Virus record (IMG/VR): IMGVR_UViG_3300042503_001430 | Location: 23,584 to 87,583 of that record | Reading direction: 5' to 3' (one strand) | DNA: 64,000 bases | Source of the DNA: a virus | In this document: piece after piece, positions 1 through 64,000 of the stretch | Layout: each line of letters begins with the position of its first letter | How positions within the stretch are numbered: the stretch's first letter is position 1 | The notes under the pieces: generated by a model | Database searches by the model: none | What the model was told of the DNA's origin: nothing | What the model saw: only the letters and a program-made list of their open reading frames with translations | Translations under genes and position numbers: made by a program

Positions 1-417
1 ATCGATGGGTTCAAGTCTGAGTTTAAGAGTCTCAGTCCAGAGACGGTTGCGTTTCCTCGTGGGTGTAACGGAATATCTACCTACGCAGATAACAAAACCA
101 TTTTTGGTAAGGGTACTCCAATCCATGTGCGAGGTGCACTTGTCTACAACAAGTTAATCAAAGAAAAGAAGCTTGAGAAAAAATACCCTTGCATCCAAGA
201 AGGTGACAAGATAAAATTCTTGTACTTGAAGACACCGAATCACATTCAGCAAAATGTTATCACGATGTCAGAAAATGGTTTGCCACAAGAGTTGAACCTT
301 CACAAGTACGTAGACTACGAGCTTCAGTTCGAAAAAACTTTCTTGGACCCACTCAAGATTATTCTCGATGCGATAAATTGGTCTACCAAGAAAACGATGA
401 GCTTTGACGATTTATAG
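1..417 (+). CDS. 43: DNA polymerase (T4 gp43-like, family B), C-terminal part, truncated by window start
   Basis: Frame open from nt 1 (IDGFKSEFK...AFPRGCN...GTPIHVRGAL...GDKIKFLYLK...DYELQFEKTFLDPL), typical gp43 C-terminus; followed by uvsX-40-41. Confidence 0.95.
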   Translation: MDGFKSEFKSLSPETVAFPRGCNGISTYADNKTIFGKGTPIHVRGALVYNKLIKEKKLEKKYPCIQEGDKIKFLYLKTPNHIQQNVITMSENGLPQELNLHKYVDYELQFEKTFLDPLKIILDAINWSTKKTMSFDDL

Positions 418-425
418 GAGACAGT

Positions 426-1496
426 ATGGCTAAAAACAACCCGTTCGCTGATGTATTGAAGGTTCTTGAAAATGAATATGCTGCGGTAGCAGACGAAGGC
501 ACATCAGCAGATGTTGTCGGTTTCATCGACACTGGTTCATATGCACTCAACGCTCTCTACTCTGGTAGTATCTACAAAGGTATGCCAGCAAATAAGATCA
601 GTGCTCTTGCAGGTGAAGAAGCAACTGGTAAGACGTTCTTTGCACTTGGTATCATCAAGAACTTTCTCGACACGAATGATAAAGCAGTCGCTATCGTGTT
701 TGAGTCTGAGGGTTCAGTAACAAAAGAAATTCTTCAGTCTCGTGGTGTAGACACGAAGCGTGTACTCATCGTACCTGTAGAGACTATTCAACAGTTCAAG
801 ACACAAGCTCTTCGTGTTGTAGAAAACCATCTCACCACACCAGAAAAAGAACGCAGACCTCTCATGATGTGTCTCGATTCTCTTGGTATGTTATCGACCA
901 CAAAAGAGATGGCAGACTCTGGTACTGGTAAAGAGGTAAAAGACATGACTCGTACCGCAGAAATTCGTGCTGCGTTTCGTGTACTCACACTCAAGCTCAG
1001 TAAAGCTAAGATACCTCTTCTTGTGACGAACCACGTTTATCAGACGATGGGTATGTTTCCGACAAAAGAAATGGGTGGCGGTGGTGGTTTGAAGTATGCG
1101 GCAAACAACATCATCGCACTCTCAAAGTCAAAGAACAAAGACTCTGAGGGTAATGTGACTGGTATCTTCATTCGATGTAAGAATCTCAAGTCACGTTTAA
1201 CCAAAGAGAACACTGAGACGAGCGTGATGCTCTCGTATGATAAGGGTCTCGACAGGTACTACGGACTTACCGACCTCGCAATCGAACATGGTATCTTCAA
1301 AAAGGTATCTACCAAGATTGATGTTGGAGGTGGCAAGCTAGTATTCGAAAAGCAGATCACCAACAACCCAGAGAAGTTCTTCACTGAAGATATTCTCAGA
1401 CAGATTGATGAAGCAGCTCAACGTGAGTTTAGCTATGGTACTGGTGGTATCGAGACTGAAGACGTTGTAGAGGAGATGTTGAATGACGCCCACTAG
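426..1496 (+). CDS. uvsX: RecA-like recombinase UvsX
   Basis: DTGSYALN, Walker A GEEATGKT, LDSLGML, MGGGGGLKYAA; T4-like synteny. Confidence 0.95.
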   Translation: MAKNNPFADVLKVLENEYAAVADEGTSADVVGFIDTGSYALNALYSGSIYKGMPANKISALAGEEATGKTFFALGIIKNFLDTNDKAVAIVFESEGSVTKEILQSRGVDTKRVLIVPVETIQQFKTQALRVVENHLTTPEKERRPLMMCLDSLGMLSTTKEMADSGTGKEVKDMTRTAEIRAAFRVLTLKLSKAKIPLLVTNHVYQTMGMFPTKEMGGGGGLKYAANNIIALSKSKNKDSEGNVTGIFIRCKNLKSRLTKENTETSVMLSYDKGLDRYYGLTDLAIEHGIFKKVSTKIDVGGGKLVFEKQITNNPEKFFTEDILRQIDEAAQREFSYGTGGIETEDVVEEMLNDAH

Positions 1497-1833
1497 AGAT
1501 AAGTACAAGATCGTTTTTGATCCAAAAGATCCTAAGAAATGGGTTGTGCAGTTGACTACTGCATGTGCCCCTTTCAATGGAATTCTGTACAGCTATGGTG
1601 AGTTCTTTGCTAAAGACACAGAGAACGGAATGGAAAATGCAAAGCTGAACTTTCAGACTGACATCATTTACGTACCTGAACATCTTCGTGGAGTTGAATT
1701 TCCTGATCATGTAAGTAAAGAGATGGATAAGTTGCTCGGCGAAATTCTTTTTGATATAATAGAAACTCACACAAACGCAGCTAAAACCGAAGACGGCAAA
1801 TTGTTTCTTGAGATAGTAAAAGATGATAAATGA
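1483..1833 (+). CDS. 40: gp40-like head vertex assembly chaperone
   Basis: Position between uvsX and gp41, ~116 aa, GILYSYG...LGEILFDII pattern. Confidence 0.55.
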   Translation: MTPTRDKYKIVFDPKDPKKWVVQLTTACAPFNGILYSYGEFFAKDTENGMENAKLNFQTDIIYVPEHLRGVEFPDHVSKEMDKLLGEILFDIIETHTNAAKTEDGKLFLEIVKDDK

Positions 1834-3241
1834 TCGTATCGAACTCGTGATTCTGAAGAGTCTCATTTTTAACGAGTCTTATTCACGACGAGTATTACCG
1901 TTCATTAAGCCAGAGTATTTCTCTGACATGGCTGAGAAGCTAGTCTTTGAGAAAGTATCTGAATTCATTCTCAAGTACGATGCTCGACCTAGCAAAGAAG
2001 CTCTTCTCATCGCAGTATCAAAAGATGACAAGATTGGTAGTGAGCTAGAGAGTAATGTCAAAGACATGATTGTGTCGTTTGAGAATTCTCAAATTGAAGA
2101 CAAGTGGTTAATTGAGCAGACTGAAGAGTGGTGTAAAGATCGAGCGATCTACATCGCACTGTTGGGTAGTATCAAGATTGCAGACGACAAGAAGAGTAAG
2201 TTCAGTCGTGGTAACATACCCAAGATGTTGACCGATGCTCTTTCAGTTTCGTTTGATCCGAATGTGGGTCACAGCTACCTTGATGACACTGATGCTCGAT
2301 ATGAATCGTACCATCGTGTTGAAGAGAAGTTTCCGTTTGATTTAGAGTGTATGAATAAGATCACCAAGAATGGTGTTCCTAGAAAAACTCTGAATGTGAT
2401 TCTCGCAGGTACAGCAGTTGGTAAGTCTCTTGCACTCTGTCATATGGCTGCGAGCTACTTCATGTCAGGTAAGAATGTTCTGTACATCACCCTTGAAATG
2501 GCTGAAGAAAGAATTGCAGAGCGTATTGATGCTAATCTCTTGAACATCTCTCTCACTGACTTACAGAATATCTCTAAAGATATGTACGACAAGAAGATCG
2601 ATGCTATCAAGAGCAAGACGGTAGGTCGATTGATTGTGAAAGAGTATCCAACAGCGACAGCTACGACGACACATTTTCGTGCACTCTTGAATGAACTTTC
2701 TCTCAAGAAGAATTTTGTACCTGATGTGATCTTTGTTGATTATCTCAACATCGCAGCGTCAGCACGAATCAATAACTCAAACAACATCAACAGCTACACT
2801 TACGTCAAGAGTATCGCAGAAGAGTTTAGAGGTCTTGCGGTTGAGTGTAACGTGCCTATGTGGACTGCAACACAAACCAATCGTGCTGGTTACGTATCGA
2901 GCGACATCGGACTTGAAAACACATCAGAGTCTTTTGGTTTACCTGCTACCGCAGACTTCATGATTGCTCTCTCGACAACAGAAGAGCTTGAACAAATGGG
3001 TCAGATATTGGTGAAGCAGCTCAAGAATCGTTACAATGATGTCAATTCTCTCAAGCGGTTTGTTGTCGGTATCGACCGTTCCAAGATGAAGCTCTTTGAT
3101 CTTGATGACTCTGCACAACAAGAGTTGGTGAACACCGATTTGAAGACTGATGATTCTCCAGTTTTCGATAAGGGTAAGTTTGGAAACGGTATGAAGTCTG
3201 AGAAGCGAGACAAAAGTGGATTCGACGACTTTCAGTTCTAG
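1823..3241 (+). CDS. 41: Replicative DnaB-like helicase gp41
   Basis: AGTAVGKS Walker A, YITLEMAEE, FVDYLN, TATQTNR, SESFGLPATAD, QLKNRY. Confidence 0.97.
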   Translation: MINDRIELVILKSLIFNESYSRRVLPFIKPEYFSDMAEKLVFEKVSEFILKYDARPSKEALLIAVSKDDKIGSELESNVKDMIVSFENSQIEDKWLIEQTEEWCKDRAIYIALLGSIKIADDKKSKFSRGNIPKMLTDALSVSFDPNVGHSYLDDTDARYESYHRVEEKFPFDLECMNKITKNGVPRKTLNVILAGTAVGKSLALCHMAASYFMSGKNVLYITLEMAEERIAERIDANLLNISLTDLQNISKDMYDKKIDAIKSKTVGRLIVKEYPTATATTTHFRALLNELSLKKNFVPDVIFVDYLNIAASARINNSNNINSYTYVKSIAEEFRGLAVECNVPMWTATQTNRAGYVSSDIGLENTSESFGLPATADFMIALSTTEELEQMGQILVKQLKNRYNDVNSLKRFVVGIDRSKMKLFDLDDSAQQELVNTDLKTDDSPVFDKGKFGNGMKSEKRDKSGFDDFQF

Positions 3242-3250
3242 GTAGTGGTT

Positions 3251-3346
3251 ATGAGTGACAATAACATTGGCCGAGATGAAAAACTTGTTCTGGGTTTAGT
3301 AGCATTAGCGTTAGCTCTCTTAGCTCATTTAATGGCAACCAGTTAG
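3251..3346 (+). CDS. Possible 31-aa single-TM peptide (not in ORF track)
   Basis: MSDNNIGRDEKLVLGLVALALALLAHLMATS* fills the gap after gp41. Confidence 0.35.
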   Translation: MSDNNIGRDEKLVLGLVALALALLAHLMATS

Positions 3347-3348
3347 AC

Positions 3349-3355
3349 ATAAATA
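3349..3355 (+). promoter_or_regulatory. T4-type late promoter (ATAAATA)
   Basis: Matches TATAAATA core upstream of the CTS-protein cluster. Same motif at 7479, 8201, 10929, 13010, 28547, 31993, 33214, 50932, 54119, 57089, 59472 and on the - strand at 42687-42693 and 58996-59002. Confidence 0.75.
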
Positions 3356-3381
3356 CTTGGTTGTCTGAGATAATACGACCA

Positions 3382-4596
3382 ATGAAAACATTTAGACAGT
3401 ACCTTACAGAAGCATCTGACAAGAACACACACCTCGAACATCTTGAAGATGAAATTTTCAATGGTGGTGTTGCGGGTACAAAACGTGCTCTCAACTTCTT
3501 GCGTGGTCTTCGAAATATGTTGTCTGGCTCATCGAAATCGTCAGTCAACGTAACTGTCAAATGGGACGGTGCACCAGCGATTGTTTGTGGAACAAATCCA
3601 GAAAACGGCAAATTCTTTGTTGCAACGAAGAGTGCGTTCAACAAAAACCCCAAACTCAACTACACCCATGCTGACATAGACAAGAACCATTCTGGTGGTC
3701 TTGCAGATACTTTGAAGATTGCTCTCGACAACCTCTCGCAGTTGGGCATACAGGGTATCATACAGGGTGACTTACTATTCACCAAAGGTGCACTAGACAA
3801 TATCAACTACGATGGTGAAAAACTCGTCACATTCAAACCTAATGCTATTACGTATGCGGTACCAGCAGACTCAGACTTAGCACGTCACATTCTTGGCGCC
3901 AACATGGGTATCGTATTTCACACAACCTACGTCGGCGCCACAATTCAAGGTCTGAAAGCAAAGTTTGGTGCTGATATTTCGGGTCTTCGTCACACATCTC
4001 GTGTATGGGTCACTGATGCAAATTTTAGAGACACCTCTGGTGCAGCAACTCTCACCAAAGATGAGTCGGATATGGTGACAGCAATTCTGAGTGAAATTAA
4101 AGTGCTGCTTAGTCAAATGGACTCTCAGAGTGTTTCTGCGATTGTTTCTGATCCACAGATTGTGGGTTATGTTAAAGCATACATCAACTCTAAGGTGAAG
4201 GTTGGTGAGGGCATTTCAGGTACCAAAAAATATGCTACTGGTCTCGTTACTTTCATAAAAGGTAAGTTTCAATCTGAGATTGATGCTTTGAAGACAGACC
4301 GTGGCAAAGAAGGTAAAACTCAAAAGTTGAAGAACACCATTCAATTCATCAACACACATAAAGAGCAGTTTATTATCATGTTCATGATTGCTGCACTCAT
4401 GACAAGTGTGAAGGGATTGTTGTTGTCTAAACTCAAGAAGGTCAGCTCGATTGGCACGTTCTTAGAAACATCAGATGGGTTCAAAGTGACTTCACCTGAA
4501 GGTTTCGTTGCAGTAGATCATATTGGTAACGCAGTAAAACTCGTAGATCGTCTCGAATTCAGTCGAGCGAACTTCACTATGGAAAAGGGTTGGTAG
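3382..4596 (+). CDS. CTS-bearing protein with ATP-dependent ligase/nucleotidyltransferase motifs (DUF6267-like)
   Basis: Likely start MKTFRQYLTEA; motif I KWDG, III IIQGDLL, IV EGFVA, V AVKLV. Confidence 0.7.
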   Translation: MKTFRQYLTEASDKNTHLEHLEDEIFNGGVAGTKRALNFLRGLRNMLSGSSKSSVNVTVKWDGAPAIVCGTNPENGKFFVATKSAFNKNPKLNYTHADIDKNHSGGLADTLKIALDNLSQLGIQGIIQGDLLFTKGALDNINYDGEKLVTFKPNAITYAVPADSDLARHILGANMGIVFHTTYVGATIQGLKAKFGADISGLRHTSRVWVTDANFRDTSGAATLTKDESDMVTAILSEIKVLLSQMDSQSVSAIVSDPQIVGYVKAYINSKVKVGEGISGTKKYATGLVTFIKGKFQSEIDALKTDRGKEGKTQKLKNTIQFINTHKEQFIIMFMIAALMTSVKGLLLSKLKKVSSIGTFLETSDGFKVTSPEGFVAVDHIGNAVKLVDRLEFSRANFTMEKGW

Positions 4597-4598
4597 TC

Positions 4599-5489
4599 AT
4601 GAAATCGTTTAAGCAATTCTTAACAGAGTCATTCAGTCAAGATCACATCAACAAGCTCAAAGCTGAGTATGGTACATTACAAAAAATGGACCCAACCTCA
4701 CCAGCATACAAGAAGCTCATCGCTCTTCTTGACAACCTACCTCAAGATCACTTGAAGCAACTTGCAGCAGCAGACATCAAGTTCATTTCGCCACTTGCGA
4801 AGAATCGAGTTAAAAAGTCTGTGTCTGAAGAAGAGTCTATCGATGAGCGTTGTTGGGATGGTTACAAGCCAACACCAGGTAAGAAGCCTTACGAGAAAGG
4901 TTCTTGCATGAAAGAAGAAGATGACCTTCAAGAAGAAGCAGAACATGATGGTAAGAAAGTCACATTGAACAAACCATTCAGAACACCAGACGGACCAAAG
5001 AAGTTTGCGGTGTATGTAAAGAACGATAAAGGTAATGTTGTTAAGGTGACGTTTGGTGATCCTAACATGGAGATCAAACGAGACAGTGATGACAGAAGAG
5101 CTAACTTTAGAGCACGACACAACTGTGATGATCCAGGTCCGAAGTGGAAAGCACGATACTGGTCGTGCAAGATGTGGTCGAATAAGCCGGTATCAAAAAT
5201 TGCAGAAGAGACTGTTGATGCATCTCAAGCGGCGAAGCTCTTCTCTAAGTTTCTCAGAAGTACTGGTGCGCCAGACAAGGTTGCTAAGTTCACATCAACC
5301 AAGAAGAATGTCTTCAAAGGTCAATCAGCAAAGTTTGACTACTACGTAGACATGGAAAAGAGAACCGTAGCATCTCGACAGAGAAACAGTTTCAATGACA
5401 CCATCTATGTGTGGGATGACAAGACACAAAGTGTGAAGATCGCAGAAGCTAAGATATACTTGGGTGAACTTTTGTCATCTAAAAAATAG
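4599..5489 (+). CDS. CTS-bearing multi-module hypothetical protein (conserved phage domain KKFAVYVK...VTFGD...RARHNC...YWSC)
   Basis: Start MKSFKQFLTES; internal acidic linkers (IDE, LQEE, IAEE) resembling gp21 cleavage sites. Confidence 0.65.
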   Translation: MKSFKQFLTESFSQDHINKLKAEYGTLQKMDPTSPAYKKLIALLDNLPQDHLKQLAAADIKFISPLAKNRVKKSVSEEESIDERCWDGYKPTPGKKPYEKGSCMKEEDDLQEEAEHDGKKVTLNKPFRTPDGPKKFAVYVKNDKGNVVKVTFGDPNMEIKRDSDDRRANFRARHNCDDPGPKWKARYWSCKMWSNKPVSKIAEETVDASQAAKLFSKFLRSTGAPDKVAKFTSTKKNVFKGQSAKFDYYVDMEKRTVASRQRNSFNDTIYVWDDKTQSVKIAEAKIYLGELLSSKK

Positions 5490-5492
5490 TAT

Positions 5493-6476
5493 ATGAAGTC
5501 ATTTGAGCAGTACATTTCAGAAGCTAATCCTGTCGTCGATCAAAAAGCACGATCATTAGCTGCACGTGTGTACAACAGAATGATTTCTCGTCTGAGAGAG
5601 TGTTTAGCTAAAGGTACTATTGGCACATCGTTTGTTTTCTATACCGCAAACGACAATGTTGGGTTCAATCTTGGCAGACTATTGCGAGAGCCCGACTACT
5701 TCGATATTACAATTTGGTTTGGACCAATGACAAACAAGTTTGGTGGCTACTTCAGTCAGCGTGATGACATGGACATCATCCATTTAGCAAAGTTGTTTCC
5801 TACATCAGCCAAAAAGATCAAACCAAATCAAGATATGAAGAACTGCGAGATTATTCTCGATGCTGTAGATAAACTACAGCATGATGTCAGAGATGTTTTT
5901 GTACATGAGTTCATTCACCACCTTGATGATACAAGATACAAATCCAATTCGTATAGAGTTAAAGGTACTCTGGACCTCTCTGGTGGTACATACTACAATG
6001 AACCAAAAGAACTTAACGCTCACACACAAGAGATGATTGCAAACATGGACTTGTGGTTCAAAGATTACTACGTCTCTACAGTCAATGCTCTCAAGAGTCG
6101 CATGGTTGTTGAGTTCAATCAAGCGAAAGATGAAGAGGGGTATGAGAATGCTCTGTTTATTGCAGGTAAAATTGTTCGTCACTATGCGCTGATTGTTGAA
6201 TACCTCGACGACACTCGAAAGGGTATGGAGTCAATCATCGAAAAAATTCCTGGCTCAAAGAGAGACTTCATGAAGCATTTGACGAGTGAGAATAGAAAGA
6301 AAGTGCTCGCTCGATTGTATCAGTACTACACAGAAACCCTCAATAAACGATTTAAGGTGCTCAAAGAATCGCTACTCTCGGTTGTGAAGAGACTCAACAA
6401 CAAGAATGCAATAGCGTACATTCAGAAAGAGGTTCCAGATACGTATAAATCTCTTGTGCAAATGGGGTTGAAATGA
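5493..6476 (+). CDS. CTS-bearing putative Zn metallopeptidase-fold protein
   Basis: MKSFEQYISEA; HEFIH (HEXXH) plus downstream YYNEPKELNA Glu motif. Confidence 0.6.
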   Translation: MKSFEQYISEANPVVDQKARSLAARVYNRMISRLRECLAKGTIGTSFVFYTANDNVGFNLGRLLREPDYFDITIWFGPMTNKFGGYFSQRDDMDIIHLAKLFPTSAKKIKPNQDMKNCEIILDAVDKLQHDVRDVFVHEFIHHLDDTRYKSNSYRVKGTLDLSGGTYYNEPKELNAHTQEMIANMDLWFKDYYVSTVNALKSRMVVEFNQAKDEEGYENALFIAGKIVRHYALIVEYLDDTRKGMESIIEKIPGSKRDFMKHLTSENRKKVLARLYQYYTETLNKRFKVLKESLLSVVKRLNNKNAIAYIQKEVPDTYKSLVQMGLK

Positions 6477-7486
6477 AAACGCTATCTGAAGTGGTGAAGA
6501 AAAAGAGTGCTGTGTTTGCGTTTGGTAGAATGAATCCACCAACATCTGGTCATGAGAAATTGATCAAGAAAGTTCTCGAAGTTGCAAAGAAGAATAATGC
6601 AACCCCGTTCATTTTCGTATCACACACACAAGACCCAAAAAAGAATCCACTCACCAGTAAGCAAAAGATTAAGTATCTGTCTTTGGGCATGCCTGATGTT
6701 GAGAAGTATCTTGTGTATGACCCTTCGGTAAAAACGCCGTTTGATGCTCTTGGGTACATTCAGAACAAAGGGTTTACTGATGTGATACTTGTAGCTGGTT
6801 CTGATCGTGTCAAAGAGATGAAAGATTCTCTAGCTAAGTACATAAACCACCCCGATCCAGAAAAACGATTTACGTTGAATTCTTTTGATGCTGTCAGTGC
6901 TGGTGACAGAGATCCAGATGCAGATGGTGTTACTGGTATGAGCGCATCAAAAATGAGGGCCGCAGCAGCAAGTAACGATTTCAATCTTTTCAAGAGTGGC
7001 GTTCTTTCGCACCTGAGCGACAGGTTTGCGAAAGCTATGTTCAATGATCTTCGCACAGCCATGCAAATTCACGAGATGGTTGAAGAGGTGAAGACGCTGA
7101 AAAATACGTTGAACATTCCTAGACGTGAGATGCCACAAATCAAGCGAGACCACATTCCTGAGTTTATCAAAGATTTGAAGAAAAGAGGTATCGACATCAG
7201 CAACAGATCAATACCTGTTGACACACTCAAGCCAACACAGAATGAAGTGAACCTCGATAAAGTCAAAGAGAAGTATCAGAAGTTTGTCGATGGTAAAGAG
7301 CCAAAACCATTTATTGTGTCACATGATAATTACATACTAGATGGTCATCACCAACTGTTCGCACTCAAGACACTCGATGGTGATCGTAAGGTTCCATGTT
7401 ACGTGGTTGGTATTAAGATGAAAGACTTGTTGAAGATCGCACATAAGTTTCCTAAGACAACCTATAAAACAATACTCGATAAATAG
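6473..7486 (+). CDS. Class I (HxGH) nucleotidyltransferase (cytidylyltransferase/NMNAT-like) fused to ParB/Srx-like domain
   Basis: FGRMNPPTSGH, VAGSDR, MSASKMR; C-terminal LKPTQ...ILDGHH. Confidence 0.8.
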   Translation: MKTLSEVVKKKSAVFAFGRMNPPTSGHEKLIKKVLEVAKKNNATPFIFVSHTQDPKKNPLTSKQKIKYLSLGMPDVEKYLVYDPSVKTPFDALGYIQNKGFTDVILVAGSDRVKEMKDSLAKYINHPDPEKRFTLNSFDAVSAGDRDPDADGVTGMSASKMRAAAASNDFNLFKSGVLSHLSDRFAKAMFNDLRTAMQIHEMVEEVKTLKNTLNIPRREMPQIKRDHIPEFIKDLKKRGIDISNRSIPVDTLKPTQNEVNLDKVKEKYQKFVDGKEPKPFIVSHDNYILDGHHQLFALKTLDGDRKVPCYVVGIKMKDLLKIAHKFPKTTYKTILDK

Positions 7487-7490
7487 ACAT

Positions 7491-7832
7491 ATGAAGACGT
7501 TCAAGCACTACATCGCTGAAGCTGAGAAGAACAGCACTAAGCCAAAGACAAACACCGACAAAGCTCGTGAGCGACAGACACGAGAAAAAGATGAGTTGAA
7601 GGTGCGCCAAAATCGTGAGATGGAAAAAGCACGTGAGCAAGACTTTCGACAAAAAGAAGCTGAGAAGCGTCAAAAAGAACTTCAAAAGAGAGCAGAGCAA
7701 AATGCTAAGAAACAAGAGTCTACTGACCCTTCGGTAGAAGTTGAATCTGAAGTGGATTTTGTTCCTGAGTATCTTGAAGATGGCACATTGGTCTTGGTGA
7801 AGAGCTATAAATCCTCAACGCCAGGTCAATAA
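7491..7832 (+). CDS. CTS-bearing small charged coiled-coil protein (possible head internal protein)
   Basis: MKTFKHYIAEA; late promoter 7479-7485. Confidence 0.65.
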   Translation: MKTFKHYIAEAEKNSTKPKTNTDKARERQTREKDELKVRQNREMEKAREQDFRQKEAEKRQKELQKRAEQNAKKQESTDPSVEVESEVDFVPEYLEDGTLVLVKSYKSSTPGQ

Positions 7833-7836
7833 TAAA

Positions 7837-7866
7837 TTGACAACATATATGAAATTGATGTAAAAT
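7837..7866 (+). promoter_or_regulatory. Sigma70-like promoter
   Basis: TTGACA-18-TAAAAT. Confidence 0.6.
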
Positions 7867-7891
7867 TGTTTTATTTTTGTGGAGTATCACT

Positions 7892-8194
7892 ATGACAACC
7901 TCAGACCAAACAACTCAAGCTACCGAGACCGCAGAGACAACCGAGACGACAGAAACAACTCCTGAAGTTGCGGTATCTTCTCCAACTCTGACAGCAGAAC
8001 AAGAGATCAATGCTCTTCGAGCTGCACACCAGTTCTTTTCAAATTTTGATCGAGTTCCTGGATTTGCTGCTAACCAGTGGTCGCAAGCTCTCGACACTAT
8101 CGCAGTGGTAGCAAACTCTCTCATCAACAAGACCAACGGCAAGACACCAGACACGACCGACACTAATGCTGCCGACGAGACGGTGACACAATAA
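7892..8194 (+). CDS. Hypothetical protein, Thr/Glu-rich N-terminus
   Basis: GGAG SD then ATG; ORF track. Confidence 0.7.
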   Translation: MTTSDQTTQATETAETTETTETTPEVAVSSPTLTAEQEINALRAAHQFFSNFDRVPGFAANQWSQALDTIAVVANSLINKTNGKTPDTTDTNAADETVTQ

Positions 8195-8216
8195 CTTATG
8201 CTAAATACATGCTTGT

Positions 8217-8402
8217 ATGCCATTTTACGAGTATTCGTGTAAAAATTGTGGAATCATTGAGGTTCGTCAGAGCATTTCTGACGAACCATTAAAGAAGTGT
8301 CCAACCTGCAAAGATAAGGTTGAGCGTCTTATATCTGTTACTGGTCAGCCACAATTCAAAGGAAAAGGCTTTTACCAAACAGACTATAAGAAGGCTAAGT
8401 AA
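8217..8402 (+). CDS. FmdB-family zinc-ribbon protein
   Basis: MPFYEYSCKNCG...CPTC...FKGKGFYQTDY. Confidence 0.85.
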   Translation: MPFYEYSCKNCGIIEVRQSISDEPLKKCPTCKDKVERLISVTGQPQFKGKGFYQTDYKKAK

Positions 8403-9271
8403 TGTGCGTTGTTGCTTGCAAGTATATTGAGAACATCGGATGGGTGCTTGCAAAGAACCGAGACCGCAACTATAAGCCTATCGTTCGCATACGCAAATCA
8501 TTTCGAGAAAATACCGAACGTCTCTATATCTGGGATGAAAAAACCAAGTACACAGAAGGTGTTAATGAATTTGGTGTGGGTATCATCAGCGCAAGCGTTA
8601 CGGTGAAAGAAGATGAAGCTGAGGGTGAAAAAGCTTCTAAGAAGACGCCAGATCTTAACAGAAAACCAAGAACTTTCTACTCTCCAGATGGACTTCGCAT
8701 TCGCACAGCACTCTTCGAGAAAACTGCTGTTGATGCTGCTCGTGTTCTAATCGAACTCGAAATACCAGGTAACACGATTGTTGCAGACAAAGAGCGATGT
8801 TTTCTCATCGAGGGCGGTTTCATTCGAGAGAATGAGTATGTCTACAAGGTTGTGGAAGTACCAAAAGAGAAGATTGCAGTCAGAACGAATCATGGAATCT
8901 TTCTCACCTGGACTGGGTACAGTCGTGAGGTTCCAGATCAAGTAGAGAAGCGAGAGTCATCTGAGGTTCGATATAAGAAAGCTGTAGCTGGTCTGAAGAA
9001 AGCTAAGACCTTCGAAGAGGTTTTGGAAGCGATGTCACTCGTCGATGATGAGAATCCACAAATGAATCCACTTCGACTTGATGATACTCGAAATTCAATG
9101 AGAACAACGGGTCAGATCGTCATAGTTCCAAACGAGCACACTCTTCACTATCGAGCCATATGGTGTGAGACCATATTCGATTTGGATAAACTAAATACAG
9201 AGAATGAAAAGACGTTCTTTGAGATTGTTTCCACAAGAAAACTGATTAGCTTTAAGAACTTTGTAAAATAG
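8402..9271 (+). CDS. Ntn-hydrolase (N-terminal Cys nucleophile; C45/C59-like)
   Basis: MCVV...AKNRDR, EGVNEFGVGI, VRTNHG. Confidence 0.7.
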   Translation: MCVVACKYIENIGWVLAKNRDRNYKPIVRIRKSFRENTERLYIWDEKTKYTEGVNEFGVGIISASVTVKEDEAEGEKASKKTPDLNRKPRTFYSPDGLRIRTALFEKTAVDAARVLIELEIPGNTIVADKERCFLIEGGFIRENEYVYKVVEVPKEKIAVRTNHGIFLTWTGYSREVPDQVEKRESSEVRYKKAVAGLKKAKTFEEVLEAMSLVDDENPQMNPLRLDDTRNSMRTTGQIVIVPNEHTLHYRAIWCETIFDLDKLNTENEKTFFEIVSTRKLISFKNFVK

Positions 9272-9280
9272 GAACCCGTT

Positions 9281-10348
9281 ATGTCACTACGAGATTTGCC
9301 TAAGTCATTAATTGATGCCGTCACTGAGGTGGTTTCTGATAGCGCACAGAAGCGTACTAAGCTTGCTAGTGATTTGCTTGCAGAAGGTCTTCGCAAATTT
9401 GGTGTGAAGCGTGAAGCTCAACTTAATGAAGCAGATCGAAAAGCTCTTCATGCGTGGGTTCAAATTAAGCTTGAAGAAGCTTCGTGCGGTTGTGGCGATG
9501 ATGTTGCTCAAGAAGACCATATGCCTGGTGATGAAGTTCTCTACAACAAAGATGGCAAAATCAAAAAGCAAATGGACGAAGACGAGCTTGCAGACAAAGA
9601 TCACGATGGTGACGGTGAGATCGAGTCTGGTACCGATGAGTATCTTGGTTCACGAGACAAAGCAATCAAAGCTGCCAAAAAAATTGTAACTGAAGCAAAA
9701 ATACATTCCAAATCTGATGTAAAAAAGTTGCTCAATACGCATTTTGGTAGCAAAGTGAAAATTACTGATTATGGACTTGGTTATGACGGTGAAGTATACT
9801 TTTCTTTTGAAGCTGAGAAAATCAACGGCTATGTGAGCGAAACTTTTTTGGGTAAAGACAAATGGGAAGCCGAGGTATCAAAAAACAAAACTCCTAATAA
9901 GGAAGTTAATGTGAGTGCTAAAACTCTTGATGAACTTCTCAAGAAACTGAAAACACACAAACTTAATGAAAATGTTAAGATTGGCGAAGAGTCTGATGAA
10001 GTTTCAGAAGAAGATGAAGTAGATTTGAACGAAAACTTAGCTATCGACGTTGAAGACTTGTCAACAAACGGTGCAGTAGCAGTTGGTGATGCTTCGATTG
10101 CAACACCAAAACATGCTGACGTTATTCGAGACACCGACCCATACACAAACACAACGCAGTATCGCATGTTGCTTCAGTTTGCAACAAATGAAGGTACTCG
10201 CATTTACCCACCAGTGAGCTTACCTGGTGCTCGCAGTGTTGCTGATTTGAGAACTCTTGTTGAGGGGTTGCCTGAGTTTAACGAAGCGGTTGATGCTGCT
10301 CTTGTTCATGCTTCTATGACAGCAGCAAATCAAGTTGATGATGCTTAA
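9281..10348 (+). CDS. Acidic putative head core/internal protein
   Basis: DKDHDGDGEIESGTDEYLGSRDKAIK module; repeated LNE/VTE|A motifs. Confidence 0.5.
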   Translation: MSLRDLPKSLIDAVTEVVSDSAQKRTKLASDLLAEGLRKFGVKREAQLNEADRKALHAWVQIKLEEASCGCGDDVAQEDHMPGDEVLYNKDGKIKKQMDEDELADKDHDGDGEIESGTDEYLGSRDKAIKAAKKIVTEAKIHSKSDVKKLLNTHFGSKVKITDYGLGYDGEVYFSFEAEKINGYVSETFLGKDKWEAEVSKNKTPNKEVNVSAKTLDELLKKLKTHKLNENVKIGEESDEVSEEDEVDLNENLAIDVEDLSTNGAVAVGDASIATPKHADVIRDTDPYTNTTQYRMLLQFATNEGTRIYPPVSLPGARSVADLRTLVEGLPEFNEAVDAALVHASMTAANQVDDA

Positions 10349-10353
10349 TTCTG

Positions 10354-10932
10354 ATGAAGACGTTTTTAGAATTTATCACTGAAGCTCCAGTTGCAGCACC
10401 AACACAAACTGCTCTTCCTGAGATTTACCTCGACATGGACGAAACCATCGTCGATTGGATGAAAGGTGCTAACAAAGCTCTTGTCGCTGCTGGCTACCCA
10501 GAGTGGAACAACTCGTTCTGGAATAAGTACAGCGAAGAAGAAGCTGATGTGATTCGTTGGGGTGTGCTAAATGACACCCCAAATTTTTGGGAAAACCTGG
10601 ACTTCATGCCAGATGGTAAAGCAATCTGGAACTTCGTGAAGAAGTACAAACCAAAGATTCTTAGTGCGTGTGGTAGCAAAGCTGGTAGCATTTGTCGTGA
10701 AGGTAAAATGCGCTGGTTGACTAAACATCTCGGCATGAACAACCTCAGTGGGGTTCATCTCGTGACACGCTCTGAAAAGAAGAAGTATGCGGTTGTAAAT
10801 GGTAGACCAACCATTTTGATTGATGACTACGACAAGAACTGTGTTGAGTACAAAGCTGCTGGTGGTATACCAGTCAAAGCTACAACTGGTTCTGAAGTCA
10901 TCTCAAAGCTGAAAAAGATTGGATTTAGATAA
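10354..10932 (+). CDS. CTS-bearing HAD phosphatase, 5'(3')-deoxyribonucleotidase-like
   Basis: MKTFLEFITEA; DMDET motif I, ILSA, LIDDY. Confidence 0.85.
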   Translation: MKTFLEFITEAPVAAPTQTALPEIYLDMDETIVDWMKGANKALVAAGYPEWNNSFWNKYSEEEADVIRWGVLNDTPNFWENLDFMPDGKAIWNFVKKYKPKILSACGSKAGSICREGKMRWLTKHLGMNNLSGVHLVTRSEKKKYAVVNGRPTILIDDYDKNCVEYKAAGGIPVKATTGSEVISKLKKIGFR

Positions 10933-10963
10933 ATAATCTCAGGTAACTAACACGGAGTCTCAC

Positions 10964-11857
10964 ATGCCACTTTGGGGTAAGAAAGATAAAACAGCAGATC
11001 GTCCAAAATTTGTACACGTAAATGCAGACGGCAGCATCAGGCAAGATGCTTCTGGTCGTAAGCTTGTGTTCTTAGATACTGCTGAATCTGCCGCAAATGC
11101 AGACAAAGGTGCTCAGGGTGCTGGTTGGTATCTTGTTCTCAAGACAGGCTCAGGCGAATCACAAAGAATTAGAATGGAGAAGATCGTGTCTATCTCAACC
11201 ACAAATGAGATTGGCATAAACACAGACGATCTTGCGATAGACTCTGTTCCTGTAGTTCAGAACTTTGTGTATCCTTCGAATGCTTCTGTATACACTGATG
11301 GTGCAGCAGGTGTTCCTGATCCTAACAATAGAGATGGCTGGTACTTCATTAATAATACCGCAGGTAAAAAGATCAACTGGTATTTCTTTGATGGTGCAGC
11401 TAATGATGTCAAGCTTGCAGACTTCTCTGCATATGCGGTTGTGACCATAGACTCAACATCGAATGACAATGCTCCATTCTTTGGGTTGTACACAACTCGA
11501 CAGAATGATGGTCAAGATGCTGCTGCGTGGTATCGTTCACGAATAGTTTACACAATACCTGGCAGTTTCACACCAGGCACAAAGTATTTGATTCATTTTG
11601 GTGCTGATCCTGAAGTTTATCCAGACTTGCCTAGACTTGTTCTCACGCCAGTTACGACCGCAGGTATAAATCGTGGTCCACGAGCTGGTACCGAGCGTGT
11701 GCTTACAGTAGCACTCAACACAAACTCATCATCTGCGGTAAATTCAGTCAAGCTTGTTGCTGAAGCTGTTGGTGTTTCGTCTAGTACATACAACGTAAAC
11801 ACCGAGCTTACTAACGATGATAGTCAAAGTATCGAAACTGATTCTGGACTTGAATAA
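10964..11857 (+). CDS. Putative virion protein (MPLWG N-terminus) with beta-rich C-terminal domain
   Basis: Late promoter at 10929; N-terminal domain paralogous to next gene. Confidence 0.55.
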   Translation: MPLWGKKDKTADRPKFVHVNADGSIRQDASGRKLVFLDTAESAANADKGAQGAGWYLVLKTGSGESQRIRMEKIVSISTTNEIGINTDDLAIDSVPVVQNFVYPSNASVYTDGAAGVPDPNNRDGWYFINNTAGKKINWYFFDGAANDVKLADFSAYAVVTIDSTSNDNAPFFGLYTTRQNDGQDAAAWYRSRIVYTIPGSFTPGTKYLIHFGADPEVYPDLPRLVLTPVTTAGINRGPRAGTERVLTVALNTNSSSAVNSVKLVAEAVGVSSSTYNVNTELTNDDSQSIETDSGLE

Positions 11858-11874
11858 TTAATAGAGGTAGTACT

Positions 11875-12180
11875 ATGTCACTTTGGGGTAAAACATACGA
11901 TAAGAAGCCAAAACACCTTACTCTAGCTGAAGATGGTGTTACAGTAGCTCATGATGCTTCTGGTAAGAAGCTCGTGTTGATTGATAGCGAAGAAGCTCTT
12001 GCAGCAGCAAACAAAGAGTTGGGCATCACATCACCAGGTTGGTATCTTGTTCAAAAGACGAATACTCGAACCAAGGTTGAGCTTTTGATTGCACTCGCAA
12101 GTGTTGATCGTCAAGAAGAAACTGAAGAAGAGATAGAGACCGAAACTGATTTGGGTATCACAGACCCAGACTCAGAATAA
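11875..12180 (+). CDS. Putative virion protein, paralogue of the preceding gene's N-terminal domain
   Basis: MSLWGK...DASGKKLV...GWYLV. Confidence 0.55.
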   Translation: MSLWGKTYDKKPKHLTLAEDGVTVAHDASGKKLVLIDSEEALAAANKELGITSPGWYLVQKTNTRTKVELLIALASVDRQEETEEEIETETDLGITDPDSE

Positions 12181-12194
12181 TCTGAGTTTTTATT

Positions 12195-12605
12195 ATGCTT
12201 TCATCGCATCATGATACTATGAATCAGCGATTGACTGAACAGAATTACATCATGTTTGCGATGAAGCACTATCAGAACCCCCAGTGTCTCAACATCGATG
12301 AATTTCACAACGACCTCAAGAGAATCAAATACATCAAGCGTCTGTTGAGTCGATATGTGGCTTCTGGCGAGTTAAAAGAACGTCTCATACTCAATCACCT
12401 CATCATTCTCTACAACTCATTTGGTGCTGAAGCAACCAAGCTCTTGTTCTTCAAGATAGACAAACAGTACTGGTCACAGCTCAAAACATTCTTGGTGTTT
12501 CTTCATTACATGCCAGAAGTTCTGCACCTTGTTGCAGACAAGCCGGTTCGTAGTACTGACATAGCTCTCGATCTATCAATCGTCGAAGTGTTGAGGAAGA
12601 TATGA
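12195..12605 (+). CDS. Conserved T4-like phage hypothetical protein
   Basis: FAMKHYQNPQC...EFHNDLKRIKYIKRLL...ERLILNHLIILYNSFG. Confidence 0.8.
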   Translation: MLSSHHDTMNQRLTEQNYIMFAMKHYQNPQCLNIDEFHNDLKRIKYIKRLLSRYVASGELKERLILNHLIILYNSFGAEATKLLFFKIDKQYWSQLKTFLVFLHYMPEVLHLVADKPVRSTDIALDLSIVEVLRKI

Positions 12606-12958
12606 AGTCATTTCGAACATTCTTATCTGAAGAGAAGCGCACGTTCAGTAAAGACCAAGCAAAACACATTGGCGATAAGCTCTCGGTTGACTGGTCAAAA
12701 GTTGACATAAACCAGTTCATTCTTGGATTGTCTGTCGAGTCTGAGCATGACGATGGTGGAAAACTTGATGTTGTGGATTCTGATGCTGACTTAGCCAAAA
12801 TTGTGTTAGCACATTTAAGAGAACTTCCAGATTATTATTCCAAGCTCAAAAAGGTGGAAGAAGAAGTTCCAGCAAATTCTATTTCGGGGAATGGAATTGC
12901 CGGTTTGAAAGAACCTATCGTTTTCCGAAAAAAGCGTTCCACTATTTCCAGACGTTAA
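12602..12958 (+). CDS. CTS-bearing DUF5661-like protein
   Basis: MKSFRTFLSEE; GLSVESEH...KIVLAHLRELPDYYSKL. Confidence 0.7.
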   Translation: MKSFRTFLSEEKRTFSKDQAKHIGDKLSVDWSKVDINQFILGLSVESEHDDGGKLDVVDSDADLAKIVLAHLRELPDYYSKLKKVEEEVPANSISGNGIAGLKEPIVFRKKRSTISRR

Positions 12959-13021
12959 AATTGTTGTTCTACGTTCATGTGTGTGCTACACTGTAATAAC
13001 AGTGGGGAAATAAATACTGCT

Positions 13022-13381
13022 ATGAGTGACGACGACAATAAAAATCCAGAAAACGAAATCAATGAGCTGACAGAAGACAAAAACCTTTTCGATGACTTGG
13101 GGCTTTCAGTACAACTCGGTGAAGTTGAGGTTGGTCAAATATACCCAATCTATGGACTGATTACTGAGTTTGTCAGTGAAGCGCCTGGAAATGTTGTCGT
13201 TAAGGTGAACGAAAACATTCAAGTGACAATGAACATAGAAGACCAAGACAAGATTGATGTTCTCAAGAACAGAAGCTTCGACCCTGGCATTTTCGTATGT
13301 ACGATCACTGAAGTTGATACGATCATCAAAGCTGAGTGCTCTACAGTAATTTTTGGCAAGAACAATAACACAATACAATAA
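13022..13381 (+). CDS. Hypothetical protein
   Basis: ATG 5 nt after late promoter 13010-13016. Confidence 0.65.
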   Translation: MSDDDNKNPENEINELTEDKNLFDDLGLSVQLGEVEVGQIYPIYGLITEFVSEAPGNVVVKVNENIQVTMNIEDQDKIDVLKNRSFDPGIFVCTITEVDTIIKAECSTVIFGKNNNTIQ

Positions 13382-13382
13382 C

Positions 13383-13724
13383 ATGGACATACAAGCAACA
13401 CGACTGGTAATAGATACACTTTCAACTACCGTAAACGAACTTGAGCTTTCGGTGATGCACGCCTATGAACAATTCGTTTCAAAATATGGTGTGGGTCACG
13501 AGCATGTGACACGTCTTGAGTCGTATTTTCCTGCTATTGATAAGCAGCGTGAGTACATCACTGAATTGGGTGTATGTATCGACACGAAAGACTTTGAGCG
13601 TTTTCATGACGTAGCTACTAAGGTGCGAGCTTTGTCTGAGCTTATCAAGAACGATGCGAAATCTCTGTTGTCGTATATGAGCACAGGTCAGCACGTCGAG
13701 TTTCAAGAAGAGCAGGTCCATTAA
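13383..13724 (+). CDS. Hypothetical helical protein
   Basis: Tightly packed ORF. Confidence 0.65.
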   Translation: MDIQATRLVIDTLSTTVNELELSVMHAYEQFVSKYGVGHEHVTRLESYFPAIDKQREYITELGVCIDTKDFERFHDVATKVRALSELIKNDAKSLLSYMSTGQHVEFQEEQVH

Positions 13725-13729
13725 AATTC

Positions 13730-14119
13730 ATGAGAGCGTTTTTTATTTTTAACAACCTAAAAGTAAATACGTTCACTCTTCAAGATGAGCCTTTTCCTGG
13801 TTTTGAACTGCTCACCTGGGAGCACGAGAGCTATGCTCACGGCACTTTGTGGGATATTGGATTTGATGCTGGCTATACACCAATAGGTATTACCAAAGTA
13901 CACGGTCAACTTTGGTTAGCTAATGATGTGCAACAAATATCAGAGCTTGAGTATTTCTTGGGTGTGCAATCTGGACTTACAGAACCCATGAATACGAAAA
14001 TATGTGTTCAAGACGATTTAGGAGTCGAACAGGTCACTGCAACGGTGTATAAATTACGTGAGATCAAAAGTGCGTATGACATCGTTTATGATGGAAAGTG
14101 GCTCATTAAGAGGTATTGA
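13730..14119 (+). CDS. Gamma-glutamylcyclotransferase (AIG2/GGCT)-like protein
   Basis: GTLWDIG..AGY...VHGQLW....ISELEYFLG...VTATVY pattern. Confidence 0.5.
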   Translation: MRAFFIFNNLKVNTFTLQDEPFPGFELLTWEHESYAHGTLWDIGFDAGYTPIGITKVHGQLWLANDVQQISELEYFLGVQSGLTEPMNTKICVQDDLGVEQVTATVYKLREIKSAYDIVYDGKWLIKRY

Positions 14120-14121
14120 TT

Positions 14122-14547
14122 ATGGACATTATGGCTTTTTTGACTGTTCTCTACAAGAACAGAATTGTCATAGGTATTGTTTCACTAGCGTTTGTGCTTC
14201 TCTCGTGCTTTGCATACTACAAGTACACCGTGGTTAAGATTGAGCTTCTTGAGCAAGAGAACGCACGACTTGTCGAAGAAGTTGAAGAGCAGAAGCGAGC
14301 GATTCAAACCCTCAAACAGAACTATGAAAACCTCGTCAAGACGAAAGATGATCTCTCTCGTGAGATCGAAGACATTCGAAGAGCAGAACAAGAAGAGATT
14401 GATCGAATAGCTCGTGAGCAACATAACAAGAAGTCTCTCGAAGAGCTTGCTCTCAAGAAGTCAAAGCTTGTAGAAAACGCTGTCAATCGTGCCACACAGA
14501 ATGTGTTTCGGTGCTTTGAGATTATTTCCCTTGGGGGTGACTGCTAA
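14122..14547 (+). CDS. Putative i-spanin (Rz-like)
   Basis: N-terminal TM, long coiled coil, C-terminal Cys; adjacent lipoprotein. Confidence 0.6.
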   Translation: MDIMAFLTVLYKNRIVIGIVSLAFVLLSCFAYYKYTVVKIELLEQENARLVEEVEEQKRAIQTLKQNYENLVKTKDDLSREIEDIRRAEQEEIDRIAREQHNKKSLEELALKKSKLVENAVNRATQNVFRCFEIISLGGDC

Positions 14548-14891
14548 TGAAAAAGCTTCTCATTACAACTGTACTTTTGCTTAGTGGGTGTGCTGCTTCG
14601 GTTGCACCAACACCAATAGACACCAAACCTCCACTCAACCTGCGTCCTGCTGAGCCGTTGAAGATGCGACCTGTCAAGCTACATGTCATTCACATGGGTA
14701 TTGCAGAGAAGAAGTTCGAAGAGATTAGAAAGAGTGGTGAAAAGCCCGTGGTATTTGCTCTGACAGGCACCGACTACAAGAACCTAGCGGTGAATGTGCA
14801 GAGGTTGAAAGCGTATATCAAAACACAGCAACGCATCATAAATGCATACAAGAAATATTACGAGGGTACTCAAAATGGCAACCAAAACTAA
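14547..14891 (+). CDS. Putative o-spanin lipoprotein (Rz1-like)
   Basis: Lipobox LLSGC, Pro-rich segment. Confidence 0.6.
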   Translation: MKKLLITTVLLLSGCAASVAPTPIDTKPPLNLRPAEPLKMRPVKLHVIHMGIAEKKFEEIRKSGEKPVVFALTGTDYKNLAVNVQRLKAYIKTQQRIINAYKKYYEGTQNGNQN

Positions 14892-15075
14892 GAAGACACG
14901 AAAATCGAAGAAGACTGAGAGTGTTGAGAGCGAGGTTGTTGCTGCTGTAGTTCAGCCAGTAAGACGGCGTTTGTTGCCACATAACATGGCACACGAAATC
15001 ATTCTTCTACAACAGCGTGTTGCTGAATTGGAGAAAAGGTTGAATTCTGCACTTGAGCAATTATCCACAAAATAG
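14875..15075 (+). CDS. Small basic/coiled-coil hypothetical protein
   Basis: MATKTKK...; ORF track. Confidence 0.5.
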   Translation: MATKTKKTRKSKKTESVESEVVAAVVQPVRRRLLPHNMAHEIILLQQRVAELEKRLNSALEQLSTK

Positions 15076-15118
15076 CAATTTTGTTGTGTTTGCTCGCTAG
15101 TTCTACTATACTAGCATC

Positions 15119-16132
15119 ATGTTACATATCGACATTAAGTACATCTGCCTTGTTGGTCCTAGTCTGAGAAACTTCAAGAAGAAGAAAGCTTCTCTGTATA
15201 ACTGCTCGTGTCCTGTTTGTGGTGACAGCGAAAAGAAGAAGTCAAAAGCACGTGGTTTCTTCTACCAGAAAGGTCAAGCGATGTTTTACAAATGCCATAA
15301 CTGCTCGACTGGTATGGGTGTGGGTACGTTCTTGAAGCAACTGTTTCCTTCTTTTCATAGTGAATATTTGCTTGAGAAGTACAAGTCTGGTGTTACTAAC
15401 AAAAAGACTGAAGAGAAAGTCAGTAAAGTTGTGAAGGTCAAGTTCTCAACTCTTACCAGCAAACATGCAACCAAAGTCAGTGAGCTTGAAGACGGCCATT
15501 TCGCAAAGCAGTATGTGATTAATCGCAAGATACCAGAGAAGTATCATGCAAAGATTTTCTTCACCGAAGATTTCGCAGCATTGGTTGATGATGTATTTCC
15601 TGGTAAGTATTCGAACCTATCTAAGAATGATGCACGTCTCGTCATACCATTCTTCGATGAGAATGATGGTGTGTTGGGTCTTCAGGGTAGAGCACTATTC
15701 GCAGAGGGTGGTCTTCGATACATCACCATACGAGCATCTTCAAACACCAATCTCGTATATGGACTAGAGCGTCTTGATGAGAAAGATACGGTGTATGTGG
15801 TTGAGGGTCCTATCGATAGCTTGTTCTTGCCAAACTGTCTTGCTGCTGCAAACTCTGACCTCAAGTCTGCTCTAGCAAAAATTGGAACATCAGTCGATGC
15901 AGTGTTGGTGTTCGATAATGAGCCAAGAAATAAAGAGATTGTTAGTTTGATGTCAGATGCAATTCAAGCTAACAAGAAAGTCTGTATCTGGCCGCAGAGT
16001 ATCACAGAGAAAGACATCAATGACATGGTGCTCGCAGGTCACACACCAGAGAGCATATTAGAGACGATTCGAGAAAGAACCTTTTCTGGATTGAGCGCAG
16101 AGCTTGAGCTTTCTCAGTGGAGAAAAGTATGA
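15119..16132 (+). CDS. 61: DNA primase gp61
   Basis: CPVCGDS...KARG...CHNC Zn finger, TOPRIM VVEGPIDSLF, FDNEPRN, KDINDM. Confidence 0.96.
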   Translation: MLHIDIKYICLVGPSLRNFKKKKASLYNCSCPVCGDSEKKKSKARGFFYQKGQAMFYKCHNCSTGMGVGTFLKQLFPSFHSEYLLEKYKSGVTNKKTEEKVSKVVKVKFSTLTSKHATKVSELEDGHFAKQYVINRKIPEKYHAKIFFTEDFAALVDDVFPGKYSNLSKNDARLVIPFFDENDGVLGLQGRALFAEGGLRYITIRASSNTNLVYGLERLDEKDTVYVVEGPIDSLFLPNCLAAANSDLKSALAKIGTSVDAVLVFDNEPRNKEIVSLMSDAIQANKKVCIWPQSITEKDINDMVLAGHTPESILETIRERTFSGLSAELELSQWRKV

Positions 16133-16392
16133 ACGACAAGCAGCTTGAGTTTCTGAAAGTGATGCCCGTAGGATATATGACACCATTTGCCGGCGATGTC
16201 ATACCCGATGGGTTCATGGAAGTTAATGGTCAGCGACTGATCAAGGGTGACAACATGAGACTGTTCAACATTCTTAGGGGTGTTGTTGTTGATGATGATG
16301 TGTACTTCGTGTTGCCAACAAAGCAAAAGCTATCTTCAATGTTCAATGGATTTGATCCACAAAAAAGCCGAATTATTATGAAGGTTCTCTAA
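16129..16392 (+). CDS. Stand-alone phage tail-collar-like domain
   Basis: PVGYMTPFAGDVIPDGFMEVNGQ...LFNIL...FVLP. Confidence 0.6.
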   Translation: MNDKQLEFLKVMPVGYMTPFAGDVIPDGFMEVNGQRLIKGDNMRLFNILRGVVVDDDVYFVLPTKQKLSSMFNGFDPQKSRIIMKVL

Positions 16393-16454
16393 TTCTGAGA
16401 CATCGAGCCGTTATATATACTTCTGTGGTATATGTAATAATCGCTTGATGTCTT

Positions 16455-17798
16455 ATGAAGAAAATTTGGTCTTCGCTAATACTCGCCCTATCAATTTTTG
16501 CATTTACCGTTCAATCACGAGATGTGCCTCTAAGTAAAGCCGATTATGCGGCAGTACAAGATGAAGAGCGTTTAACAAATGTTGCGTTTGCGACATTTAA
16601 CCTTACCGCACCAACATTCAACTGTGATGGTTTCATAGCAGCAACAGCACCACTCAGAGAAATTCACATCTCATTTTTGTACAACACATTCGGTAATGAT
16701 TTCTCTTGTCTTAACAGACTTCTTACAGACCCAAGAGTGAAGAGCTTGCAGGTACACTTAATCAATGAACCTGGTCACAGAAACAATCGACTCGGTAATT
16801 ATGAATTCTTGTATGGTGTTGGTTCGGTGAATGTCTGGAACAAGAAAATGGCAGCTCGTGACGCTGCATTGAAGTCTAAGTTGGCGCAGTATGTGATACC
16901 ACTTCAACAAAACTTAGCAGAAAACTTGCGTGATGATATTGAATTCTATGTGAGCCCTGGACTAGAGAGCAACCTTGGTGATCGTGCAGGTCGTGTTCTT
17001 GTTGCTTGGACTAGAGAGTTGTTCCCTGATGCTAGAATTGTATGGAACGCATATCGTGGTTCTCGAAACACGATCAAACCAACACGAGCAGATTTGATGG
17101 AAGGTCATGGTTTCTCGCCAGCACTTAAAGCGCCGTGTATCTACAACATGGACGGACTAGACGTTACTTACCCAAACCGACCAGCACTCGGTCAACTGAG
17201 CCACCAAGAGGGTGGAACAAAAAACTGGTTACAGAGTGGCACACCAATTTTTCAACAGATGGAAAAATATGCCAATCGTTGTGAGCTTTCGTTCTTGTGG
17301 ACTCAAGAGTCAAACGGTCTGAGCTATAAGAGTCGAGGGTTTGTTGATCCCAGAAAGAGAAATAACAACATACCAACCACAACATATCGCATGATCATGC
17401 GTGACATTATTCGAGTTCACAAGAGGGGTGTTGTATATTCAGAAAAAGTCGCATACACATCAGCACAGAGTGTAGTGGAGAATACCTGTGCGGTATTGAC
17501 CGACAAATTTGAAGATGGTGATAAGAATGGTAATTTACTCAAGCAGTCTGAATTCAGAGAAAGAGGTGGAGTTTTGATTTTGAAGAGAGAGTATTCTTCG
17601 GTGTCAAGTGTAAAGTTGGTGTATGAGAATTCAGTTATTGACACATATGAGAACACAGGTGCATACAAAGATGGCAGAGCACTATTCAGATCACGACGAT
17701 CACCAACCACATATCCATTACACACTTACCTTGTGTTCAATTTCCGAGGTAAGAGAAATTGTTACAAAATACCAAATCCTCGCATTAGACTTGACTAA
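16455..17798 (+). CDS. Secreted protein of unknown function (signal peptide)
   Basis: MKKIWSSLILALSIFAFTVQS signal; 447 aa. Confidence 0.7.
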   Translation: MKKIWSSLILALSIFAFTVQSRDVPLSKADYAAVQDEERLTNVAFATFNLTAPTFNCDGFIAATAPLREIHISFLYNTFGNDFSCLNRLLTDPRVKSLQVHLINEPGHRNNRLGNYEFLYGVGSVNVWNKKMAARDAALKSKLAQYVIPLQQNLAENLRDDIEFYVSPGLESNLGDRAGRVLVAWTRELFPDARIVWNAYRGSRNTIKPTRADLMEGHGFSPALKAPCIYNMDGLDVTYPNRPALGQLSHQEGGTKNWLQSGTPIFQQMEKYANRCELSFLWTQESNGLSYKSRGFVDPRKRNNNIPTTTYRMIMRDIIRVHKRGVVYSEKVAYTSAQSVVENTCAVLTDKFEDGDKNGNLLKQSEFRERGGVLILKREYSSVSSVKLVYENSVIDTYENTGAYKDGRALFRSRRSPTTYPLHTYLVFNFRGKRNCYKIPNPRIRLD

Positions 17799-17820
17799 AC
17801 AATTTCTTGTTCTGTATACT
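17791..17820 (+). promoter_or_regulatory. Sigma70-like promoter for RNR
   Basis: TTGACT-18-TATACT with extended TG. Confidence 0.65.
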
Positions 17821-17862
17821 TAATTCTGATATAGTCATTCACATCTTGATGACATTAAAGGA

Positions 17863-19797
17863 GTGTTCATGAAAAATTTACCAACGCTGTACCAACAGTT
17901 CATTCACCTGTCTCGATATAGCCGGTGGTTGCCCGAAAAGGGTCGCAGAGAAACTTGGGAAGAAACAGTAAGTCGATATTTCACTTTCTTTGAGAATCAT
18001 CTCAAATCACGATGTGACTTTTCATTCAAAAAGTCTGCACAAGAAGAGTTGAAAGAAGCTATTTTGTCTCTTGATGTCATGCCGTCTATGCGGTGCTTGA
18101 TGACCGCAGGTGAAGCACTAGAGCGTGACGAAGCTGCTGGTTATAACTGCTCATTCATAGCAATCGATAACCCAAGAGCTTTCGATGAAATTCTGTACAT
18201 TCTTTCGTGTGGTACTGGTGTTGGTTTCTCGGTTGAGCGACAGTACGTTTCTCAGTTACCGTATATTGCAGAGTCTTTCTATGACTCAGATACAACTATT
18301 GTTGTTCAAGATTCACGTATTGGGTGGGCAAAAGCTCTCAAAGAATTGATTGGTCTTCTCTATCAGGGTCAAGTGCCAAAGTTTGATGTAAGTCGTGTTA
18401 GACCTTCTGGTGCGCCACTCAAGACGTTTGGTGGTAGAGCATCAGGTCCAGCACCCCTCGTCGCATTGTTTGAATTCTGCATCAAGACTTTCCGTTCTGC
18501 TGCGGGTAGAAAGCTACAGTCGATAGAGTGTCATGATATTGTCTGTAAGATTGCAGAAGTCATCGTGGTTGGTGGTGTTCGTCGTTCTGCACTCATTTCA
18601 TTAAGTAACTTGTCTGATGACAGAATGCGAGCAGCAAAATCTGGTCAGTGGTGGATTGAAAACGTACAACGTGCTCTCGCAAATAACAGTGCTTGCTACA
18701 CTGAGAAGCCAGACATTGGCATCTTCATGGATGAATGGAAATCACTCTATGAGTCACGTTCTGGTGAGCGAGGTCTGTTCAATCTCGTAGCAGCTAAGAA
18801 GGGTGCAGAAAACCTCGGTAAAAATTCTGATGGTGAGCAGCGCCGAGATGCATCTAAGATTGCAGGTACAAATCCATGTGCAGAGATTCTTTTGAGAAAT
18901 CGTGGGTTCTGTAACTTATCTGAAGTAGTTGTTCGTGCTGAAGATACCAAAGACACACTACTGAAGAAGGTTGAGCTTGCTACTATTCTCGGTACGATAC
19001 AATCAACCCTCACTAATTTCAGATACCTCACACGAGACTGGCAAAAGAATGCAGAAGAAGAGCGTCTTCTTGGTGTGTCTCTTACAGGTATTCTTGATAA
19101 TGAGTTCATGTCAACACCGTCTGATGAGCTTAAAGAGTTTCTGGTTGAGCTTCGTGACAGAGCAATTCAAGTTAATCGCAAGTGGGCAAAGATGCTCGGC
19201 ATACCTGAGTCTGCTGCAATCACATGCGTCAAACCTTCAGGTACGGTGTCTCAGTTAGTTGACAGTGCGTCTGGTATTCACCCTCGTCACTCAGAGTACT
19301 ACATTCGAACGGTTCGATCTGACAACAAAGATCCGTTATGTGTTTTGATGAAGAACATGGGGTTCCCAAATGAGCCAGATGTTACCAAACCAGAACATAC
19401 AACCGTGTTTTCGTTTCCTGTTCAGTCGCCTGGTGGTGCAAAGTATAGAGATAGTCTGACGGCGATTCAGCACCTTGAATTGTGGCTTTTCTATAAGAAG
19501 TTCTGGGCTGAACATACAGTGTCTATCACCATCTCGGTAAAAGAGCATGAGTGGCTCGATGTCGCAGCGTATGTCTACAAAAACTTTGACCACATTTCTG
19601 GAATATCATTCTTACCGTTCAGTGATCATGTATACAAACAAGCACCTTATCAAGATTGCACCCAAGAGCAGTTCCAAGAGTTGGATTCTAAGATGCCAGC
19701 AGATGTTGATTGGACTAAATTGTCCGTGTACGAAAAAGAAGACACGACAACATCGTCCAAAGAGTTGGCGTGTTCTGCTGGACATTGTGAGATGTAG
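17863..19797 (+). CDS. nrdJ: Ribonucleotide reductase, class II (B12-dependent) type
   Basis: YNCSF, GTGVGFSVE, GGVRRSA, TNPCAEI, CNLSE, VKPSGTVSQL, C-terminal CSAGHCE; no nrdB adjacent. Confidence 0.88.
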   Translation: MFMKNLPTLYQQFIHLSRYSRWLPEKGRRETWEETVSRYFTFFENHLKSRCDFSFKKSAQEELKEAILSLDVMPSMRCLMTAGEALERDEAAGYNCSFIAIDNPRAFDEILYILSCGTGVGFSVERQYVSQLPYIAESFYDSDTTIVVQDSRIGWAKALKELIGLLYQGQVPKFDVSRVRPSGAPLKTFGGRASGPAPLVALFEFCIKTFRSAAGRKLQSIECHDIVCKIAEVIVVGGVRRSALISLSNLSDDRMRAAKSGQWWIENVQRALANNSACYTEKPDIGIFMDEWKSLYESRSGERGLFNLVAAKKGAENLGKNSDGEQRRDASKIAGTNPCAEILLRNRGFCNLSEVVVRAEDTKDTLLKKVELATILGTIQSTLTNFRYLTRDWQKNAEEERLLGVSLTGILDNEFMSTPSDELKEFLVELRDRAIQVNRKWAKMLGIPESAAITCVKPSGTVSQLVDSASGIHPRHSEYYIRTVRSDNKDPLCVLMKNMGFPNEPDVTKPEHTTVFSFPVQSPGGAKYRDSLTAIQHLELWLFYKKFWAEHTVSITISVKEHEWLDVAAYVYKNFDHISGISFLPFSDHVYKQAPYQDCTQEQFQELDSKMPADVDWTKLSVYEKEDTTTSSKELACSAGHCEM

Positions 19798-19799
19798 TA

Positions 19800-20018
19800 A
19801 TGAAGAAAATCAAAAAAGAGATCGAATGCTATGAATGTGATCTGAAGTTCACACTACAGTACAAAGGGAAGAAAACCCCTCAGTGTTGTCCGTTTTGTGG
19901 TGAGGGTGTTCATGTCGTTGAAGAGACTCCATTCTTGAAAGACTTCGATGAGTACGATAACTTTGATGATGCAGAATACTTCGATGAGTCTGAAGACTGG
20001 GACGATGAGGATGAATGA
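19800..20018 (+). CDS. Small zinc-ribbon protein with acidic tail
   Basis: CYEC...CPFCG. Confidence 0.7.
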   Translation: MKKIKKEIECYECDLKFTLQYKGKKTPQCCPFCGEGVHVVEETPFLKDFDEYDNFDDAEYFDESEDWDDEDE

Positions 20019-20554
20019 ACATCGTAGTCGGTATAGACTATTCGATGTCGAGTCCTTCGGTGTGTGTTCACACAGGTAGCGAGTGGTCTTTTAGTAATTG
20101 CAAATTCTACTTTTTGACGAGCAAGAAGAAATGCCAGTTTAATGATGGTCGTTTCTTCGGCTCGCCACACTCCGATTTCTCGTCTCAAGAAGAGAGATTC
20201 AATTCAATCGCTTCTTGGTCTATGTCTCATATACCACCACATGCAAACGTCTACATTGAGGGGTATGCATTTGCAGCAAAGGGTGTTGTGTTTAATATTG
20301 CAGAGAACACAGGTGTGCTCAAGCACAAGCTCTTTCTTAGAAATAAAAACACCCTCAGTGTTGTGGCGCCATCAGCAGTGAAGAAGTATGCAACCGGCAA
20401 AGGTAATGCAGATAAGATGCTCATGCATGAAAGTTTTGTTACAGACACGCAATTTGATATTTCAGCAGCGATTAATTGTAACGAGGGTGAGTCGCCAATG
20501 TCTGACATTGTGGATTCATACTTCATAGCGAAATATGCGTTCCATCAATCCTAA
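20015..20554 (+). CDS. RuvC-like (RNase H fold) resolvase/nuclease
   Basis: GIDYSMSSP, IEGYAF, IAENTGVLK, KKYATGKGNADK, DIVDSY. Confidence 0.85.
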   Translation: MNIVVGIDYSMSSPSVCVHTGSEWSFSNCKFYFLTSKKKCQFNDGRFFGSPHSDFSSQEERFNSIASWSMSHIPPHANVYIEGYAFAAKGVVFNIAENTGVLKHKLFLRNKNTLSVVAPSAVKKYATGKGNADKMLMHESFVTDTQFDISAAINCNEGESPMSDIVDSYFIAKYAFHQS

Positions 20555-20609
20555 TGAACAAACGCATACCTCTGGTAAGAACCCTTAATCCTATTAAAAA
20601 TGTGGTGTT

Positions 20610-20671
20610 TAAGTAATTGATATTATTTGTGTAAAAAACGTCTTTTTTCTGGTTTCTGAATATGCTATACT
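20610..20671 (+). promoter_or_regulatory. IHF-consensus site upstream of extended -10 promoter
   Basis: TAAGTAATTGATA matches reverse of WATCAANNNNTTR exactly; TGCTATACT at 20663-20671. Confidence 0.5.
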
Positions 20672-20701
20672 GGTTGTATATCTTTTTGGAGAACCGCAGA
20701 A

Positions 20702-21808
20702 ATGGCAAAACGTGTGAAGAGCATCAATCGTGCCCAAGTAGAGTTGAATGAGCCAACTTTCAAGAGCACCGAGCCGCAAGCTGAGTTGGTGTCGATACTA
20801 AATTGGTATAGTTACAATAAAGACTCTGACGATGCGAAGACCTACTTTCTCACATACCTCAAGAAGTATGACATGGACGTTTTCGACAAATTAAAGACGA
20901 AAGCTTCTGAGATTCGTGTACCTACGACTATCGGGTGGTTGTGTCGAATTTACACACTGAATGAGTCATTGTTTCCTTTGCAGTATCTCAAGAACATTAA
21001 AGACGAGACAAATCGAGTCTTGCAGGTTGTCTCTACACCCACCGAAAGTGAGACTGCCGAAACAAAACCTCGTGTGGGTGTTCAAGAGCATTTACATAAT
21101 CAGCTTAAAGAATTGCTCGGTGAGCTTGATTGTGAGATTGATGAGTTTGTGTTGAATAACTGCAAATCTTCTTTCTCACTCTATGAGTGGATGCAGCACC
21201 GAAAGGTAAAGCATGTTCACGCAAAAAGTATTGCTGAGTACTACGAGAAGAGCATCTTAGCAGAACTTAAACTTGCACATAGTGGTGAGTGTGAGCAGCT
21301 AAAAGAGGCATATTCGTTTCTTTCGAAGAATCAGTTGACCACATTCATCAAGTTCATCGAAGGGTTTATTGAAGATGCAAATCGATGGCAAGGTATTGCG
21401 AAACAAATATCAAGCACGAATCGTGTGCCACGAAAGAGAAAAGCAAAACCAGCAGCGAAGCAGGTCGAAAAGCTTCAGTACCTCAAAGAGCACGAAAATC
21501 TCAAGAGCATCTTACCTTCACAAATAGTTGGTGCTACGCAGTTATGGGTATACAACGTCAAGTATAAGACGTTGGGTGTATACATCTGCAACAACGCACA
21601 TGGATTCATGGTGAAGGGTTGTACGATATTGAATTATGACTTAGAAGAGTCCATTTCCAAAACTTTGAGAAAGCCTGAAGATGTGCTTCCAAGTGTTCTT
21701 GAATCTGGAAAAGTAGCTTTGCGGAAAATACTACCTTCCATCAGAACGAAGGAAAAAAAGTTGACCGGACGCATCAATAAAGATACACTACTACTCAGAG
21801 TACTGTAG
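20702..21808 (+). CDS. Conserved T4-like hypothetical protein
   Basis: LNWYSY...IVGATQLWVYNVKYKTL...SKTLRKPE...LTGRINKDTLLLRV. Confidence 0.75.
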   Translation: MAKRVKSINRAQVELNEPTFKSTEPQAELVSILNWYSYNKDSDDAKTYFLTYLKKYDMDVFDKLKTKASEIRVPTTIGWLCRIYTLNESLFPLQYLKNIKDETNRVLQVVSTPTESETAETKPRVGVQEHLHNQLKELLGELDCEIDEFVLNNCKSSFSLYEWMQHRKVKHVHAKSIAEYYEKSILAELKLAHSGECEQLKEAYSFLSKNQLTTFIKFIEGFIEDANRWQGIAKQISSTNRVPRKRKAKPAAKQVEKLQYLKEHENLKSILPSQIVGATQLWVYNVKYKTLGVYICNNAHGFMVKGCTILNYDLEESISKTLRKPEDVLPSVLESGKVALRKILPSIRTKEKKLTGRINKDTLLLRVL

Positions 21809-21809
21809 T

Positions 21810-23165
21810 ATGAAAAGTATATTTTTTGATCTTGAGACCACCGACCTAAACACGGTAGGTCAAATTCTTAATTACGCATTTGTCGAGATTGACGAAAATT
21901 GGACAATGCGCTCTTGCTTGCGTGGTAAGATTAAACTGTCACGATTGCAGTTGCCGAGCCCTGGTGCAATCTGCGCCACGAATACTGATGTGTTTGAGCA
22001 CAACAGCACATCAGATTCTACCGAAGCTGTAGCGATGGCAAAAATTCAAAAATACCTCGCAGATATTGTCGAGTGGGATGATACTCGATTGATCGGGTAC
22101 AACTCAAACAAGTTCGACATACCATACCTTCGTACGAGCATGATTCGAAATGGGTTGAATCCATACTTTGGTGGTAGCATCAAGTATGGTGATCTCATTC
22201 AAGTAGTTCGTCGTCTTGCATGTGATAATCAAGCATTCGTCGATAAGCTTATCAAGAAAGAGAATGGTCAACCATCATTTACTCTTGAATCGATTGCACG
22301 TTCGTTTGGGTTGCTAGAAGAAGAGCAGAAGCACGAATCTCTATATGACGTGATGCTGACAATCAAGGTTGCTCAATACATTCATGAGAACTACGGCATT
22401 GATGTTCGAGAGTATCAGGGGTATGAAGTTACCAAGAAGAATTTCGATGTCATCAAGGTATTTCCATATACTGATCATGAAGGTAACAAGGTAGCTGATG
22501 ACTACTGTTACATGGCTCTTCTTCAACAGAACAAGACACAAGCTCTCTGGATTAACCTCAAGAAGTATGAAGAGGGTTTAGGTAAAGAAGCAGTGTCGTG
22601 GTACAACAAGAACACATCAGCACTCTATGTAAAAGAGTTTGTGTCTGGTGACGACTTTGCAAAACGAGCAGACAAAGCACGTAAAGACCTATCACACATT
22701 ACCATCGACAATTTCTTTGGTCCTAAGAACTGTGATGTTGAGCAGTTCATTTTCATGCTGCCAATATCTGAGATTGGTGCTCTCTACGAAGCAATATGGA
22801 TGAAAGACCCAACCACCCTCAAGACCATGAAGAGTCGATATGGTAGTCAACTGTACTTGAGACACCTATCGAACGAAGCACCAATCGAAAACATCGAATC
22901 TCAGATTAAAGATTATGCACTCTATCGCTATGGTGGTCGAATGAAGATCAGCAAAGAGAACTTCGATAGTAAGTATGAAGCTGGTGTGTATAGTGCAGAC
23001 TTTCATCCAACATACAATGAGCTATTGAATCAGATAGATGAGCTTTCTAAGAATGAGAAACACTCTCATGTTATGCAACAGCTCAAGAAGTACTACGAGA
23101 CGAGCACCATTAGCTCTATCGCAGGTGAAGACTTGAAGAAGATCGTTAGACAAAAGACTGAATAG
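21810..23165 (+). CDS. DEDDh 3'-5' exonuclease (ExoI/DnaQ-like)
   Basis: FFDLETT, GYNSNKFDIPYL, HESLYDV. Confidence 0.85.
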   Translation: MKSIFFDLETTDLNTVGQILNYAFVEIDENWTMRSCLRGKIKLSRLQLPSPGAICATNTDVFEHNSTSDSTEAVAMAKIQKYLADIVEWDDTRLIGYNSNKFDIPYLRTSMIRNGLNPYFGGSIKYGDLIQVVRRLACDNQAFVDKLIKKENGQPSFTLESIARSFGLLEEEQKHESLYDVMLTIKVAQYIHENYGIDVREYQGYEVTKKNFDVIKVFPYTDHEGNKVADDYCYMALLQQNKTQALWINLKKYEEGLGKEAVSWYNKNTSALYVKEFVSGDDFAKRADKARKDLSHITIDNFFGPKNCDVEQFIFMLPISEIGALYEAIWMKDPTTLKTMKSRYGSQLYLRHLSNEAPIENIESQIKDYALYRYGGRMKISKENFDSKYEAGVYSADFHPTYNELLNQIDELSKNEKHSHVMQQLKKYYETSTISSIAGEDLKKIVRQKTE

Positions 23166-23167
23166 AT

Positions 23168-23446
23168 ATGAAACTCTTTCGTAGAAAAGTAAAACTGGGT
23201 CCCATAAGTCTGCTTGCTCGCCGTGATAATCTGTTGACCAAGATGGATTTTGTACTCGACACACTTGAGCACAGTAAGTTTGACATTCTCTATATGGAGA
23301 ACTTGAAAAATCCACTGACAACCGACGAGCGTGTGTACTTCATACAGCAGATAGATAGAATTGAGTCTGCAAAGAAAACCGTCATGTGGATGAAAGAGAA
23401 TGCGAAGAATAATACACCATTCTGGAGACGATTATTGAGATGGTAA
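23168..23446 (+). CDS. Hypothetical protein
   Basis: Tightly packed ORF. Confidence 0.55.
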   Translation: MKLFRRKVKLGPISLLARRDNLLTKMDFVLDTLEHSKFDILYMENLKNPLTTDERVYFIQQIDRIESAKKTVMWMKENAKNNTPFWRRLLRW

Positions 23447-23682
23447 GTTCAACCTTCATATACACAGTAATAGCAAGTCTGATCAGTTTTCTCTTTGGTC
23501 GATATTGTGGTCGTGTCGAAGCTGCAATCATCTTCGGACAACGCATAAATTCGATAATCGATGCTATGCGAAAAGTTGAGAAGATCGCTGCTCTCAAGGG
23601 TGAAGATATGTCGAAGCTGTCTACAAGTGAGATCGTACACAGAACTCAAAAGCAGATGGAGATTATCGACGATGATTCATAG
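23440..23682 (+). CDS. Small membrane protein
   Basis: N-terminal TM. Confidence 0.55.
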   Translation: MVSSTFIYTVIASLISFLFGRYCGRVEAAIIFGQRINSIIDAMRKVEKIAALKGEDMSKLSTSEIVHRTQKQMEIIDDDS

Positions 23683-23793
23683 CTTTTTCTTCATCTTCAT
23701 GACGCTAGTGTTCACACTTTCTGTGTTTGCTATTGGATATTCTGTTGGGTACGACTCTGCTATCGATGATATGAAGAAGGTGCGTAATAGAAA

Positions 23794-24432
23794 ATGAACT
23801 GGGAGCAACTTCTCAAAGATGAGATTGTAAAAGATTACTTTGTTGAGTTGACCAAGACAGTCAAAGCAACATCGAATCTGTGTCCACCTGTCAATCAGAT
23901 GTTCAGAGCATTTGAACTGACGCCATTCGAAACAATTAAGGTTGTTATCTTGGGTCAAGATCCATACCACGGCGAGGGACAAGCTAACGGACTTGCATTT
24001 TCTGTCAACAATGAATGTCCGGTGCCACCATCTCTAATCAACATATTTTTTGAGCTTGATAAAGACCTCAACATCAAAAACCGAAATGGTGATTTAGCAC
24101 CCTGGGCTACGCAAGGTGTTCTTCTTTTGAATTCGATCATGACTGTTGAGAAAGACAAACCAGGTTCTCATGTAAACCTCGGGTGGGAGAAGTTCACCGA
24201 CAAGATCATCTCTGATGTTTCAACCCACTTGTCTAATGTGGTGTTCATTTTGTGGGGTAACTACGCACAGTCGAAAGAGTCTCTGATTGATGTGAGCAAG
24301 CATCTTATCATCAAGTCGTCACACCCATCACCACTCTCTGCATACATAAATTTTTTTGATTCTAAACCATTTTCTACTACGAATGAATACTTGAAGAGTC
24401 ATTCGAAAGTACCTATTGATTGGAGAACATAA
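23794..24432 (+). CDS. ung: Uracil-DNA glycosylase family 1
   Basis: GQDPYH, GLAFSV, QGVLLLN, HPSPLS. Confidence 0.96.
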   Translation: MNWEQLLKDEIVKDYFVELTKTVKATSNLCPPVNQMFRAFELTPFETIKVVILGQDPYHGEGQANGLAFSVNNECPVPPSLINIFFELDKDLNIKNRNGDLAPWATQGVLLLNSIMTVEKDKPGSHVNLGWEKFTDKIISDVSTHLSNVVFILWGNYAQSKESLIDVSKHLIIKSSHPSPLSAYINFFDSKPFSTTNEYLKSHSKVPIDWRT

Positions 24433-24679
24433 CGTGATTGCTGCTATTATTATCATGCTCGGTCTGTTCGTGTCTGGATTTGTTGTGGGTTACACCGCAC
24501 GATATTCAGATGAGCAGAATATCTGTCGTCGAATTGAAAAAGATGTCTACTGTCATGGTTATGAAGACGGTTTCTACCTTGGTTGGGGTGAGTATGAACC
24601 CGAAGCGTTTCGTAAAGAGATTGCAGAGAAAGCATACTACGAGTACAAGGGTCTAAAGCACGGACCAGAAAGACACTAA
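24416..24679 (+). CDS. Small membrane protein
   Basis: TM followed by GYEDGF. Confidence 0.55.
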   Translation: MIGEHNVIAAIIIMLGLFVSGFVVGYTARYSDEQNICRRIEKDVYCHGYEDGFYLGWGEYEPEAFRKEIAEKAYYEYKGLKHGPERH

Positions 24680-24680
24680 A

Positions 24681-25496
24681 ATGAACTTCGAATTTCTCTC
24701 CGACACGTCTGATGAGTATCTTTCACTCATCTCTGGGTGGCAAGATCCATACCCAACACCCGCCTTGGAGCAACATAATGGCATCTACGTTGTTCGTGAT
24801 GATTTGCTTACTGCGGGTACAAAAATACGTGGTGCAGATTACTTAATAGGTCACTGCCCTAAGCACAAGAATATCAAAGAGTGGGTGTATGGTTCTTGTC
24901 CCGCAACGGGGTATGCACAGATCAGTCTTCCGTTTTTGTGTAACAGGTACGATAAGAAAGCTGTCATCTTCATGGCAGAAAGAAGCATGGACAAACTCCA
25001 TGAATATCAGAAGAGGGGTATTGCTCTTGGTGCTCAGTATCATTGGGTACCTGATGGCATGTTGAATGTCACCAAGAAGAGAGCGAAAGATTATGTTGCA
25101 GAAGATCCTGAGACTCGTGCTCTGTTGCCGATAGGTCTTGAACACCCTACAGTGTTCGCATGTTTCATTAAGGTTGCACGTTCGCTGCCTATTACACCTC
25201 GCCACGTTTGGTCTGTTGGTTCTAGTGGTACGTTGAGCAGAGCGTTACAGTTGGCATGGCCACATGCAGAAGTGCACGTTGTGTCTTCTGGTGGCCACAA
25301 CATGAATTCACGTGAGATTGGTCGAGCAATCTTTCACCCATCGAAGTATAAATGGAACCAGACGGTAAAGAAGAACGAGCTTCCTCCATTTCCTAGCGCA
25401 CCAGAATATGACGCAAAAGCTTGGAAGCCGATGCTTGATTACTACGAAACGCATGAGAGAGTTGAACCCATTTTGTTTTGGAATGTAGGTGCATAA
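24681..25496 (+). CDS. PLP-dependent fold II (PALP; D-cysteine desulfhydrase/ACC deaminase-like) enzyme
   Basis: VVRDDL..AGTKIRG, VGSSGTLS, YDAKAW, LFWNVG. Confidence 0.75.
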   Translation: MNFEFLSDTSDEYLSLISGWQDPYPTPALEQHNGIYVVRDDLLTAGTKIRGADYLIGHCPKHKNIKEWVYGSCPATGYAQISLPFLCNRYDKKAVIFMAERSMDKLHEYQKRGIALGAQYHWVPDGMLNVTKKRAKDYVAEDPETRALLPIGLEHPTVFACFIKVARSLPITPRHVWSVGSSGTLSRALQLAWPHAEVHVVSSGGHNMNSREIGRAIFHPSKYKWNQTVKKNELPPFPSAPEYDAKAWKPMLDYYETHERVEPILFWNVGA

Positions 25497-26851
25497 TGAC
25501 CACGTTTACATCACTGTCGAATCTGCCGGTTGAGAAGACAAAGCGAATCTTGGTGTACCCAAACATCACGAGCAAGAACTACGAGACTGATAGCTACGTT
25601 GATGCACTGTCGATGATGATCTCATCTCTCAGAAAAGAGAGAAGCGATCTGTTTTGGCACATCATATCACCAGCGAAGCTTAAATCTCTTGAGTTTGAGA
25701 ACACACACCAGTTTGTGATTGGTGGGTTCAATACGTACTCACCACAGATGCGTATTCACTTCAACACCGATGAGTTCAAGCGAGAGATATTGAACTACAA
25801 AGACTACCAGTACGATATGGTGTTCAGTCATTTACCTGAACATACCCTTCAGTTGATGAACCTCTTGAAGTATCAGACACACTTCGATGTGCGCTGTCTT
25901 GGGTACTGTCACTGGTTTGACTTTCCTAAGATCGTAACGTGGAAAGACACCTTCATGAACAACATTACGGGTCTTCTCGAAATGGACAAATGCTTCGTGA
26001 ACACCAACGCACAGAAGAACCTTGCGATCAAAACTGCACGACAGTTTTTCTCTGATTCTGTTATCGCCAAGCTCGAAACGATACTTGAGCCGAACTACCT
26101 TGGTATCAAAGAGAGTGACTGTACATCAGCACCACGAAAGACTACTGAGAAAATTATTGCATTCAACCATCGCCCTTGGGTGTACAAAGACTACGACACG
26201 TTCATCGAAACCTGTGACAAGTTGTGGGAGAAGCGTAAAGATTTTCGTGTTTGGGTGCCGTTAGAGAAGACATCAATACGACCGTACATGTACACAGATA
26301 AGTTTGACAAGCGTGGGTACTATGATCACCTGTCGAAGTGTCGTGTGTGCTATGCACCAAAGCAGAAATATGCTGGGTGGAGTATTTCTGCTACTGATTC
26401 GATGATGAATGGGTGTCCGGTTGTGTTCTACAACGGTGACTACTACCACGAGATTTGTCCTGAAGGTGTATCAGATCACTTCACTGATATTGATTCGTCT
26501 GTTGCGCTACTAGAGAAATACCTCGATGACAATACGTATCGAAATAACAAAGCACAAGAACAACTCAACTGGGCAAGTGACGTGCTACCGTATGGTCGTA
26601 GGTCTTCGCATCAGCTTTCTAAAGCTATTGATGCTGTGCTTGATAATAGCGTTTGTGTACAGTCTCAGAACAAGCTTGGTGAATTGAAAGCGTTCATCAA
26701 AAGCCGTGGAGTTGTTTCCAAACGTGAGCTTCTGACGCACTTCAAATGGGGTCAGGGTATCAATTTTACCAGATACCGAACCGCATTGATGAAAGATCCA
26801 AATATCTTCGATTTCCAAAATACTGCCGATCCACATTTTGTGTGGAAGTGA
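25496..26851 (+). CDS. GT-B (GT4-like) glycosyltransferase, possible DNA modification
   Basis: ILVYPNI, DMVFSHLPEH, IAFNHR, GWSISATDSMMNGCPV. Confidence 0.75.
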   Translation: MTTFTSLSNLPVEKTKRILVYPNITSKNYETDSYVDALSMMISSLRKERSDLFWHIISPAKLKSLEFENTHQFVIGGFNTYSPQMRIHFNTDEFKREILNYKDYQYDMVFSHLPEHTLQLMNLLKYQTHFDVRCLGYCHWFDFPKIVTWKDTFMNNITGLLEMDKCFVNTNAQKNLAIKTARQFFSDSVIAKLETILEPNYLGIKESDCTSAPRKTTEKIIAFNHRPWVYKDYDTFIETCDKLWEKRKDFRVWVPLEKTSIRPYMYTDKFDKRGYYDHLSKCRVCYAPKQKYAGWSISATDSMMNGCPVVFYNGDYYHEICPEGVSDHFTDIDSSVALLEKYLDDNTYRNNKAQEQLNWASDVLPYGRRSSHQLSKAIDAVLDNSVCVQSQNKLGELKAFIKSRGVVSKRELLTHFKWGQGINFTRYRTALMKDPNIFDFQNTADPHFVWK

Positions 26852-26921
26852 GTATAATTCTTTACAACAACAATGCGCTCGTGTATAATAAAAGGTAGAA
26901 CTACAAAGTAGCGGAGGCGTT

Positions 26922-27809
26922 ATTATACTCATTGATTTCAACCAAACCCTCATATCGAATTTGATGTCGCAGATAAGCTCGAACCCTACAGCTCAGTTAT
27001 CAGAAGACATGATTCGTCATATGGTGCTCACATCAATCTTGTCATACAAGCGCAAGTTCGGTGACAAGTATGGTCAGATGGTTTTCTGTACTGATGACAG
27101 AAAGTACTGGCGTAAAGAATTCTTCCCGTACTACAAAGCAAACCGCAAGAAAATGCGTGATGCATCAAAGTTCGACTGGAATCTCATCTTCACCACACTG
27201 AACAAGATTCGTGATGAGATCGCAGATAAGTTTCCGTATGTGGTGATTCGTGTTGAGGGTGCAGAAGCAGATGACATTGTTGCTACGATGTGTAAGTACA
27301 CTCAGTCACACCGACTCATTCAAGAGGGGTTAGACCAGGTACCTGAACCTGTAATGATCTTGTCTGGTGACAAAGACTTCTTACAGTTGCAGAAATACCC
27401 GAACGTACATCAGTACTCACCTATTCTCAAGAAGTTTCTTATTGAGAAAGAGCCACAGCGATACTTGCTTGAGCACATCTTGACTGGCGACTCTGGTGAC
27501 GGAATACCAAACTTCTTATCGAACGATGCTGTGTTCGTGACGCCAGATCAGAGACAGAAGCCTATCCGAAAAGACAAGCTTGCTGAGTGGGTTGCTTCTG
27601 ACAATTTGGAATCTATGTTCGACGAGACCATGCTCAGAAACTTCAAGAGAAACCAAACTCTCATTGATTTGAGCAACGTACCTCCAAAAATCGAGCAGAA
27701 AATCATAGAAGCCTTCGAAAAAGGTCCACAAGGTGAGCGACGGAATTTACTAAATTATTTCATAGAGAATCGTCTCAAATACTTAATGGAAAGTATTTCA
27801 GAGTTTTGA
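26922..27809 (+). CDS. rnh: T4-type RNase H / 5'-3' exonuclease; inferred ATT (or ATA) start
   Basis: (M)ILIDFNQ N-terminus upstream of the listed ORF, YWRK...YKANR, EADD, SGDKDFLQLQ, GDSGDGIPN. Confidence 0.93.
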   Translation: MILIDFNQTLISNLMSQISSNPTAQLSEDMIRHMVLTSILSYKRKFGDKYGQMVFCTDDRKYWRKEFFPYYKANRKKMRDASKFDWNLIFTTLNKIRDEIADKFPYVVIRVEGAEADDIVATMCKYTQSHRLIQEGLDQVPEPVMILSGDKDFLQLQKYPNVHQYSPILKKFLIEKEPQRYLLEHILTGDSGDGIPNFLSNDAVFVTPDQRQKPIRKDKLAEWVASDNLESMFDETMLRNFKRNQTLIDLSNVPPKIEQKIIEAFEKGPQGERRNLLNYFIENRLKYLMESISEF

Positions 27810-27816
27810 TGGAGTT

Positions 27817-28350
27817 ATGATGTCTTCCCTGAGTGTTGCAGAGGTTGTTCAGTTATTGAAGTCTGCGAAGACCAAGAACGAGCGAACTCAAATATTGAAA
27901 ACTCATGATTCACCTGCACTGCGTGGAATCTTGAGAATGAATTATGACGCATCTTTGGTTTTGTCGCTACCCGAAGGTAAGCCACCATACACCCCGATGG
28001 CGGTACCACAGGGTTTTGGTAACACGACATTGAAGGTTTCTGCTAAGGGTTGGTACGTTTTCAATAGAGAGAACACACCGAACCTCAGACAGTCAAAACG
28101 AGAGGCGATGTTTATTAGTTTGCTAGAAGCTCTTGATCCGGTAGAAGCAGAAATTCTTCTCGCTGCGAAAGACAAGAAGCTTGAGTTGGGTCTAACCAAA
28201 AAGGCAATCGACGAAGTATTTCCAGGTTTGATAAAATCTGAAGGTAAGACTAATGGCAAAAAAGAACAGTCAGCAAAAGCAGCTAACAACGCAGCAAGCA
28301 CCGCCACTGAGAGCGATGGTGAAGCTGCACGAACTGATACTGACATTTGA
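27817..28350 (+). CDS. Conserved T4-like hypothetical protein
   Basis: LPEGKPPY...KREAMFISLLEALDPVEAEIL; commonly follows rnh. Confidence 0.75.
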   Translation: MMSSLSVAEVVQLLKSAKTKNERTQILKTHDSPALRGILRMNYDASLVLSLPEGKPPYTPMAVPQGFGNTTLKVSAKGWYVFNRENTPNLRQSKREAMFISLLEALDPVEAEILLAAKDKKLELGLTKKAIDEVFPGLIKSEGKTNGKKEQSAKAANNAASTATESDGEAARTDTDI

Positions 28351-28522
28351 TACTAACAAGCCAAACGAGCAGATCGAAGCACAAGCAATTCACCTGTTAG
28401 ATGAAATTAACAAACTTCTCTGCAAGCATTTCAAAGAGTTGTTGCCACAGGTCTATAAAGATCCAAAGAAGAAGACTAAGATTTCAGTTGTTCCAATCAC
28501 TCCAGAAGACCTTGAAGAATAG
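28253..28522 (+). CDS. Hypothetical protein
   Basis: ORF overlapping the low-complexity tail of the previous gene. Confidence 0.5.
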   Translation: MAKKNSQQKQLTTQQAPPLRAMVKLHELILTFDTNKPNEQIEAQAIHLLDEINKLLCKHFKELLPQVYKDPKKKTKISVVPITPEDLEE

Positions 28523-28581
28523 TTTGGATACTTCGGTTTTGTAGCCATAAATAAAATAGGCTATAAACACGTAGGTACCGA

Positions 28582-29211
28582 ATGAATTTACTACTTTCAG
28601 CACTCGTCTCTCTCGTCAGAGTATCTGTAAAAATCTTCTTTGCAGTGCTACCCTCCGTTTTGGTTCTTGCAGTATTGACTCAGCCAGAGATTTTGATGAA
28701 TCGTGGTGTCTCGGTAATTAGCAAGACTGACCATGTAGCTATTCACGAGTTGTTTCCAAACTCTTCATGGAATGACCTTGAGCCATGCGGTAAGTATTTC
28801 GATGAGCTAGAAGAGTTTCGCAAAGCTCGACAGTGCGTAAATGATAACGTGTGGTCGGATAGACCTCTCACCTCTAACGAGCTAGATTTTCCTATTCCTC
28901 GCTGCTACATCGTGAAAGCACACGGCCCTAATGTTCTCTCAAAAGATGGAATCAACTTCATACCAATATTTGATGGTATGGGTGTGGGTGCTATTGTTGG
29001 TGTTTATCAACCAGAGACGCATACCGTGTATGTTGTAGAGAACGTAGACGCACCTATGGTGTATCGTCACGAACTTCAGCACTACTTCTTACATGAGCAT
29101 GACCCAGAAACTTCGGGTGGTGGTCATCACCAGCCTATTTGGCAAAAGTGTGAACCTCCATATTACACACCTTCAAAGAAGGCTGAAGCTCTCGGCAAGA
29201 AAGAAGATTAG
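28582..29211 (+). CDS. Membrane-anchored HEXXH metallopeptidase-like protein
   Basis: Hydrophobic N-terminus; YRHELQH...GGGH; late promoter at 28547. Confidence 0.55.
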   Translation: MNLLLSALVSLVRVSVKIFFAVLPSVLVLAVLTQPEILMNRGVSVISKTDHVAIHELFPNSSWNDLEPCGKYFDELEEFRKARQCVNDNVWSDRPLTSNELDFPIPRCYIVKAHGPNVLSKDGINFIPIFDGMGVGAIVGVYQPETHTVYVVENVDAPMVYRHELQHYFLHEHDPETSGGGHHQPIWQKCEPPYYTPSKKAEALGKKED

Positions 29212-29409
29212 CTCTTCTTTTTGGATCTAGGCTTTTTTGTGGATTTCTCTTCCTTTTTCGTGGATATTGGAAGTGGTCCAGCATTACAAGCCTTTATCAA
29301 TCCAAGCTTGAACAATACTTGACAGATCAGACACTTAATTCGCTTCTTAATATTCATACTTACCCATAAAGTTGTTTGTGTGTCGCACACAGTGTGATAT
29401 ACTATATGT

Positions 29410-29994
29410 ATGAATATTTTCTACCTTTCTTCTGACCCCGTACAAGCTGCACGTTACCACCTCGACAAGCACGTTGTAAAAATGATACTTGAGACCGCAC
29501 AACTTCTCAGTACCGCACATCGTATGCTCGACGGCGTGCAGACTCAAGTTTCCAAAACCACCAAGACTGGTAAGCAGAAGACAGTCAAGCGTTACATACT
29601 CGCAAACCCTCTACACAACGAGATTGTCTACAGTGCTACGCATATCAACCATCCGTGCGCCATCTGGTGTCGTGAGAACATAAATAACTATATGTGGTTA
29701 TATGAGCTTTTCGTGGCGCTGTGTGACGAATATACTTACCGCTACGGCAAAAAACATAGGTCTGACATCTTACTGCGTGACATTCTCAAGTCGCCGCCGA
29801 CCAGCATTTCTCACGCACCATTTACACCACCAGCACAAGCGATGCCTGACCGATACAAACATGCTGACCCTGTTGTTGCGTATCAGCAATATTACATCGG
29901 CGAAAAATACAGATTTGCCAGATACACAAAACGCCCACGTCCTGCTTGGTTCAAAGTCACCGATTATCATGGGGGTGAACATGCCAACGTATGA
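29410..29994 (+). CDS. Pyrimidine-dimer DNA glycosylase (DenV/EndoV-like family)
   Basis: MNIFYL...DKHVVKMILETAQLLS, THINHPC..W, EYTYRYGKKH, QAMPD. Confidence 0.85.
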   Translation: MNIFYLSSDPVQAARYHLDKHVVKMILETAQLLSTAHRMLDGVQTQVSKTTKTGKQKTVKRYILANPLHNEIVYSATHINHPCAIWCRENINNYMWLYELFVALCDEYTYRYGKKHRSDILLRDILKSPPTSISHAPFTPPAQAMPDRYKHADPVVAYQQYYIGEKYRFARYTKRPRPAWFKVTDYHGGEHANV

Positions 29995-30241
29995 TTATAC
30001 TTGCTCTAAGTGTGGTCACACATTTGAACGAATCTGTCGAATCGCTAACAGGCTCGATGCAGAACAGGAACCGTGTCCTGGCTGTAACGATAAATGTTGT
30101 GTGAGTTTGACGATCAACACACCTTCTCTTGTAAGTCCGTTTCGAGTTGATGGTTTAGTTAAACCGAAGGGTGACTTCAAAGAACGTATGCAACAGATCA
30201 AATCAAAATCGGGTAGAAAAAACACTATTAAGGATTACTAA
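29981..30241 (+). CDS. FmdB-family zinc-ribbon protein
   Basis: MPTYDYTCSKCG...CPGC. Confidence 0.8.
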   Translation: MPTYDYTCSKCGHTFERICRIANRLDAEQEPCPGCNDKCCVSLTINTPSLVSPFRVDGLVKPKGDFKERMQQIKSKSGRKNTIKDY

Positions 30242-30244
30242 TCC

Positions 30245-31015
30245 ATGGGCAAACGGTCCAGCAGAAAAAACGCACATCACGAGCCGCAAGAAGAGACAGT
30301 TTTTGAGGAGATAGTAGATCCTTATCGCCGACAGAAAAAGCTACTCAAGCACAATTTTCCGTTAGGTCAGATTACTCCATTAACTGACAATCAAGAAGCT
30401 GCGTTTCATGCAAATGGTTCTGCAAAGAATCTCGTTCTGTATGGTGTTGCTGGCACAGGTAAAACATTTCTTGCGTCTTATTTCGCACTCAGTGATCTTG
30501 TTGCGGGTCATGCAAAACGAATCATCATTGTTCGAAGTGCAGTGACAACACGTGATCAAGGTTTCTTACCAGGTACGCTTCAAGAAAAAATGGCTATGTA
30601 CGAAGCGCCATATCGTGAAGTGTTTGCTGAATTGTGTGGTGGTAGACGTGATGTCTATGATGTTCTCAAGAAGAAAGACTACCTTGAGTTCATGTCAACA
30701 TCATTCATTCGAGGTGTCACATTCGATGATGCAATTATCATCGTAGATGAAATTCAGAACCTCACCGATCATGAAGTCAATTCTGTGTTGACTCGTGTTG
30801 GTAAAAATACTCGTGTCATTCTTTGTGGTGACACACGACAGAACGATCTTAAAATGACGGGCAAGAAGAATCAAGAAACTGGTATGCCAGGTCTGCTGTC
30901 GGTTGCGAGAGCGATGAACAGTTTTGCGCTCGTCGAGTTCGGTGTGAAAGATATTGTGCGCTCTGGTTTCGTCAAAGAGTACATCATCACACGCATCAAT
31001 CTTGGACTCGATTGA
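30245..31015 (+). CDS. phoH: PhoH-family ATPase
   Basis: GVAGTGKT, GFLPG, FIRGVTF, DEIQN, CGDTRQND, DIVRSG. Confidence 0.95.
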   Translation: MGKRSSRKNAHHEPQEETVFEEIVDPYRRQKKLLKHNFPLGQITPLTDNQEAAFHANGSAKNLVLYGVAGTGKTFLASYFALSDLVAGHAKRIIIVRSAVTTRDQGFLPGTLQEKMAMYEAPYREVFAELCGGRRDVYDVLKKKDYLEFMSTSFIRGVTFDDAIIIVDEIQNLTDHEVNSVLTRVGKNTRVILCGDTRQNDLKMTGKKNQETGMPGLLSVARAMNSFALVEFGVKDIVRSGFVKEYIITRINLGLD

Positions 31016-31097
31016 TTCTGAAAGAACGATAAAATCTTGCTTTTTCGTTTCATTTTGTGTACATTATGAAAGCAGTATTCATTAAAGGTGATTGAAC

Positions 31098-31547
31098 ATG
31101 GCAAAGAACACAAAGAAGACAGAGGGTGTAAAGCACGACCAGCAGAAAATCCGTTGGGACTTGATTCCATACGATGCAGTCAATGAGATTGCTAAAGTAC
31201 TCACTTTCGGTGCAGCGAAGTATGAAGCACGAAATTGGGAAAAGGGTATGGATTGGTCACGTGCGTTCGGTGCACTACAACGCCACCTCACTCGATGGTT
31301 TCATGGTCAAGATAAAGACAAAGAGACCAAACTCACTCACTTAGCAAATGCTGGTTGTTGCTTGTTCTTTCTACTCTCATGGGAGCTTCGTCAAGTTGGT
31401 AATGACGACCGACCGAAGTTAGATCCAAAACTTCTTGAGCACATGGATGATACAGAATTCATGCAAAATGTATTCGAACTTCTCAAGCAGGTAAACCAGC
31501 AACAATCCACAGAAGACGAAGAAGTTGCAGAGAACCTTCCAAACTAG
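31098..31547 (+). CDS. dATP/dGTP diphosphohydrolase-like (DUF5664) protein
   Basis: GVKHDQQKIRWDLIP...VLTFGAAKY..RNWEKG...RH...D.ETKLTHLANA. Confidence 0.85.
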   Translation: MAKNTKKTEGVKHDQQKIRWDLIPYDAVNEIAKVLTFGAAKYEARNWEKGMDWSRAFGALQRHLTRWFHGQDKDKETKLTHLANAGCCLFFLLSWELRQVGNDDRPKLDPKLLEHMDDTEFMQNVFELLKQVNQQQSTEDEEVAENLPN

Positions 31548-31560
31548 GTTCATGTAAATA

Positions 31561-31589
31561 TTGACAATCACATAAATCTTGTGTATACT
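31561..31589 (+). promoter_or_regulatory. Near-consensus sigma70 promoter for tmRNA
   Basis: TTGACA-17-TATACT. Confidence 0.85.
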
Positions 31590-31597
31590 GGTTTTAC

Positions 31598-31985
31598 GGG
31601 CCTGCGTAGTTTCGACAAGCTGTAGGAACTAGCCTCTCCCACAACACGATGATGGTTCTTGGCATCGTAATAAATGAACCACCGTTTAAGTGCAAACTTC
31701 AACGACTCTGCTTACGCCTTAGCTGCATAAGCCGTGGTGTGTAACTGTTCTGCTAGTTACGTTACACACTGCGAAACTCAAACTAGCGGTGCTCACGGAT
31801 AACCGTTCGTAACGTGAGGGTAAAACCTAATCTTGGAGCGGGAATAGTGGCTACCCACTACCGACATGACTTAGAGGTGTTTGATCTGTAAAGTCTGAGG
31901 TCTATTAATTGATCAACCTATTGTTGTAAACGGAACTAGAGAACACAGCTTGAACAACGGGTGCGACTCCCGTTCAGGTCCACCA
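31598..31985 (+). ncRNA. ssrA: tmRNA
   Basis: 5' GGGCCTG pairs with 3' CAGGTCC-ACCA (G3:U wobble); TTCGAC after D-like region; T-arm ACGGG-TGCGACT-CCCGT; tag ORF 31692-31730 ANFNDSAYALAA*. Confidence 0.95.
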
Positions 31986-32004
31986 ATTTGTCATAAATAG
32001 TAAC

Positions 32005-32095
32005 GGGTTTGTCACTAGGAAGTGTTTTTACCGTTTCCTGCTGCGAATCTGACTCCGAAGCGGAACGGTGCCAGGAGTTAGAAGTGACAAGCCCA
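32005..32095 (+). ncRNA. Unassigned ~90-nt structured RNA
   Basis: 12-bp terminal stem GGGTTTGTCACT/AGTGACAAGCCC enclosing two hairpins; starts 5 nt after late promoter 31993-31999. Confidence 0.65.
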
Positions 32096-32105
32096 CTTGA
32101 ATATT

Positions 32106-32960
32106 ATGAAAAACTTTTCAGAATTTCTAACAGAATCAATACTCGACCCCGAACAAGCTACCTTGTCGCCACAGGTGTTTGATGCAGACGGTACGAAGCT
32201 CAAGCCTGAAGTTCGCACTCAAATCATCGCAGGTATCTCGAAGCTTGCTGATAAAGCTAACGTGGTAGACTACACACTCATTGGTAGCATACTCACGAAG
32301 CGATATGCACCAGACTCAGATATTGATGTGAACATTCTTATCAACACCAAGCAGAGTCAGATTGATGATATTCGCTCGTTAGCTGTCAGTCTCAGTGGCA
32401 AAACCATCACCGGCACAAAACACCCAATCAACTACCACGTCTTAGCAGACAAAACAGATTTTGATAATGCAAACGAATCTGCTGATGGTGTGTTTGACAT
32501 CAGCAACAATACGTTCATACGAAAACCAACCGAAAAGCCATTTCACATCGAGAAGTACTTCGGTGAATTCAAGAATGTTGTCTCTAAGATTGACGCACTC
32601 AAAGACGATTTGAAAGATGACTTGATTGACTACTCGGTGTTGAAAGCATTCTCAGAAGAAGACATGACGAACCTTCGCAAGATGATTGAGAAAGAGCTTG
32701 ATGAGATTGAGAGTGATGTGAAGGGTCTTTCTGCACTCTATGACAAAATCTGGAAAGACAGAAACGCAGGGTTTCAGAAGAAGCTTACGCCCAAAGAGAT
32801 TCGAGAATATGGCACCAAGAATCGACTACCAGGTAATGTCATCTACAAGTTGCTTGAGCGTCACCACTACCTTCAATTTTTACATCAGGTAGAAGAGATT
32901 GTAGCAGACGGCAAAGTTTCTGAAAAAGAAGCTGATAAATTGATTGACATTGTTTTCTAG
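32106..32960 (+). CDS. CTS-bearing Pol-beta-superfamily nucleotidyltransferase
   Basis: MKNFSEFLTES; IGS...SDIDV, INYH; C-terminal GNVIYKLL. Confidence 0.75.
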   Translation: MKNFSEFLTESILDPEQATLSPQVFDADGTKLKPEVRTQIIAGISKLADKANVVDYTLIGSILTKRYAPDSDIDVNILINTKQSQIDDIRSLAVSLSGKTITGTKHPINYHVLADKTDFDNANESADGVFDISNNTFIRKPTEKPFHIEKYFGEFKNVVSKIDALKDDLKDDLIDYSVLKAFSEEDMTNLRKMIEKELDEIESDVKGLSALYDKIWKDRNAGFQKKLTPKEIREYGTKNRLPGNVIYKLLERHHYLQFLHQVEEIVADGKVSEKEADKLIDIVF

Positions 32961-33184
32961 TGTGGTATCGTATGTCGATGCGAATGGTATTTCCATTTTT
33001 AGTTGTGATTTCTATCTTTGTGGGTCTATTCTTGTTGGGTAGGTTCGCAACGAAAAAGCACATTAATACAATAAATTGCATTTCTATGTGTGGTGATGGT
33101 GTTTGTGGATACAACATAATGTGTGAGTATCCACCCTGCGGGTGTTCAGAAAATGCTGTCGTATGTCCACGGGATTGTCATTAA
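32960..33184 (+). CDS. Small membrane protein with Cys-rich CGDGVC...E...CPRDC repeat
   Basis: TM plus Cys motif. Confidence 0.55.
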   Translation: MWYRMSMRMVFPFLVVISIFVGLFLLGRFATKKHINTINCISMCGDGVCGYNIMCEYPPCGCSENAVVCPRDCH

Positions 33185-33367
33185 AAAATTTTTGTAGGAC
33201 CATATCCAAACTGCTAAATAGTACGCATCAAAGTAGCAGCCCTACTTCGACCGACATGAAACTGGTAGCGCAATAAACGGTTTCTACCTTCGGAAGATTT
33301 AGGATTCTGGCTTTGTGTTATAAAGTCGCTCTGTCGAGCGCAAATGGAAAATTGAGCTATGGCGCAT

Positions 33368-33440
33368 CTGCACCTGACGAGCCCAGAAGGGCGAAACAGA
33401 GCGTAGACACGGCAACTATCGTGTCACCTCTGTAGTGCAG
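33368..33440 (+). ncRNA. Type I hammerhead ribozyme
   Basis: Stem I CTGCAC/GTGCAG; core CTGACGA; stem II GCCC-AGAA-GGGC; GAAA; stem III ACAGAG/CTCTGT; cleavage triplet GUA (cut 33434/33435). Confidence 0.9.
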
Positions 33441-33446
33441 TACCTC

Positions 33447-34235
33447 TTAAAACGCCAACAGTATCGAATCTGCTTTCAAAGCTTTCTTATCAATGTCAGA
33501 ACTAGACCCACTCTTGAGTGGTGCTATGTTGTAGGGTGACTTCTTTACCTTACCGAAATGCAACGTCATCACGAACTGATATGTACCAGAACCCTTCGCT
33601 TGACATCGAACTCGAATGATAGCACTCGCAGATTTTGCAAAGTCTGGTATTGGTGGTAGGTTATTGTCTTTCAGTGTTTTATTCAGGTCGAGATCATCTC
33701 TGCCGTTGAGGGTGAAAAGGCCATGTGTTCCTATGTTGATGTATGAGCACTTCTTCTTGCTGTAGTATTCGCATATAACACTTGCTGGTACATCAATATG
33801 AATTTCGTTATCTGCTCCAAATTTTTTGATGTCTTTTTCGTATGCGTCTTGTGGCGACTTTGCACCCACAATCTTTTTGCTTCCGTCTTTCTCGTTTTGT
33901 AGACACGGAGTCTTTTTTCTCCAATTCTTTCCTTCTTCACCTCTGCTGTTCATTTGTTGAAGCAGGTTGAACTTTTCTCCGATTGCTTGTAAGAACTCTT
34001 TCTCAACATGACCTTTGTACTCGCCATAATCCCATTTACCATCGACGTACTTCATAACAAGAGAACCAGCAGCAGTGGGTGATATTTTCAATTCACACCC
34101 TGTCGTCTTTTTCTTTTTGGATATTGTGAGGTCTGGCTTATCTCTCGCTGCACCAGCAATTCCACCCGTGGATATTTTGTGCTCTTGTAACGCCTTGTAT
34201 GCGTTCTCTTCGTATTCAAACCCTTTTTGAGCCAT
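33447..34235 (-). CDS. PD-(D/E)XK endonuclease-like protein
   Basis: GFEYE...KPDL...GCELK; SD GAGG upstream. Confidence 0.65.
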   Translation of the reverse strand: MAQKGFEYEENAYKALQEHKISTGGIAGAARDKPDLTISKKKKTTGCELKISPTAAGSLVMKYVDGKWDYGEYKGHVEKEFLQAIGEKFNLLQQMNSRGEEGKNWRKKTPCLQNEKDGSKKIVGAKSPQDAYEKDIKKFGADNEIHIDVPASVICEYYSKKKCSYINIGTHGLFTLNGRDDLDLNKTLKDNNLPPIPDFAKSASAIIRVRCQAKGSGTYQFVMTLHFGKVKKSPYNIAPLKSGSSSDIDKKALKADSILLAF

Positions 34236-34378
34236 TAATTCCTCGTATGATGGTCTTGCACTTTTGGTAGAAATGTGATATTTCTATTTATTTTGGGAAG
34301 CCAAAAAAACGAGTTTTTCCTTGAAATTGTGAATTTTCGTGTTTATTGATATTTTGGGGTAATTTAATAGGAGGTACT

Positions 34379-34732
34379 ATGACACTACTCGAAACCTTTT
34401 TTCCAGAAATCGCTGTGGACCGTCACGACGACTACAACCTAGTTAAGCTGAACGATTCTGAGATGTTGTTAGAATTCTCAGTTCCTGGAATCTCTGAGTC
34501 TGGTGTGGATGTTGAAGTTTGTGGAAACACCCTGACGGTATCTGCAACCAGCGCCGAAGAGAGAGAATACCTGTATAGGGGTCTCAGAAGCTCTACAATC
34601 GACCGTAAGCTCACTTTGCAAGATGACGTTGTGGTGAAGTCAGCAACCGTGAAAAACGGTATTCTTGGAATCACTTTGGAAGTTCAGATTCCAGATGAGA
34701 AGAAGCCACGAAAAATTGCAATTACACACTAA
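34379..34732 (+). CDS. Small heat-shock protein Hsp20
   Basis: YNLVKL...EFSVPG...YLYRGL...ATVKNGILGITL...PDEKKPRKIAI; AGGAGG SD. Confidence 0.92.
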   Translation: MTLLETFFPEIAVDRHDDYNLVKLNDSEMLLEFSVPGISESGVDVEVCGNTLTVSATSAEEREYLYRGLRSSTIDRKLTLQDDVVVKSATVKNGILGITLEVQIPDEKKPRKIAITH

Positions 34733-34818
34733 TGTGTATTTTCCACGATGTCGTTTTTTGGCATCGTGGAGATCAATTAATACTAGACATGAGCTGTCTG
34801 GGTGTATATCATGGTATA

Positions 34819-35694
34819 ATGATCACTAGACCATTATTGGCTGGCACTCTTGAAGATGTTAGCACCCTAAAATTCCCTGTTCTTGCAACACCGAAGCTCG
34901 ATGGTATTCGTGTACTGAAAGTTGATGGCAAAGCAGTCACACGAAAGTTCAAACCAATACCCAACCACCACATTCGCACCCTACTAGAGAAGCACCTGCC
35001 TGACGGTGTAGATGGTGAGGTCATGACACCAGGTACCTTTAATGACATTCAATCAAAAGTCATGTCACATGATGGTGAGCCTGAGTTTACTCTGTATGTG
35101 TTCGACTACGTGAAAGATGACTTGAATAAACCATACAAAGATCGAATTGCTGATATGGTCAAGTCGGTCAAGAACAAAGCACCATTTGTGATAGTTGTTT
35201 TGAAGCCGGTTATGATTACCTCACCAGAAGAGTTGCTTGCGTTTGAGAATGAGTGTTTAGAACAGGGATATGAGGGTGTGATGCTTCGTAACCCCGATAG
35301 TAAATACAAGTGTGGTCGATCAACACTTAAAGAACAGATACTACTGAAGCTCAAGCGATTCTTAGATGCAGAAGCTCGTGTTGTTGGTTTCGAAGAAAAG
35401 ATGCACAACGACAACAAACAAGAGAAAGATGAGTTTGGGTTGAGCAAGCGATCATCAAAGAAAGGTGGTCTACAACCAGCGAACACACTCGGTGCATTAG
35501 TTGTTGAAGACCTCACGACTGGTGTGAAATTTGGGATTGGCTCAGGGTTCGACGATGCGCTCAAGAAAGAGATTTGGACACACCGTGACAAATACCTAAA
35601 CAAACTGGTCAAGTATAAATATCAGTCGGTAGGTCAGAAAGATGCTCCAAGATTTCCGGTATTTCTTGGTTTCCGCAGTGAACTTGACACATAA
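34819..35694 (+). CDS. Compact ATP-dependent DNA ligase
   Basis: KLDGIR, DGEV, YVFD, EGVMLR, LLKLK, GSGF, PRFPVF. Confidence 0.93.
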   Translation: MITRPLLAGTLEDVSTLKFPVLATPKLDGIRVLKVDGKAVTRKFKPIPNHHIRTLLEKHLPDGVDGEVMTPGTFNDIQSKVMSHDGEPEFTLYVFDYVKDDLNKPYKDRIADMVKSVKNKAPFVIVVLKPVMITSPEELLAFENECLEQGYEGVMLRNPDSKYKCGRSTLKEQILLKLKRFLDAEARVVGFEEKMHNDNKQEKDEFGLSKRSSKKGGLQPANTLGALVVEDLTTGVKFGIGSGFDDALKKEIWTHRDKYLNKLVKYKYQSVGQKDAPRFPVFLGFRSELDT

Positions 35695-35795
35695 TTTTCT
35701 TGATTCAACAACCATTTTCGAGTATATTAATTAAGTCGTCTAACAATTAGCACAAGACTTTGTGAGGTCGTGTTCTAACTATAGTAGGAGAAGAG

Positions 35796-36026
35796 ATGAA
35801 GATTGATTTCACAAGTCTTGTCAGAACGCACCTTGGGTTCCCTTCAGAATGGAAAGGCAAGACGCAAGATGGTAAAGACATAACCATCTCGTACCGATGT
35901 GGTAGAACGAAACTCATCGTAGATGAAGTGATTGTCGGTACACTCTCACTCGACCAATTTGATATTGGTGGTTACATGGACGACCATGTATTAAAGAAAC
36001 TGCTTGAAGATAACGGGTATCTATAA
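35796..36026 (+). CDS. Hypothetical protein
   Basis: AGGAG SD; PSEWKGKT.DG...ISYR.G. Confidence 0.65.
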   Translation: MKIDFTSLVRTHLGFPSEWKGKTQDGKDITISYRCGRTKLIVDEVIVGTLSLDQFDIGGYMDDHVLKKLLEDNGYL

Positions 36027-36259
36027 TGGGATTGAAACTTCACACTCAATCGACTTTCTCGAAAGAGATTGAGAAAATTGTCAGAGATCAAAAAGTCACC
36101 TACTTCGAAGCGGTGTGTGACTACATCACAACCAATAATATTGAGCCTGAGACTGTACCTAAGCTTCTTACAGCTCGCATCAAAGAGATCATTGAAGCAG
36201 AAGCTACAGACTTGAACCTCATCAATCGTGGTAAGAAGAGAGCGAAGTTTGTTCTATAG
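36026..36259 (+). CDS. 33: Late transcription coactivator gp33
   Basis: FSKEIEKIV...YFEAV......NIEPETVPKL...KEIIEAEA..LNLI; 33-59-32 synteny. Confidence 0.9.
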   Translation: MGLKLHTQSTFSKEIEKIVRDQKVTYFEAVCDYITTNNIEPETVPKLLTARIKEIIEAEATDLNLINRGKKRAKFVL

Positions 36260-36265
36260 TAACCT

Positions 36266-36901
36266 ATGAACGCTTTCGATGCATATAAGAAGTATGTCGC
36301 TATCAAGCTACATTTTCAAACAGACTACGACTACTTCAAGTTCTCTGGCAAGGTCAAAGCATCAAAAGAGAGTTTCGACAACAGACGAGATAGACGCATT
36401 TTTGAACGTCTCGCAAAGCTCTACGACAGCGACCAGTACGAACTACTACTTGTTGCAAACCTCATAGAAAACGCTGATGTCTGGATTGGCGACATCGCAA
36501 CTGAAGCTGGTAGACAGAAATACCTCAACATGAAAAAGAAGCTTCAGTCATTACAGTACACATTCAAACAAGACATGAGCAGAATTAAAGACGACATCGA
36601 TGGTGGAGTTGTGCCAGATTTCGATTCGATATTCAAGTTGGTGCTCGAAGATGCTTGCTGGCCACATGTTGTATCACTGATGGTACAGCACGACATTTCG
36701 CTAGAGAGCTTTATTGTTATGAACAAGATTTTGAATTTCATGCCAAGAACATCCAAGCACATTACTGATGACTTGGTGTGGCCAGAGATAGCAAAACTCA
36801 TATCCAACTATTCTCCATTTGTGAGAGTGGATCTGAAGCCATTTCGAGCCATCATGAAAAGTACATTTCTTGACAGCGAGCAAAAAAATCTTGATGTGTG
36901 A
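36266..36901 (+). CDS. 59: Helicase loader gp59
   Basis: AYKKYVAIKLHF..DYDYFKF.GK...WIGDI...ISLESF. Confidence 0.92.
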   Translation: MNAFDAYKKYVAIKLHFQTDYDYFKFSGKVKASKESFDNRRDRRIFERLAKLYDSDQYELLLVANLIENADVWIGDIATEAGRQKYLNMKKKLQSLQYTFKQDMSRIKDDIDGGVVPDFDSIFKLVLEDACWPHVVSLMVQHDISLESFIVMNKILNFMPRTSKHITDDLVWPEIAKLISNYSPFVRVDLKPFRAIMKSTFLDSEQKNLDV

Positions 36902-36962
36902 GAATAAATCTGTTATGTTAAACGTACACTACTCGTAGTGAACTTATTTGTATGGAGAAACT

Positions 36963-37910
36963 ATGTCATTTGCAAATCTGAAAAAGAATGCTGGTACAGC
37001 AGGTCTGAAAAACCTTCAAGACGAGCTTGAGAAGCTTAACAAGAAGAGTGAAGGTGGTGCGTCTGATGAAGACAAGTACTGGAAACTTGCTACAGACAAG
37101 TCTGGTGTTGGTGCTGCGGTAATTCGATTCTTGCCTGCTGCTGAAGGTGATGAGCTTCCGTGGGTACTTGTCTATGAACACGCATTCAAGGGTCCTGGTG
37201 GGTGGTACATCGAGAGATCGAGAACTACACTCGGTAAGAATGTGCCAGATCCTGTGTTTGAGTACAACAACCAGCTCTGGAATTCTGGTGTCGATGCAAA
37301 CAAAGAGCTTGCACGTAAGCAAAAGCGCACACCACGATATGTGTCGAACATTCTTGTTGTAAAAGACCCTGCTAATCCTCAGAACGAGGGTAAGGTGTTC
37401 TTGTTCAAGTATGGTAAGAAGATCTTCCAGAAGATTCAAGAGATGATGATACCTGAGCCAGATCCTGTTGATCAGAAAGATCCAGTAAACCCATTCTGTC
37501 CATGGAAGGGTGCTAACTTCAAGCTCAAGTGTCGTAAAGTTGACGGCTACCCGAACTATGATCAGTCTGACTTCTCGTCGTCTGAAGCATTGTTTGGTGG
37601 TGATGACTCACGCATTGAAGACCTCTGGAAGACACAATTCAAGCTTTCTGAGTTGGTGAACCCAGACAACTTCAAGTCGTATGAAGAGTTGAAGAAGCGT
37701 CTTGATCGTGTTCTTGGGTTGTCTGCAAATGCAACACCAAAGAGCGAGAAGGTGACTGTACCTTCTGCTGCGAGCAAGAGTTCTGTTGCTGAATCTGCAT
37801 CAGATCTCGATATTGATGCTACGTTCTCATCGAGCGATTCTAGCTCGTCTGATGATGCTGACGTATCTGATGATCTTTCGTACTTACAGCAGTTAGCAAA
37901 CGAAGATTAA
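36963..37910 (+). CDS. 32: ssDNA-binding protein gp32
   Basis: AVIRFLPA, HAFKGPGGWYIE, GKVFLFKYGKKIF, GANFKLK, NYDQS, acidic tail. Confidence 0.96.
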   Translation: MSFANLKKNAGTAGLKNLQDELEKLNKKSEGGASDEDKYWKLATDKSGVGAAVIRFLPAAEGDELPWVLVYEHAFKGPGGWYIERSRTTLGKNVPDPVFEYNNQLWNSGVDANKELARKQKRTPRYVSNILVVKDPANPQNEGKVFLFKYGKKIFQKIQEMMIPEPDPVDQKDPVNPFCPWKGANFKLKCRKVDGYPNYDQSDFSSSEALFGGDDSRIEDLWKTQFKLSELVNPDNFKSYEELKKRLDRVLGLSANATPKSEKVTVPSAASKSSVAESASDLDIDATFSSSDSSSSDDADVSDDLSYLQQLANED

Positions 37911-40403
37911 TTACTGACAAGCTACCATAGAAGAGAGACCCCTTGTGTCTGGTTGAGCACATCCGCCAGATGCTTGGGGTTTTTCGGTTGAGCCAGTGCT
38001 TTGAACAGAAGATGCGTCAATATTTTGATTTACTATCACTGGTGATATTCTTTGTTCTGCGACTTGTTGCTTGCTCAAGTCGGCAACGGTTTTCCCTGCA
38101 CTTGAATATATCGACTGAATTGGTGGACTTATCTGATTTGCCGTCAGACTCGCTGGCATAATAGGTGGACTAGGCAGTTGTGTGCGTGACCCACTTATCT
38201 GTGGTCGTGTAGACATACCTTTGTTGGTGATTTGTGTGAGCTTTGCTCCATATTTTGGATCGGTTGCATACCCTGTCGCTGCTTGAGCTGTGATAGCTTC
38301 TTGTATGTTGTTTGCGTTCAAAACGCCAGCATATCGTTTGTTCGTCTGCAAGAATTTTATGTAATCTGCTGCCGAGTCTTGCATGTTGTCATATGAACGG
38401 AAGCTATCTTTGATGGTAACGTATTTACCGTTGATGAATTCTTTTGTTGCTATACCCTTATTCTTCTTTGAGAAGTCTTTGATGCCGAAGTAGTTGTTAC
38501 CTGCTGCGGTGCTCTTTCCATAGCCTGTTTCGAGACTTGATTGTGCTGCACCAAGACGAGCAACAACTTCTGGATTTTTAACACCAGCTTTCTTAGCTTC
38601 TGCAAGTAGCGTTGCATACATGTTATCATAAAATTCTTGTTGTGACTGCTTCATCGGCGAAGCACTTCTATTCACATCGATTGCATCAGCACTGGTTTTT
38701 GACACCACAGCAACTTTATTCTGTGTTGCATTCTCTTGCAGCTCTTCTCTCTTCTTCATTCTATCTTCTGCTTCGAGCTGCTGTTTGTCGATAGTGTTTT
38801 GAAATTCGATTTGTCTTGCTTCTTTCTCTCTTGCGATTTCTTCACGAGCAACTTTTCTATCACCCATTTTCTTGATGAGACCATATTCTTGCTCTTGCAT
38901 CTCTTGGGTGAGAGGATTGAGAGTTTTTACTGCTAAGCCTGTTGGGTCAGCTTCCATGAGTTTGATTGCTTGTTTGATAAGCCAGTCGAGTACTGATATT
39001 TTTATGGAGTCTATGGTGTCGCCAATATCGAGAAATATCTCTTTCACCGTACCCCACATGTCGAGAAAGAAGTTCTTGATGACTAACAGACCATTAGAGA
39101 AGGTGTCTGTTACCCAAACGCCAAAGTCATCAAAAAACTGTGATATTTTTTGTCCGCCAATATAACCCATGAGGCCGCCGAGCATCGCACCGACCATACC
39201 ACCGATAGCTGCGCCGAACGGTCCAGCAGTCACCAAACCAATTCCTGCTCCGGTTATTGCATATCTGCCTGCGGTTGAGAATGCATTCACGACGCCATTA
39301 CCGGAACCGCCGAGAACTGCACCTATTGTGCTTGCTATTTTACTGACACCCCATTCGTCGGATTTTAACCAACCCTTGATTCCCTCAACGACATTCCAAA
39401 TGATGCTGCCCACGATGAGTGTTACTGGATTTGTCGCCGCGCCAACTATTGCACCACCAGCACCGGCGAGCATCGTTGACATCATTCCCATCAAACCTCT
39501 ACCCGACATAGCACCGAGTAGTGACGAAAATATACCACCTTGCGATTCGGTTTTTACTGTGGTTGTCTCTCTTGTGTCTCGCCCTCGTCTTCGTTCTCTT
39601 TCATTTTCTATGTTCTGAAAGTTCAAGTCTTCAATGATGTCTTGCATCATTGATTGAGAATCTTGTATTGTAGCGAGTATTCGTTTAACGTCTACCGAGA
39701 TTGTGTTTAGTACAGCTTCTACACCGTCGCCGCTGCCGCCAAATGGCGATGTACCAACCGGCTGAGATGGACCTAAGAAATCATCTTCTGGTATGGGTCC
39801 AGGTCCACGTGGCGCCCTCTTTATTCGAACACCCTTACCAAGCAGTGATGCAGCATCTTGTTTTATAGCTGCATTTTGAATGTTTTTCTTGTTCGCTCTA
39901 TTCGACAGAGCTTTACCAACAACACCCTTTAAGAATCCACCAGTGCGTGTGACTGCTTTTGTTGCTAAGTTGATGAGTGGGTCGTTAGCAAATGCGGTGC
40001 CCATCACACCTTCTACCATACTGCCAGCATTTTCTGTCCACCCTTTGACAATATTTGTAGCTGCGTCTAATACGCTTGTTTTGTCTGAGATTTTTTTTCT
40101 TAGGTACTTGTTGACAAGTCCGGTTGCATTTGTCAGTGCTGCGGTTTCTTTTTTGCTTAAATTTGCTTGCTGAATATACGAATCGAGTTCAACAATTCGT
40201 GCTACGTTTGCTTGAAGTATGTCGAGATCGGCATCATCGCTCTCTGATAGAACAGACCTGATGATGTCGATAGCTTGTGTTGCAAAATCTGTCTTTACCT
40301 TTGTTGCTTGTGTGTCAATGTTGGTGTCAAGAATCTCTCTTTCGGTTGAGAGCCTAGCAATTTTCTCTTTTAGAGTCTCGTTTATCTTGGACACCTTTGC
40401 CAT
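37911..40403 (-). CDS. Tape-measure/baseplate-hub (gp29-like) protein with C-terminal glucosaminidase (FlgJ-like) domain
   Basis: Gly-rich hydrophobic middle, coiled coils; AQSSLETGYG...NNYFGIK...FRSY...YATDPKY; follows gp26/gp51. Confidence 0.75.
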   Translation of the reverse strand: MAKVSKINETLKEKIARLSTEREILDTNIDTQATKVKTDFATQAIDIIRSVLSESDDADLDILQANVARIVELDSYIQQANLSKKETAALTNATGLVNKYLRKKISDKTSVLDAATNIVKGWTENAGSMVEGVMGTAFANDPLINLATKAVTRTGGFLKGVVGKALSNRANKKNIQNAAIKQDAASLLGKGVRIKRAPRGPGPIPEDDFLGPSQPVGTSPFGGSGDGVEAVLNTISVDVKRILATIQDSQSMMQDIIEDLNFQNIENERERRRGRDTRETTTVKTESQGGIFSSLLGAMSGRGLMGMMSTMLAGAGGAIVGAATNPVTLIVGSIIWNVVEGIKGWLKSDEWGVSKIASTIGAVLGGSGNGVVNAFSTAGRYAITGAGIGLVTAGPFGAAIGGMVGAMLGGLMGYIGGQKISQFFDDFGVWVTDTFSNGLLVIKNFFLDMWGTVKEIFLDIGDTIDSIKISVLDWLIKQAIKLMEADPTGLAVKTLNPLTQEMQEQEYGLIKKMGDRKVAREEIAREKEARQIEFQNTIDKQQLEAEDRMKKREELQENATQNKVAVVSKTSADAIDVNRSASPMKQSQQEFYDNMYATLLAEAKKAGVKNPEVVARLGAAQSSLETGYGKSTAAGNNYFGIKDFSKKNKGIATKEFINGKYVTIKDSFRSYDNMQDSAADYIKFLQTNKRYAGVLNANNIQEAITAQAATGYATDPKYGAKLTQITNKGMSTRPQISGSRTQLPSPPIMPASLTANQISPPIQSIYSSAGKTVADLSKQQVAEQRISPVIVNQNIDASSVQSTGSTEKPQASGGCAQPDTRGLSSMVACQ

Positions 40404-40432
40404 TGTCTACCTGCTATGAAGAGTCAGCACGA

Positions 40433-40609
40433 CTATTTCTTTGAGTTTTGAATCTTTTCCAACATCTTCATGTGTTCCACCAACATAGTCAGGTATATCT
40501 CAAGTTCGTAGGGAACCATGTTTTCCAATTCTGTCAGTGAGTATTTATGGTGCTGAACCATCGCAAATTGGGTCTGGTAGTAGTTCTCCAGACTATTATG
40601 GCCCAGCAT
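40433..40609 (-). CDS. 51: Baseplate hub assembly catalyst gp51 (short form, not in ORF track)
   Basis: MLGHNSLENYYQTQFAMVQHHKYSLTELENMVPYELEIYLTML... Confidence 0.85.
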   Translation of the reverse strand: MLGHNSLENYYQTQFAMVQHHKYSLTELENMVPYELEIYLTMLVEHMKMLEKIQNSKK

Positions 40610-41340
40610 TACCCGAAAAAAGTTTCTAACCTTTCGAGAACTTGCTCATCTTCAAAGTCGCACTTTCCACATTTGATCTTGATTGGTAGTGACAATTTTG
40701 GAAGTGTCTTGAAAAATGCATCAATCTTACCAAATTGTTGAGCATTGAGTGATTCCAAAAATTCGATTCCCTCTTTCTCACTCACGTCTTTTGCTGAAGT
40801 TACGGTACTCTCGTCGTACACAGATTCGATACACATCCAGATGAGCTTGAACAAGCTTTCTGCACTGTTTGTCTGCGATACCTTGTCGAACGAGTCCATA
40901 AGCTTGGCGCTAGGGTCTTTAAGTATGACACCAACCGTATTGGTAAGTTCGATCTTGTGTTGGTGATTTGGGTTGAATATCACCTCTGCTGTTGAGAGAT
41001 CGACCTCAATATCTCGACCAGCTTTACACTCTTCACAAGTCGAATCTTCTATTGGTGAAACTTTCAGTGAGAGTGTGTTACCAATACTCATGATTCTGAG
41101 TTGAAGAATCAAATACTCTAGGTCATACATAGGTAGCTTATCGACATCAACACCCTGTGTGATGATGCAATTTTGTATTACCTGCTTTGTTGCGTGTACG
41201 ATGTCTTTAGATTCGCCGCTCTGAATAGCGGTTAAGAGAATCTTCTCTTCTTTGACCAAGAATGGTCGAACGACAAGCTCTCTCTTGTCTGAAGGTAACA
41301 CTACTGTCTGTGTTGGTATGTCAATTTTTGGTAATCCCAT
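40609..41340 (-). CDS. 26: Baseplate hub subunit gp26
   Basis: MGLPKID.P....LPS......RPFLVKEEKILL...DLEYLILQLR..SIG...LETFFG. Confidence 0.92.
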   Translation of the reverse strand: MGLPKIDIPTQTVVLPSDKRELVVRPFLVKEEKILLTAIQSGESKDIVHATKQVIQNCIITQGVDVDKLPMYDLEYLILQLRIMSIGNTLSLKVSPIEDSTCEECKAGRDIEVDLSTAEVIFNPNHQHKIELTNTVGVILKDPSAKLMDSFDKVSQTNSAESLFKLIWMCIESVYDESTVTSAKDVSEKEGIEFLESLNAQQFGKIDAFFKTLPKLSLPIKIKCGKCDFEDEQVLERLETFFG

Positions 41341-41393
41341 AGCAAACTCCGTTGATAAACTGTACCATTATATAGTCGAAATATTTGGTGGTG

Positions 41394-42059
41394 TTAGAAG
41401 CCACCTGGTGACAAAGTTCTTCCAGGAAACACCAAGTCAATCACTGAACGCCATCGTCGATAGTAGAACTCAACATCAAGCTTGAGAACTACATCATTGT
41501 TTTCCGACGAGAGTTCTTGTGCACCAATTCTGTATGGATATGCTTCTTCAATCACATATGTACTCAACAGACCACCAAGCTCTGCTAGGGGAGGATCTAC
41601 CGTTGGTGGCTCAAATTGCAACACCGAATCAAGACCAGAACCTTTAAGCTTTTTCACAACAATATCTGTCTTATAGTTATCATAGTATTCCATGTACTGA
41701 GATGAAGGGCTGATGATGAATTGGTGCCATGCATCAAAGAAGGTTCTCTCAAACATTGAGTTTGTACACAAGAAACTGATGGTGATAGAGTCGTATAGAA
41801 CTGAAGTTGGCATCTTTCGAGTTGTGCCGAACATAGTTGCATCTTGTGTTTGAAATGCTCGCCCTGGAATACTGACTGAGGTTGCCATGACGGTGAGGTT
41901 TGCAGACCCCGCAATACTGAGCAATCCACCTAAAATACCAGCAGCGCCCTGAAGAAGCATTCCGGTTGGCGGTGTGATGATGCACAAATACTGTGTCGGT
42001 AGAGCTGGTCCGCCGAGAAGGTTGAGAGTCTTGTTCATCACTTTTGGTGAGAATACCAT
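41394..42059 (-). CDS. Tail-tube initiator (gp54-like, gp19 fold)
   Basis: SVSIPGR, ERTFFDAW, YYDNY, EAYP, VEFYYRRW. Confidence 0.7.
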   Translation of the reverse strand: MVFSPKVMNKTLNLLGGPALPTQYLCIITPPTGMLLQGAAGILGGLLSIAGSANLTVMATSVSIPGRAFQTQDATMFGTTRKMPTSVLYDSITISFLCTNSMFERTFFDAWHQFIISPSSQYMEYYDNYKTDIVVKKLKGSGLDSVLQFEPPTVDPPLAELGGLLSTYVIEEAYPYRIGAQELSSENNDVVLKLDVEFYYRRWRSVIDLVFPGRTLSPGGF

Positions 42060-42060
42060 A

Positions 42061-42681
42061 TTACCTCTTTCTTATGAGATCGAATGATCTCTCCCAAATT
42101 TTTTGTTTGTTGGTGCTTTGACCAACATTCGAAATGAATTTTTCTGTCGGCAAGAACAGAGCAAGCTCCCATTCTTCTTGTGGTATGACAGAAATTTGTG
42201 GAGAGATATTCTTGAAAAGATACCTCTTTATGCAAGGTCTGTAATACCTCAAAGCCTGCTTTTCGAGTAGCATTTCGTAGTCTATTCTAACAACAGGGTC
42301 GCCGAGTTTGGTTCCAACATATTTATACAGCTCACTCATAAACATGATTCGGTGCAGTGGCTTTAGGTAGTGAAAGTTGAGAGCGAGCATACTCGATGTG
42401 TCCATAGATAGCGTGAGTACCAAAGGAAACGTGTCGTAGTATGATAGGGTAGCTTTTTCTTTGGGTGTGTACTTGAATGTTATGATCTGACCTGCAAAAG
42501 AAAGTATCTTTTTGGGTTGGGTTTCATAGACATTCGGGGGGTCTTGCGTCTTGCTTCCAAATGTCGTTTCTATTTTGTTCTGATACCATTCGAGAGCTTG
42601 TGTGCTTCGTTCTTTGAGCTTGGGTTTATCAGCTTTGACCTTTTCAATCAGACGTTGAAAGTTGGTTTTGGTTGGTTTCAT
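42061..42681 (-). CDS. 2: DNA end protector gp2
   Basis: YTPK.KATLSYYDTFPLV, LNFHYL, PCIKRYL, WELALFLPTEKF. Confidence 0.92.
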   Translation of the reverse strand: MKPTKTNFQRLIEKVKADKPKLKERSTQALEWYQNKIETTFGSKTQDPPNVYETQPKKILSFAGQIITFKYTPKEKATLSYYDTFPLVLTLSMDTSSMLALNFHYLKPLHRIMFMSELYKYVGTKLGDPVVRIDYEMLLEKQALRYYRPCIKRYLFKNISPQISVIPQEEWELALFLPTEKFISNVGQSTNKQKIWERSFDLIRKR

Positions 42682-42695
42682 TCATGTATTTATGG

Positions 42696-43148
42696 TCACT
42701 TTCCAAGAGTTTTGATACCTAGCTGACTGAGGGTATCTTCAGTCCATACCTGAAAGGTTGCGTTTTGCTTTCTTGCATAGTCGTTTGCAGCTTTCCATTT
42801 TGCTTGGTTCTTTACGAAGTTTAGTACCTCGGTGATGTATTGTTTTCGTGCTCTCTTTTTTGTGGATTTCTGTTCGGGTGGTACTGTATACTTCTTTGGC
42901 TTCAGCTCTATCAAGTATGTGGTTTTGTTATTGAAGGTTATGCGAAAATCTACAAAATACCTATGTATGCGATTGTCTGTGGGGCATAAATATGGAATGA
43001 CCAACTCTTCTGATGACCATTGGGTGATGTTCGGGTTTGAGTCGCACCACAGCATGACAGACAGTTCCCAAGACGAGCGATAGTATATCTCGTCAGGGTT
43101 GCCTAAATACTTGTTGGTGTTTTTTGTCTTAAATTTACCTTGGTACAT
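42696..43148 (-). CDS. 4: Head completion nuclease gp4
   Basis: KYLGNP..IYYRSSWE, WSSEELVIPY, HRYFVDF, IELKP, NQAKWKAA. Confidence 0.95.
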   Translation of the reverse strand: MYQGKFKTKNTNKYLGNPDEIYYRSSWELSVMLWCDSNPNITQWSSEELVIPYLCPTDNRIHRYFVDFRITFNNKTTYLIELKPKKYTVPPEQKSTKKRARKQYITEVLNFVKNQAKWKAANDYARKQNATFQVWTEDTLSQLGIKTLGK

Positions 43149-44054
43149 ATGGGATACAAAGAGTTTGCAAAAGCAGTAATGTCAGACCCAACCAGCAACC
43201 CCGCAAACAGTACTGGTGTTGACTATCCAGCGTTAGATACCAAACCATCATCAAACCCCACAGCATCACACAAATTCCCTGAAGACTTGTGGGCGCCAGG
43301 TCAAGAGCCATTTATATACTTCAACATTCGCTCGACAGTAGATCCAACACTTGCGTCAAGAGGTAACATATCGTTGTATATGCCACCGACAATAAAAGTA
43401 AGTTATGGTGCCGGGTGGGAAGAGCTTTCAATGGAGAGCAGAAAAATGAAAGCTCTTACCGGCTTCGATGTTGCAAGCACGATGGGTAAACTGAGCGAAG
43501 GTCAACTCAAAGATGCGCTTACATCAGCAAAAGATAGCATAGCAAATACATCAAGCATTTCTACCTATGCGAAGTATGCTGCAAGTAACGCCGCCGAATC
43601 TGCACTTGGCTCATCATATGCATCTGATGTTCGTCGAGGTATTGCAGGTAAAGATCAGGTGGTAAATCCTTTCACGTCAATGTTGTACCAAGGTCCCAGA
43701 TTGCGTCAATTTCAGCTCGATTTTTCTCTTTATGCAAGAAATCAAAAAGAGAGTGAGAGTATTCAGAAGATCATCAAAGCATTTAAGCTTGCTATGCACC
43801 CAGATGCAGAAAAGGGTGGTGAAAGTGTGTTCTTCGATTTTCCATATATTTTTGATGTGTTCTTCATAACACCAGCTACCGACAAGATGTTCAATATCAA
43901 GAAAGCAGCTCTGACGGATTTGAGTGTTGATTATGCAGGTTCTGGTGCTCCATCATTCTTCAATGTCTCATGGGCGCCGGTCGATATTCGATTGAGCCTT
44001 ACGTTTAAGGAGCTCGAACTTCTTACCAGATCAGAAATCGATCAAAACTTCTAA
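43149..44054 (+). CDS. 48: Baseplate tail-tube cap gp48
   Basis: ISLYMP, VNP....YQGP.LRQF.....ARNQKES, VDY, LTFKELELLT. Confidence 0.85.
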   Translation: MGYKEFAKAVMSDPTSNPANSTGVDYPALDTKPSSNPTASHKFPEDLWAPGQEPFIYFNIRSTVDPTLASRGNISLYMPPTIKVSYGAGWEELSMESRKMKALTGFDVASTMGKLSEGQLKDALTSAKDSIANTSSISTYAKYAASNAAESALGSSYASDVRRGIAGKDQVVNPFTSMLYQGPRLRQFQLDFSLYARNQKESESIQKIIKAFKLAMHPDAEKGGESVFFDFPYIFDVFFITPATDKMFNIKKAALTDLSVDYAGSGAPSFFNVSWAPVDIRLSLTFKELELLTRSEIDQNF

Positions 44055-44056
44055 TT

Positions 44057-44719
44057 ATGAAACACTTTTACGTCTACCCAAAAATCGAGTACTCAAACAA
44101 CATAGCCACTAACGTCATGGTTAGAGGTAAGATTCGTGATGCGGTATTGCAGAACTCAGCACTGTACTACAAATACAGAATCGATGAGTTCATGAAGCCA
44201 GAGACGCTATCGTATAAGTACTATGGTTCACCCAACTATGTGTGGGCAATTTTTTATGCAAACAACATCGTAGATCCGTTGACTGACTGGCCAATGAACC
44301 AGAGAGAGTTCGATAAGTACATCTTGCAGAAGTATGGCAGCATGGACAGAGCACAACTCAAGTACTCTTCTAATGGTGCGCTCAATCACGACTCAATTCA
44401 CCACTACGTATTGAATGAAAAGCACGTGATTGATGAAACAACATTCTCGCAGCTAAATGCGATCTTGTCTAAGTACAAAACCTACTATCAAGCAAACGAT
44501 GACATGTTGAAGAAGGGTATGTCATCTCTCACCATTGGAAACTTCGTCATCGACAGACAGTCTTTCTTATCACTCGGTGTGTTAAATCCAGAAACTGTCT
44601 CTGCGGTCACATACTATGAGCATGAGTATAATGAGAACGAAAAGAAGCGAGATATTTTTGTGATAGATAAAGAGTACGTGTTTCAGATCGTCAGTGAGTT
44701 TGAAAATCTTTTTGATTAG
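44057..44719 (+). CDS. 53: Baseplate wedge gp53
   Basis: KPETLSYKYYG....WAIFYANNIVDP..DWP, IHHY, YEHEYNENEKKR. Confidence 0.9.
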   Translation: MKHFYVYPKIEYSNNIATNVMVRGKIRDAVLQNSALYYKYRIDEFMKPETLSYKYYGSPNYVWAIFYANNIVDPLTDWPMNQREFDKYILQKYGSMDRAQLKYSSNGALNHDSIHHYVLNEKHVIDETTFSQLNAILSKYKTYYQANDDMLKKGMSSLTIGNFVIDRQSFLSLGVLNPETVSAVTYYEHEYNENEKKRDIFVIDKEYVFQIVSEFENLFD

Positions 44720-44721
44720 CT

Positions 44722-46146
44722 ATGTCTAAAGAAAACCAAATAGCTCGACAAGAGTTTGATCGAGTATTAGACTACATAAAGCTCAAAGACTGGAAGGGTA
44801 ATGAGCACACTCTTATTTCTCAGATGGTAGAGTTCTCTTTTGAAGAAGAGATATTTCACCAATCTTTGCACGGCTCAATCAAGATTTTTGACAGCGTAGA
44901 TTTTCCCACTTTGTTGCCGATGATTGGTGAAGAGAGAATCTTAGCAAGTTTCACTCGTCAAGAACCAGCAAACAAACAAAACGCATTTCTTGGCGGTAGA
45001 CTACCGCCTATCAAATTTGACATGCGTGTGTATCGCATGGACAACAAATACCAATCTGCTGAGTCACGAAAAGCACAATCATACACGCTTCGCTATACAT
45101 CACATTTGCCATTCTTGAACATAAACAAGCGTGTTTTTGCCAGCTATCAGAACATGAAGTACTCTGATATGGTAAAAGACATCTATGAAAATTACCTCAA
45201 AGAAGAAGGTGCACACTACAAACCACTCGTGATTGAAGAGACAGAAGGTGCGTTTGATTACTATGCACAAAACCTCTCTCCACTGTCTGCAATACGAAAG
45301 ATTTCTCAACGATCAACATCAGCAGAAGGTAATGGAAACTTCTACGTGTTCTATGAAGATCGAGATTCATACTACTTCATCACCGTGGGCAAGCTACTCA
45401 GACAAGACCCATCAATCAAGCTTCGGTGTGAACTAAAGAATGTCAGCAAGATTGACGCTGGTGGTTCAAAAACCACCGACCTTGAACGACAGCTATACAA
45501 CGTAACAAACTACACTCGTAATGAGAATTTTGATGTGTTTCAGTCTGCACTATCAGGTGAAGCATCTTCGAGCTTATTGTCGGTTGATCCAGTTACGAGA
45601 CAGTACTACCTGAATGAATTCGACTTGCGAGGTAAAGACAGAGCAGGAAATGACAACTGGTCAAAGTTACCTAAGCTCGGTGACAAGAAACCGTGGACTG
45701 ATGCTAACCCGATGTTCATAGATCCCAAAGCAAACATGGCGATGCTCATCACAGACCTCGACCAAGACACACATGAGTACATAGCAGAAAGAGATTCTGT
45801 ACGTCCGTATATGCCAGAAGACTTTTTCTTAGATCGAATTTCACAAAAGAGACAGCTATTGAAGAACACCATTCAAGCCAGTGTGAGTGGTGATCCAAGA
45901 GTTAAAGTTGGACAAGTTGTGGAGTTCAATCCACCAGAAATCTTGGGTATTACTGGAACCAAGAATCCAGAAATGCCAGACAAATGGCTCAAAGGTAAGT
46001 ATTTGGTAGTTGGGGTACTTCATGCGATCAATCAAGCACAGTACTCTATGCATCTCCAATTAGTGAAAGATGGATTCGCAACCGAAATTTCTGATGTTAC
46101 GTATCGACATCCATCCAAAGTTTACAAAGGCTACCATAATTCATAA
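44722..46146 (+). CDS. Baseplate hub/tail protein (gp27-like)
   Basis: EEIF...LHGSI...D, LPMIGEE, VFYED, VSGDP.VKVGQVV, GKYLV..VLH. Confidence 0.7.
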   Translation: MSKENQIARQEFDRVLDYIKLKDWKGNEHTLISQMVEFSFEEEIFHQSLHGSIKIFDSVDFPTLLPMIGEERILASFTRQEPANKQNAFLGGRLPPIKFDMRVYRMDNKYQSAESRKAQSYTLRYTSHLPFLNINKRVFASYQNMKYSDMVKDIYENYLKEEGAHYKPLVIEETEGAFDYYAQNLSPLSAIRKISQRSTSAEGNGNFYVFYEDRDSYYFITVGKLLRQDPSIKLRCELKNVSKIDAGGSKTTDLERQLYNVTNYTRNENFDVFQSALSGEASSSLLSVDPVTRQYYLNEFDLRGKDRAGNDNWSKLPKLGDKKPWTDANPMFIDPKANMAMLITDLDQDTHEYIAERDSVRPYMPEDFFLDRISQKRQLLKNTIQASVSGDPRVKVGQVVEFNPPEILGITGTKNPEMPDKWLKGKYLVVGVLHAINQAQYSMHLQLVKDGFATEISDVTYRHPSKVYKGYHNS

Positions 46147-46233
46147 AAACGTAGACAATCGCAAAAAATGTGATACACTGTATGTACAGTAAAAACCCAT
46201 ATTGGGTAATTTTGTAGGAGAAACCTAGGTCCA

Positions 46234-46413
46234 ATGAAAGACAAGAAACACTCGTCGAATGAAAAAAACGAGGTGTCTGAAGATGTGAAGCGCAAGAAGA
46301 AGCAAAAGCGGTTGCGCCAACAGCACGAAGAGCAGAGTGCTTTTGAAGAAGCACTTGAAGAGGTACTTGAAGATGATGAGGTTTACCACCTCTTGAAGAA
46401 GCTCAAAGACTGA
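46234..46413 (+). CDS. Small charged hypothetical protein (59 aa, not in track)
   Basis: Upstream TAGACA...TACACT promoter and AGGAG; MKDKKHSS...LLKKLKD*. Confidence 0.55.
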   Translation: MKDKKHSSNEKNEVSEDVKRKKKQKRLRQQHEEQSAFEEALEEVLEDDEVYHLLKKLKD

Positions 46414-46438
46414 GCAAGTACCCTTGGACCCTATCATT

Positions 46439-46864
46439 ATGAAAACGACAAAGCCAATATACTACCTAGCATCGCCGTATACACACGCAGAAGCTAGTGT
46501 TAGAAAAGCTAGAGCAGAAGCAGCAACCGAAGCAGCAGTAAAATTGCTTCACCAAGGCATATTTGTTTTTGCACCAATACCGTACAACGAACCGTGGGAG
46601 AAACATAACCTACCTGGTGACTGGGCGTTCTGGTGTGAGTTTGACAAATCATTCGTAGAACGATGCGATGGTGGTCTCATTGTACTCATGCTCGACGGGT
46701 GGGATAGAAGCACCGGCGTAACAGCAGAGATCGAATTTGCTAATAGTTTGGGTATGCCAATCTTTTATGCAACACCAGAACAGATTGAGACTGGTGATAT
46801 GAGCTTTATGACAGTCTGTCGCTTACCTAAGCTGGGACTGTTCTGTGCACATCAGAAATTCTAG
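46439..46864 (+). CDS. DUF1937 / nucleoside 2-deoxyribosyltransferase-like protein
   Basis: YLASPYT, VFAPI, GWDRSTGVTAEIEFA. Confidence 0.8.
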   Translation: MKTTKPIYYLASPYTHAEASVRKARAEAATEAAVKLLHQGIFVFAPIPYNEPWEKHNLPGDWAFWCEFDKSFVERCDGGLIVLMLDGWDRSTGVTAEIEFANSLGMPIFYATPEQIETGDMSFMTVCRLPKLGLFCAHQKF

Positions 46865-46871
46865 GTGATAT

Positions 46872-47159
46872 ATGCCATACATTAAACAAGACCACAGAAA
46901 GCAGCTTGAATCTGCATTGAGTGACCTTTCACATGCGATCACAGAGACGGCAGGTAATGACATCTCAGTACTGCCTGGATTGTTGAACTACACTATCACA
47001 TGTTTGGTGAAGCGGTGTTACGCAGCGTTCAAATCCAAGATGTCATATGCAGATCACAATGCAGTTGTTGGTATGCTCGATTGTGCAAAGATGGAGTTTT
47101 ACCGAAGAGCTACAGCACCATATGAAGATGAGAAGGTGATAGAAAATGGTGATGTATGA
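46872..47159 (+). CDS. Conserved phage hypothetical protein
   Basis: MPYIKQ..R, GLLNY.IT, G.LDCAKMEFYRR..APYED.K..ENGDV. Confidence 0.8.
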   Translation: MPYIKQDHRKQLESALSDLSHAITETAGNDISVLPGLLNYTITCLVKRCYAAFKSKMSYADHNAVVGMLDCAKMEFYRRATAPYEDEKVIENGDV

Positions 47160-47296
47160 TACCGTATCTAAAAGCGATCCTTTTGTTGGGGTCGCTTGCT
47201 GTCGCCGGACAGACATTTCTGTTTCGTCAAAACGAAGAGTTGGGAATTCTATACCTACTTCTGTTCACCTCATTCAGAGAACTGTGGGAGATTACT

Positions 47297-47534
47297 AATG
47301 GAAACGAGCGAAACCTCACGCCTTGCTGGTCTAATAGCACAAAAGCTCACCCGCATAAAAGAACTCTCAAAAAAGAGAGTCGTTGTAAGAAACAAGTTAG
47401 ACGAAGTAAATCTCGAATCTAACACTCTCGCAACACAGCTAAATAAGATTGAAGAAGAAGTGAAGTCGCTCAAATACGAAATCTCTGAGTGTTTGACTGA
47501 CCACAACCTTAAACTTGTTACTGATGGAGAATAA
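47297..47534 (+). CDS. Coiled-coil hypothetical protein
   Basis: GGAG SD then METSETS...; start coordinate approximate. Confidence 0.5.
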
Positions 47535-47745
47535 TATGCGAAGTGTTCTTGCGTTGATTATGATGATGACTCTCGTTTCTGGCTGTTCTGCGGTTAAGAG
47601 AAGTGTAGGTCAGGTATCGCACCAAGTTATTACGTGCACATCTGAGCTTGATTGTAAGACGAAGCTTTCAGAAGATTGCCCGAAGGGCGGCACATTGTAT
47701 GGTGTTCGTCAAGCTGTAGAAATCGAATATTCATGCAACCCCTAA
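47515..47745 (+). CDS. Small lipoprotein
   Basis: Lipobox LVSGC, four further Cys. Confidence 0.65.
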   Translation: MLLMENNMRSVLALIMMMTLVSGCSAVKRSVGQVSHQVITCTSELDCKTKLSEDCPKGGTLYGVRQAVEIEYSCNP

Positions 47746-47746
47746 T

Positions 47747-48319
47747 ATGCCAATACTTCGTTATCTCTACGAGAGATTTTTCAGAACGAAGTCGAAAGAA
47801 CCTTTAGACCTTAACAAATCTCAGGGTATTCTCATTCGACCTGATGGTAGTTGGATTGTGGCGCCACATAACACGCCGCAAGTCCAACACCATCCATATG
47901 CTCCGCAGAATCCTTATGGTGTGGGGTTGCCGCCTGTCCTGGGCAAAGACCTTAACTGGCTATCACAAGATAACAATCGACTTGATGTTTTGAATTTCCC
48001 ACCAACGTACTTTCCTCATGCACAAGAGCTGTACTCAAAGCTTGAGCAGTGTCTTGATCGTGACATCATCACCAGTTGTGTACACAAGCAGACACAGAAC
48101 AATATCTACATTCTTGCGATAGAGCTGCCATGTGGTCCTGATCACTGCGAAAACATGCGACGATTTAAGCAGTTCATCAAGGCGATGGAAGAGATGTACG
48201 ACTTCAAAGTGATTCAGCAAGAGCGAATAAATAGTTCTGTATGTAACGAACAATCATACTCGGTGGTGTTTGAGTATGACCCCAAAAATGACCTATTGAA
48301 GAACCTCAAAGGAGATTAG
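47747..48319 (+). CDS. Hypothetical; C-terminal half resembles the expanded ~80-aa family
   Basis: LYSKLEQC...II...AIEL...FIKAMEEMYDF. Confidence 0.55.
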   Translation: MPILRYLYERFFRTKSKEPLDLNKSQGILIRPDGSWIVAPHNTPQVQHHPYAPQNPYGVGLPPVLGKDLNWLSQDNNRLDVLNFPPTYFPHAQELYSKLEQCLDRDIITSCVHKQTQNNIYILAIELPCGPDHCENMRRFKQFIKAMEEMYDFKVIQQERINSSVCNEQSYSVVFEYDPKNDLLKNLKGD

Positions 48320-48320
48320 T

Positions 48321-48554
48321 ATGACAAGCAATATTGATATAGAACTCGACAACCTCAGACGTACAGAACAAATTAAGGATTGGAGCTCCTCTCTTGGATA
48401 TGGAGAAGCTGAATATACAATCGAATTCAAGCCAGAGAGCGTTCCAAACCTGAAGCTCTTAGCTAAGAAGCTTAACGAAAAGTACGGCGCTCGCCATTTT
48501 ACCAAACATAACGATAATGGCACAATCGCAGTAAGATTTGTGGTTACTCTTTAG
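48321..48554 (+). CDS. Expanded small-protein family member
   Basis: IDIELDNL...QI...TIEF...LAKKLNEKY. Confidence 0.65.
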   Translation: MTSNIDIELDNLRRTEQIKDWSSSLGYGEAEYTIEFKPESVPNLKLLAKKLNEKYGARHFTKHNDNGTIAVRFVVTL

Positions 48555-48594
48555 TTGACATAACAGAAAAAGCTGGTATTCTACCAGAAGAATC

Positions 48595-48879
48595 ATGCTC
48601 AAAAGCTCAAAAGAGAAATCTGTTGAGAAGCTAGAAAAGGAACTGTACGTAGCACACAAACGTGGTTACATTTTCAGATGCACACACATTTCTGAAATGA
48701 CCAGTTTCGGTGATTCGAGTGAGATTGTAGGGGTCGAGGTTCTGTTCTCTGATGACGTATCGATTGAATCAATACGAAAGATCAAGACGTACATAGAAAA
48801 GACCTACGATTTTGATGTTGATAATACAACATACATGGATCTCTCTAACGCAGTGAAGATCATTATTGTGAGGTACTGA
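48595..48879 (+). CDS. Expanded small-protein family member
   Basis: LEKELYVAHKRGYI...VEVLF...IKTYIEKTY; promoter TTGACA-16-TATTCT at 48555. Confidence 0.75.
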   Translation: MLKSSKEKSVEKLEKELYVAHKRGYIFRCTHISEMTSFGDSSEIVGVEVLFSDDVSIESIRKIKTYIEKTYDFDVDNTTYMDLSNAVKIIIVRY

Positions 48880-48880
48880 T

Positions 48881-49165
48881 ATGCAAACCGAAATATCAAC
48901 AGATGCGCTGTATTCAAGAGTGCGAGATTTTGAGCACGAATTGAAGCGTGTTCATGCAACTGGTCACATCATCAAAACCCTCAACATAAAAAAGTATGAC
49001 GACGATGGCTCTTCTATCAAGGGTGTTGAGCTTCTGGTTGACGCTCGTGTGTCCAAGAATCAGATCAAGCAGATTGTAGACTACATTAAGAAGGTTTACA
49101 GCTTCGATACGCTCTTTCACGCAAAAACACATTCTATCAAGATTTGGTACAAGAGCATCAAGTAA
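48881..49165 (+). CDS. Expanded small-protein family member
   Basis: FEHELKRVHATGHI...VELLV...IVDYIKKVY. Confidence 0.75.
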   Translation: MQTEISTDALYSRVRDFEHELKRVHATGHIIKTLNIKKYDDDGSSIKGVELLVDARVSKNQIKQIVDYIKKVYSFDTLFHAKTHSIKIWYKSIK

Positions 49166-49365
49166 TGGCAAAGATTTACTCCTTCGAGGAGTACAAGATC
49201 CGGCGATTAATCAGAGATAATCAAGAAGACCTCCTGTCAAAAATCGAGTTTTGTGATAAGAATGGGTATCTCTGGACTGATCATTACTCAATAAAGATGA
49301 TCGGTGACAGAATTGAAGAGTTGAAGAAAATGCTAGAGGACTTGAAAAATGAAAAACCTTCATGA
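49144..49365 (+). CDS. Hypothetical protein
   Basis: MAKIYSFEEYK... Confidence 0.55.
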   Translation: MVQEHQVMAKIYSFEEYKIRRLIRDNQEDLLSKIEFCDKNGYLWTDHYSIKMIGDRIEELKKMLEDLKNEKPS

Positions 49366-50626
49366 TGTAGCTTCGAAATACATTCTTGTTGACCACTTTG
49401 ACATGATCTATTCGATAGATTCGAGTAAAGGTAACTTCTTATACGACAAGAAGAATGATCGCATGTTACTCGATGCGTTCAGCTTCATAGCGAGCAACCC
49501 GATTGGTCATAACCACCCAAAGATGTCTGACCCCGACTTTGAGAGAAAGCTTCTCAGAGCAGCGAAGGTGAATCCATCTAACTCAGATATTCTCACCGAA
49601 GAGTATGTAGAGTTTCTTGAGACGTTCTTCGATATTGCAGTGCCTTCATACTTCAGAGACTCGTTCTTTATTGCCGGTGGGTGTCTTGCGGTAGAAAATG
49701 CTCTCAAGACTGCATTTGACTGGAAATACCGAAAGCTCAAAGAGCGTGGTATAATGGTAAATCCAAACCACATGAAGGTCATACACTTCAAGAACTCGTT
49801 TCATGGTCGTTCTGGGTATACCATGACGCTCACTAATACCGCAGACCCACGTAAGTATCAGTTCTTTCCTAAGTTTGAAAATTGGCCACGATTGTGTGCA
49901 CCTGCTGTTCATGAAAAATACACAGCACAAGAGCAAGCAGAGCGAGATCACCGATTCTATCTTAATGCTCTTGATGTTGCAGAGTGTCAGGGTCATGAGT
50001 GTGCTGCGATAATCATTGAGCCAATTCAGGGTGAAGGTGGTGATAACCATTTCACGAAACAGTTTCATCAGAACTTGAGAAAAATTGCTGATGAGAAAGA
50101 GATGTTGCTTATTTACGATGAGGTACAATCTGGCGTTGGTTTGACTGGTACAATGTGGGCACACCAACTCTACGATGTTCAACCCGACATCATCTCGTTC
50201 GGCAAGAAGATGCAAGTCTGTGGCATTCTGAGTGGTAACAGGGTGCGTGAAGTCAAAGACAACGTATTTGAAGAGAAGTCGAGAATCAACTCAACATGGG
50301 GCGGCAACCTGGTTGATTTTGTTCGCTCACAACGATACCTCGAAATCATACGAGAAGAAAACCTAGTCGAGAATTCTCGTGTTGTGGGTGACTATCTTCT
50401 CACCAAGATGAAAGGCCTGGGTGTACAAAACGCTCGTGGTGCTGGTTTGATGTGTGCATTTGATATGCCAGACGCACAGCAGCGTGATGACTTGGTGAAG
50501 CGATGCATACAAAATGGTCTGTTTGTTCTTGGATGTGGCACAAGAAGTGTTCGTGTGCGACCATCACTCACTTTTAGCACACAAGAATGTGACTTGATGA
50601 TAGATATTCTGAAGAAAAGCATGTAG
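49349..50626 (+). CDS. L-lysine 6-transaminase-like (class III PLP aminotransferase)
   Basis: FIASNPIGHNHP, AVENALKTAFDWK, FHGRSGYT, EPIQGEGGDNHF, DEVQSG, FGKK, SRINSTWGGN. Confidence 0.9.
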   Translation: MKNLHDVASKYILVDHFDMIYSIDSSKGNFLYDKKNDRMLLDAFSFIASNPIGHNHPKMSDPDFERKLLRAAKVNPSNSDILTEEYVEFLETFFDIAVPSYFRDSFFIAGGCLAVENALKTAFDWKYRKLKERGIMVNPNHMKVIHFKNSFHGRSGYTMTLTNTADPRKYQFFPKFENWPRLCAPAVHEKYTAQEQAERDHRFYLNALDVAECQGHECAAIIIEPIQGEGGDNHFTKQFHQNLRKIADEKEMLLIYDEVQSGVGLTGTMWAHQLYDVQPDIISFGKKMQVCGILSGNRVREVKDNVFEEKSRINSTWGGNLVDFVRSQRYLEIIREENLVENSRVVGDYLLTKMKGLGVQNARGAGLMCAFDMPDAQQRDDLVKRCIQNGLFVLGCGTRSVRVRPSLTFSTQECDLMIDILKKSM

Positions 50627-50629
50627 TGA

Positions 50630-50944
50630 ATGCAACAAAAGGTACTTGAGCTGTTTACAGAATTGCAGAGAGCACGAAAGCTGAAGTTCATTCAAGGTAT
50701 CGATTGCCTTGTGATGAACGATCATCCTATGCTCACTCGTGATACGAGTCTTTTTGCGATGTCTGACGTTTCAGTACCTCACCCCAATACAGTGAAAATG
50801 TATGTGAGGTTCGACCCTAGCGTTTCATATGGTCAAATACTTGACATCAAACGATATGTGGAGATCAAGTATGGATTCAAGTGCTCTCTTTGTGAATGGT
50901 CTATTCCCTCAAGATTGGACATAACAGTGAATATAAATATCTGA
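50630..50944 (+). CDS. Expanded small-protein family member
   Basis: LFTELQRARKLKFI...YVRF...IKRYVEIKY. Confidence 0.7.
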   Translation: MQQKVLELFTELQRARKLKFIQGIDCLVMNDHPMLTRDTSLFAMSDVSVPHPNTVKMYVRFDPSVSYGQILDIKRYVEIKYGFKCSLCEWSIPSRLDITVNINI

Positions 50945-50946
50945 CT

Positions 50947-51804
50947 ATGAAGAGCTTTTTAGAGTATTCACGTCAAATTGACGAGAAGCAAATTCAGTAC
51001 GGCAAGAACGCTAACTACGGACAGGTGGTGTTCTTTGCTGGCGGTGCTGCATCAGGTAAAGGCTTCGCAGTATCTAACTTCATCGACACAACCAAATTCA
51101 AAGTGTGGGACGTTGACGATCTGAAAATCAAGCTCACCAAGATGCCGAGCATGGTTGCTAAGTACCCTGGTATCGACAAGCTGAAGCTCAATAATCCAGA
51201 AGATGTTAGACAGCTACACCTCATAGCAAAAAACGAAGGCATACCAGAAAAGCAACTCAAAGCATGGATTGGTAACTTTCATTCACCCGATACTTTGCCG
51301 AACCTTCTGTTCGACATGACGTTCAAGAGCATAGAAAACGCATCGTTCATCATACCAGACCTCATCAAAGCTGGCTACAAACCACAAAACATTCACATCA
51401 CCTGGATTCTTGCAAACTACAACGTAGCTGTACAGAGAAACAGAATGAGAGAACGTGTGGTGCCAGATGACATTATGTTACTCACACACTCTGGCGCTGC
51501 GATGACGATGAAAGACATCTTGAGTGGTTCATTACCAAAAGAGATCAACGGCAGTTTTACGGTTGTTCTCAACAATCCAGAAGAAGTGTCGTTCTACACT
51601 CGAAGTGATGATGAAAAATCAAAAATAACGAAACCATCGAAATCCTCTGTCGTAAAAGACTTTACCTACATCACAGTAAAGAAAGCCGGTGCGCCTATGC
51701 AAACATGGCGAGAGATGCAATCACAAATTCGTGAAAAGATATTTTCATGGGTCATGAAGAATGCACCTCAATCTGATGAGGTTAAGGGTGCATATTCGTC
51801 TTGA
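50947..51804 (+). CDS. CTS-bearing P-loop kinase (AAA_33/zeta/PNK-like)
   Basis: MKSFLEYSRQIDE; AGGAASGKG, WDVD, LLFDMT, lid QRNRMRERVVP; late promoter TATAAATA at 50932. Confidence 0.75.
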   Translation: MKSFLEYSRQIDEKQIQYGKNANYGQVVFFAGGAASGKGFAVSNFIDTTKFKVWDVDDLKIKLTKMPSMVAKYPGIDKLKLNNPEDVRQLHLIAKNEGIPEKQLKAWIGNFHSPDTLPNLLFDMTFKSIENASFIIPDLIKAGYKPQNIHITWILANYNVAVQRNRMRERVVPDDIMLLTHSGAAMTMKDILSGSLPKEINGSFTVVLNNPEEVSFYTRSDDEKSKITKPSKSSVVKDFTYITVKKAGAPMQTWREMQSQIREKIFSWVMKNAPQSDEVKGAYSS

Positions 51805-52039
51805 ACAGCTTCAAAATCAACTAAGACAAGCGCAAGAGCTTGAGTACATCATACATCTCGAATTTCAGAGAAACTATGTCGTCGTGCACTTTGCACAGCA
51901 CGTGTTGTACAAGACCATTCATGAGTTAGTACGACACATAAACCTCTCATATAAAGATGTTGCGTGGGTGCCTAGTTCTCTATACCTAGTGAATCCAACA
52001 AAACGAATAACCATTCACTACAAACGAGATCACTCATGA
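51788..52039 (+). CDS. Expanded small-protein family member
   Basis: LQNQLRQAQELEYI...VVHF...LVRHINLSY; GTG start inferred. Confidence 0.65.
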   Translation: MHIRLEQLQNQLRQAQELEYIIHLEFQRNYVVVHFAQHVLYKTIHELVRHINLSYKDVAWVPSSLYLVNPTKRITIHYKRDHS

Positions 52040-52299
52040 GTAAAGAGCATGATCTCTGGCGAGAGATAGACGAAGCTGTGGTGAACGGATATGTCTACCA
52101 TCTCGAAGAGGTTTGTGAAACTCATGGCACCTCCCGCATCTGTAATTATGGAACAAAGATTTGGTTCAACGGCCGAGTGAATGCTGAACAGTGTCAAAAA
52201 ATTGCTCTGTACATTCGGCAGAAGTACGATCTGAAAGTGGATTATCACACAGAATTTTGTCTCGTTATTTGGCATTCCATGTCAAATCAGCCATCATAA
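52036..52299 (+). CDS. Expanded small-protein family member
   Basis: LWREIDEAVVNGYV...KIWF...IALYIRQKY. Confidence 0.7.
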   Translation: MSKEHDLWREIDEAVVNGYVYHLEEVCETHGTSRICNYGTKIWFNGRVNAEQCQKIALYIRQKYDLKVDYHTEFCLVIWHSMSNQPS

Positions 52300-52351
52300 A
52301 AATCGAATAAAAAATTGCATCCACATTATTTTCTGATACCATTTTCGAAGT

Positions 52352-52771
52352 ATGTCAAGCTTCGATAAACTCTTAGGTATAGAACCACAACTCGACGCAG
52401 AGAAGCGTGAACGTGCACCGTCACCGAATGCTTCTCTCTATCGAAGAAAGTACCTACGAGCGAAAAAGAGAAACCCGATTAGTCTGCTGTTCAAAAATGC
52501 AAAACGCAGAGCACGAGAAAAGGGTCTTGAATTTTCAATAACGAAAGATGATGTGCCTATGCCGAAGGTGTGTCCGATTCTTGGTATTCCTCTGTTTTCT
52601 GCTGAGGGGTATGCGAAAGACAACTCACCTTCTATCGACAGAATAGACAGCACGAAGGGGTACGTGCCTGGTAATGTGATGATCATTTCGTTCAGAGCAA
52701 ACACACTCAAGAACGATGCAACACGAGATGAGCTACAGCGAGTTTTAGACTTCTTATGCAAAACAACATAG
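52352..52771 (+). CDS. HNH-like (His-Me finger) endonuclease
   Basis: AKRRA, CPILGIPL, SIDRIDSTKGYVPGNV.IISFRAN. Confidence 0.8.
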   Translation: MSSFDKLLGIEPQLDAEKRERAPSPNASLYRRKYLRAKKRNPISLLFKNAKRRAREKGLEFSITKDDVPMPKVCPILGIPLFSAEGYAKDNSPSIDRIDSTKGYVPGNVMIISFRANTLKNDATRDELQRVLDFLCKTT

Positions 52772-53019
52772 AACACGAAACCAACCACTTTCATTCACTA
52801 ATACTTGAGCTTCAAGAAGCGAAGCGTCTTGGTCACATCTTTCAGATTCAATTTCTCTCTCATGACTTATTGGTGCTGATGAATAGCGACACCACGACTG
52901 CAAAAATAACCGAGGTTGCCGATTACATTAGCAAGAAGTATCGCATCTACACCGAAGCATCTATCAGCGCAAAGACCATCACGATATTTGATGTTTACAT
53001 GCTCGATCCAAAAGTATGA
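52756..53019 (+). CDS. Expanded small-protein family member
   Basis: LILELQEAKRLGHI...LVLM...VADYISKKY. Confidence 0.7.
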   Translation: MQNNIEHETNHFHSLILELQEAKRLGHIFQIQFLSHDLLVLMNSDTTTAKITEVADYISKKYRIYTEASISAKTITIFDVYMLDPKV

Positions 53020-53273
53020 GAGATTTAACAGACCTAAAGTTTGCCCTACAAAAAGCAGCAGAGATGACTCTGATCGACAATTTTTCGGTTCAGATGCACT
53101 ACCTCGACATTGACTTTCATTTAGGACACGAAAATCGCACACCCAGTTCTGTAGATAGAATTCTGATTCTTCGTGATTTCATCAGAATGAACTATCGAGA
53201 AGTTGTCGCTGCGGATTACATGCCTTTACTCAACCGATTGAGATTGTATGGAAATTTCCAACGAATTAAGTGA
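53016..53273 (+). CDS. Expanded small-protein family member
   Basis: LKFALQKAAEMTLI...DIDF...LRDFIRMNY. Confidence 0.7.
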   Translation: MRDLTDLKFALQKAAEMTLIDNFSVQMHYLDIDFHLGHENRTPSSVDRILILRDFIRMNYREVVAADYMPLLNRLRLYGNFQRIK

Positions 53274-53490
53274 ACTCACAACAGAGCTTGAGAAAGCATA
53301 CTCACGAGGATTGATAGTTTACTACAGTCTAAATAGGTGTGTAATCGACGCCAACATTGAGTATGTCGATTTGCACATAACACTATGCAGTCGTGATTTT
53401 AATCGAGAAGAGCCGTTGAGAAAGTACCTGCGAGATAGGTACGGAACCTTGGTTCGCTCAATATTGATAGAACCCCACACAAGAAACTGA
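53248..53490 (+). CDS. Expanded small-protein family member
   Basis: LTTELEKAYSRGLI...HITL...LRKYLRDRY. Confidence 0.7.
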   Translation: MEISNELSELTTELEKAYSRGLIVYYSLNRCVIDANIEYVDLHITLCSRDFNREEPLRKYLRDRYGTLVRSILIEPHTRN

Positions 53491-53502
53491 CAGGGCACAC
53501 AC

Positions 53503-53883
53503 ATGACAACAAAAGAGAAGGTACAGAAGCTGGTTTACGTACATGACCTTTCTAAGATGAAGATTGAAGCTCGATTGCCAGAGATGGTGCGAGATGTTGA
53601 GCTTGATGACGTTACGTTGAAGGTGAATATGCCATCGCACGAAGAACGTGCAGCGTCTATTGCTTGGGATGCTTGCTACATTCAGTATCTCAATAGCAAT
53701 CCAAGCGGAACCCTCGAAGATTTTGATGCGAACCTCAACATGGTTGCATACGAGCAGATTACCAGAGATGTGCAGAGCAAGATTCCACAAGAAGTAGACT
53801 TGAATGAATTGCGTGAAATTCACCGTGTTCAATTCTTGAACTTGACCAGAGTTGATTTGAAGCGACAGATTGACAATGAGTAG
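53503..53883 (+). CDS. Hypothetical protein, paralogue of 61965-62342
   Basis: KVQKLVY.HD...YL..NP.GTLEDF. Confidence 0.7.
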   Translation: MTTKEKVQKLVYVHDLSKMKIEARLPEMVRDVELDDVTLKVNMPSHEERAASIAWDACYIQYLNSNPSGTLEDFDANLNMVAYEQITRDVQSKIPQEVDLNELREIHRVQFLNLTRVDLKRQIDNE

Positions 53884-53888
53884 CACCC

Positions 53889-54122
53889 ATGCGGTCGTTT
53901 ACGCATCTTGAACTTCAGCTTGTTCTGGCAAAAAAGTGTAAACTCATCAAAGACTTTGAGTACATAAAGAATCGTGACTTCATTCTTGTGAGGTTCTTGT
54001 CTGCTACGACACAAGAACAGAAGTATGAGTTGCGAGAGCATATTCGACAAGCATATCGAGACGTTATAAGTGTTACTCTGACACCACACGACAACGCACT
54101 GTACATACGTTACTCTTCATAA
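53889..54122 (+). CDS. Expanded small-protein family member
   Basis: LELQLVLAKKCKLI...LVRF...LREHIRQAY. Confidence 0.7.
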   Translation: MRSFTHLELQLVLAKKCKLIKDFEYIKNRDFILVRFLSATTQEQKYELREHIRQAYRDVISVTLTPHDNALYIRYSS

Positions 54123-54130
54123 ATATCTGT

Positions 54131-54997
54131 ATGAAATCGTTCAAAGAGTTTCTTACAGAAGCACTTATTGATGTTGATGCGTCAGATATTAATCTGATCT
54201 ACGCACCTATGGCAAAGCCTATGCGAGAACTTGCAGAGGTTTGGAAACGTCATTTCAAAGACCTCACAAGCAGCGACCTAGACCTTCGGAATCTTGCACA
54301 AACCCGATTACAACGTGAACTGAATGAGGTGCGAAAGAAGTATCAGCCCGTGTTTGGTCCACTGAAAGTGATTGACTCATCGAAACTCAAGTCAGAGAAC
54401 GCAAAGAAAGCACATGCAATAAACCCAGTGAAGATCAATGTGTACTTAATTGGTACACCGAGCATGTCAAATTCATACAACGTACAGCACAAGGAGATTA
54501 ACATCTGTTTGCCGTATGGTGTTGCAGAAGCGATGATGGATCGTATCAACACTGTACCTCAGTATCAGTTACCGATGCTACAGAACGAAGTATCGATGTT
54601 GAAGCACAAGACAACCATTCGTCATGAACTCACCCACTGGATAGACGATTCACTTCACAACCTGTACCTGACAAAAGCACTGTTTCGTGCTCACGAACTG
54701 GTAAAAGTAGACAAAGAAGGTGCGGTAAAATACTACAATGATGCTGTGAAGCATGGGTTCGATGACATTTACCTATCGCCCGTAGAAGTCACGCCGATGG
54801 TGAATCAGATAGCAGAACTGAAGCGACGACTTGGCAACAAAAAATACGACAACCTCACCTGGGCACAGGTCATGATACTTTTACCTTCGCTCGATTCATT
54901 GAATAGAAAACACGGCGCAGCATGGCGCAAAATCATGTTCACTCGACTTGCTAGAGAAAACCTCATAGGTAAAAAGTTCAGAGATCAGTTGTCGTGA
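54131..54997 (+). CDS. CTS-bearing HEXXH protein, related to 5493-6476
   Basis: MKSFKEFLTEA; HELTHWIDD, YLSPVE; late promoter at 54119. Confidence 0.65.
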   Translation: MKSFKEFLTEALIDVDASDINLIYAPMAKPMRELAEVWKRHFKDLTSSDLDLRNLAQTRLQRELNEVRKKYQPVFGPLKVIDSSKLKSENAKKAHAINPVKINVYLIGTPSMSNSYNVQHKEINICLPYGVAEAMMDRINTVPQYQLPMLQNEVSMLKHKTTIRHELTHWIDDSLHNLYLTKALFRAHELVKVDKEGAVKYYNDAVKHGFDDIYLSPVEVTPMVNQIAELKRRLGNKKYDNLTWAQVMILLPSLDSLNRKHGAAWRKIMFTRLARENLIGKKFRDQLS

Positions 54998-55308
54998 GCA
55001 TCGAGCCACCACCACAATCAAAACCAAAAAAGCAATTAAGTGACCTCGAAACTGAGTGTCGAAATGCATATCGCCACGGGCTGATAGAAGAGTATGCTTG
55101 TAACCCATACCTTGCGAAGCCGTATATATTCATACGGTTTCATAAGCTCACCGAACAATCAACAAAGGTTGATTTGGTTGAGTACATCAAAGCAACTTAT
55201 CATGTGAAAGAGATTGAATTCGTCGCTGACGGCAGTGCGCTCTACATCGTATATGATTACTGGTCACGATACGAAGACCACAACGACAACGACGGCGAGA
55301 TTGATTGA
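54994..55308 (+). CDS. Expanded small-protein family member
   Basis: LETECRNAYRHGLI...FIRF...LVEYIKATY. Confidence 0.7.
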   Translation: MSIEPPPQSKPKKQLSDLETECRNAYRHGLIEEYACNPYLAKPYIFIRFHKLTEQSTKVDLVEYIKATYHVKEIEFVADGSALYIVYDYWSRYEDHNDNDGEID

Positions 55309-55328
55309 CACAAGCTCATCAGTGAGCT

Positions 55329-55583
55329 ATGGTCTCTCACATGAGCAACTACGTTGAAAAAGCAATCGCTATCGAAGTCGCACTTTTACTCAATGCTTCA
55401 GGTCAAGATCGAACATTCATAGTCGAGTTAATCAATGAAGCCTATGGTAGTAAACACATACTGCGGCTTGACCTACTAGGACACCAACTCAAGTTTCTCA
55501 CACTCGCAAAAGCAAAAGAGAGACAAGAAGACATCTCACACTTCATGACGTGCTTACGTTTGGAGTGTATAAGTTTGCGATAA
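55329..55583 (+). CDS. Hypothetical protein
   Basis: ORF after TTGACA at 55304. Confidence 0.5.
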   Translation: MVSHMSNYVEKAIAIEVALLLNASGQDRTFIVELINEAYGSKHILRLDLLGHQLKFLTLAKAKERQEDISHFMTCLRLECISLR

Positions 55584-55651
55584 GTCGTTGGTTCCATATC
55601 CAAGAAAAAACACCTTCGACCAGAGGGTGTTTTGTGCTATACTGAAGGTGT

Positions 55652-56005
55652 ATGGAATCAACGTATTTGGAAATAGCTGGCATAGCACTCTTTTTGCTGT
55701 TGTTCTCACGGCGAATATTTGACTTGTCTTTGAGCATCTTCATCACATCATCAACCCTGATGGTGTCGCTGCTTGCTATCTCTATCAGTGCGCTCATTCT
55801 CGCAATTACCGCAGTGCCTGTGTTCTTGATGGGGTGTAAGATTGCAGAGAACGTCTATACACAATCAACCATACCACACGGCGTCATAGCTGTCTGTGGC
55901 ATGAAAGTTCGAGCACCGAAGATAGTTCACTCTCGTAGTGTTGAGTTTCGTCAATCACGAGAGTGGCCACATGTAGCACCAACATCAGCACCAGGTAAAT
56001 ACTAA
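55652..56005 (+). CDS. Membrane protein
   Basis: Two hydrophobic segments; TATACT at 55638. Confidence 0.6.
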   Translation: MESTYLEIAGIALFLLLFSRRIFDLSLSIFITSSTLMVSLLAISISALILAITAVPVFLMGCKIAENVYTQSTIPHGVIAVCGMKVRAPKIVHSRSVEFRQSREWPHVAPTSAPGKY

Positions 56006-56006
56006 G

Positions 56007-56564
56007 ATGGTACGAGGACTTTTTCGAAACATCGTCGCATACGTAGCATACCGAACTACCAAGAGGTATAACACACTGAAGCTACCTTCGCTTCCGCCTA
56101 GCTACTGGGACAAAGACGAAATAATGCTTCATGCTGTCATGACACTGGTTGTCGATTTCGTCGAGATTGAGTGTTCATTCATGGAGCTTGACTCACCCTT
56201 CTCGTTCAAAGAGAAATTATGGTTGCGTCTGCCGTGGTTCTTGAGAAGTGATAACTTGATTCGTTCAAGAGAGCGTGGTCTCAAGCATCTCAAATCTCTG
56301 ATCTCGATGTATGAAGACGGCATGAAAGATTCATCTGGACACCCACGAATAATTCGAGATGCATACTTGTGGTGGAAAGACATCAGACCACAAACAGTGA
56401 AATCTGTAGAAATGCTCAATCAGAAACTACAACTAGATGATTGTGACGCAGAAGAAGTCAAAGCTGCATTTGACATAATACAAAAGAAAGAAAAAGAGAT
56501 TGAGCATCAAGACACAAAAATGCTGAAGAAAGTTATAGAAGCTCGCACCTTTATGTGGACATAA
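56007..56564 (+). CDS. Conserved phage hypothetical protein
   Basis: YWDKDEIMLHA...LVDFVEIE...YLWWK..RP...DTKML...R.FMWT. Confidence 0.75.
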   Translation: MVRGLFRNIVAYVAYRTTKRYNTLKLPSLPPSYWDKDEIMLHAVMTLVVDFVEIECSFMELDSPFSFKEKLWLRLPWFLRSDNLIRSRERGLKHLKSLISMYEDGMKDSSGHPRIIRDAYLWWKDIRPQTVKSVEMLNQKLQLDDCDAEEVKAAFDIIQKKEKEIEHQDTKMLKKVIEARTFMWT

Positions 56565-56821
56565 CTATGAGAACCAAGTCGCAAGAAATCTTAGAACAAC
56601 TCAGAGAAGCTGAATCGCAAGGGTTGGTGAAGAAGGTGTTTGTACACCCCAAGAAATCATCGACCGATTTTCTCGTCACGTTTTTAGAATCTACCGACAT
56701 TGTGACGAGAGAACGCCTGGTACACTTGTTTCGAACCAAGTACCTCTCTCATGCTCAGTTGGCAACACCATACAAAGATCGTCTTCTTGTGTGCGTCAAA
56801 GATGCAATCGTTAGTGCATGA
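56555..56821 (+). CDS. Expanded small-protein family member
   Basis: ILEQLREAESQGLV...LVTF...LVHLFRTKY. Confidence 0.7.
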   Translation: MDITMRTKSQEILEQLREAESQGLVKKVFVHPKKSSTDFLVTFLESTDIVTRERLVHLFRTKYLSHAQLATPYKDRLLVCVKDAIVSA

Positions 56822-57084
56822 AGAAGCGCATACCTGATCTCATAGAAGAACTCATACGAGCACGAGAGACGTATAATGACTATGTGTTTGCAGTAAAGCA
56901 CACAAAGTACAGTCAACCTCTTTTGTGTATAACTGATGAGGTTCAGTTTCGCATTACAGCTAATGTCACCGAGCAGCAAATACGACAGATCATCAAGTAC
57001 ATTCGCAATTCTTATGAAAATATCTATTCGGTTCAATGTAATAGAGACTACTCAATGATTGTAGCTCTGTTTGCTGAAAAGTAG
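56818..57084 (+). CDS. Expanded small-protein family member
   Basis: LIEELIRARE...QFRI...IIKYIRNSY. Confidence 0.7.
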   Translation: MKKRIPDLIEELIRARETYNDYVFAVKHTKYSQPLLCITDEVQFRITANVTEQQIRQIIKYIRNSYENIYSVQCNRDYSMIVALFAEK

Positions 57085-57101
57085 CTTCATAAATAGCACG
57101 T

Positions 57102-58286
57102 ATGAAGTTATCAAAACGTGCTCAAAAATTGGGGTGCTCACCTATTCGAAGTCCACTCAAGCCGAGTGATACTTCGGTGCATGTACATCGATTGAATATT
57201 GGTCAGCCTGATATTCACTCACCCAAAGAGTTTATCGATGCGTTACATGCGTTTTCTAACCCCGTTGTTGCATACGATTCTGCACAAGGTAACGCAGACC
57301 TCATTTCTGCGTGGGTACGAACCATCAACACCCAATACAAAACAGCTCTTGCACCAGAGAACATGGTAATCACATCAGGGTCTAGTGAAGCACTCACATT
57401 CGCATTCAATATCTGCTGTGATGCTGGCGACAATATTCTCGTATTTGCGCCGACGTATGCAAACTACACTGGGTTTGCAACCATGACTGGTATCAACTTG
57501 AACGTCATTCAGTGCTCATTTGATTCTGGGTTTCATGCGCCTGTGAATAAGCACGAGATTGAGAAGTGCATCACCAAGAAAACGAGAGCAATTCTCATAT
57601 GCAATCCAAACAATCCAACAGGTACGGTATTCACAGAAGCTGAGATTCGCACGTTGCTTGACATATGCGAACAACATGATCTGTTTTTGATTGTTGATGA
57701 AGTGTATCGTGAGTTTGTCTACGATACGAAACCGACAAGTGCGTTAGAAATTGCACCACACAGTGATAGAGTGGTTGTTGTCGATAGCATCTCAAAACGA
57801 TACAGTCTCTGTGGTGCTCGTATTGGTTGCATCATCTCACATAACGAAAACTTTATTGCAGCAGCTACCAATTTTGCCGGCACTCGTGTGTCTGCACCTA
57901 TTGTTGAACAGATTGCAGCAGCGCACATGCTCAATACCATACCCGACAATTACTTGACAGAAACAGTGCGTGAGTATGCAGAACGTAGAGCAACCCTCAT
58001 ATCGAACCTTAGCACTATACCTGATGTAGAGGTGTGTGTGCCTGAAGGTGGGTTTTACGTGTTTGCAAAACTGCCGGTAAAAGACAGTGCAGACTTCTGC
58101 AAGTTCATGCTCGGTGAATTCTCACACAACGGTAACACGGTAGCTCTCGCACCTGCACATGGATTTTTCATCTCAAAGCCACAATCGAAGAGCTACGTAA
58201 GAATTGCATTTGTGGTATCGGTGCAAGATTTGATTAGTGCGACTGATGTATTACGACACGCTCTTGAAGCATATCAGAATCGATAA
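57102..58286 (+). CDS. Class I/II PLP aminotransferase (aspartate aminotransferase-like)
   Basis: LNIGQPD, CNPNNPTG, DEVYREF, DSISKRYSLCGARIG, VRIAFV. Confidence 0.93.
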   Translation: MKLSKRAQKLGCSPIRSPLKPSDTSVHVHRLNIGQPDIHSPKEFIDALHAFSNPVVAYDSAQGNADLISAWVRTINTQYKTALAPENMVITSGSSEALTFAFNICCDAGDNILVFAPTYANYTGFATMTGINLNVIQCSFDSGFHAPVNKHEIEKCITKKTRAILICNPNNPTGTVFTEAEIRTLLDICEQHDLFLIVDEVYREFVYDTKPTSALEIAPHSDRVVVVDSISKRYSLCGARIGCIISHNENFIAAATNFAGTRVSAPIVEQIAAAHMLNTIPDNYLTETVREYAERRATLISNLSTIPDVEVCVPEGGFYVFAKLPVKDSADFCKFMLGEFSHNGNTVALAPAHGFFISKPQSKSYVRIAFVVSVQDLISATDVLRHALEAYQNR

Positions 58287-58985
58287 TTACTGAATATTTT
58301 TGTCGATCTTAGTCATTGTCTGCTTGTACAGTTTCAGGGCAGCTTTCAACTCTTGTGCATTGAATGTGGTGCTGGTTGCAGAAACCACTTTCTTGAGTTG
58401 TGCTATTGCCCAGAGAACGCTGTCACGACTTTCCCAGAAAACCATATCGTCATTGTCATTAGAGAAGCTGAGTATCATTTTTCTGCCAGAACCTCTAACT
58501 TGCATAATACCCTTGACAAGATACTCGTTGCCGAGGTTGTTCTGTTGTCTTCGAATAACAAGAAAGAATTCATTCTCACCTTTGTTTAGTTTGGTGAATG
58601 GCAACCTAGCTTCAGACACATTCGATGTGATGCGAATAACATCTGCGTCAAAATTTTTCCTGAAAAGTTCAAACACTTCAGGATACGTGATCGTTTTTCG
58701 CTGTGGAAATGGCGCTGTATTATCTTGGTAATCATCGTCATCTTGGTAGGGCGACGAGTGTTGTGTGGCGTTGGTTGTCGCTAAGTGTGAAAGCACATCT
58801 CGTGCTACGTTGATCTTTTGCATCATGACAACACTGCCACCTTTGTCGGGGTGGTTTGCAATCGCAGCTTTCTTGTATGCGTCTTTGAGTTGATCTGGTG
58901 TGAAGTGTGGTGAGAGACCGAGAACCTTGAGTGCATCGCTCGGTGTCATGGTCGCTTCAATGAGGTAATGAATGAATCGTTTCAT
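58287..58985 (-). CDS. CTS-bearing J-domain (DnaJ-like) protein
   Basis: MKRFIHYLIEA; ALKVLGL...AYKKAAIANHPDKGG...INVARDVL; late promoter 58996-59002. Confidence 0.85.
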   Translation of the reverse strand: MKRFIHYLIEATMTPSDALKVLGLSPHFTPDQLKDAYKKAAIANHPDKGGSVVMMQKINVARDVLSHLATTNATQHSSPYQDDDDYQDNTAPFPQRKTITYPEVFELFRKNFDADVIRITSNVSEARLPFTKLNKGENEFFLVIRRQQNNLGNEYLVKGIMQVRGSGRKMILSFSNDNDDMVFWESRDSVLWAIAQLKKVVSATSTTFNAQELKAALKLYKQTMTKIDKNIQ

Positions 58986-59067
58986 AGTAGTCTACTATTT
59001 ATGTGGGGTGAATTTTGTACGAAAATCCACAATGGCAGAAAATTGTGCTTCCACAAAAATATAGGTA

Positions 59068-59096
59068 TTGACAGAAACGATCTCGTTTGATACACT
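59068..59096 (+). promoter_or_regulatory. Sigma70 promoter of tRNA cluster
   Basis: TTGACA-17-TACACT. Confidence 0.75.
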
Positions 59097-59135
59097 AAGT
59101 AGTACAGTGTGCCACTTAGTGGCTCCACTCAGTAT

Positions 59136-59207
59136 GTTTCCATCGTCTAGTGGTTAGGACACCCGCCTTTCACGCAGGTAACACGGGTTCGACTCCCGTT
59201 GGAAACA
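59136..59207 (+). tRNA. tRNA-Glu(TTC), CCA not encoded
   Basis: GTTTCCA/TGGAAAC acceptor, loop CTTTCAC, GGTTCGACTCC; one C-A mismatch in anticodon stem. Confidence 0.9.
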
Positions 59208-59228
59208 CACACATACATAATGATATAC

Positions 59229-59304
59229 GGAATCGTAGTTCAGTGGTTAGAACGCTCCCCTGTCACGGGAGAGGTCGTGGGTTCAAGTCCCATCGGTTCC
59301 GCCA
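59229..59304 (+). tRNA. tRNA-Asp(GTC)
   Basis: GGAATCG/CGGTTCC-GCCA, loop CTGTCAC, GGTTCAAGTCC. Confidence 0.93.
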
Positions 59305-59314
59305 TTTTTTATAT

Positions 59315-59389
59315 CGGGGTGTAGCTCAGCCCGGCTAGAGCGCCTGTTTTGGGAACAGGAGGTCGTAAGTTCGAATCTTGCTACCCCGA
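59315..59389 (+). tRNA. tRNA-Pro(TGG), CCA not encoded
   Basis: CGGGGTG/TACCCCG, CCTGT-TTTGGGA-ACAGG, AGTTCGAATCT. Confidence 0.92.
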
Positions 59390-59394
59390 CACAC

Positions 59395-59469
59395 TGGCGA
59401 GTAATTCAGTGGAAGAATGTCTGACTGTTAATCAGATCGTCGTAGGTTCGATCCCTACCTCGCCAGCCA
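59395..59469 (+). tRNA. tRNA-Asn(GTT)
   Basis: TGGCGAG/CTCGCCA-GCCA, TCTGA-CTGTTAA-TCAGA, GGTTCGATCCC. Confidence 0.93.
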
Positions 59470-59488
59470 CAATAAATACCCTCTACGT

Positions 59489-60028
59489 ATGAAACGCTTC
59501 AAGCACTACATCGCAGACCTCACCGAATCAAAAGCATCTGACGCTTACGCTGCTGCACTGCAACAATTTCACGGCAACTCATCAAACTACATCAGTCGCA
59601 AAACCAAGAAAGATCCAACAGACCTTACACGAGATGAGATTAGAGCATTTAAGAAGGTGCTTGATGCGAACAGAGCCAAGTTCAAATCTACACAAGAACT
59701 CTACAACGCTGTTGCAGACCACTACGATATACCCGTTGCAACACTTCAGCACGTTGAAAAGACATTGAAAGAATCAACAGAGCAAGAACGCAAAGACTAC
59801 ATCAAGAGTCTTCAACTCACCCTTACCGCAGACGACCTCACTGATGCACAACTGAAAGACTTCGCAAGACGCAGTAATGGTGGTCCAAGTTCGCCGAATC
59901 AAATTTCAGCTAAAGCAGACGTTGACGCTATGTCACCAAATCACCTCAAGCAAGTAATCGCACACAAACGAGTACACGTGTTCTTTAAGAACCATGCACG
60001 ACAACGACTTTCTGGAAACTGGAAATAA
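59489..60028 (+). CDS. CTS-bearing hypothetical protein
   Basis: MKRFKHYIADLTES; late promoter at 59472; internal LKE|S. Confidence 0.65.
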   Translation: MKRFKHYIADLTESKASDAYAAALQQFHGNSSNYISRKTKKDPTDLTRDEIRAFKKVLDANRAKFKSTQELYNAVADHYDIPVATLQHVEKTLKESTEQERKDYIKSLQLTLTADDLTDAQLKDFARRSNGGPSSPNQISAKADVDAMSPNHLKQVIAHKRVHVFFKNHARQRLSGNWK

Positions 60029-60046
60029 CCCCCATCACACATCATC

Positions 60047-60301
60047 ATGATAGCACCCACCCTCATTCACGAACTCTCAGAAGCACGACAACGTGACCTG
60101 TTGCAGTTTAAGATATTCAATGAGTATGAGCTTCAGATCACGTTCTATGGGGTGTCACAAACGACCGTAGAAAGAATTCAACATTATATTCAAACTCACT
60201 ATGACTACCGAACCACACTCTTTATCGACTATAGCATCAGCACCGTGATGGTGTACACGTACAGTACGATAAAGCTCAACCCGCCGGAAATATGGATATG
60301 A
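60047..60301 (+). CDS. Expanded small-protein family member
   Basis: LIHELSEARQRDLL...QITF...IQHYIQTHY. Confidence 0.7.
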   Translation: MIAPTLIHELSEARQRDLLQFKIFNEYELQITFYGVSQTTVERIQHYIQTHYDYRTTLFIDYSISTVMVYTYSTIKLNPPEIWI

Positions 60302-60702
60302 AACGCTTTACGCAATACCTTACTGAAGCTCTTGACCCCGTTGAAGTACTAGGTCGCAACCTTGCTGCAAAAGCTAGGTACAAGCAGTTGCACCAGTCGA
60401 ATCCACAAGCAGCACACGAGTTTCTACAGAGATATAAAGCTCGCACTGAAGCACACCAGAAGCTCTACACGCTACTGAAAGACCTTATCTCACAACACCT
60501 CTCTCGCACCTCAAAGCTCAACATCACGTCAGGGTCAAACTATGCTATCGCTGTGAAGAATGTATCTGATGCGGTACGTGATCAGTTTCCAGAATTGAAG
60601 CACCAACAGATTGCACGAGCACTGAACGACCTAAATGCAGACACCGAGACCATGACGAGCATGTTGATTGATGTGTTGTTTTCAGACTTGAAGAAGTTGT
60701 AG
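60298..60702 (+). CDS. CTS-bearing helical hypothetical protein
   Basis: MKRFTQYLTEA. Confidence 0.65.
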   Translation: MKRFTQYLTEALDPVEVLGRNLAAKARYKQLHQSNPQAAHEFLQRYKARTEAHQKLYTLLKDLISQHLSRTSKLNITSGSNYAIAVKNVSDAVRDQFPELKHQQIARALNDLNADTETMTSMLIDVLFSDLKKL

Positions 60703-60711
60703 AGAGATCGT

Positions 60712-60915
60712 ATGAGACCGACACACTACACGATAACTGAAACTTCAGATGGCATCAGGGTTGTTCACCACGATGCAATCTTGGTAGCGATTATCACCGC
60801 TAGTAACGTGGTGTTGTACTATGACAATGACCAGCTCAAAATGCTTGGTCAGTTTCATGATGATGATGCACTACTGCAAGCACTCACAGTAAAGCACGAC
60901 ACGATGAAGTTGTAG
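60712..60915 (+). CDS. Hypothetical protein
   Basis: ORF track, tight packing. Confidence 0.5.
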   Translation: MRPTHYTITETSDGIRVVHHDAILVAIITASNVVLYYDNDQLKMLGQFHDDDALLQALTVKHDTMKL

Positions 60916-60918
60916 ACG

Positions 60919-61158
60919 ATGCGAACCTCGTTTCCACAATTAGTGCAAGACCTACAGAGAGCGTATGAGCAGAACTTAATCGCTAATGTAGTCATTCCAC
61001 ACTTGTCGCTCTATCCACAAAACATTACGTTCAACACCACCCACCCCATGTCACAAGAGACTCAAGACAAGCTCATCGAGTACCTAGAGACAGAGTGTGA
61101 TAACGTCATCGTCGCATATGCAGGTGAGCACAAGGTTCTGATACGAGTGAGACCATGA
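60919..61158 (+). CDS. Expanded small-protein family member
   Basis: LVQDLQRAYEQNLI...ITF...LIEYLETEC. Confidence 0.68.
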   Translation: MRTSFPQLVQDLQRAYEQNLIANVVIPHLSLYPQNITFNTTHPMSQETQDKLIEYLETECDNVIVAYAGEHKVLIRVRP

Positions 61159-61334
61159 CACACCTTGAAGCAACACTGATCAAAGCACTGAGAGACATCG
61201 GCTGCACATGGCGACGAATAGCAGAAATTCACGCAGAATCCACAAACAGTACAGACACCTCACAAGAACGTGGAAGAGAGCTATGTGAACAAGCTGCACA
61301 AGTTCTTAACCTAGACTCACTCGACGATGAGTAA
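61155..61334 (+). CDS. Hypothetical 59-aa protein (not in track)
   Basis: MTHLEATLIKALRDIGCTWRRIAE...GRELCEQAAQVL. Confidence 0.55.
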   Translation: MTHLEATLIKALRDIGCTWRRIAEIHAESTNSTDTSQERGRELCEQAAQVLNLDSLDDE

Positions 61335-61352
61335 CCACAAAAAATCCACAAA

Positions 61353-61381
61353 TTGACAAAACCAGTCGAGTTTGGTATACT
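61353..61381 (+). promoter_or_regulatory. Sigma70 promoter
   Basis: TTGACA-17-TATACT. Confidence 0.8.
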
Positions 61382-61389
61382 AACACCAT

Positions 61390-61602
61390 ATGCTGCCGAC
61401 AGACTTAGACAGAGCACTCAAACTAGCACTCAGAGAACGAGTCATTACCCACATGCGTAAGTACCAGTCTACGACGATTGTTCATTTCCATGAATCGGTG
61501 AGTGATAAGAACAAACGAACGCTACAAACCTACCTCTCAGTGCGATACAACTATACCACCTCTCTCAGTGCTCTAGGTGACAAGATGTACATTTACCACT
61601 AA
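61390..61602 (+). CDS. Expanded small-protein family member
   Basis: LDRALKLALRERVI...IVHF...LQTYLSVRY. Confidence 0.7.
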   Translation: MLPTDLDRALKLALRERVITHMRKYQSTTIVHFHESVSDKNKRTLQTYLSVRYNYTTSLSALGDKMYIYH

Positions 61603-61618
61603 ACACAGGTAGACAGCT

Positions 61619-61867
61619 ATGAACGAGACAAGTCCACTAAACGGTATACTTATCACAGAACTCAATAGAGCAAAGAGTCACAACCTTATTGCATACACCA
61701 TAACCGGCACCGACCAAACCATCTACATCGACTTCGTAGACCGTAGCATACAGAAAGAAAACATACTGAAGTTTCAGCAGTATATCATAGACAACTACAA
61801 CTATAAGACCCTTGCATACCCTGACAGCCGAGGCATGATCGTCTTCAATGAGCACCTTCAGAAGTAA
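61619..61867 (+). CDS. Expanded small-protein family member
   Basis: LITELNRAKSHNLI...YIDF...FQQYIIDNY. Confidence 0.72.
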   Translation: MNETSPLNGILITELNRAKSHNLIAYTITGTDQTIYIDFVDRSIQKENILKFQQYIIDNYNYKTLAYPDSRGMIVFNEHLQK

Positions 61868-61964
61868 CCTATATAGAGGGTACAGAGGGTGTGAGAACGG
61901 AAACCTTTCCAAAACCGCCCACTTTAGAAAGTCGTAAAATGTCGTTTTCCGAGGTCCACTAATC

Positions 61965-62342
61965 ATGCAGGCGATCCAAAAAGTTGAGGCTTTGGTTTAT
62001 ATTTTTGATCATCGGAGTGTGGATTTTTTTCTTGACGTGCCCGAATTTCTGAAGTTCGACAAACTCCTCCCTTCTGTATTAGAGAAGTACGTGCCGCCTT
62101 TCACTGCAAGGATTTCCAACGTAGCTTTCACTGTGTGTCACCATGCGTACTTGAAGGATAATCCTGAAGGAACTCTGGAAGATTTTCAAACAAAATTCTT
62201 AACAACTCCTGCCGGCATCACTGCATATCAAGAAGCTCTTGCGCTTGTGTCAAGTAAGGTGAAGAAAGTCCTTACGGTAGAAGATATTCAAGGCATGTGC
62301 GTGAAGAGGAACGCTGAGCCTCCTGCTGATACTAATAGCTAG
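61965..62342 (+). CDS. Hypothetical protein, paralogue of 53503-53883
   Basis: KVEALVYIFD...YLKDNPEGTLEDF. Confidence 0.7.
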   Translation: MQAIQKVEALVYIFDHRSVDFFLDVPEFLKFDKLLPSVLEKYVPPFTARISNVAFTVCHHAYLKDNPEGTLEDFQTKFLTTPAGITAYQEALALVSSKVKKVLTVEDIQGMCVKRNAEPPADTNS

Positions 62343-62584
62343 ACAATTTCTGTTCCGCTAATCCTATTGATGGTAGGCTGGGTCTGTGGGTGTATTCGCT
62401 CATTACATTAAATTCGCTGGTTGTAAGTTGCTGAAGTGGTTGGACGTTCCGATACGAGATTTTCGTAGTCCAGGTTCATTTTGACATGGAAATAGTTCTT
62501 GACTTCCATGTGGATATTTGAGATACTATAATAGAAGTTGCAACCCTCGGTTGATTCGAAGATTGATCCCTTTGAGTCATGCGT

Positions 62585-62675
62585 AAGCAGACCGAGCGAG
62601 GTTAGGTTGGACTCTTCAGTAAACTGATCATTTACTGAGTAAAAGAGTTGAAGGTTCGAGCCCTTCCTGCTTCCC
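62585..62675 (+). ncRNA. Aberrant tRNA-like RNA
   Basis: AAGCAG/CTGCTT closing stem, D-like ACC-GAGCGAGGTTA-GGT, extended arm ACTCTT-CAGTAAA-[CTGATCA]-TTTACTG..AAGAGT, T-arm GAAGG-TTCGAGC-CCTTC; upstream TTGACT...GATACT promoter. Confidence 0.6.
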
Positions 62676-62693
62676 TAAATTTTTCAAGAGCTT

Positions 62694-62876
62694 ATGACTG
62701 TAACTGAGATACGAGAGAGAATAGAGTTTCATACTGCTGAGAGAGATCGGCACTATGCTCGTTTCATCGAGTTGACCAATGAGGGTATTAGGGACAAGGC
62801 GGTATTGGGTCCGGTTGCGGAACACGCTGCGGCTATTATCGAGTTGATTGTTGAGATGGCAAGGGCGACTAAGTAG
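62694..62876 (+). CDS. Hypothetical protein
   Basis: ORF track. Confidence 0.5.
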   Translation: MTVTEIRERIEFHTAERDRHYARFIELTNEGIRDKAVLGPVAEHAAAIIELIVEMARATK

Positions 62877-62917
62877 CTTAAATGCTTGAATGGTTCTCTA
62901 CGAGAATTGCGTAGCGA

Positions 62918-62984
62918 ATATTTCTTGCATTCTGTGTGGATTGTGTGGTACACTGGTTCTATAAGATAAAGAGAAAAAGATATG
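62918..62984 (+). repeat. Repeated early promoter/leader cassette, copy 1
   Basis: AATATTTCTTGCA..TGTGGA..TGTG.TA.ACTGGTT.T.TAAG.TAAAGAGAAAA shared with 63278-63348. Confidence 0.8.
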
Positions 62985-63251
62985 ACAACAGCATTAAACA
63001 GAAGCCTCCTCGGAAAGAAAGTCACTGGTAAGTACTACGGGTTAGCATACAGTGGTACGGTGATCGAGAGTACGCCAATCGGTGCTCACTTTCGTCACGT
63101 GATCAAGCTTGATCATAAGCTGACCATAACCCATAAGACGATGGGTCATGACAATTACAAGGGCTTCAAGCCAATGATTTTCCAAGGTTTATCGTACAAT
63201 ACACATACGAACGATCCTAAGACGCACGAAATCATTAGTGTTTCTGAGTAG
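62982..63251 (+). CDS. Early hypothetical protein (SH3-like beta)
   Basis: LLGKKVTGKYYG..YSGTV. Confidence 0.65.
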   Translation: MTTALNRSLLGKKVTGKYYGLAYSGTVIESTPIGAHFRHVIKLDHKLTITHKTMGHDNYKGFKPMIFQGLSYNTHTNDPKTHEIISVSE

Positions 63252-63277
63252 TTGGTTCTACGGGTTTCTCGTAAGGA

Positions 63278-63348
63278 ATATTTCTTGCAATCCATGTGGA
63301 ACCTGTGTTATACTGGTTTTGTAAGGTAAAGAGAAAAGGTTTTCTATG
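63278..63348 (+). repeat. Repeated early promoter/leader cassette, copy 2
   Basis: See copy 1. Confidence 0.8.
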
Positions 63349-63624
63349 ACAAAATATTTCCTCGTCAAGTACATGAATAAAGCTGGTCATTCATTAGTCC
63401 TCCAGAAGTGTGGTCGAACTTTCCTCTATAACGACTACGGACGCAATAAGCAGTATAAGACCCTCACTGCTGCACGAAAGAAAGCCAAGTCTATTCGAGA
63501 CACCCACCAATTCAGAAACGATCCGGGCGATCTGATCGTCGTCGAAGTTGCATTTGAACCCTGCAATCCACTTTTGTCTGATGGGTTCTATAAGCCTGTT
63601 CACACTGTAGTTAGCTCACTGTAA
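63346..63624 (+). CDS. Early hypothetical protein
   Basis: YKTLTAARKKA motif; follows promoter cassette. Confidence 0.6.
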   Translation: MTKYFLVKYMNKAGHSLVLQKCGRTFLYNDYGRNKQYKTLTAARKKAKSIRDTHQFRNDPGDLIVVEVAFEPCNPLLSDGFYKPVHTVVSSL

Positions 63625-63637
63625 TAGGAGATCGGTT

Positions 63638-63814
63638 ATGTCACAGAACGAAATGAAGTCGATTTTGGAAAGATTACAAGCACGAAAAGAGAAGCTTTGG
63701 AAGTTGCTGGTTGATGTCAACCTGTCAGAGAAGATGGCGAACGCTATTACCGAAGAGCTTCGAAAAGTCGAGACCCGCATGTTTTCAATTCAGTGTAAGT
63801 TGATGAGGGCTTAG
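63638..63814 (+). CDS. Hypothetical 58-aa helical protein (not in track)
   Basis: AGGAG SD; MSQNEMKSILERLQ... Confidence 0.55.
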   Translation: MSQNEMKSILERLQARKEKLWKLLVDVNLSEKMANAITEELRKVETRMFSIQCKLMRA

Positions 63815-63816
63815 TC

Positions 63817-64000
63817 ATGAAGTTTCCAAAACGATTCGAAATTGAAGGTATCGATCCACTCACCGTAAAGTGTAAGGTAGTTCACTGCGTCGAAGGACAC
63901 TTGTTTGAGAACCTGTACGACAGTGTGGAAATGGCATCGTACCTTGTCTGTCTTGATACCCTTGTCGGACCAATGGCTGATAAGGACAAAGATGGAAATT
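63817..64000 (+). CDS. Hypothetical protein, truncated at window end
   Basis: GAGG SD; MKFPKRFEIEG... open to end. Confidence 0.5.
   Translation, partial: MKFPKRFEIEGIDPLTVKCKVVHCVEGHLFENLYDSVEMASYLVCLDTLVGPMADKDKDGN

What the first reader, a model, noticed from the sequence alone, without database searches (positions are those of the whole stretch)
33214..33440. Late-promoter-driven ~210-nt structured RNA whose 3' end is a hammerhead ribozyme
Seen: a complete type I hammerhead (33368-33440, GUA site) with an extra hairpin GACACG-GCAACTAT-CGTGTC inserted in stem III. Upstream lie CTAAATA (33214) and several hairpins (AAGTAG/CTACTT, GGTAG/CTACC, GGCTTTGT/ATAAAGTC, CGACA/TGTCG, GCGC/GCGC) with no long ORF. 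CGCTCTGT (33327-33334) is fully complementary to ACAGAGCG of stem III and could compete with the active fold, acting as a switch. Inference: an undescribed phage ncRNA matured by self-cleavage to a 2',3'-cyclic phosphate end, possibly a substrate for the ligase-fold protein. It also abuts the 3' end of the convergent nuclease gene.
Basis: partly seen in the sequence, partly recalled or inferred. Interest (0 to 1): 0.75.

Follow-up and report, generated by a model that had tools for sequence, protein, structure and literature searches.

The report
Hammerhead-tailed small RNA of cyanophage-like myophages
An uncultured T4-like phage carries a gene for a conserved, roughly 210-base non-coding RNA: a rod-shaped hairpin followed by a complete self-cleaving hammerhead ribozyme that most likely cuts out the RNA's own 3' end. 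The job of the rod is unknown.

Summary
Window 33368-33440 (+) is a complete type I hammerhead that would cut after A33434. It is the 3' part of a conserved unit that starts at a T4-late-promoter-like box (33214-33220) and ends at the last hammerhead base.

I found 12 distinct full copies in viral and metagenome contigs. A 13th keeps the 5' rod but has a terminator-like hairpin plus U6 instead of the ribozyme. On the 12 copies, a 45-pair structure is 95.5% paired, 19 pairs have changes on both sides, and 0 of 500 shuffles reach this. All 12 keep the catalytic core and a GUA, GUC or GUU cleavage triplet.

No Rfam family matches the 5' rod, and the hammerhead scores below Rfam's gathering threshold (28.7 bits against 52).

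The link to the ligase is unsupported: it is an ATP-dependent DNA-ligase type, and no RtcB or RNA ligase was found.

Best reading: a late, trans-acting small RNA whose 3' end is made by self-cleavage. In 9 of 12 loci a hypervariable restriction-like nuclease gene ends 0-12 nt from the ribozyme.

This scan found the same RNA family earlier on another genome (e1-5705755, e1-5705768).

The parts
33214..33220 (+). T4-late-promoter-like box CTAAATA. Relatives have TATATATA or TATAAATA at the same place.
   Evidence: A box of this type sits at the same distance from the first conserved helix in all 13 loci. TAAATAGT also precedes the CyVA-1 RNA at 31994. No transcript data are available.
33227..33317 (+). 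5' rod domain: one long irregular hairpin of about 26 pairs in 5 helices, separated by conserved small internal loops.
   Evidence: RNAalifold on 13 sequences gives 26 pairs, 13 of them with compensatory changes. The hand-drawn structure is tested. Covariance model R1 scores 104.4 bits here.
33265..33277 (+). Apical loop GUAGCGCAAUAAA. GGUAGCGCA and AAA(C) are invariant in 13 of 13 copies.
   Evidence: Alignment A3.
33327..33340 (+). Short variable hairpin CGCTC-TGTC-GAGCG.
   Evidence: Helix 6: 4 of 5 pairs have changes on both sides. L013, L014 and L020 carry an extra hairpin here.
33354..33365 (+). Conserved GAGCUAUGGCGC, with no partner in the tested structure, just 5' of stem I. UAUGGCG is invariant in 12 of 12 copies.
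   Evidence: L036 keeps UAUGGCAC without a hammerhead. The only candidate partners are in the apical loop (GUAGC:GCUAU or GCGC:GCGC), and neither shows a change on both sides.
33368..33440 (+). Type I hammerhead ribozyme. Stem I 33368-33373/33435-33440; core CUGACGA 33374-33380; stem II 33381-33392; GAA 33393-33395 (G12 A13 A14); stem III 33396-33401/33428-33433.
   Evidence: (covariance model R2 scores 107.4 bits).
33406..33425 (+). Distal extension of stem III (GACACG-GCAACTAT-CGTGTC). It is one of three alternative inserts in the family.
   Evidence: The type with the GCAACUAU loop is in 7 of 12 copies, a longer insert is in 4 of 12, and a third form is in 1 of 12.
33434..33435 (+). Predicted self-cleavage site, after GUA (A17 = 33434).
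   Evidence: Position follows from the hammerhead consensus. The triplet is GUA in 4 copies, GUC in 7 and GUU in 1, all of them allowed NUH triplets. Cleavage was not tested.
33447..34235 (-). Convergent 262-aa gene with a PD..(E)xK nuclease-type motif. This is context, not part of the RNA. Its stop codon lies 6 nt after the hammerhead.
   Evidence: (invariant D32, P34, D35 ... E48, L49, K50). No Pfam, PHROG or PDB sequence match.

Best explanation
This is a stand-alone gene for a small non-coding RNA of a clade of uncultured T4-like myophages related to cyanophages.

Proposed mechanism:
1. Transcription starts a few bases after a T4-type late promoter box (inferred).
2. The first ~95 nt fold into a rod-shaped hairpin with an invariant 13-nt tip. 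A variable hairpin and an invariant stretch GAGCUAUGGCGC follow (fold shown by covariation).
3. The last 73 nt fold into a type I hammerhead that cuts itself after GUA at 33434 (inferred from a complete, conserved core).
4. Because the ribozyme is type I, the cut leaves the whole RNA of about 209 nt, ribozyme included, as the 5' product ending in a 2',3'-cyclic phosphate. It discards whatever read-through lies downstream.

The hammerhead is therefore a built-in 3'-end maker that does not depend on a terminator. The rod with its tip is the working part, most likely a binding site for a protein or another RNA in late infection. Its partner is not known.
For: (1) Conserved unit. Twelve distinct full copies plus one variant were found by exact-pattern scans of viral contigs and metagenomes. 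Sequence conservation begins at the promoter box and stops at the last base of stem I.

(2) Structure. With 45 pairs on 12 sequences, 95.5% of cells are paired and 19 pairs have changes on both sides. 0 of 500 shuffles reach any of the five measures. Slid controls give 31-41% paired.

(3) Ribozyme.
- The core is invariant in 12 of 12 copies.
- The cleavage triplet varies only among GUA, GUC and GUU.
- Stem I covaries: UUGCAC/GUGCAA in L029 and CCGCAC/GUGUGG in L041.
- Position 15.3:16.3 changes A-U to G-C.

(4) 3'-end role.
- In L036 the same rod (R1 55.7 bits) is followed by a 20-pair hairpin plus U6 instead of a hammerhead. A remnant UAUGGCAC-UUUCUGUAG sits where UAUGGCGC-UUCUGCAC lies in the others. 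The two kinds of 3' end are thus interchangeable.
- In L041 and L046 a terminator-like site lies about 50-70 nt beyond the ribozyme, so the ribozyme would trim a trailer.
- In 9 of 12 loci nothing co-oriented lies downstream.

(5) Own promoter. In L017 the RNA is inverted relative to all flanking genes and faces the ligase gene head to head, so it cannot be the 3' UTR of an upstream gene.

(6) Fixed genomic place. The RNA lies between PhoH/dGTPase/tmRNA/CyVA-1/nucleotidyltransferase and Hsp20/ligase/gp33/gp59/gp32.

(7) Not coding. The small ORFs differ in length and frame between copies, and the indels are not multiples of three.
Against: - No transcript, end-mapping or cleavage data exist. 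No RNA run was obtainable, so the promoter, expression and cutting are all inferred.
- The hammerhead is below Rfam's gathering score for every hammerhead family (28.7 against 52).
- Stem II never varies, and no stem I/II tertiary contact could be identified, so the cleavage rate in vivo is unknown.
- The box in this phage (CTAAATA) departs from TATAAATA, and such short boxes are barely enriched in the window (4 against 1.8 expected).
- The function of the rod is unassigned: no antisense target in the window beyond chance, no adjacent protein gene common to all 13 loci, and no Hfq, Ro60 or SmpB in the record.
- The 13 sequences are related, so shuffle controls overstate significance. Family size is a lower bound from exact patterns only.
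Confidence: 0.7

Rival explanations
1. The RNA and the convergent nuclease gene form one module. Either the abundant late RNA is antisense to the unterminated 3' end of the nuclease mRNA and turns the nuclease off late (as in type I toxin-antitoxin pairs with 3' overlap), or the conserved RNA gene is the homing target next to which selfish nuclease genes insert.
For: - In 9 of 12 loci a long reverse ORF (192-412 open codons) stops 0-12 nt after the last hammerhead base.
- These ORFs are mutually unrelated by blastp, except W/L049 and weakly L017/L029.
- One is a type II restriction enzyme by PADLOC (L029, E 1.5e-13). The window's family has an invariant PD..ELK motif.
- In L017 the RNA and the ORF are inverted together.
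- The window's ORF family sits at a quite different place in four other phages, so it is mobile.
- No terminator-like site lies between the gene and the RNA in the window.
- From memory, not from a call: the T4 homing endonuclease SegB lies in the tRNA gene region.
Against: - Three of 12 full copies (L019, L041, L046) and L036 have the RNA without such a gene, so the RNA has a job of its own.
- A mere antisense partner would not need a covarying rod with an invariant tip.
- A homing-target role explains the neighbour, not the RNA.
- No nuclease activity or transcript overlap has been shown.
Confidence: 0.12
2. It is an mRNA-processing hammerhead like most phage type I hammerheads. The 'RNA' is a long structured leader, and the cut releases a downstream message (Hsp20 or ligase) with a 5'-OH end.
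For:
- Of 102 distinct further examples, 64 look type I, and 45 of those have a Shine-Dalgarno-like box and a start codon within 90 nt downstream.
- In L019, L041 and L046 a co-oriented Hsp20 or ligase gene follows.
Against: - In 9 of 12 loci the next gene is on the other strand.
- In L041 and L046 a terminator-like hairpin lies between the ribozyme and the ligase start.
- In L017 the RNA points away from the ligase gene.
- Conservation stops at the cleavage site.
- None of 100 other hammerhead loci has the rod.
Confidence: 0.08
3. One reading: the upstream segment CGCTCTGT pairs with stem III and gates self-cleavage, making an allosteric or kinetic ribozyme switch.
For: In the window and L049 a 7-8-nt perfect complement exists. 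Type-A copies share GCUC against GRGC, which allows 5-7 pairs.
Against: - In 10 of 12 copies the best pairing is no better than in 14-270 of 300 shuffles of the same segment.
- The segment is the 5' arm of an adjacent hairpin, with changes on both sides in 4 of 5 pairs.
- The four type-B copies and L017 have unrelated stem III sequences.
Confidence: 0.05
4. It is a chance hammerhead-like fold, or a decaying relic with no function.
For: The Rfam score is below gathering. Hammerhead-like motifs do arise by chance in large data sets.
Against: - All 12 copies keep every core base and an allowed NUH triplet, while stems I and III change in a compensatory way.
- There is exactly one copy per locus, always fused to the rod. 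R2 found one match in each of the 9 member sources that were among the 77 sources searched.
Confidence: 0.03

Closest known systems
Type I hammerhead ribozymes in intergenic regions of phages and prophages (Perreault et al. 2011, PMC3088659, passages read; Rfam clan CL00010)
   Same: Same catalytic core, three-stem topology with open stem I, and NUH site. The exact core-plus-stem-II string CUGANGAGCCC..GGGCGAAAC is shared with at least 120 other viral contigs.
   Different: - The typical examples have a short stem III (median 15 nt between GAAAC and stem I 3' strand, against 38-53 nt here).
- They mostly sit just before a ribosome-binding site and start codon (45 of 64 type I-like).
- This one is fused behind a conserved ~150-nt structured RNA with its own promoter box, and usually has nothing co-oriented downstream.
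- None of 100 other loci has the rod.
Hammerhead_HH9 (Rfam RF02275)
   Same: It is the best-scoring Rfam model: type I, 6-bp stem I, similar core context.
   Different: The score is 28.7 bits against a gathering score of 52. There is a 31-nt insert in stem III, and no conserved distal stem I. HH9 is, from memory, an intronic ribozyme of amniotes. This is a resemblance of shape, not membership.
HDV-like theta ribozymes next to phage tRNAs (Kienbeck et al. 2024, PMC10879173; title and start of abstract seen in the search listing)
   Same: A small self-cleaving ribozyme in a tailed phage that lies next to a non-coding RNA gene (a tRNA). That it processes the tRNA's end is recalled, not read.
   Different: A different ribozyme class, a different RNA (tRNA against an unknown rod RNA), and different phages. 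From memory, theta ribozymes lie 3' of tRNAs and stay with the trailer. Here the ribozyme stays on the mature RNA.
CyVA-1 RNA (Rfam RF02965; Weinberg et al. 2017, PMC5737381, passages read) and the phage tmRNA in the same island
   Same: Neighbouring small RNA genes of the same clade. The same TAAATAGT box precedes CyVA-1. The function of CyVA-1 is also unknown.
   Different: No sequence or structure match between them. CyVA-1 is about 77 nt and has no ribozyme.
   Same: An environmental RNA of unknown function.
   Different: Not reproduced here. There is no IMES-2 match at E up to 10 in the 451-nt search, in four other members, or in the whole 87.6-kb record.

Membership tests
Hammerhead ribozyme (clan CL00010), type I | Catalytic core C3 U4 G5 A6 N7 G8 A9 ... 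G12 A13 A14 with an A15.1-U16.1 pair | tested here: met
   CUGA(C/A)GA ... GAAA is invariant in 12 of 12 copies. A15.1-U16.1 is A-U in 12 of 12.
Hammerhead ribozyme (clan CL00010), type I | Three helices around the core, with stems II and III closed and stem I open | tested here: met
   The minimum-free-energy fold of 33368-33440 gives exactly this. Stems I, II and III are 100% paired in 12 sequences.
Hammerhead ribozyme (clan CL00010), type I | Helices supported by compensatory change | tested here: met
   Stem I has 2 pairs with changes on both sides and 1 with a one-sided change. Stem III has 1 pair with changes on both sides. Stem II never varies and so is uninformative.
Hammerhead ribozyme (clan CL00010), type I | Cleavage triplet N-U-H (H is not G) | tested here: met
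   GUA in 4 copies, GUC in 7, GUU in 1; never GUG.
Hammerhead ribozyme (clan CL00010), type I | Score at or above an Rfam hammerhead gathering threshold | tested here: not met
   The best score is HH9 at 28.7 bits against 52. L016 scores 31.7, L049 26.3, and L041 only 18.8 to the type III model. The long stem III insert costs score.
Hammerhead ribozyme (clan CL00010), type I | Tertiary contact between stems I and II (loop-loop or pseudoknot) for fast cleavage | tested here: inconclusive
   Loop II is a variable 4-nt NNNA. The 3' side beyond stem I is not conserved. The conserved 5' tail GAGCUAUGGCGC has no covarying partner.
Hammerhead ribozyme (clan CL00010), type I | Self-cleavage giving 2',3'-cyclic phosphate and 5'-OH ends | not testable with these tools
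   This needs a bench assay or cyclic-phosphate RNA-seq.
Pre-gene intergenic type I hammerheads of phages | Short stem III hairpin and a co-oriented start codon shortly downstream | tested here: not met
   9 of 12 copies have a reverse-strand ORF downstream. The stem III segment is 38-53 nt against a median of 15.
IMES-2 (RF02035) | Match to the Rfam covariance model | tested here: not met
   No match at E up to 10.
Y RNA / YrlA-type Ro-binding RNA | Rfam match, and a Ro60 (TROVE) gene (often with RtcB) in the genome | tested here: not met
   No Rfam match. No TROVE or RtcB in the 87.6-kb record. The record is about 60% complete, so absence is not proof.
tRNA, tmRNA or tRNA-like element | Detected by ARAGORN or the Rfam tRNA/tmRNA models | tested here: not met
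   ARAGORN finds nothing in 31000-34000. Rfam at E up to 10 lists only HH9 and a noise hit. The likeness of the tip GGUAGCGCA to a tRNA D-arm is from memory only.
Type I toxin-antitoxin-like cis-antisense pair (3' overlap) | Convergent transcripts that overlap, and a toxic protein partner | not testable with these tools
   The geometry fits in 9 of 12 loci and no terminator lies between the two. No transcript data exist, and the RNA occurs without the gene in 4 loci.

The most novel reading that the evidence does not exclude
The hammerhead RNA gene is a docking site and controller for mobile restriction-type nuclease genes. Unrelated nuclease genes repeatedly settle tail-to-tail within 0-12 nt of the ribozyme's last base, and the pair is even inverted together in one phage. 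The abundant late RNA, cut free by its ribozyme, would pair with the unterminated 3' end of the nuclease message and silence it late in infection. Self-cleavage would keep the antisense part short. This would be a ribozyme-tailed antitoxin-like RNA that lets a phage carry interchangeable DNA-degrading weapons.
Probability: 0.1. Interest if true: 0.8.

Novelty: new variant of a known kind. Interest (0 to 1): 0.6.

Why it matters
Thousands of hammerheads are known in bacteria and phages, but few have a defined job. Here the anatomy states one: a type I hammerhead fused to the end of a conserved small RNA, interchangeable with a terminator in a relative, so it acts as a self-contained 3'-end maker that leaves a cyclic-phosphate end.

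The finding also defines an RNA family that is in no catalogue searched. The family belongs to a clade of uncultured T4-like aquatic phages that carry an unusual island of RNA genes (tmRNA, CyVA-1 and this RNA). This gives a concrete handle on what small RNAs do late in infection by T4-like phages related to cyanophages.

The precise abutment of hypervariable restriction-like nuclease genes to the ribozyme is a second, testable oddity.

The claims can be tested directly with a synthetic gene: a cleavage assay, end mapping and a pull-down of partners.

Tried and rejected
- **Close DNA relatives among deposited phages:** blastn of 32000-35000 and of 33190-33460 found none.
- **Loci syntenic by the 262-aa neighbour (L002-L010):** no hammerhead and no rod. 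That gene sits in another genomic context there.
- **Loci with more distant homologues of the nucleotidyltransferase (57 loci, L079-L135):** no rod. In 20 of them scanned with Rfam there is no tmRNA or CyVA-1.
- **Cellular genomes:** 19 pattern hits, none confirmed by R1.
- **Synechococcus phage S-SRM01 (whole record) and three other viral records:** no R1 match. L046's record was not held, so it was not searched.
- **Known RNA families for the rod:** none at E up to 10. IMES-2 was tested specifically and found absent. ARAGORN found nothing.
- **Antisense targets of the tip and of GAGCUAUGGCGC in the window:** no more than chance.
- **Long-range pairings:** only two short candidates, without changes on both sides.
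- **Ideas from memory that I dropped for want of any test:** tRNA D-arm mimicry by the tip; likeness to the tmRNA tRNA-like domain; complementarity of GAGCUAUGGCGC to a 23S rRNA segment (by my own estimate about 0.7 such matches are expected by chance); CRISPR-repeat mimicry; a small peptide (ORFs differ in length and frame between copies).
- **Partner proteins:** no RtcB, Rnl-type ligase, TROVE, SmpB or Hfq in the record.
- **Variable neighbour ORFs:** no Pfam family and no PDB sequence match for the window's family.
- **Expression:** The look-up of sequencing runs listed no RNA holder, so read laying could not be used. This is no evidence either way.
- **Not in print:** the statement rests on searches, and on passages of PMC3088659, PMC5737381 and PMC3037559. 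The hammerhead alignments of Perreault et al. 2011 (Dataset S1) and the motif lists of Weinberg et al. 2017 could contain members of this family, and I could not check them.
Full report
**What is there**

They are all correct.
- The 73 nt at 33368-33440 contain the full hammerhead consensus.
- Stem I is CUGCAC/GUGCAG, the core strand is CUGACGA, and stem II is GCCC-AGAA-GGGC.
- GAAA is followed by stem III ACAGAG/CUCUGU, then A17 at 33434.
- This is a type I ribozyme that would cut between 33434 and 33435.
- Its minimum-free-energy fold is exactly this junction (-32.5 kcal/mol, z = -4.31, 0 of 200 shuffles as stable).
- Rfam's default scan does not list it. A permissive scan gives Hammerhead_HH9 at 28.7 bits against a gathering score of 52, with E 3.4e-5 for 451 nt and 0.0048 for the whole window. 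The 31-nt insert in stem III costs score.
- It is the only hammerhead in the window.

**Where the window comes from**

The window is part of an 87,583-bp IMG/VR virus record estimated at 60% complete.
- Its gp32-like protein is closest to T4-like cyanophages. The best match is Synechococcus phage S-SRM01 at 60.1%.
- Neighbouring genes are PhoH, a dATP/dGTP diphosphohydrolase, a Pol-beta-type nucleotidyltransferase, Hsp20 and an ATP-dependent DNA ligase.
- By comparison with S-SRM01, gp33, gp59 and gp32 follow.
- A tmRNA (31598-31985) and a CyVA-1 RNA (32012-32087) lie just upstream.

**Relatives**

No deposited phage matches at the DNA level. Exact-pattern scans gave the following.
- Viral contigs: 7 full homologues (7 of 13 stretches, the other 6 being chance or other hammerheads). 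The same 7 came up with a pattern from the 5' part alone.
- Looser patterns: one more divergent copy, L029, and a variant, L036 (the other new stretches are coding-region coincidences).
- Metagenome scan: 7 true stretches of 34, of which L041, L046 and L049 are new and 4 duplicate viral contigs.

That makes 12 distinct full copies plus L036.
- nhmmer and two covariance models found no further copy in any other locus held.
- None was found in S-SRM01's whole record or in three other viral records.
- None was found among 19 pattern hits in cellular genomes.
- The family is therefore small and clade-specific as far as exact patterns can tell. This is a lower bound.

**The unit and its fold**

In the alignments, conservation starts at a TA-rich box (TATATATA, TATAAATA or CTAAATA, each followed by G/A-T) and stops at the last base of stem I.

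The first ~95 transcribed bases form one long irregular hairpin.
- RNAalifold on 13 sequences gives 26 pairs, 13 of them with compensatory changes.
- The tip is a 13-nt loop in which GGUAGCGCA and AAA(C) never change.
- Small symmetric internal loops, such as UC-GA-CCGA opposite UCGG-AA-GA, are also invariant.

After the rod come:
- a short hairpin whose sequence changes while the pairing is kept, with an extra hairpin in three copies;
- an A-rich linker;
- the stretch GAGCUAUGGCGC (UAUGGCG invariant in 12 of 12);
- the hammerhead.

A hand-drawn 45-pair structure was tested on the 12 full copies.
- 95.5% of cells are paired.
- 19 pairs and 40 cells have changes on both sides.
- 0 of 500 shuffles reach any measure.
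- Versions with the 3' partners slid by 1-3 columns give 31-41% paired.
- The sequences are related, so the shuffle figure is not a probability. The slid controls and the number of independent pair types still make the fold secure.

**The ribozyme in the family**
- All 12 copies keep every core base.
- The cleavage triplet is GUA (4), GUC (7) or GUU (1), never GUG.
- Stem I changes in a compensatory way in L029 and L041 and to G-U in L017.
- Stem III's third pair changes A-U to G-C.
- Stem II never varies.
- The distal part of stem III comes in three unrelated versions. Within the commonest version, ACACG/CGUGU alternates with AUACG/CGUAU.
- This is the pattern of a working hammerhead. Cleavage itself is inferred.

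**What the ribozyme is for**

Four observations point to 3'-end formation of the upstream RNA.
1. Being type I, it leaves the whole RNA, ribozyme included, as the 5' product.
2. L036 has the same promoter box, the same rod (55.7 bits) and a remnant of the junction (UAUGGCAC-UUUCUGUAG). The ribozyme is replaced by a long hairpin followed by U6 (the simple scan misses it because of its bulge and long loop). Ribozyme and terminator are therefore interchangeable.
3. In L041 and L046 a terminator-like site lies some 50-70 nt beyond the ribozyme and just before the ligase start. The ribozyme would trim a trailer rather than feed a message.
4. In 9 of 12 loci the next gene is on the other strand. In L017 the RNA is inverted relative to all its neighbours, so it is neither a leader nor a 3' UTR.

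**Comparison with other phage hammerheads**

- Among 102 distinct further examples, 64 look type I by a crude test. Their median stem III segment is 15 nt.
- 45 of those 64 have a Shine-Dalgarno-like box and a start codon within 90 nt downstream.
- This is the intergenic, message-cutting arrangement described by Perreault et al. 2011 (PMC3088659, passages read).
- None of 100 such loci has the rod.
- The ribozyme here is thus an ordinary phage hammerhead put to a different use.

- *The switch.* CGCTCTGT/ACAGAGCG is a 7-8-nt perfect complement in the window and in L049 (7 and 5 of 300 shuffles reach it). In the other ten copies it is no better than chance (14-270 of 300). The segment is the 5' arm of the covarying local hairpin.
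- *The ligase.* It is of the ATP-dependent DNA-ligase type. By established enzymology this type cannot join a 2',3'-cyclic phosphate to a 5'-OH. No RtcB or Rnl-type ligase was found in the partial record.

**What the rod does**

This remains open.
- No Rfam family matches it.
I could not reproduce it on this member or four others.
- There is no antisense target in the window beyond chance.
- No protein gene is adjacent in all 13 loci.
- There is no Ro60, SmpB or Hfq in the record.
- The only candidate long-range pairings are tip GUAGC with GCUAU, or tip GCGC with GCGC in the invariant stretch. The two single changes seen (C to U in L017 and in L041) keep a G-U pair, but nothing changes on both sides.
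- The RNA always travels with the tmRNA wherever enough upstream sequence is held (window, L011, L017, L019, L020, L029).
- More distant phages that share the nucleotidyltransferase have none of the three RNAs.
- I therefore commit only to this: a trans-acting late RNA whose invariant tip and internal loops are a binding surface.

**The neighbour**

In 9 of 12 loci a long reverse ORF stops 0-12 nt after the last hammerhead base.
- These ORFs are unrelated to each other by blastp, apart from W/L049.
- They have no Pfam family.
- All show a D-hydrophobic ... (S/E)xK pattern by eye.
- In the window's family, PD..ELK is invariant.
- L029's ORF is a type II restriction enzyme by PADLOC (E 1.5e-13).
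- The window's family lies at another genomic place in four other phages.
- In L017 the RNA and the ORF are inverted as a pair.

The simplest reading is that mobile restriction-like or homing-type nuclease genes insert next to this conserved RNA gene. A regulatory antisense link is possible but untested. Since four loci have the RNA without such a gene, this does not explain the RNA itself.

**Verdict**

The switch and ligase ideas are not supported.
- The hammerhead is a new member of a known class.
- The fusion to a conserved small RNA as a 3'-end device, and the RNA family itself, were not found in the literature searched or in Rfam 15.
- The same family was already noted by this scan on another genome.
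- Nothing here is experimental. Transcription, cleavage and function remain to be shown.

Noticed in passing
window 31598-32087; L011, L014, L017, L019, L020, L029, L046: The tmRNA and/or the CyVA-1 RNA recur upstream of the hammerhead RNA in relatives: tmRNA in 5 loci at 61-75 bits, CyVA-1 in 3 loci. Twenty loci of more distant phages that share the nucleotidyltransferase have neither. ARAGORN does not call the window's tmRNA, although Infernal scores it at 62.6 bits.
   Followed up: partly
window 33447-34235 (-); L011:4351-5466, L013:596-1333, L014:7004-8239, L016:1871-2449, L017:3467-4372, L020:6638-7585, L029:1-789: A slot for hypervariable nuclease-like genes. Mutually unrelated ORFs of 192-412 codons all end 0-12 nt from the hammerhead. 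L029's is a type II restriction enzyme by PADLOC. The window's family has an invariant PD..ELK motif and sits elsewhere in other phages.
   Followed up: partly
L017:2171-4604: The RNA gene and its convergent nuclease-like ORF are inverted together relative to the otherwise conserved gene order.
   Followed up: no
L036:505-668 (= L057): A variant of the RNA. It has the same promoter box, rod and tip and a remnant of the junction, but the hammerhead is replaced by a long hairpin plus U6. It lies between the dGTPase-like gene and Hsp20/gp33/gp59/gp32, with no nucleotidyltransferase or ligase nearby.
   Followed up: partly
L156-L260 (IMG/VR contigs): At least 120 viral contigs carry hammerheads with the identical core and stem II string. 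Several have 2-3 copies (L171, L176, L197, L211, L221, L242). Most type I ones sit just before a ribosome-binding site. Others look type II, with a closed stem I upstream.
   Followed up: partly
window 31994-32001 and 33215-33222: The same octamer TAAATAGT precedes both small RNA genes (CyVA-1 and the hammerhead RNA). There are four copies in the window against 1.8 expected.
   Followed up: no
window 32097-32960 (+): The Pol-beta-type nucleotidyltransferase next to CyVA-1 has at least 63 relatives in viral contigs. It gives weak matches to PADLOC PDC-S09 models. It is absent near the RNA in L029 and L036, so it is not an obligatory partner of the RNA.
   Followed up: no
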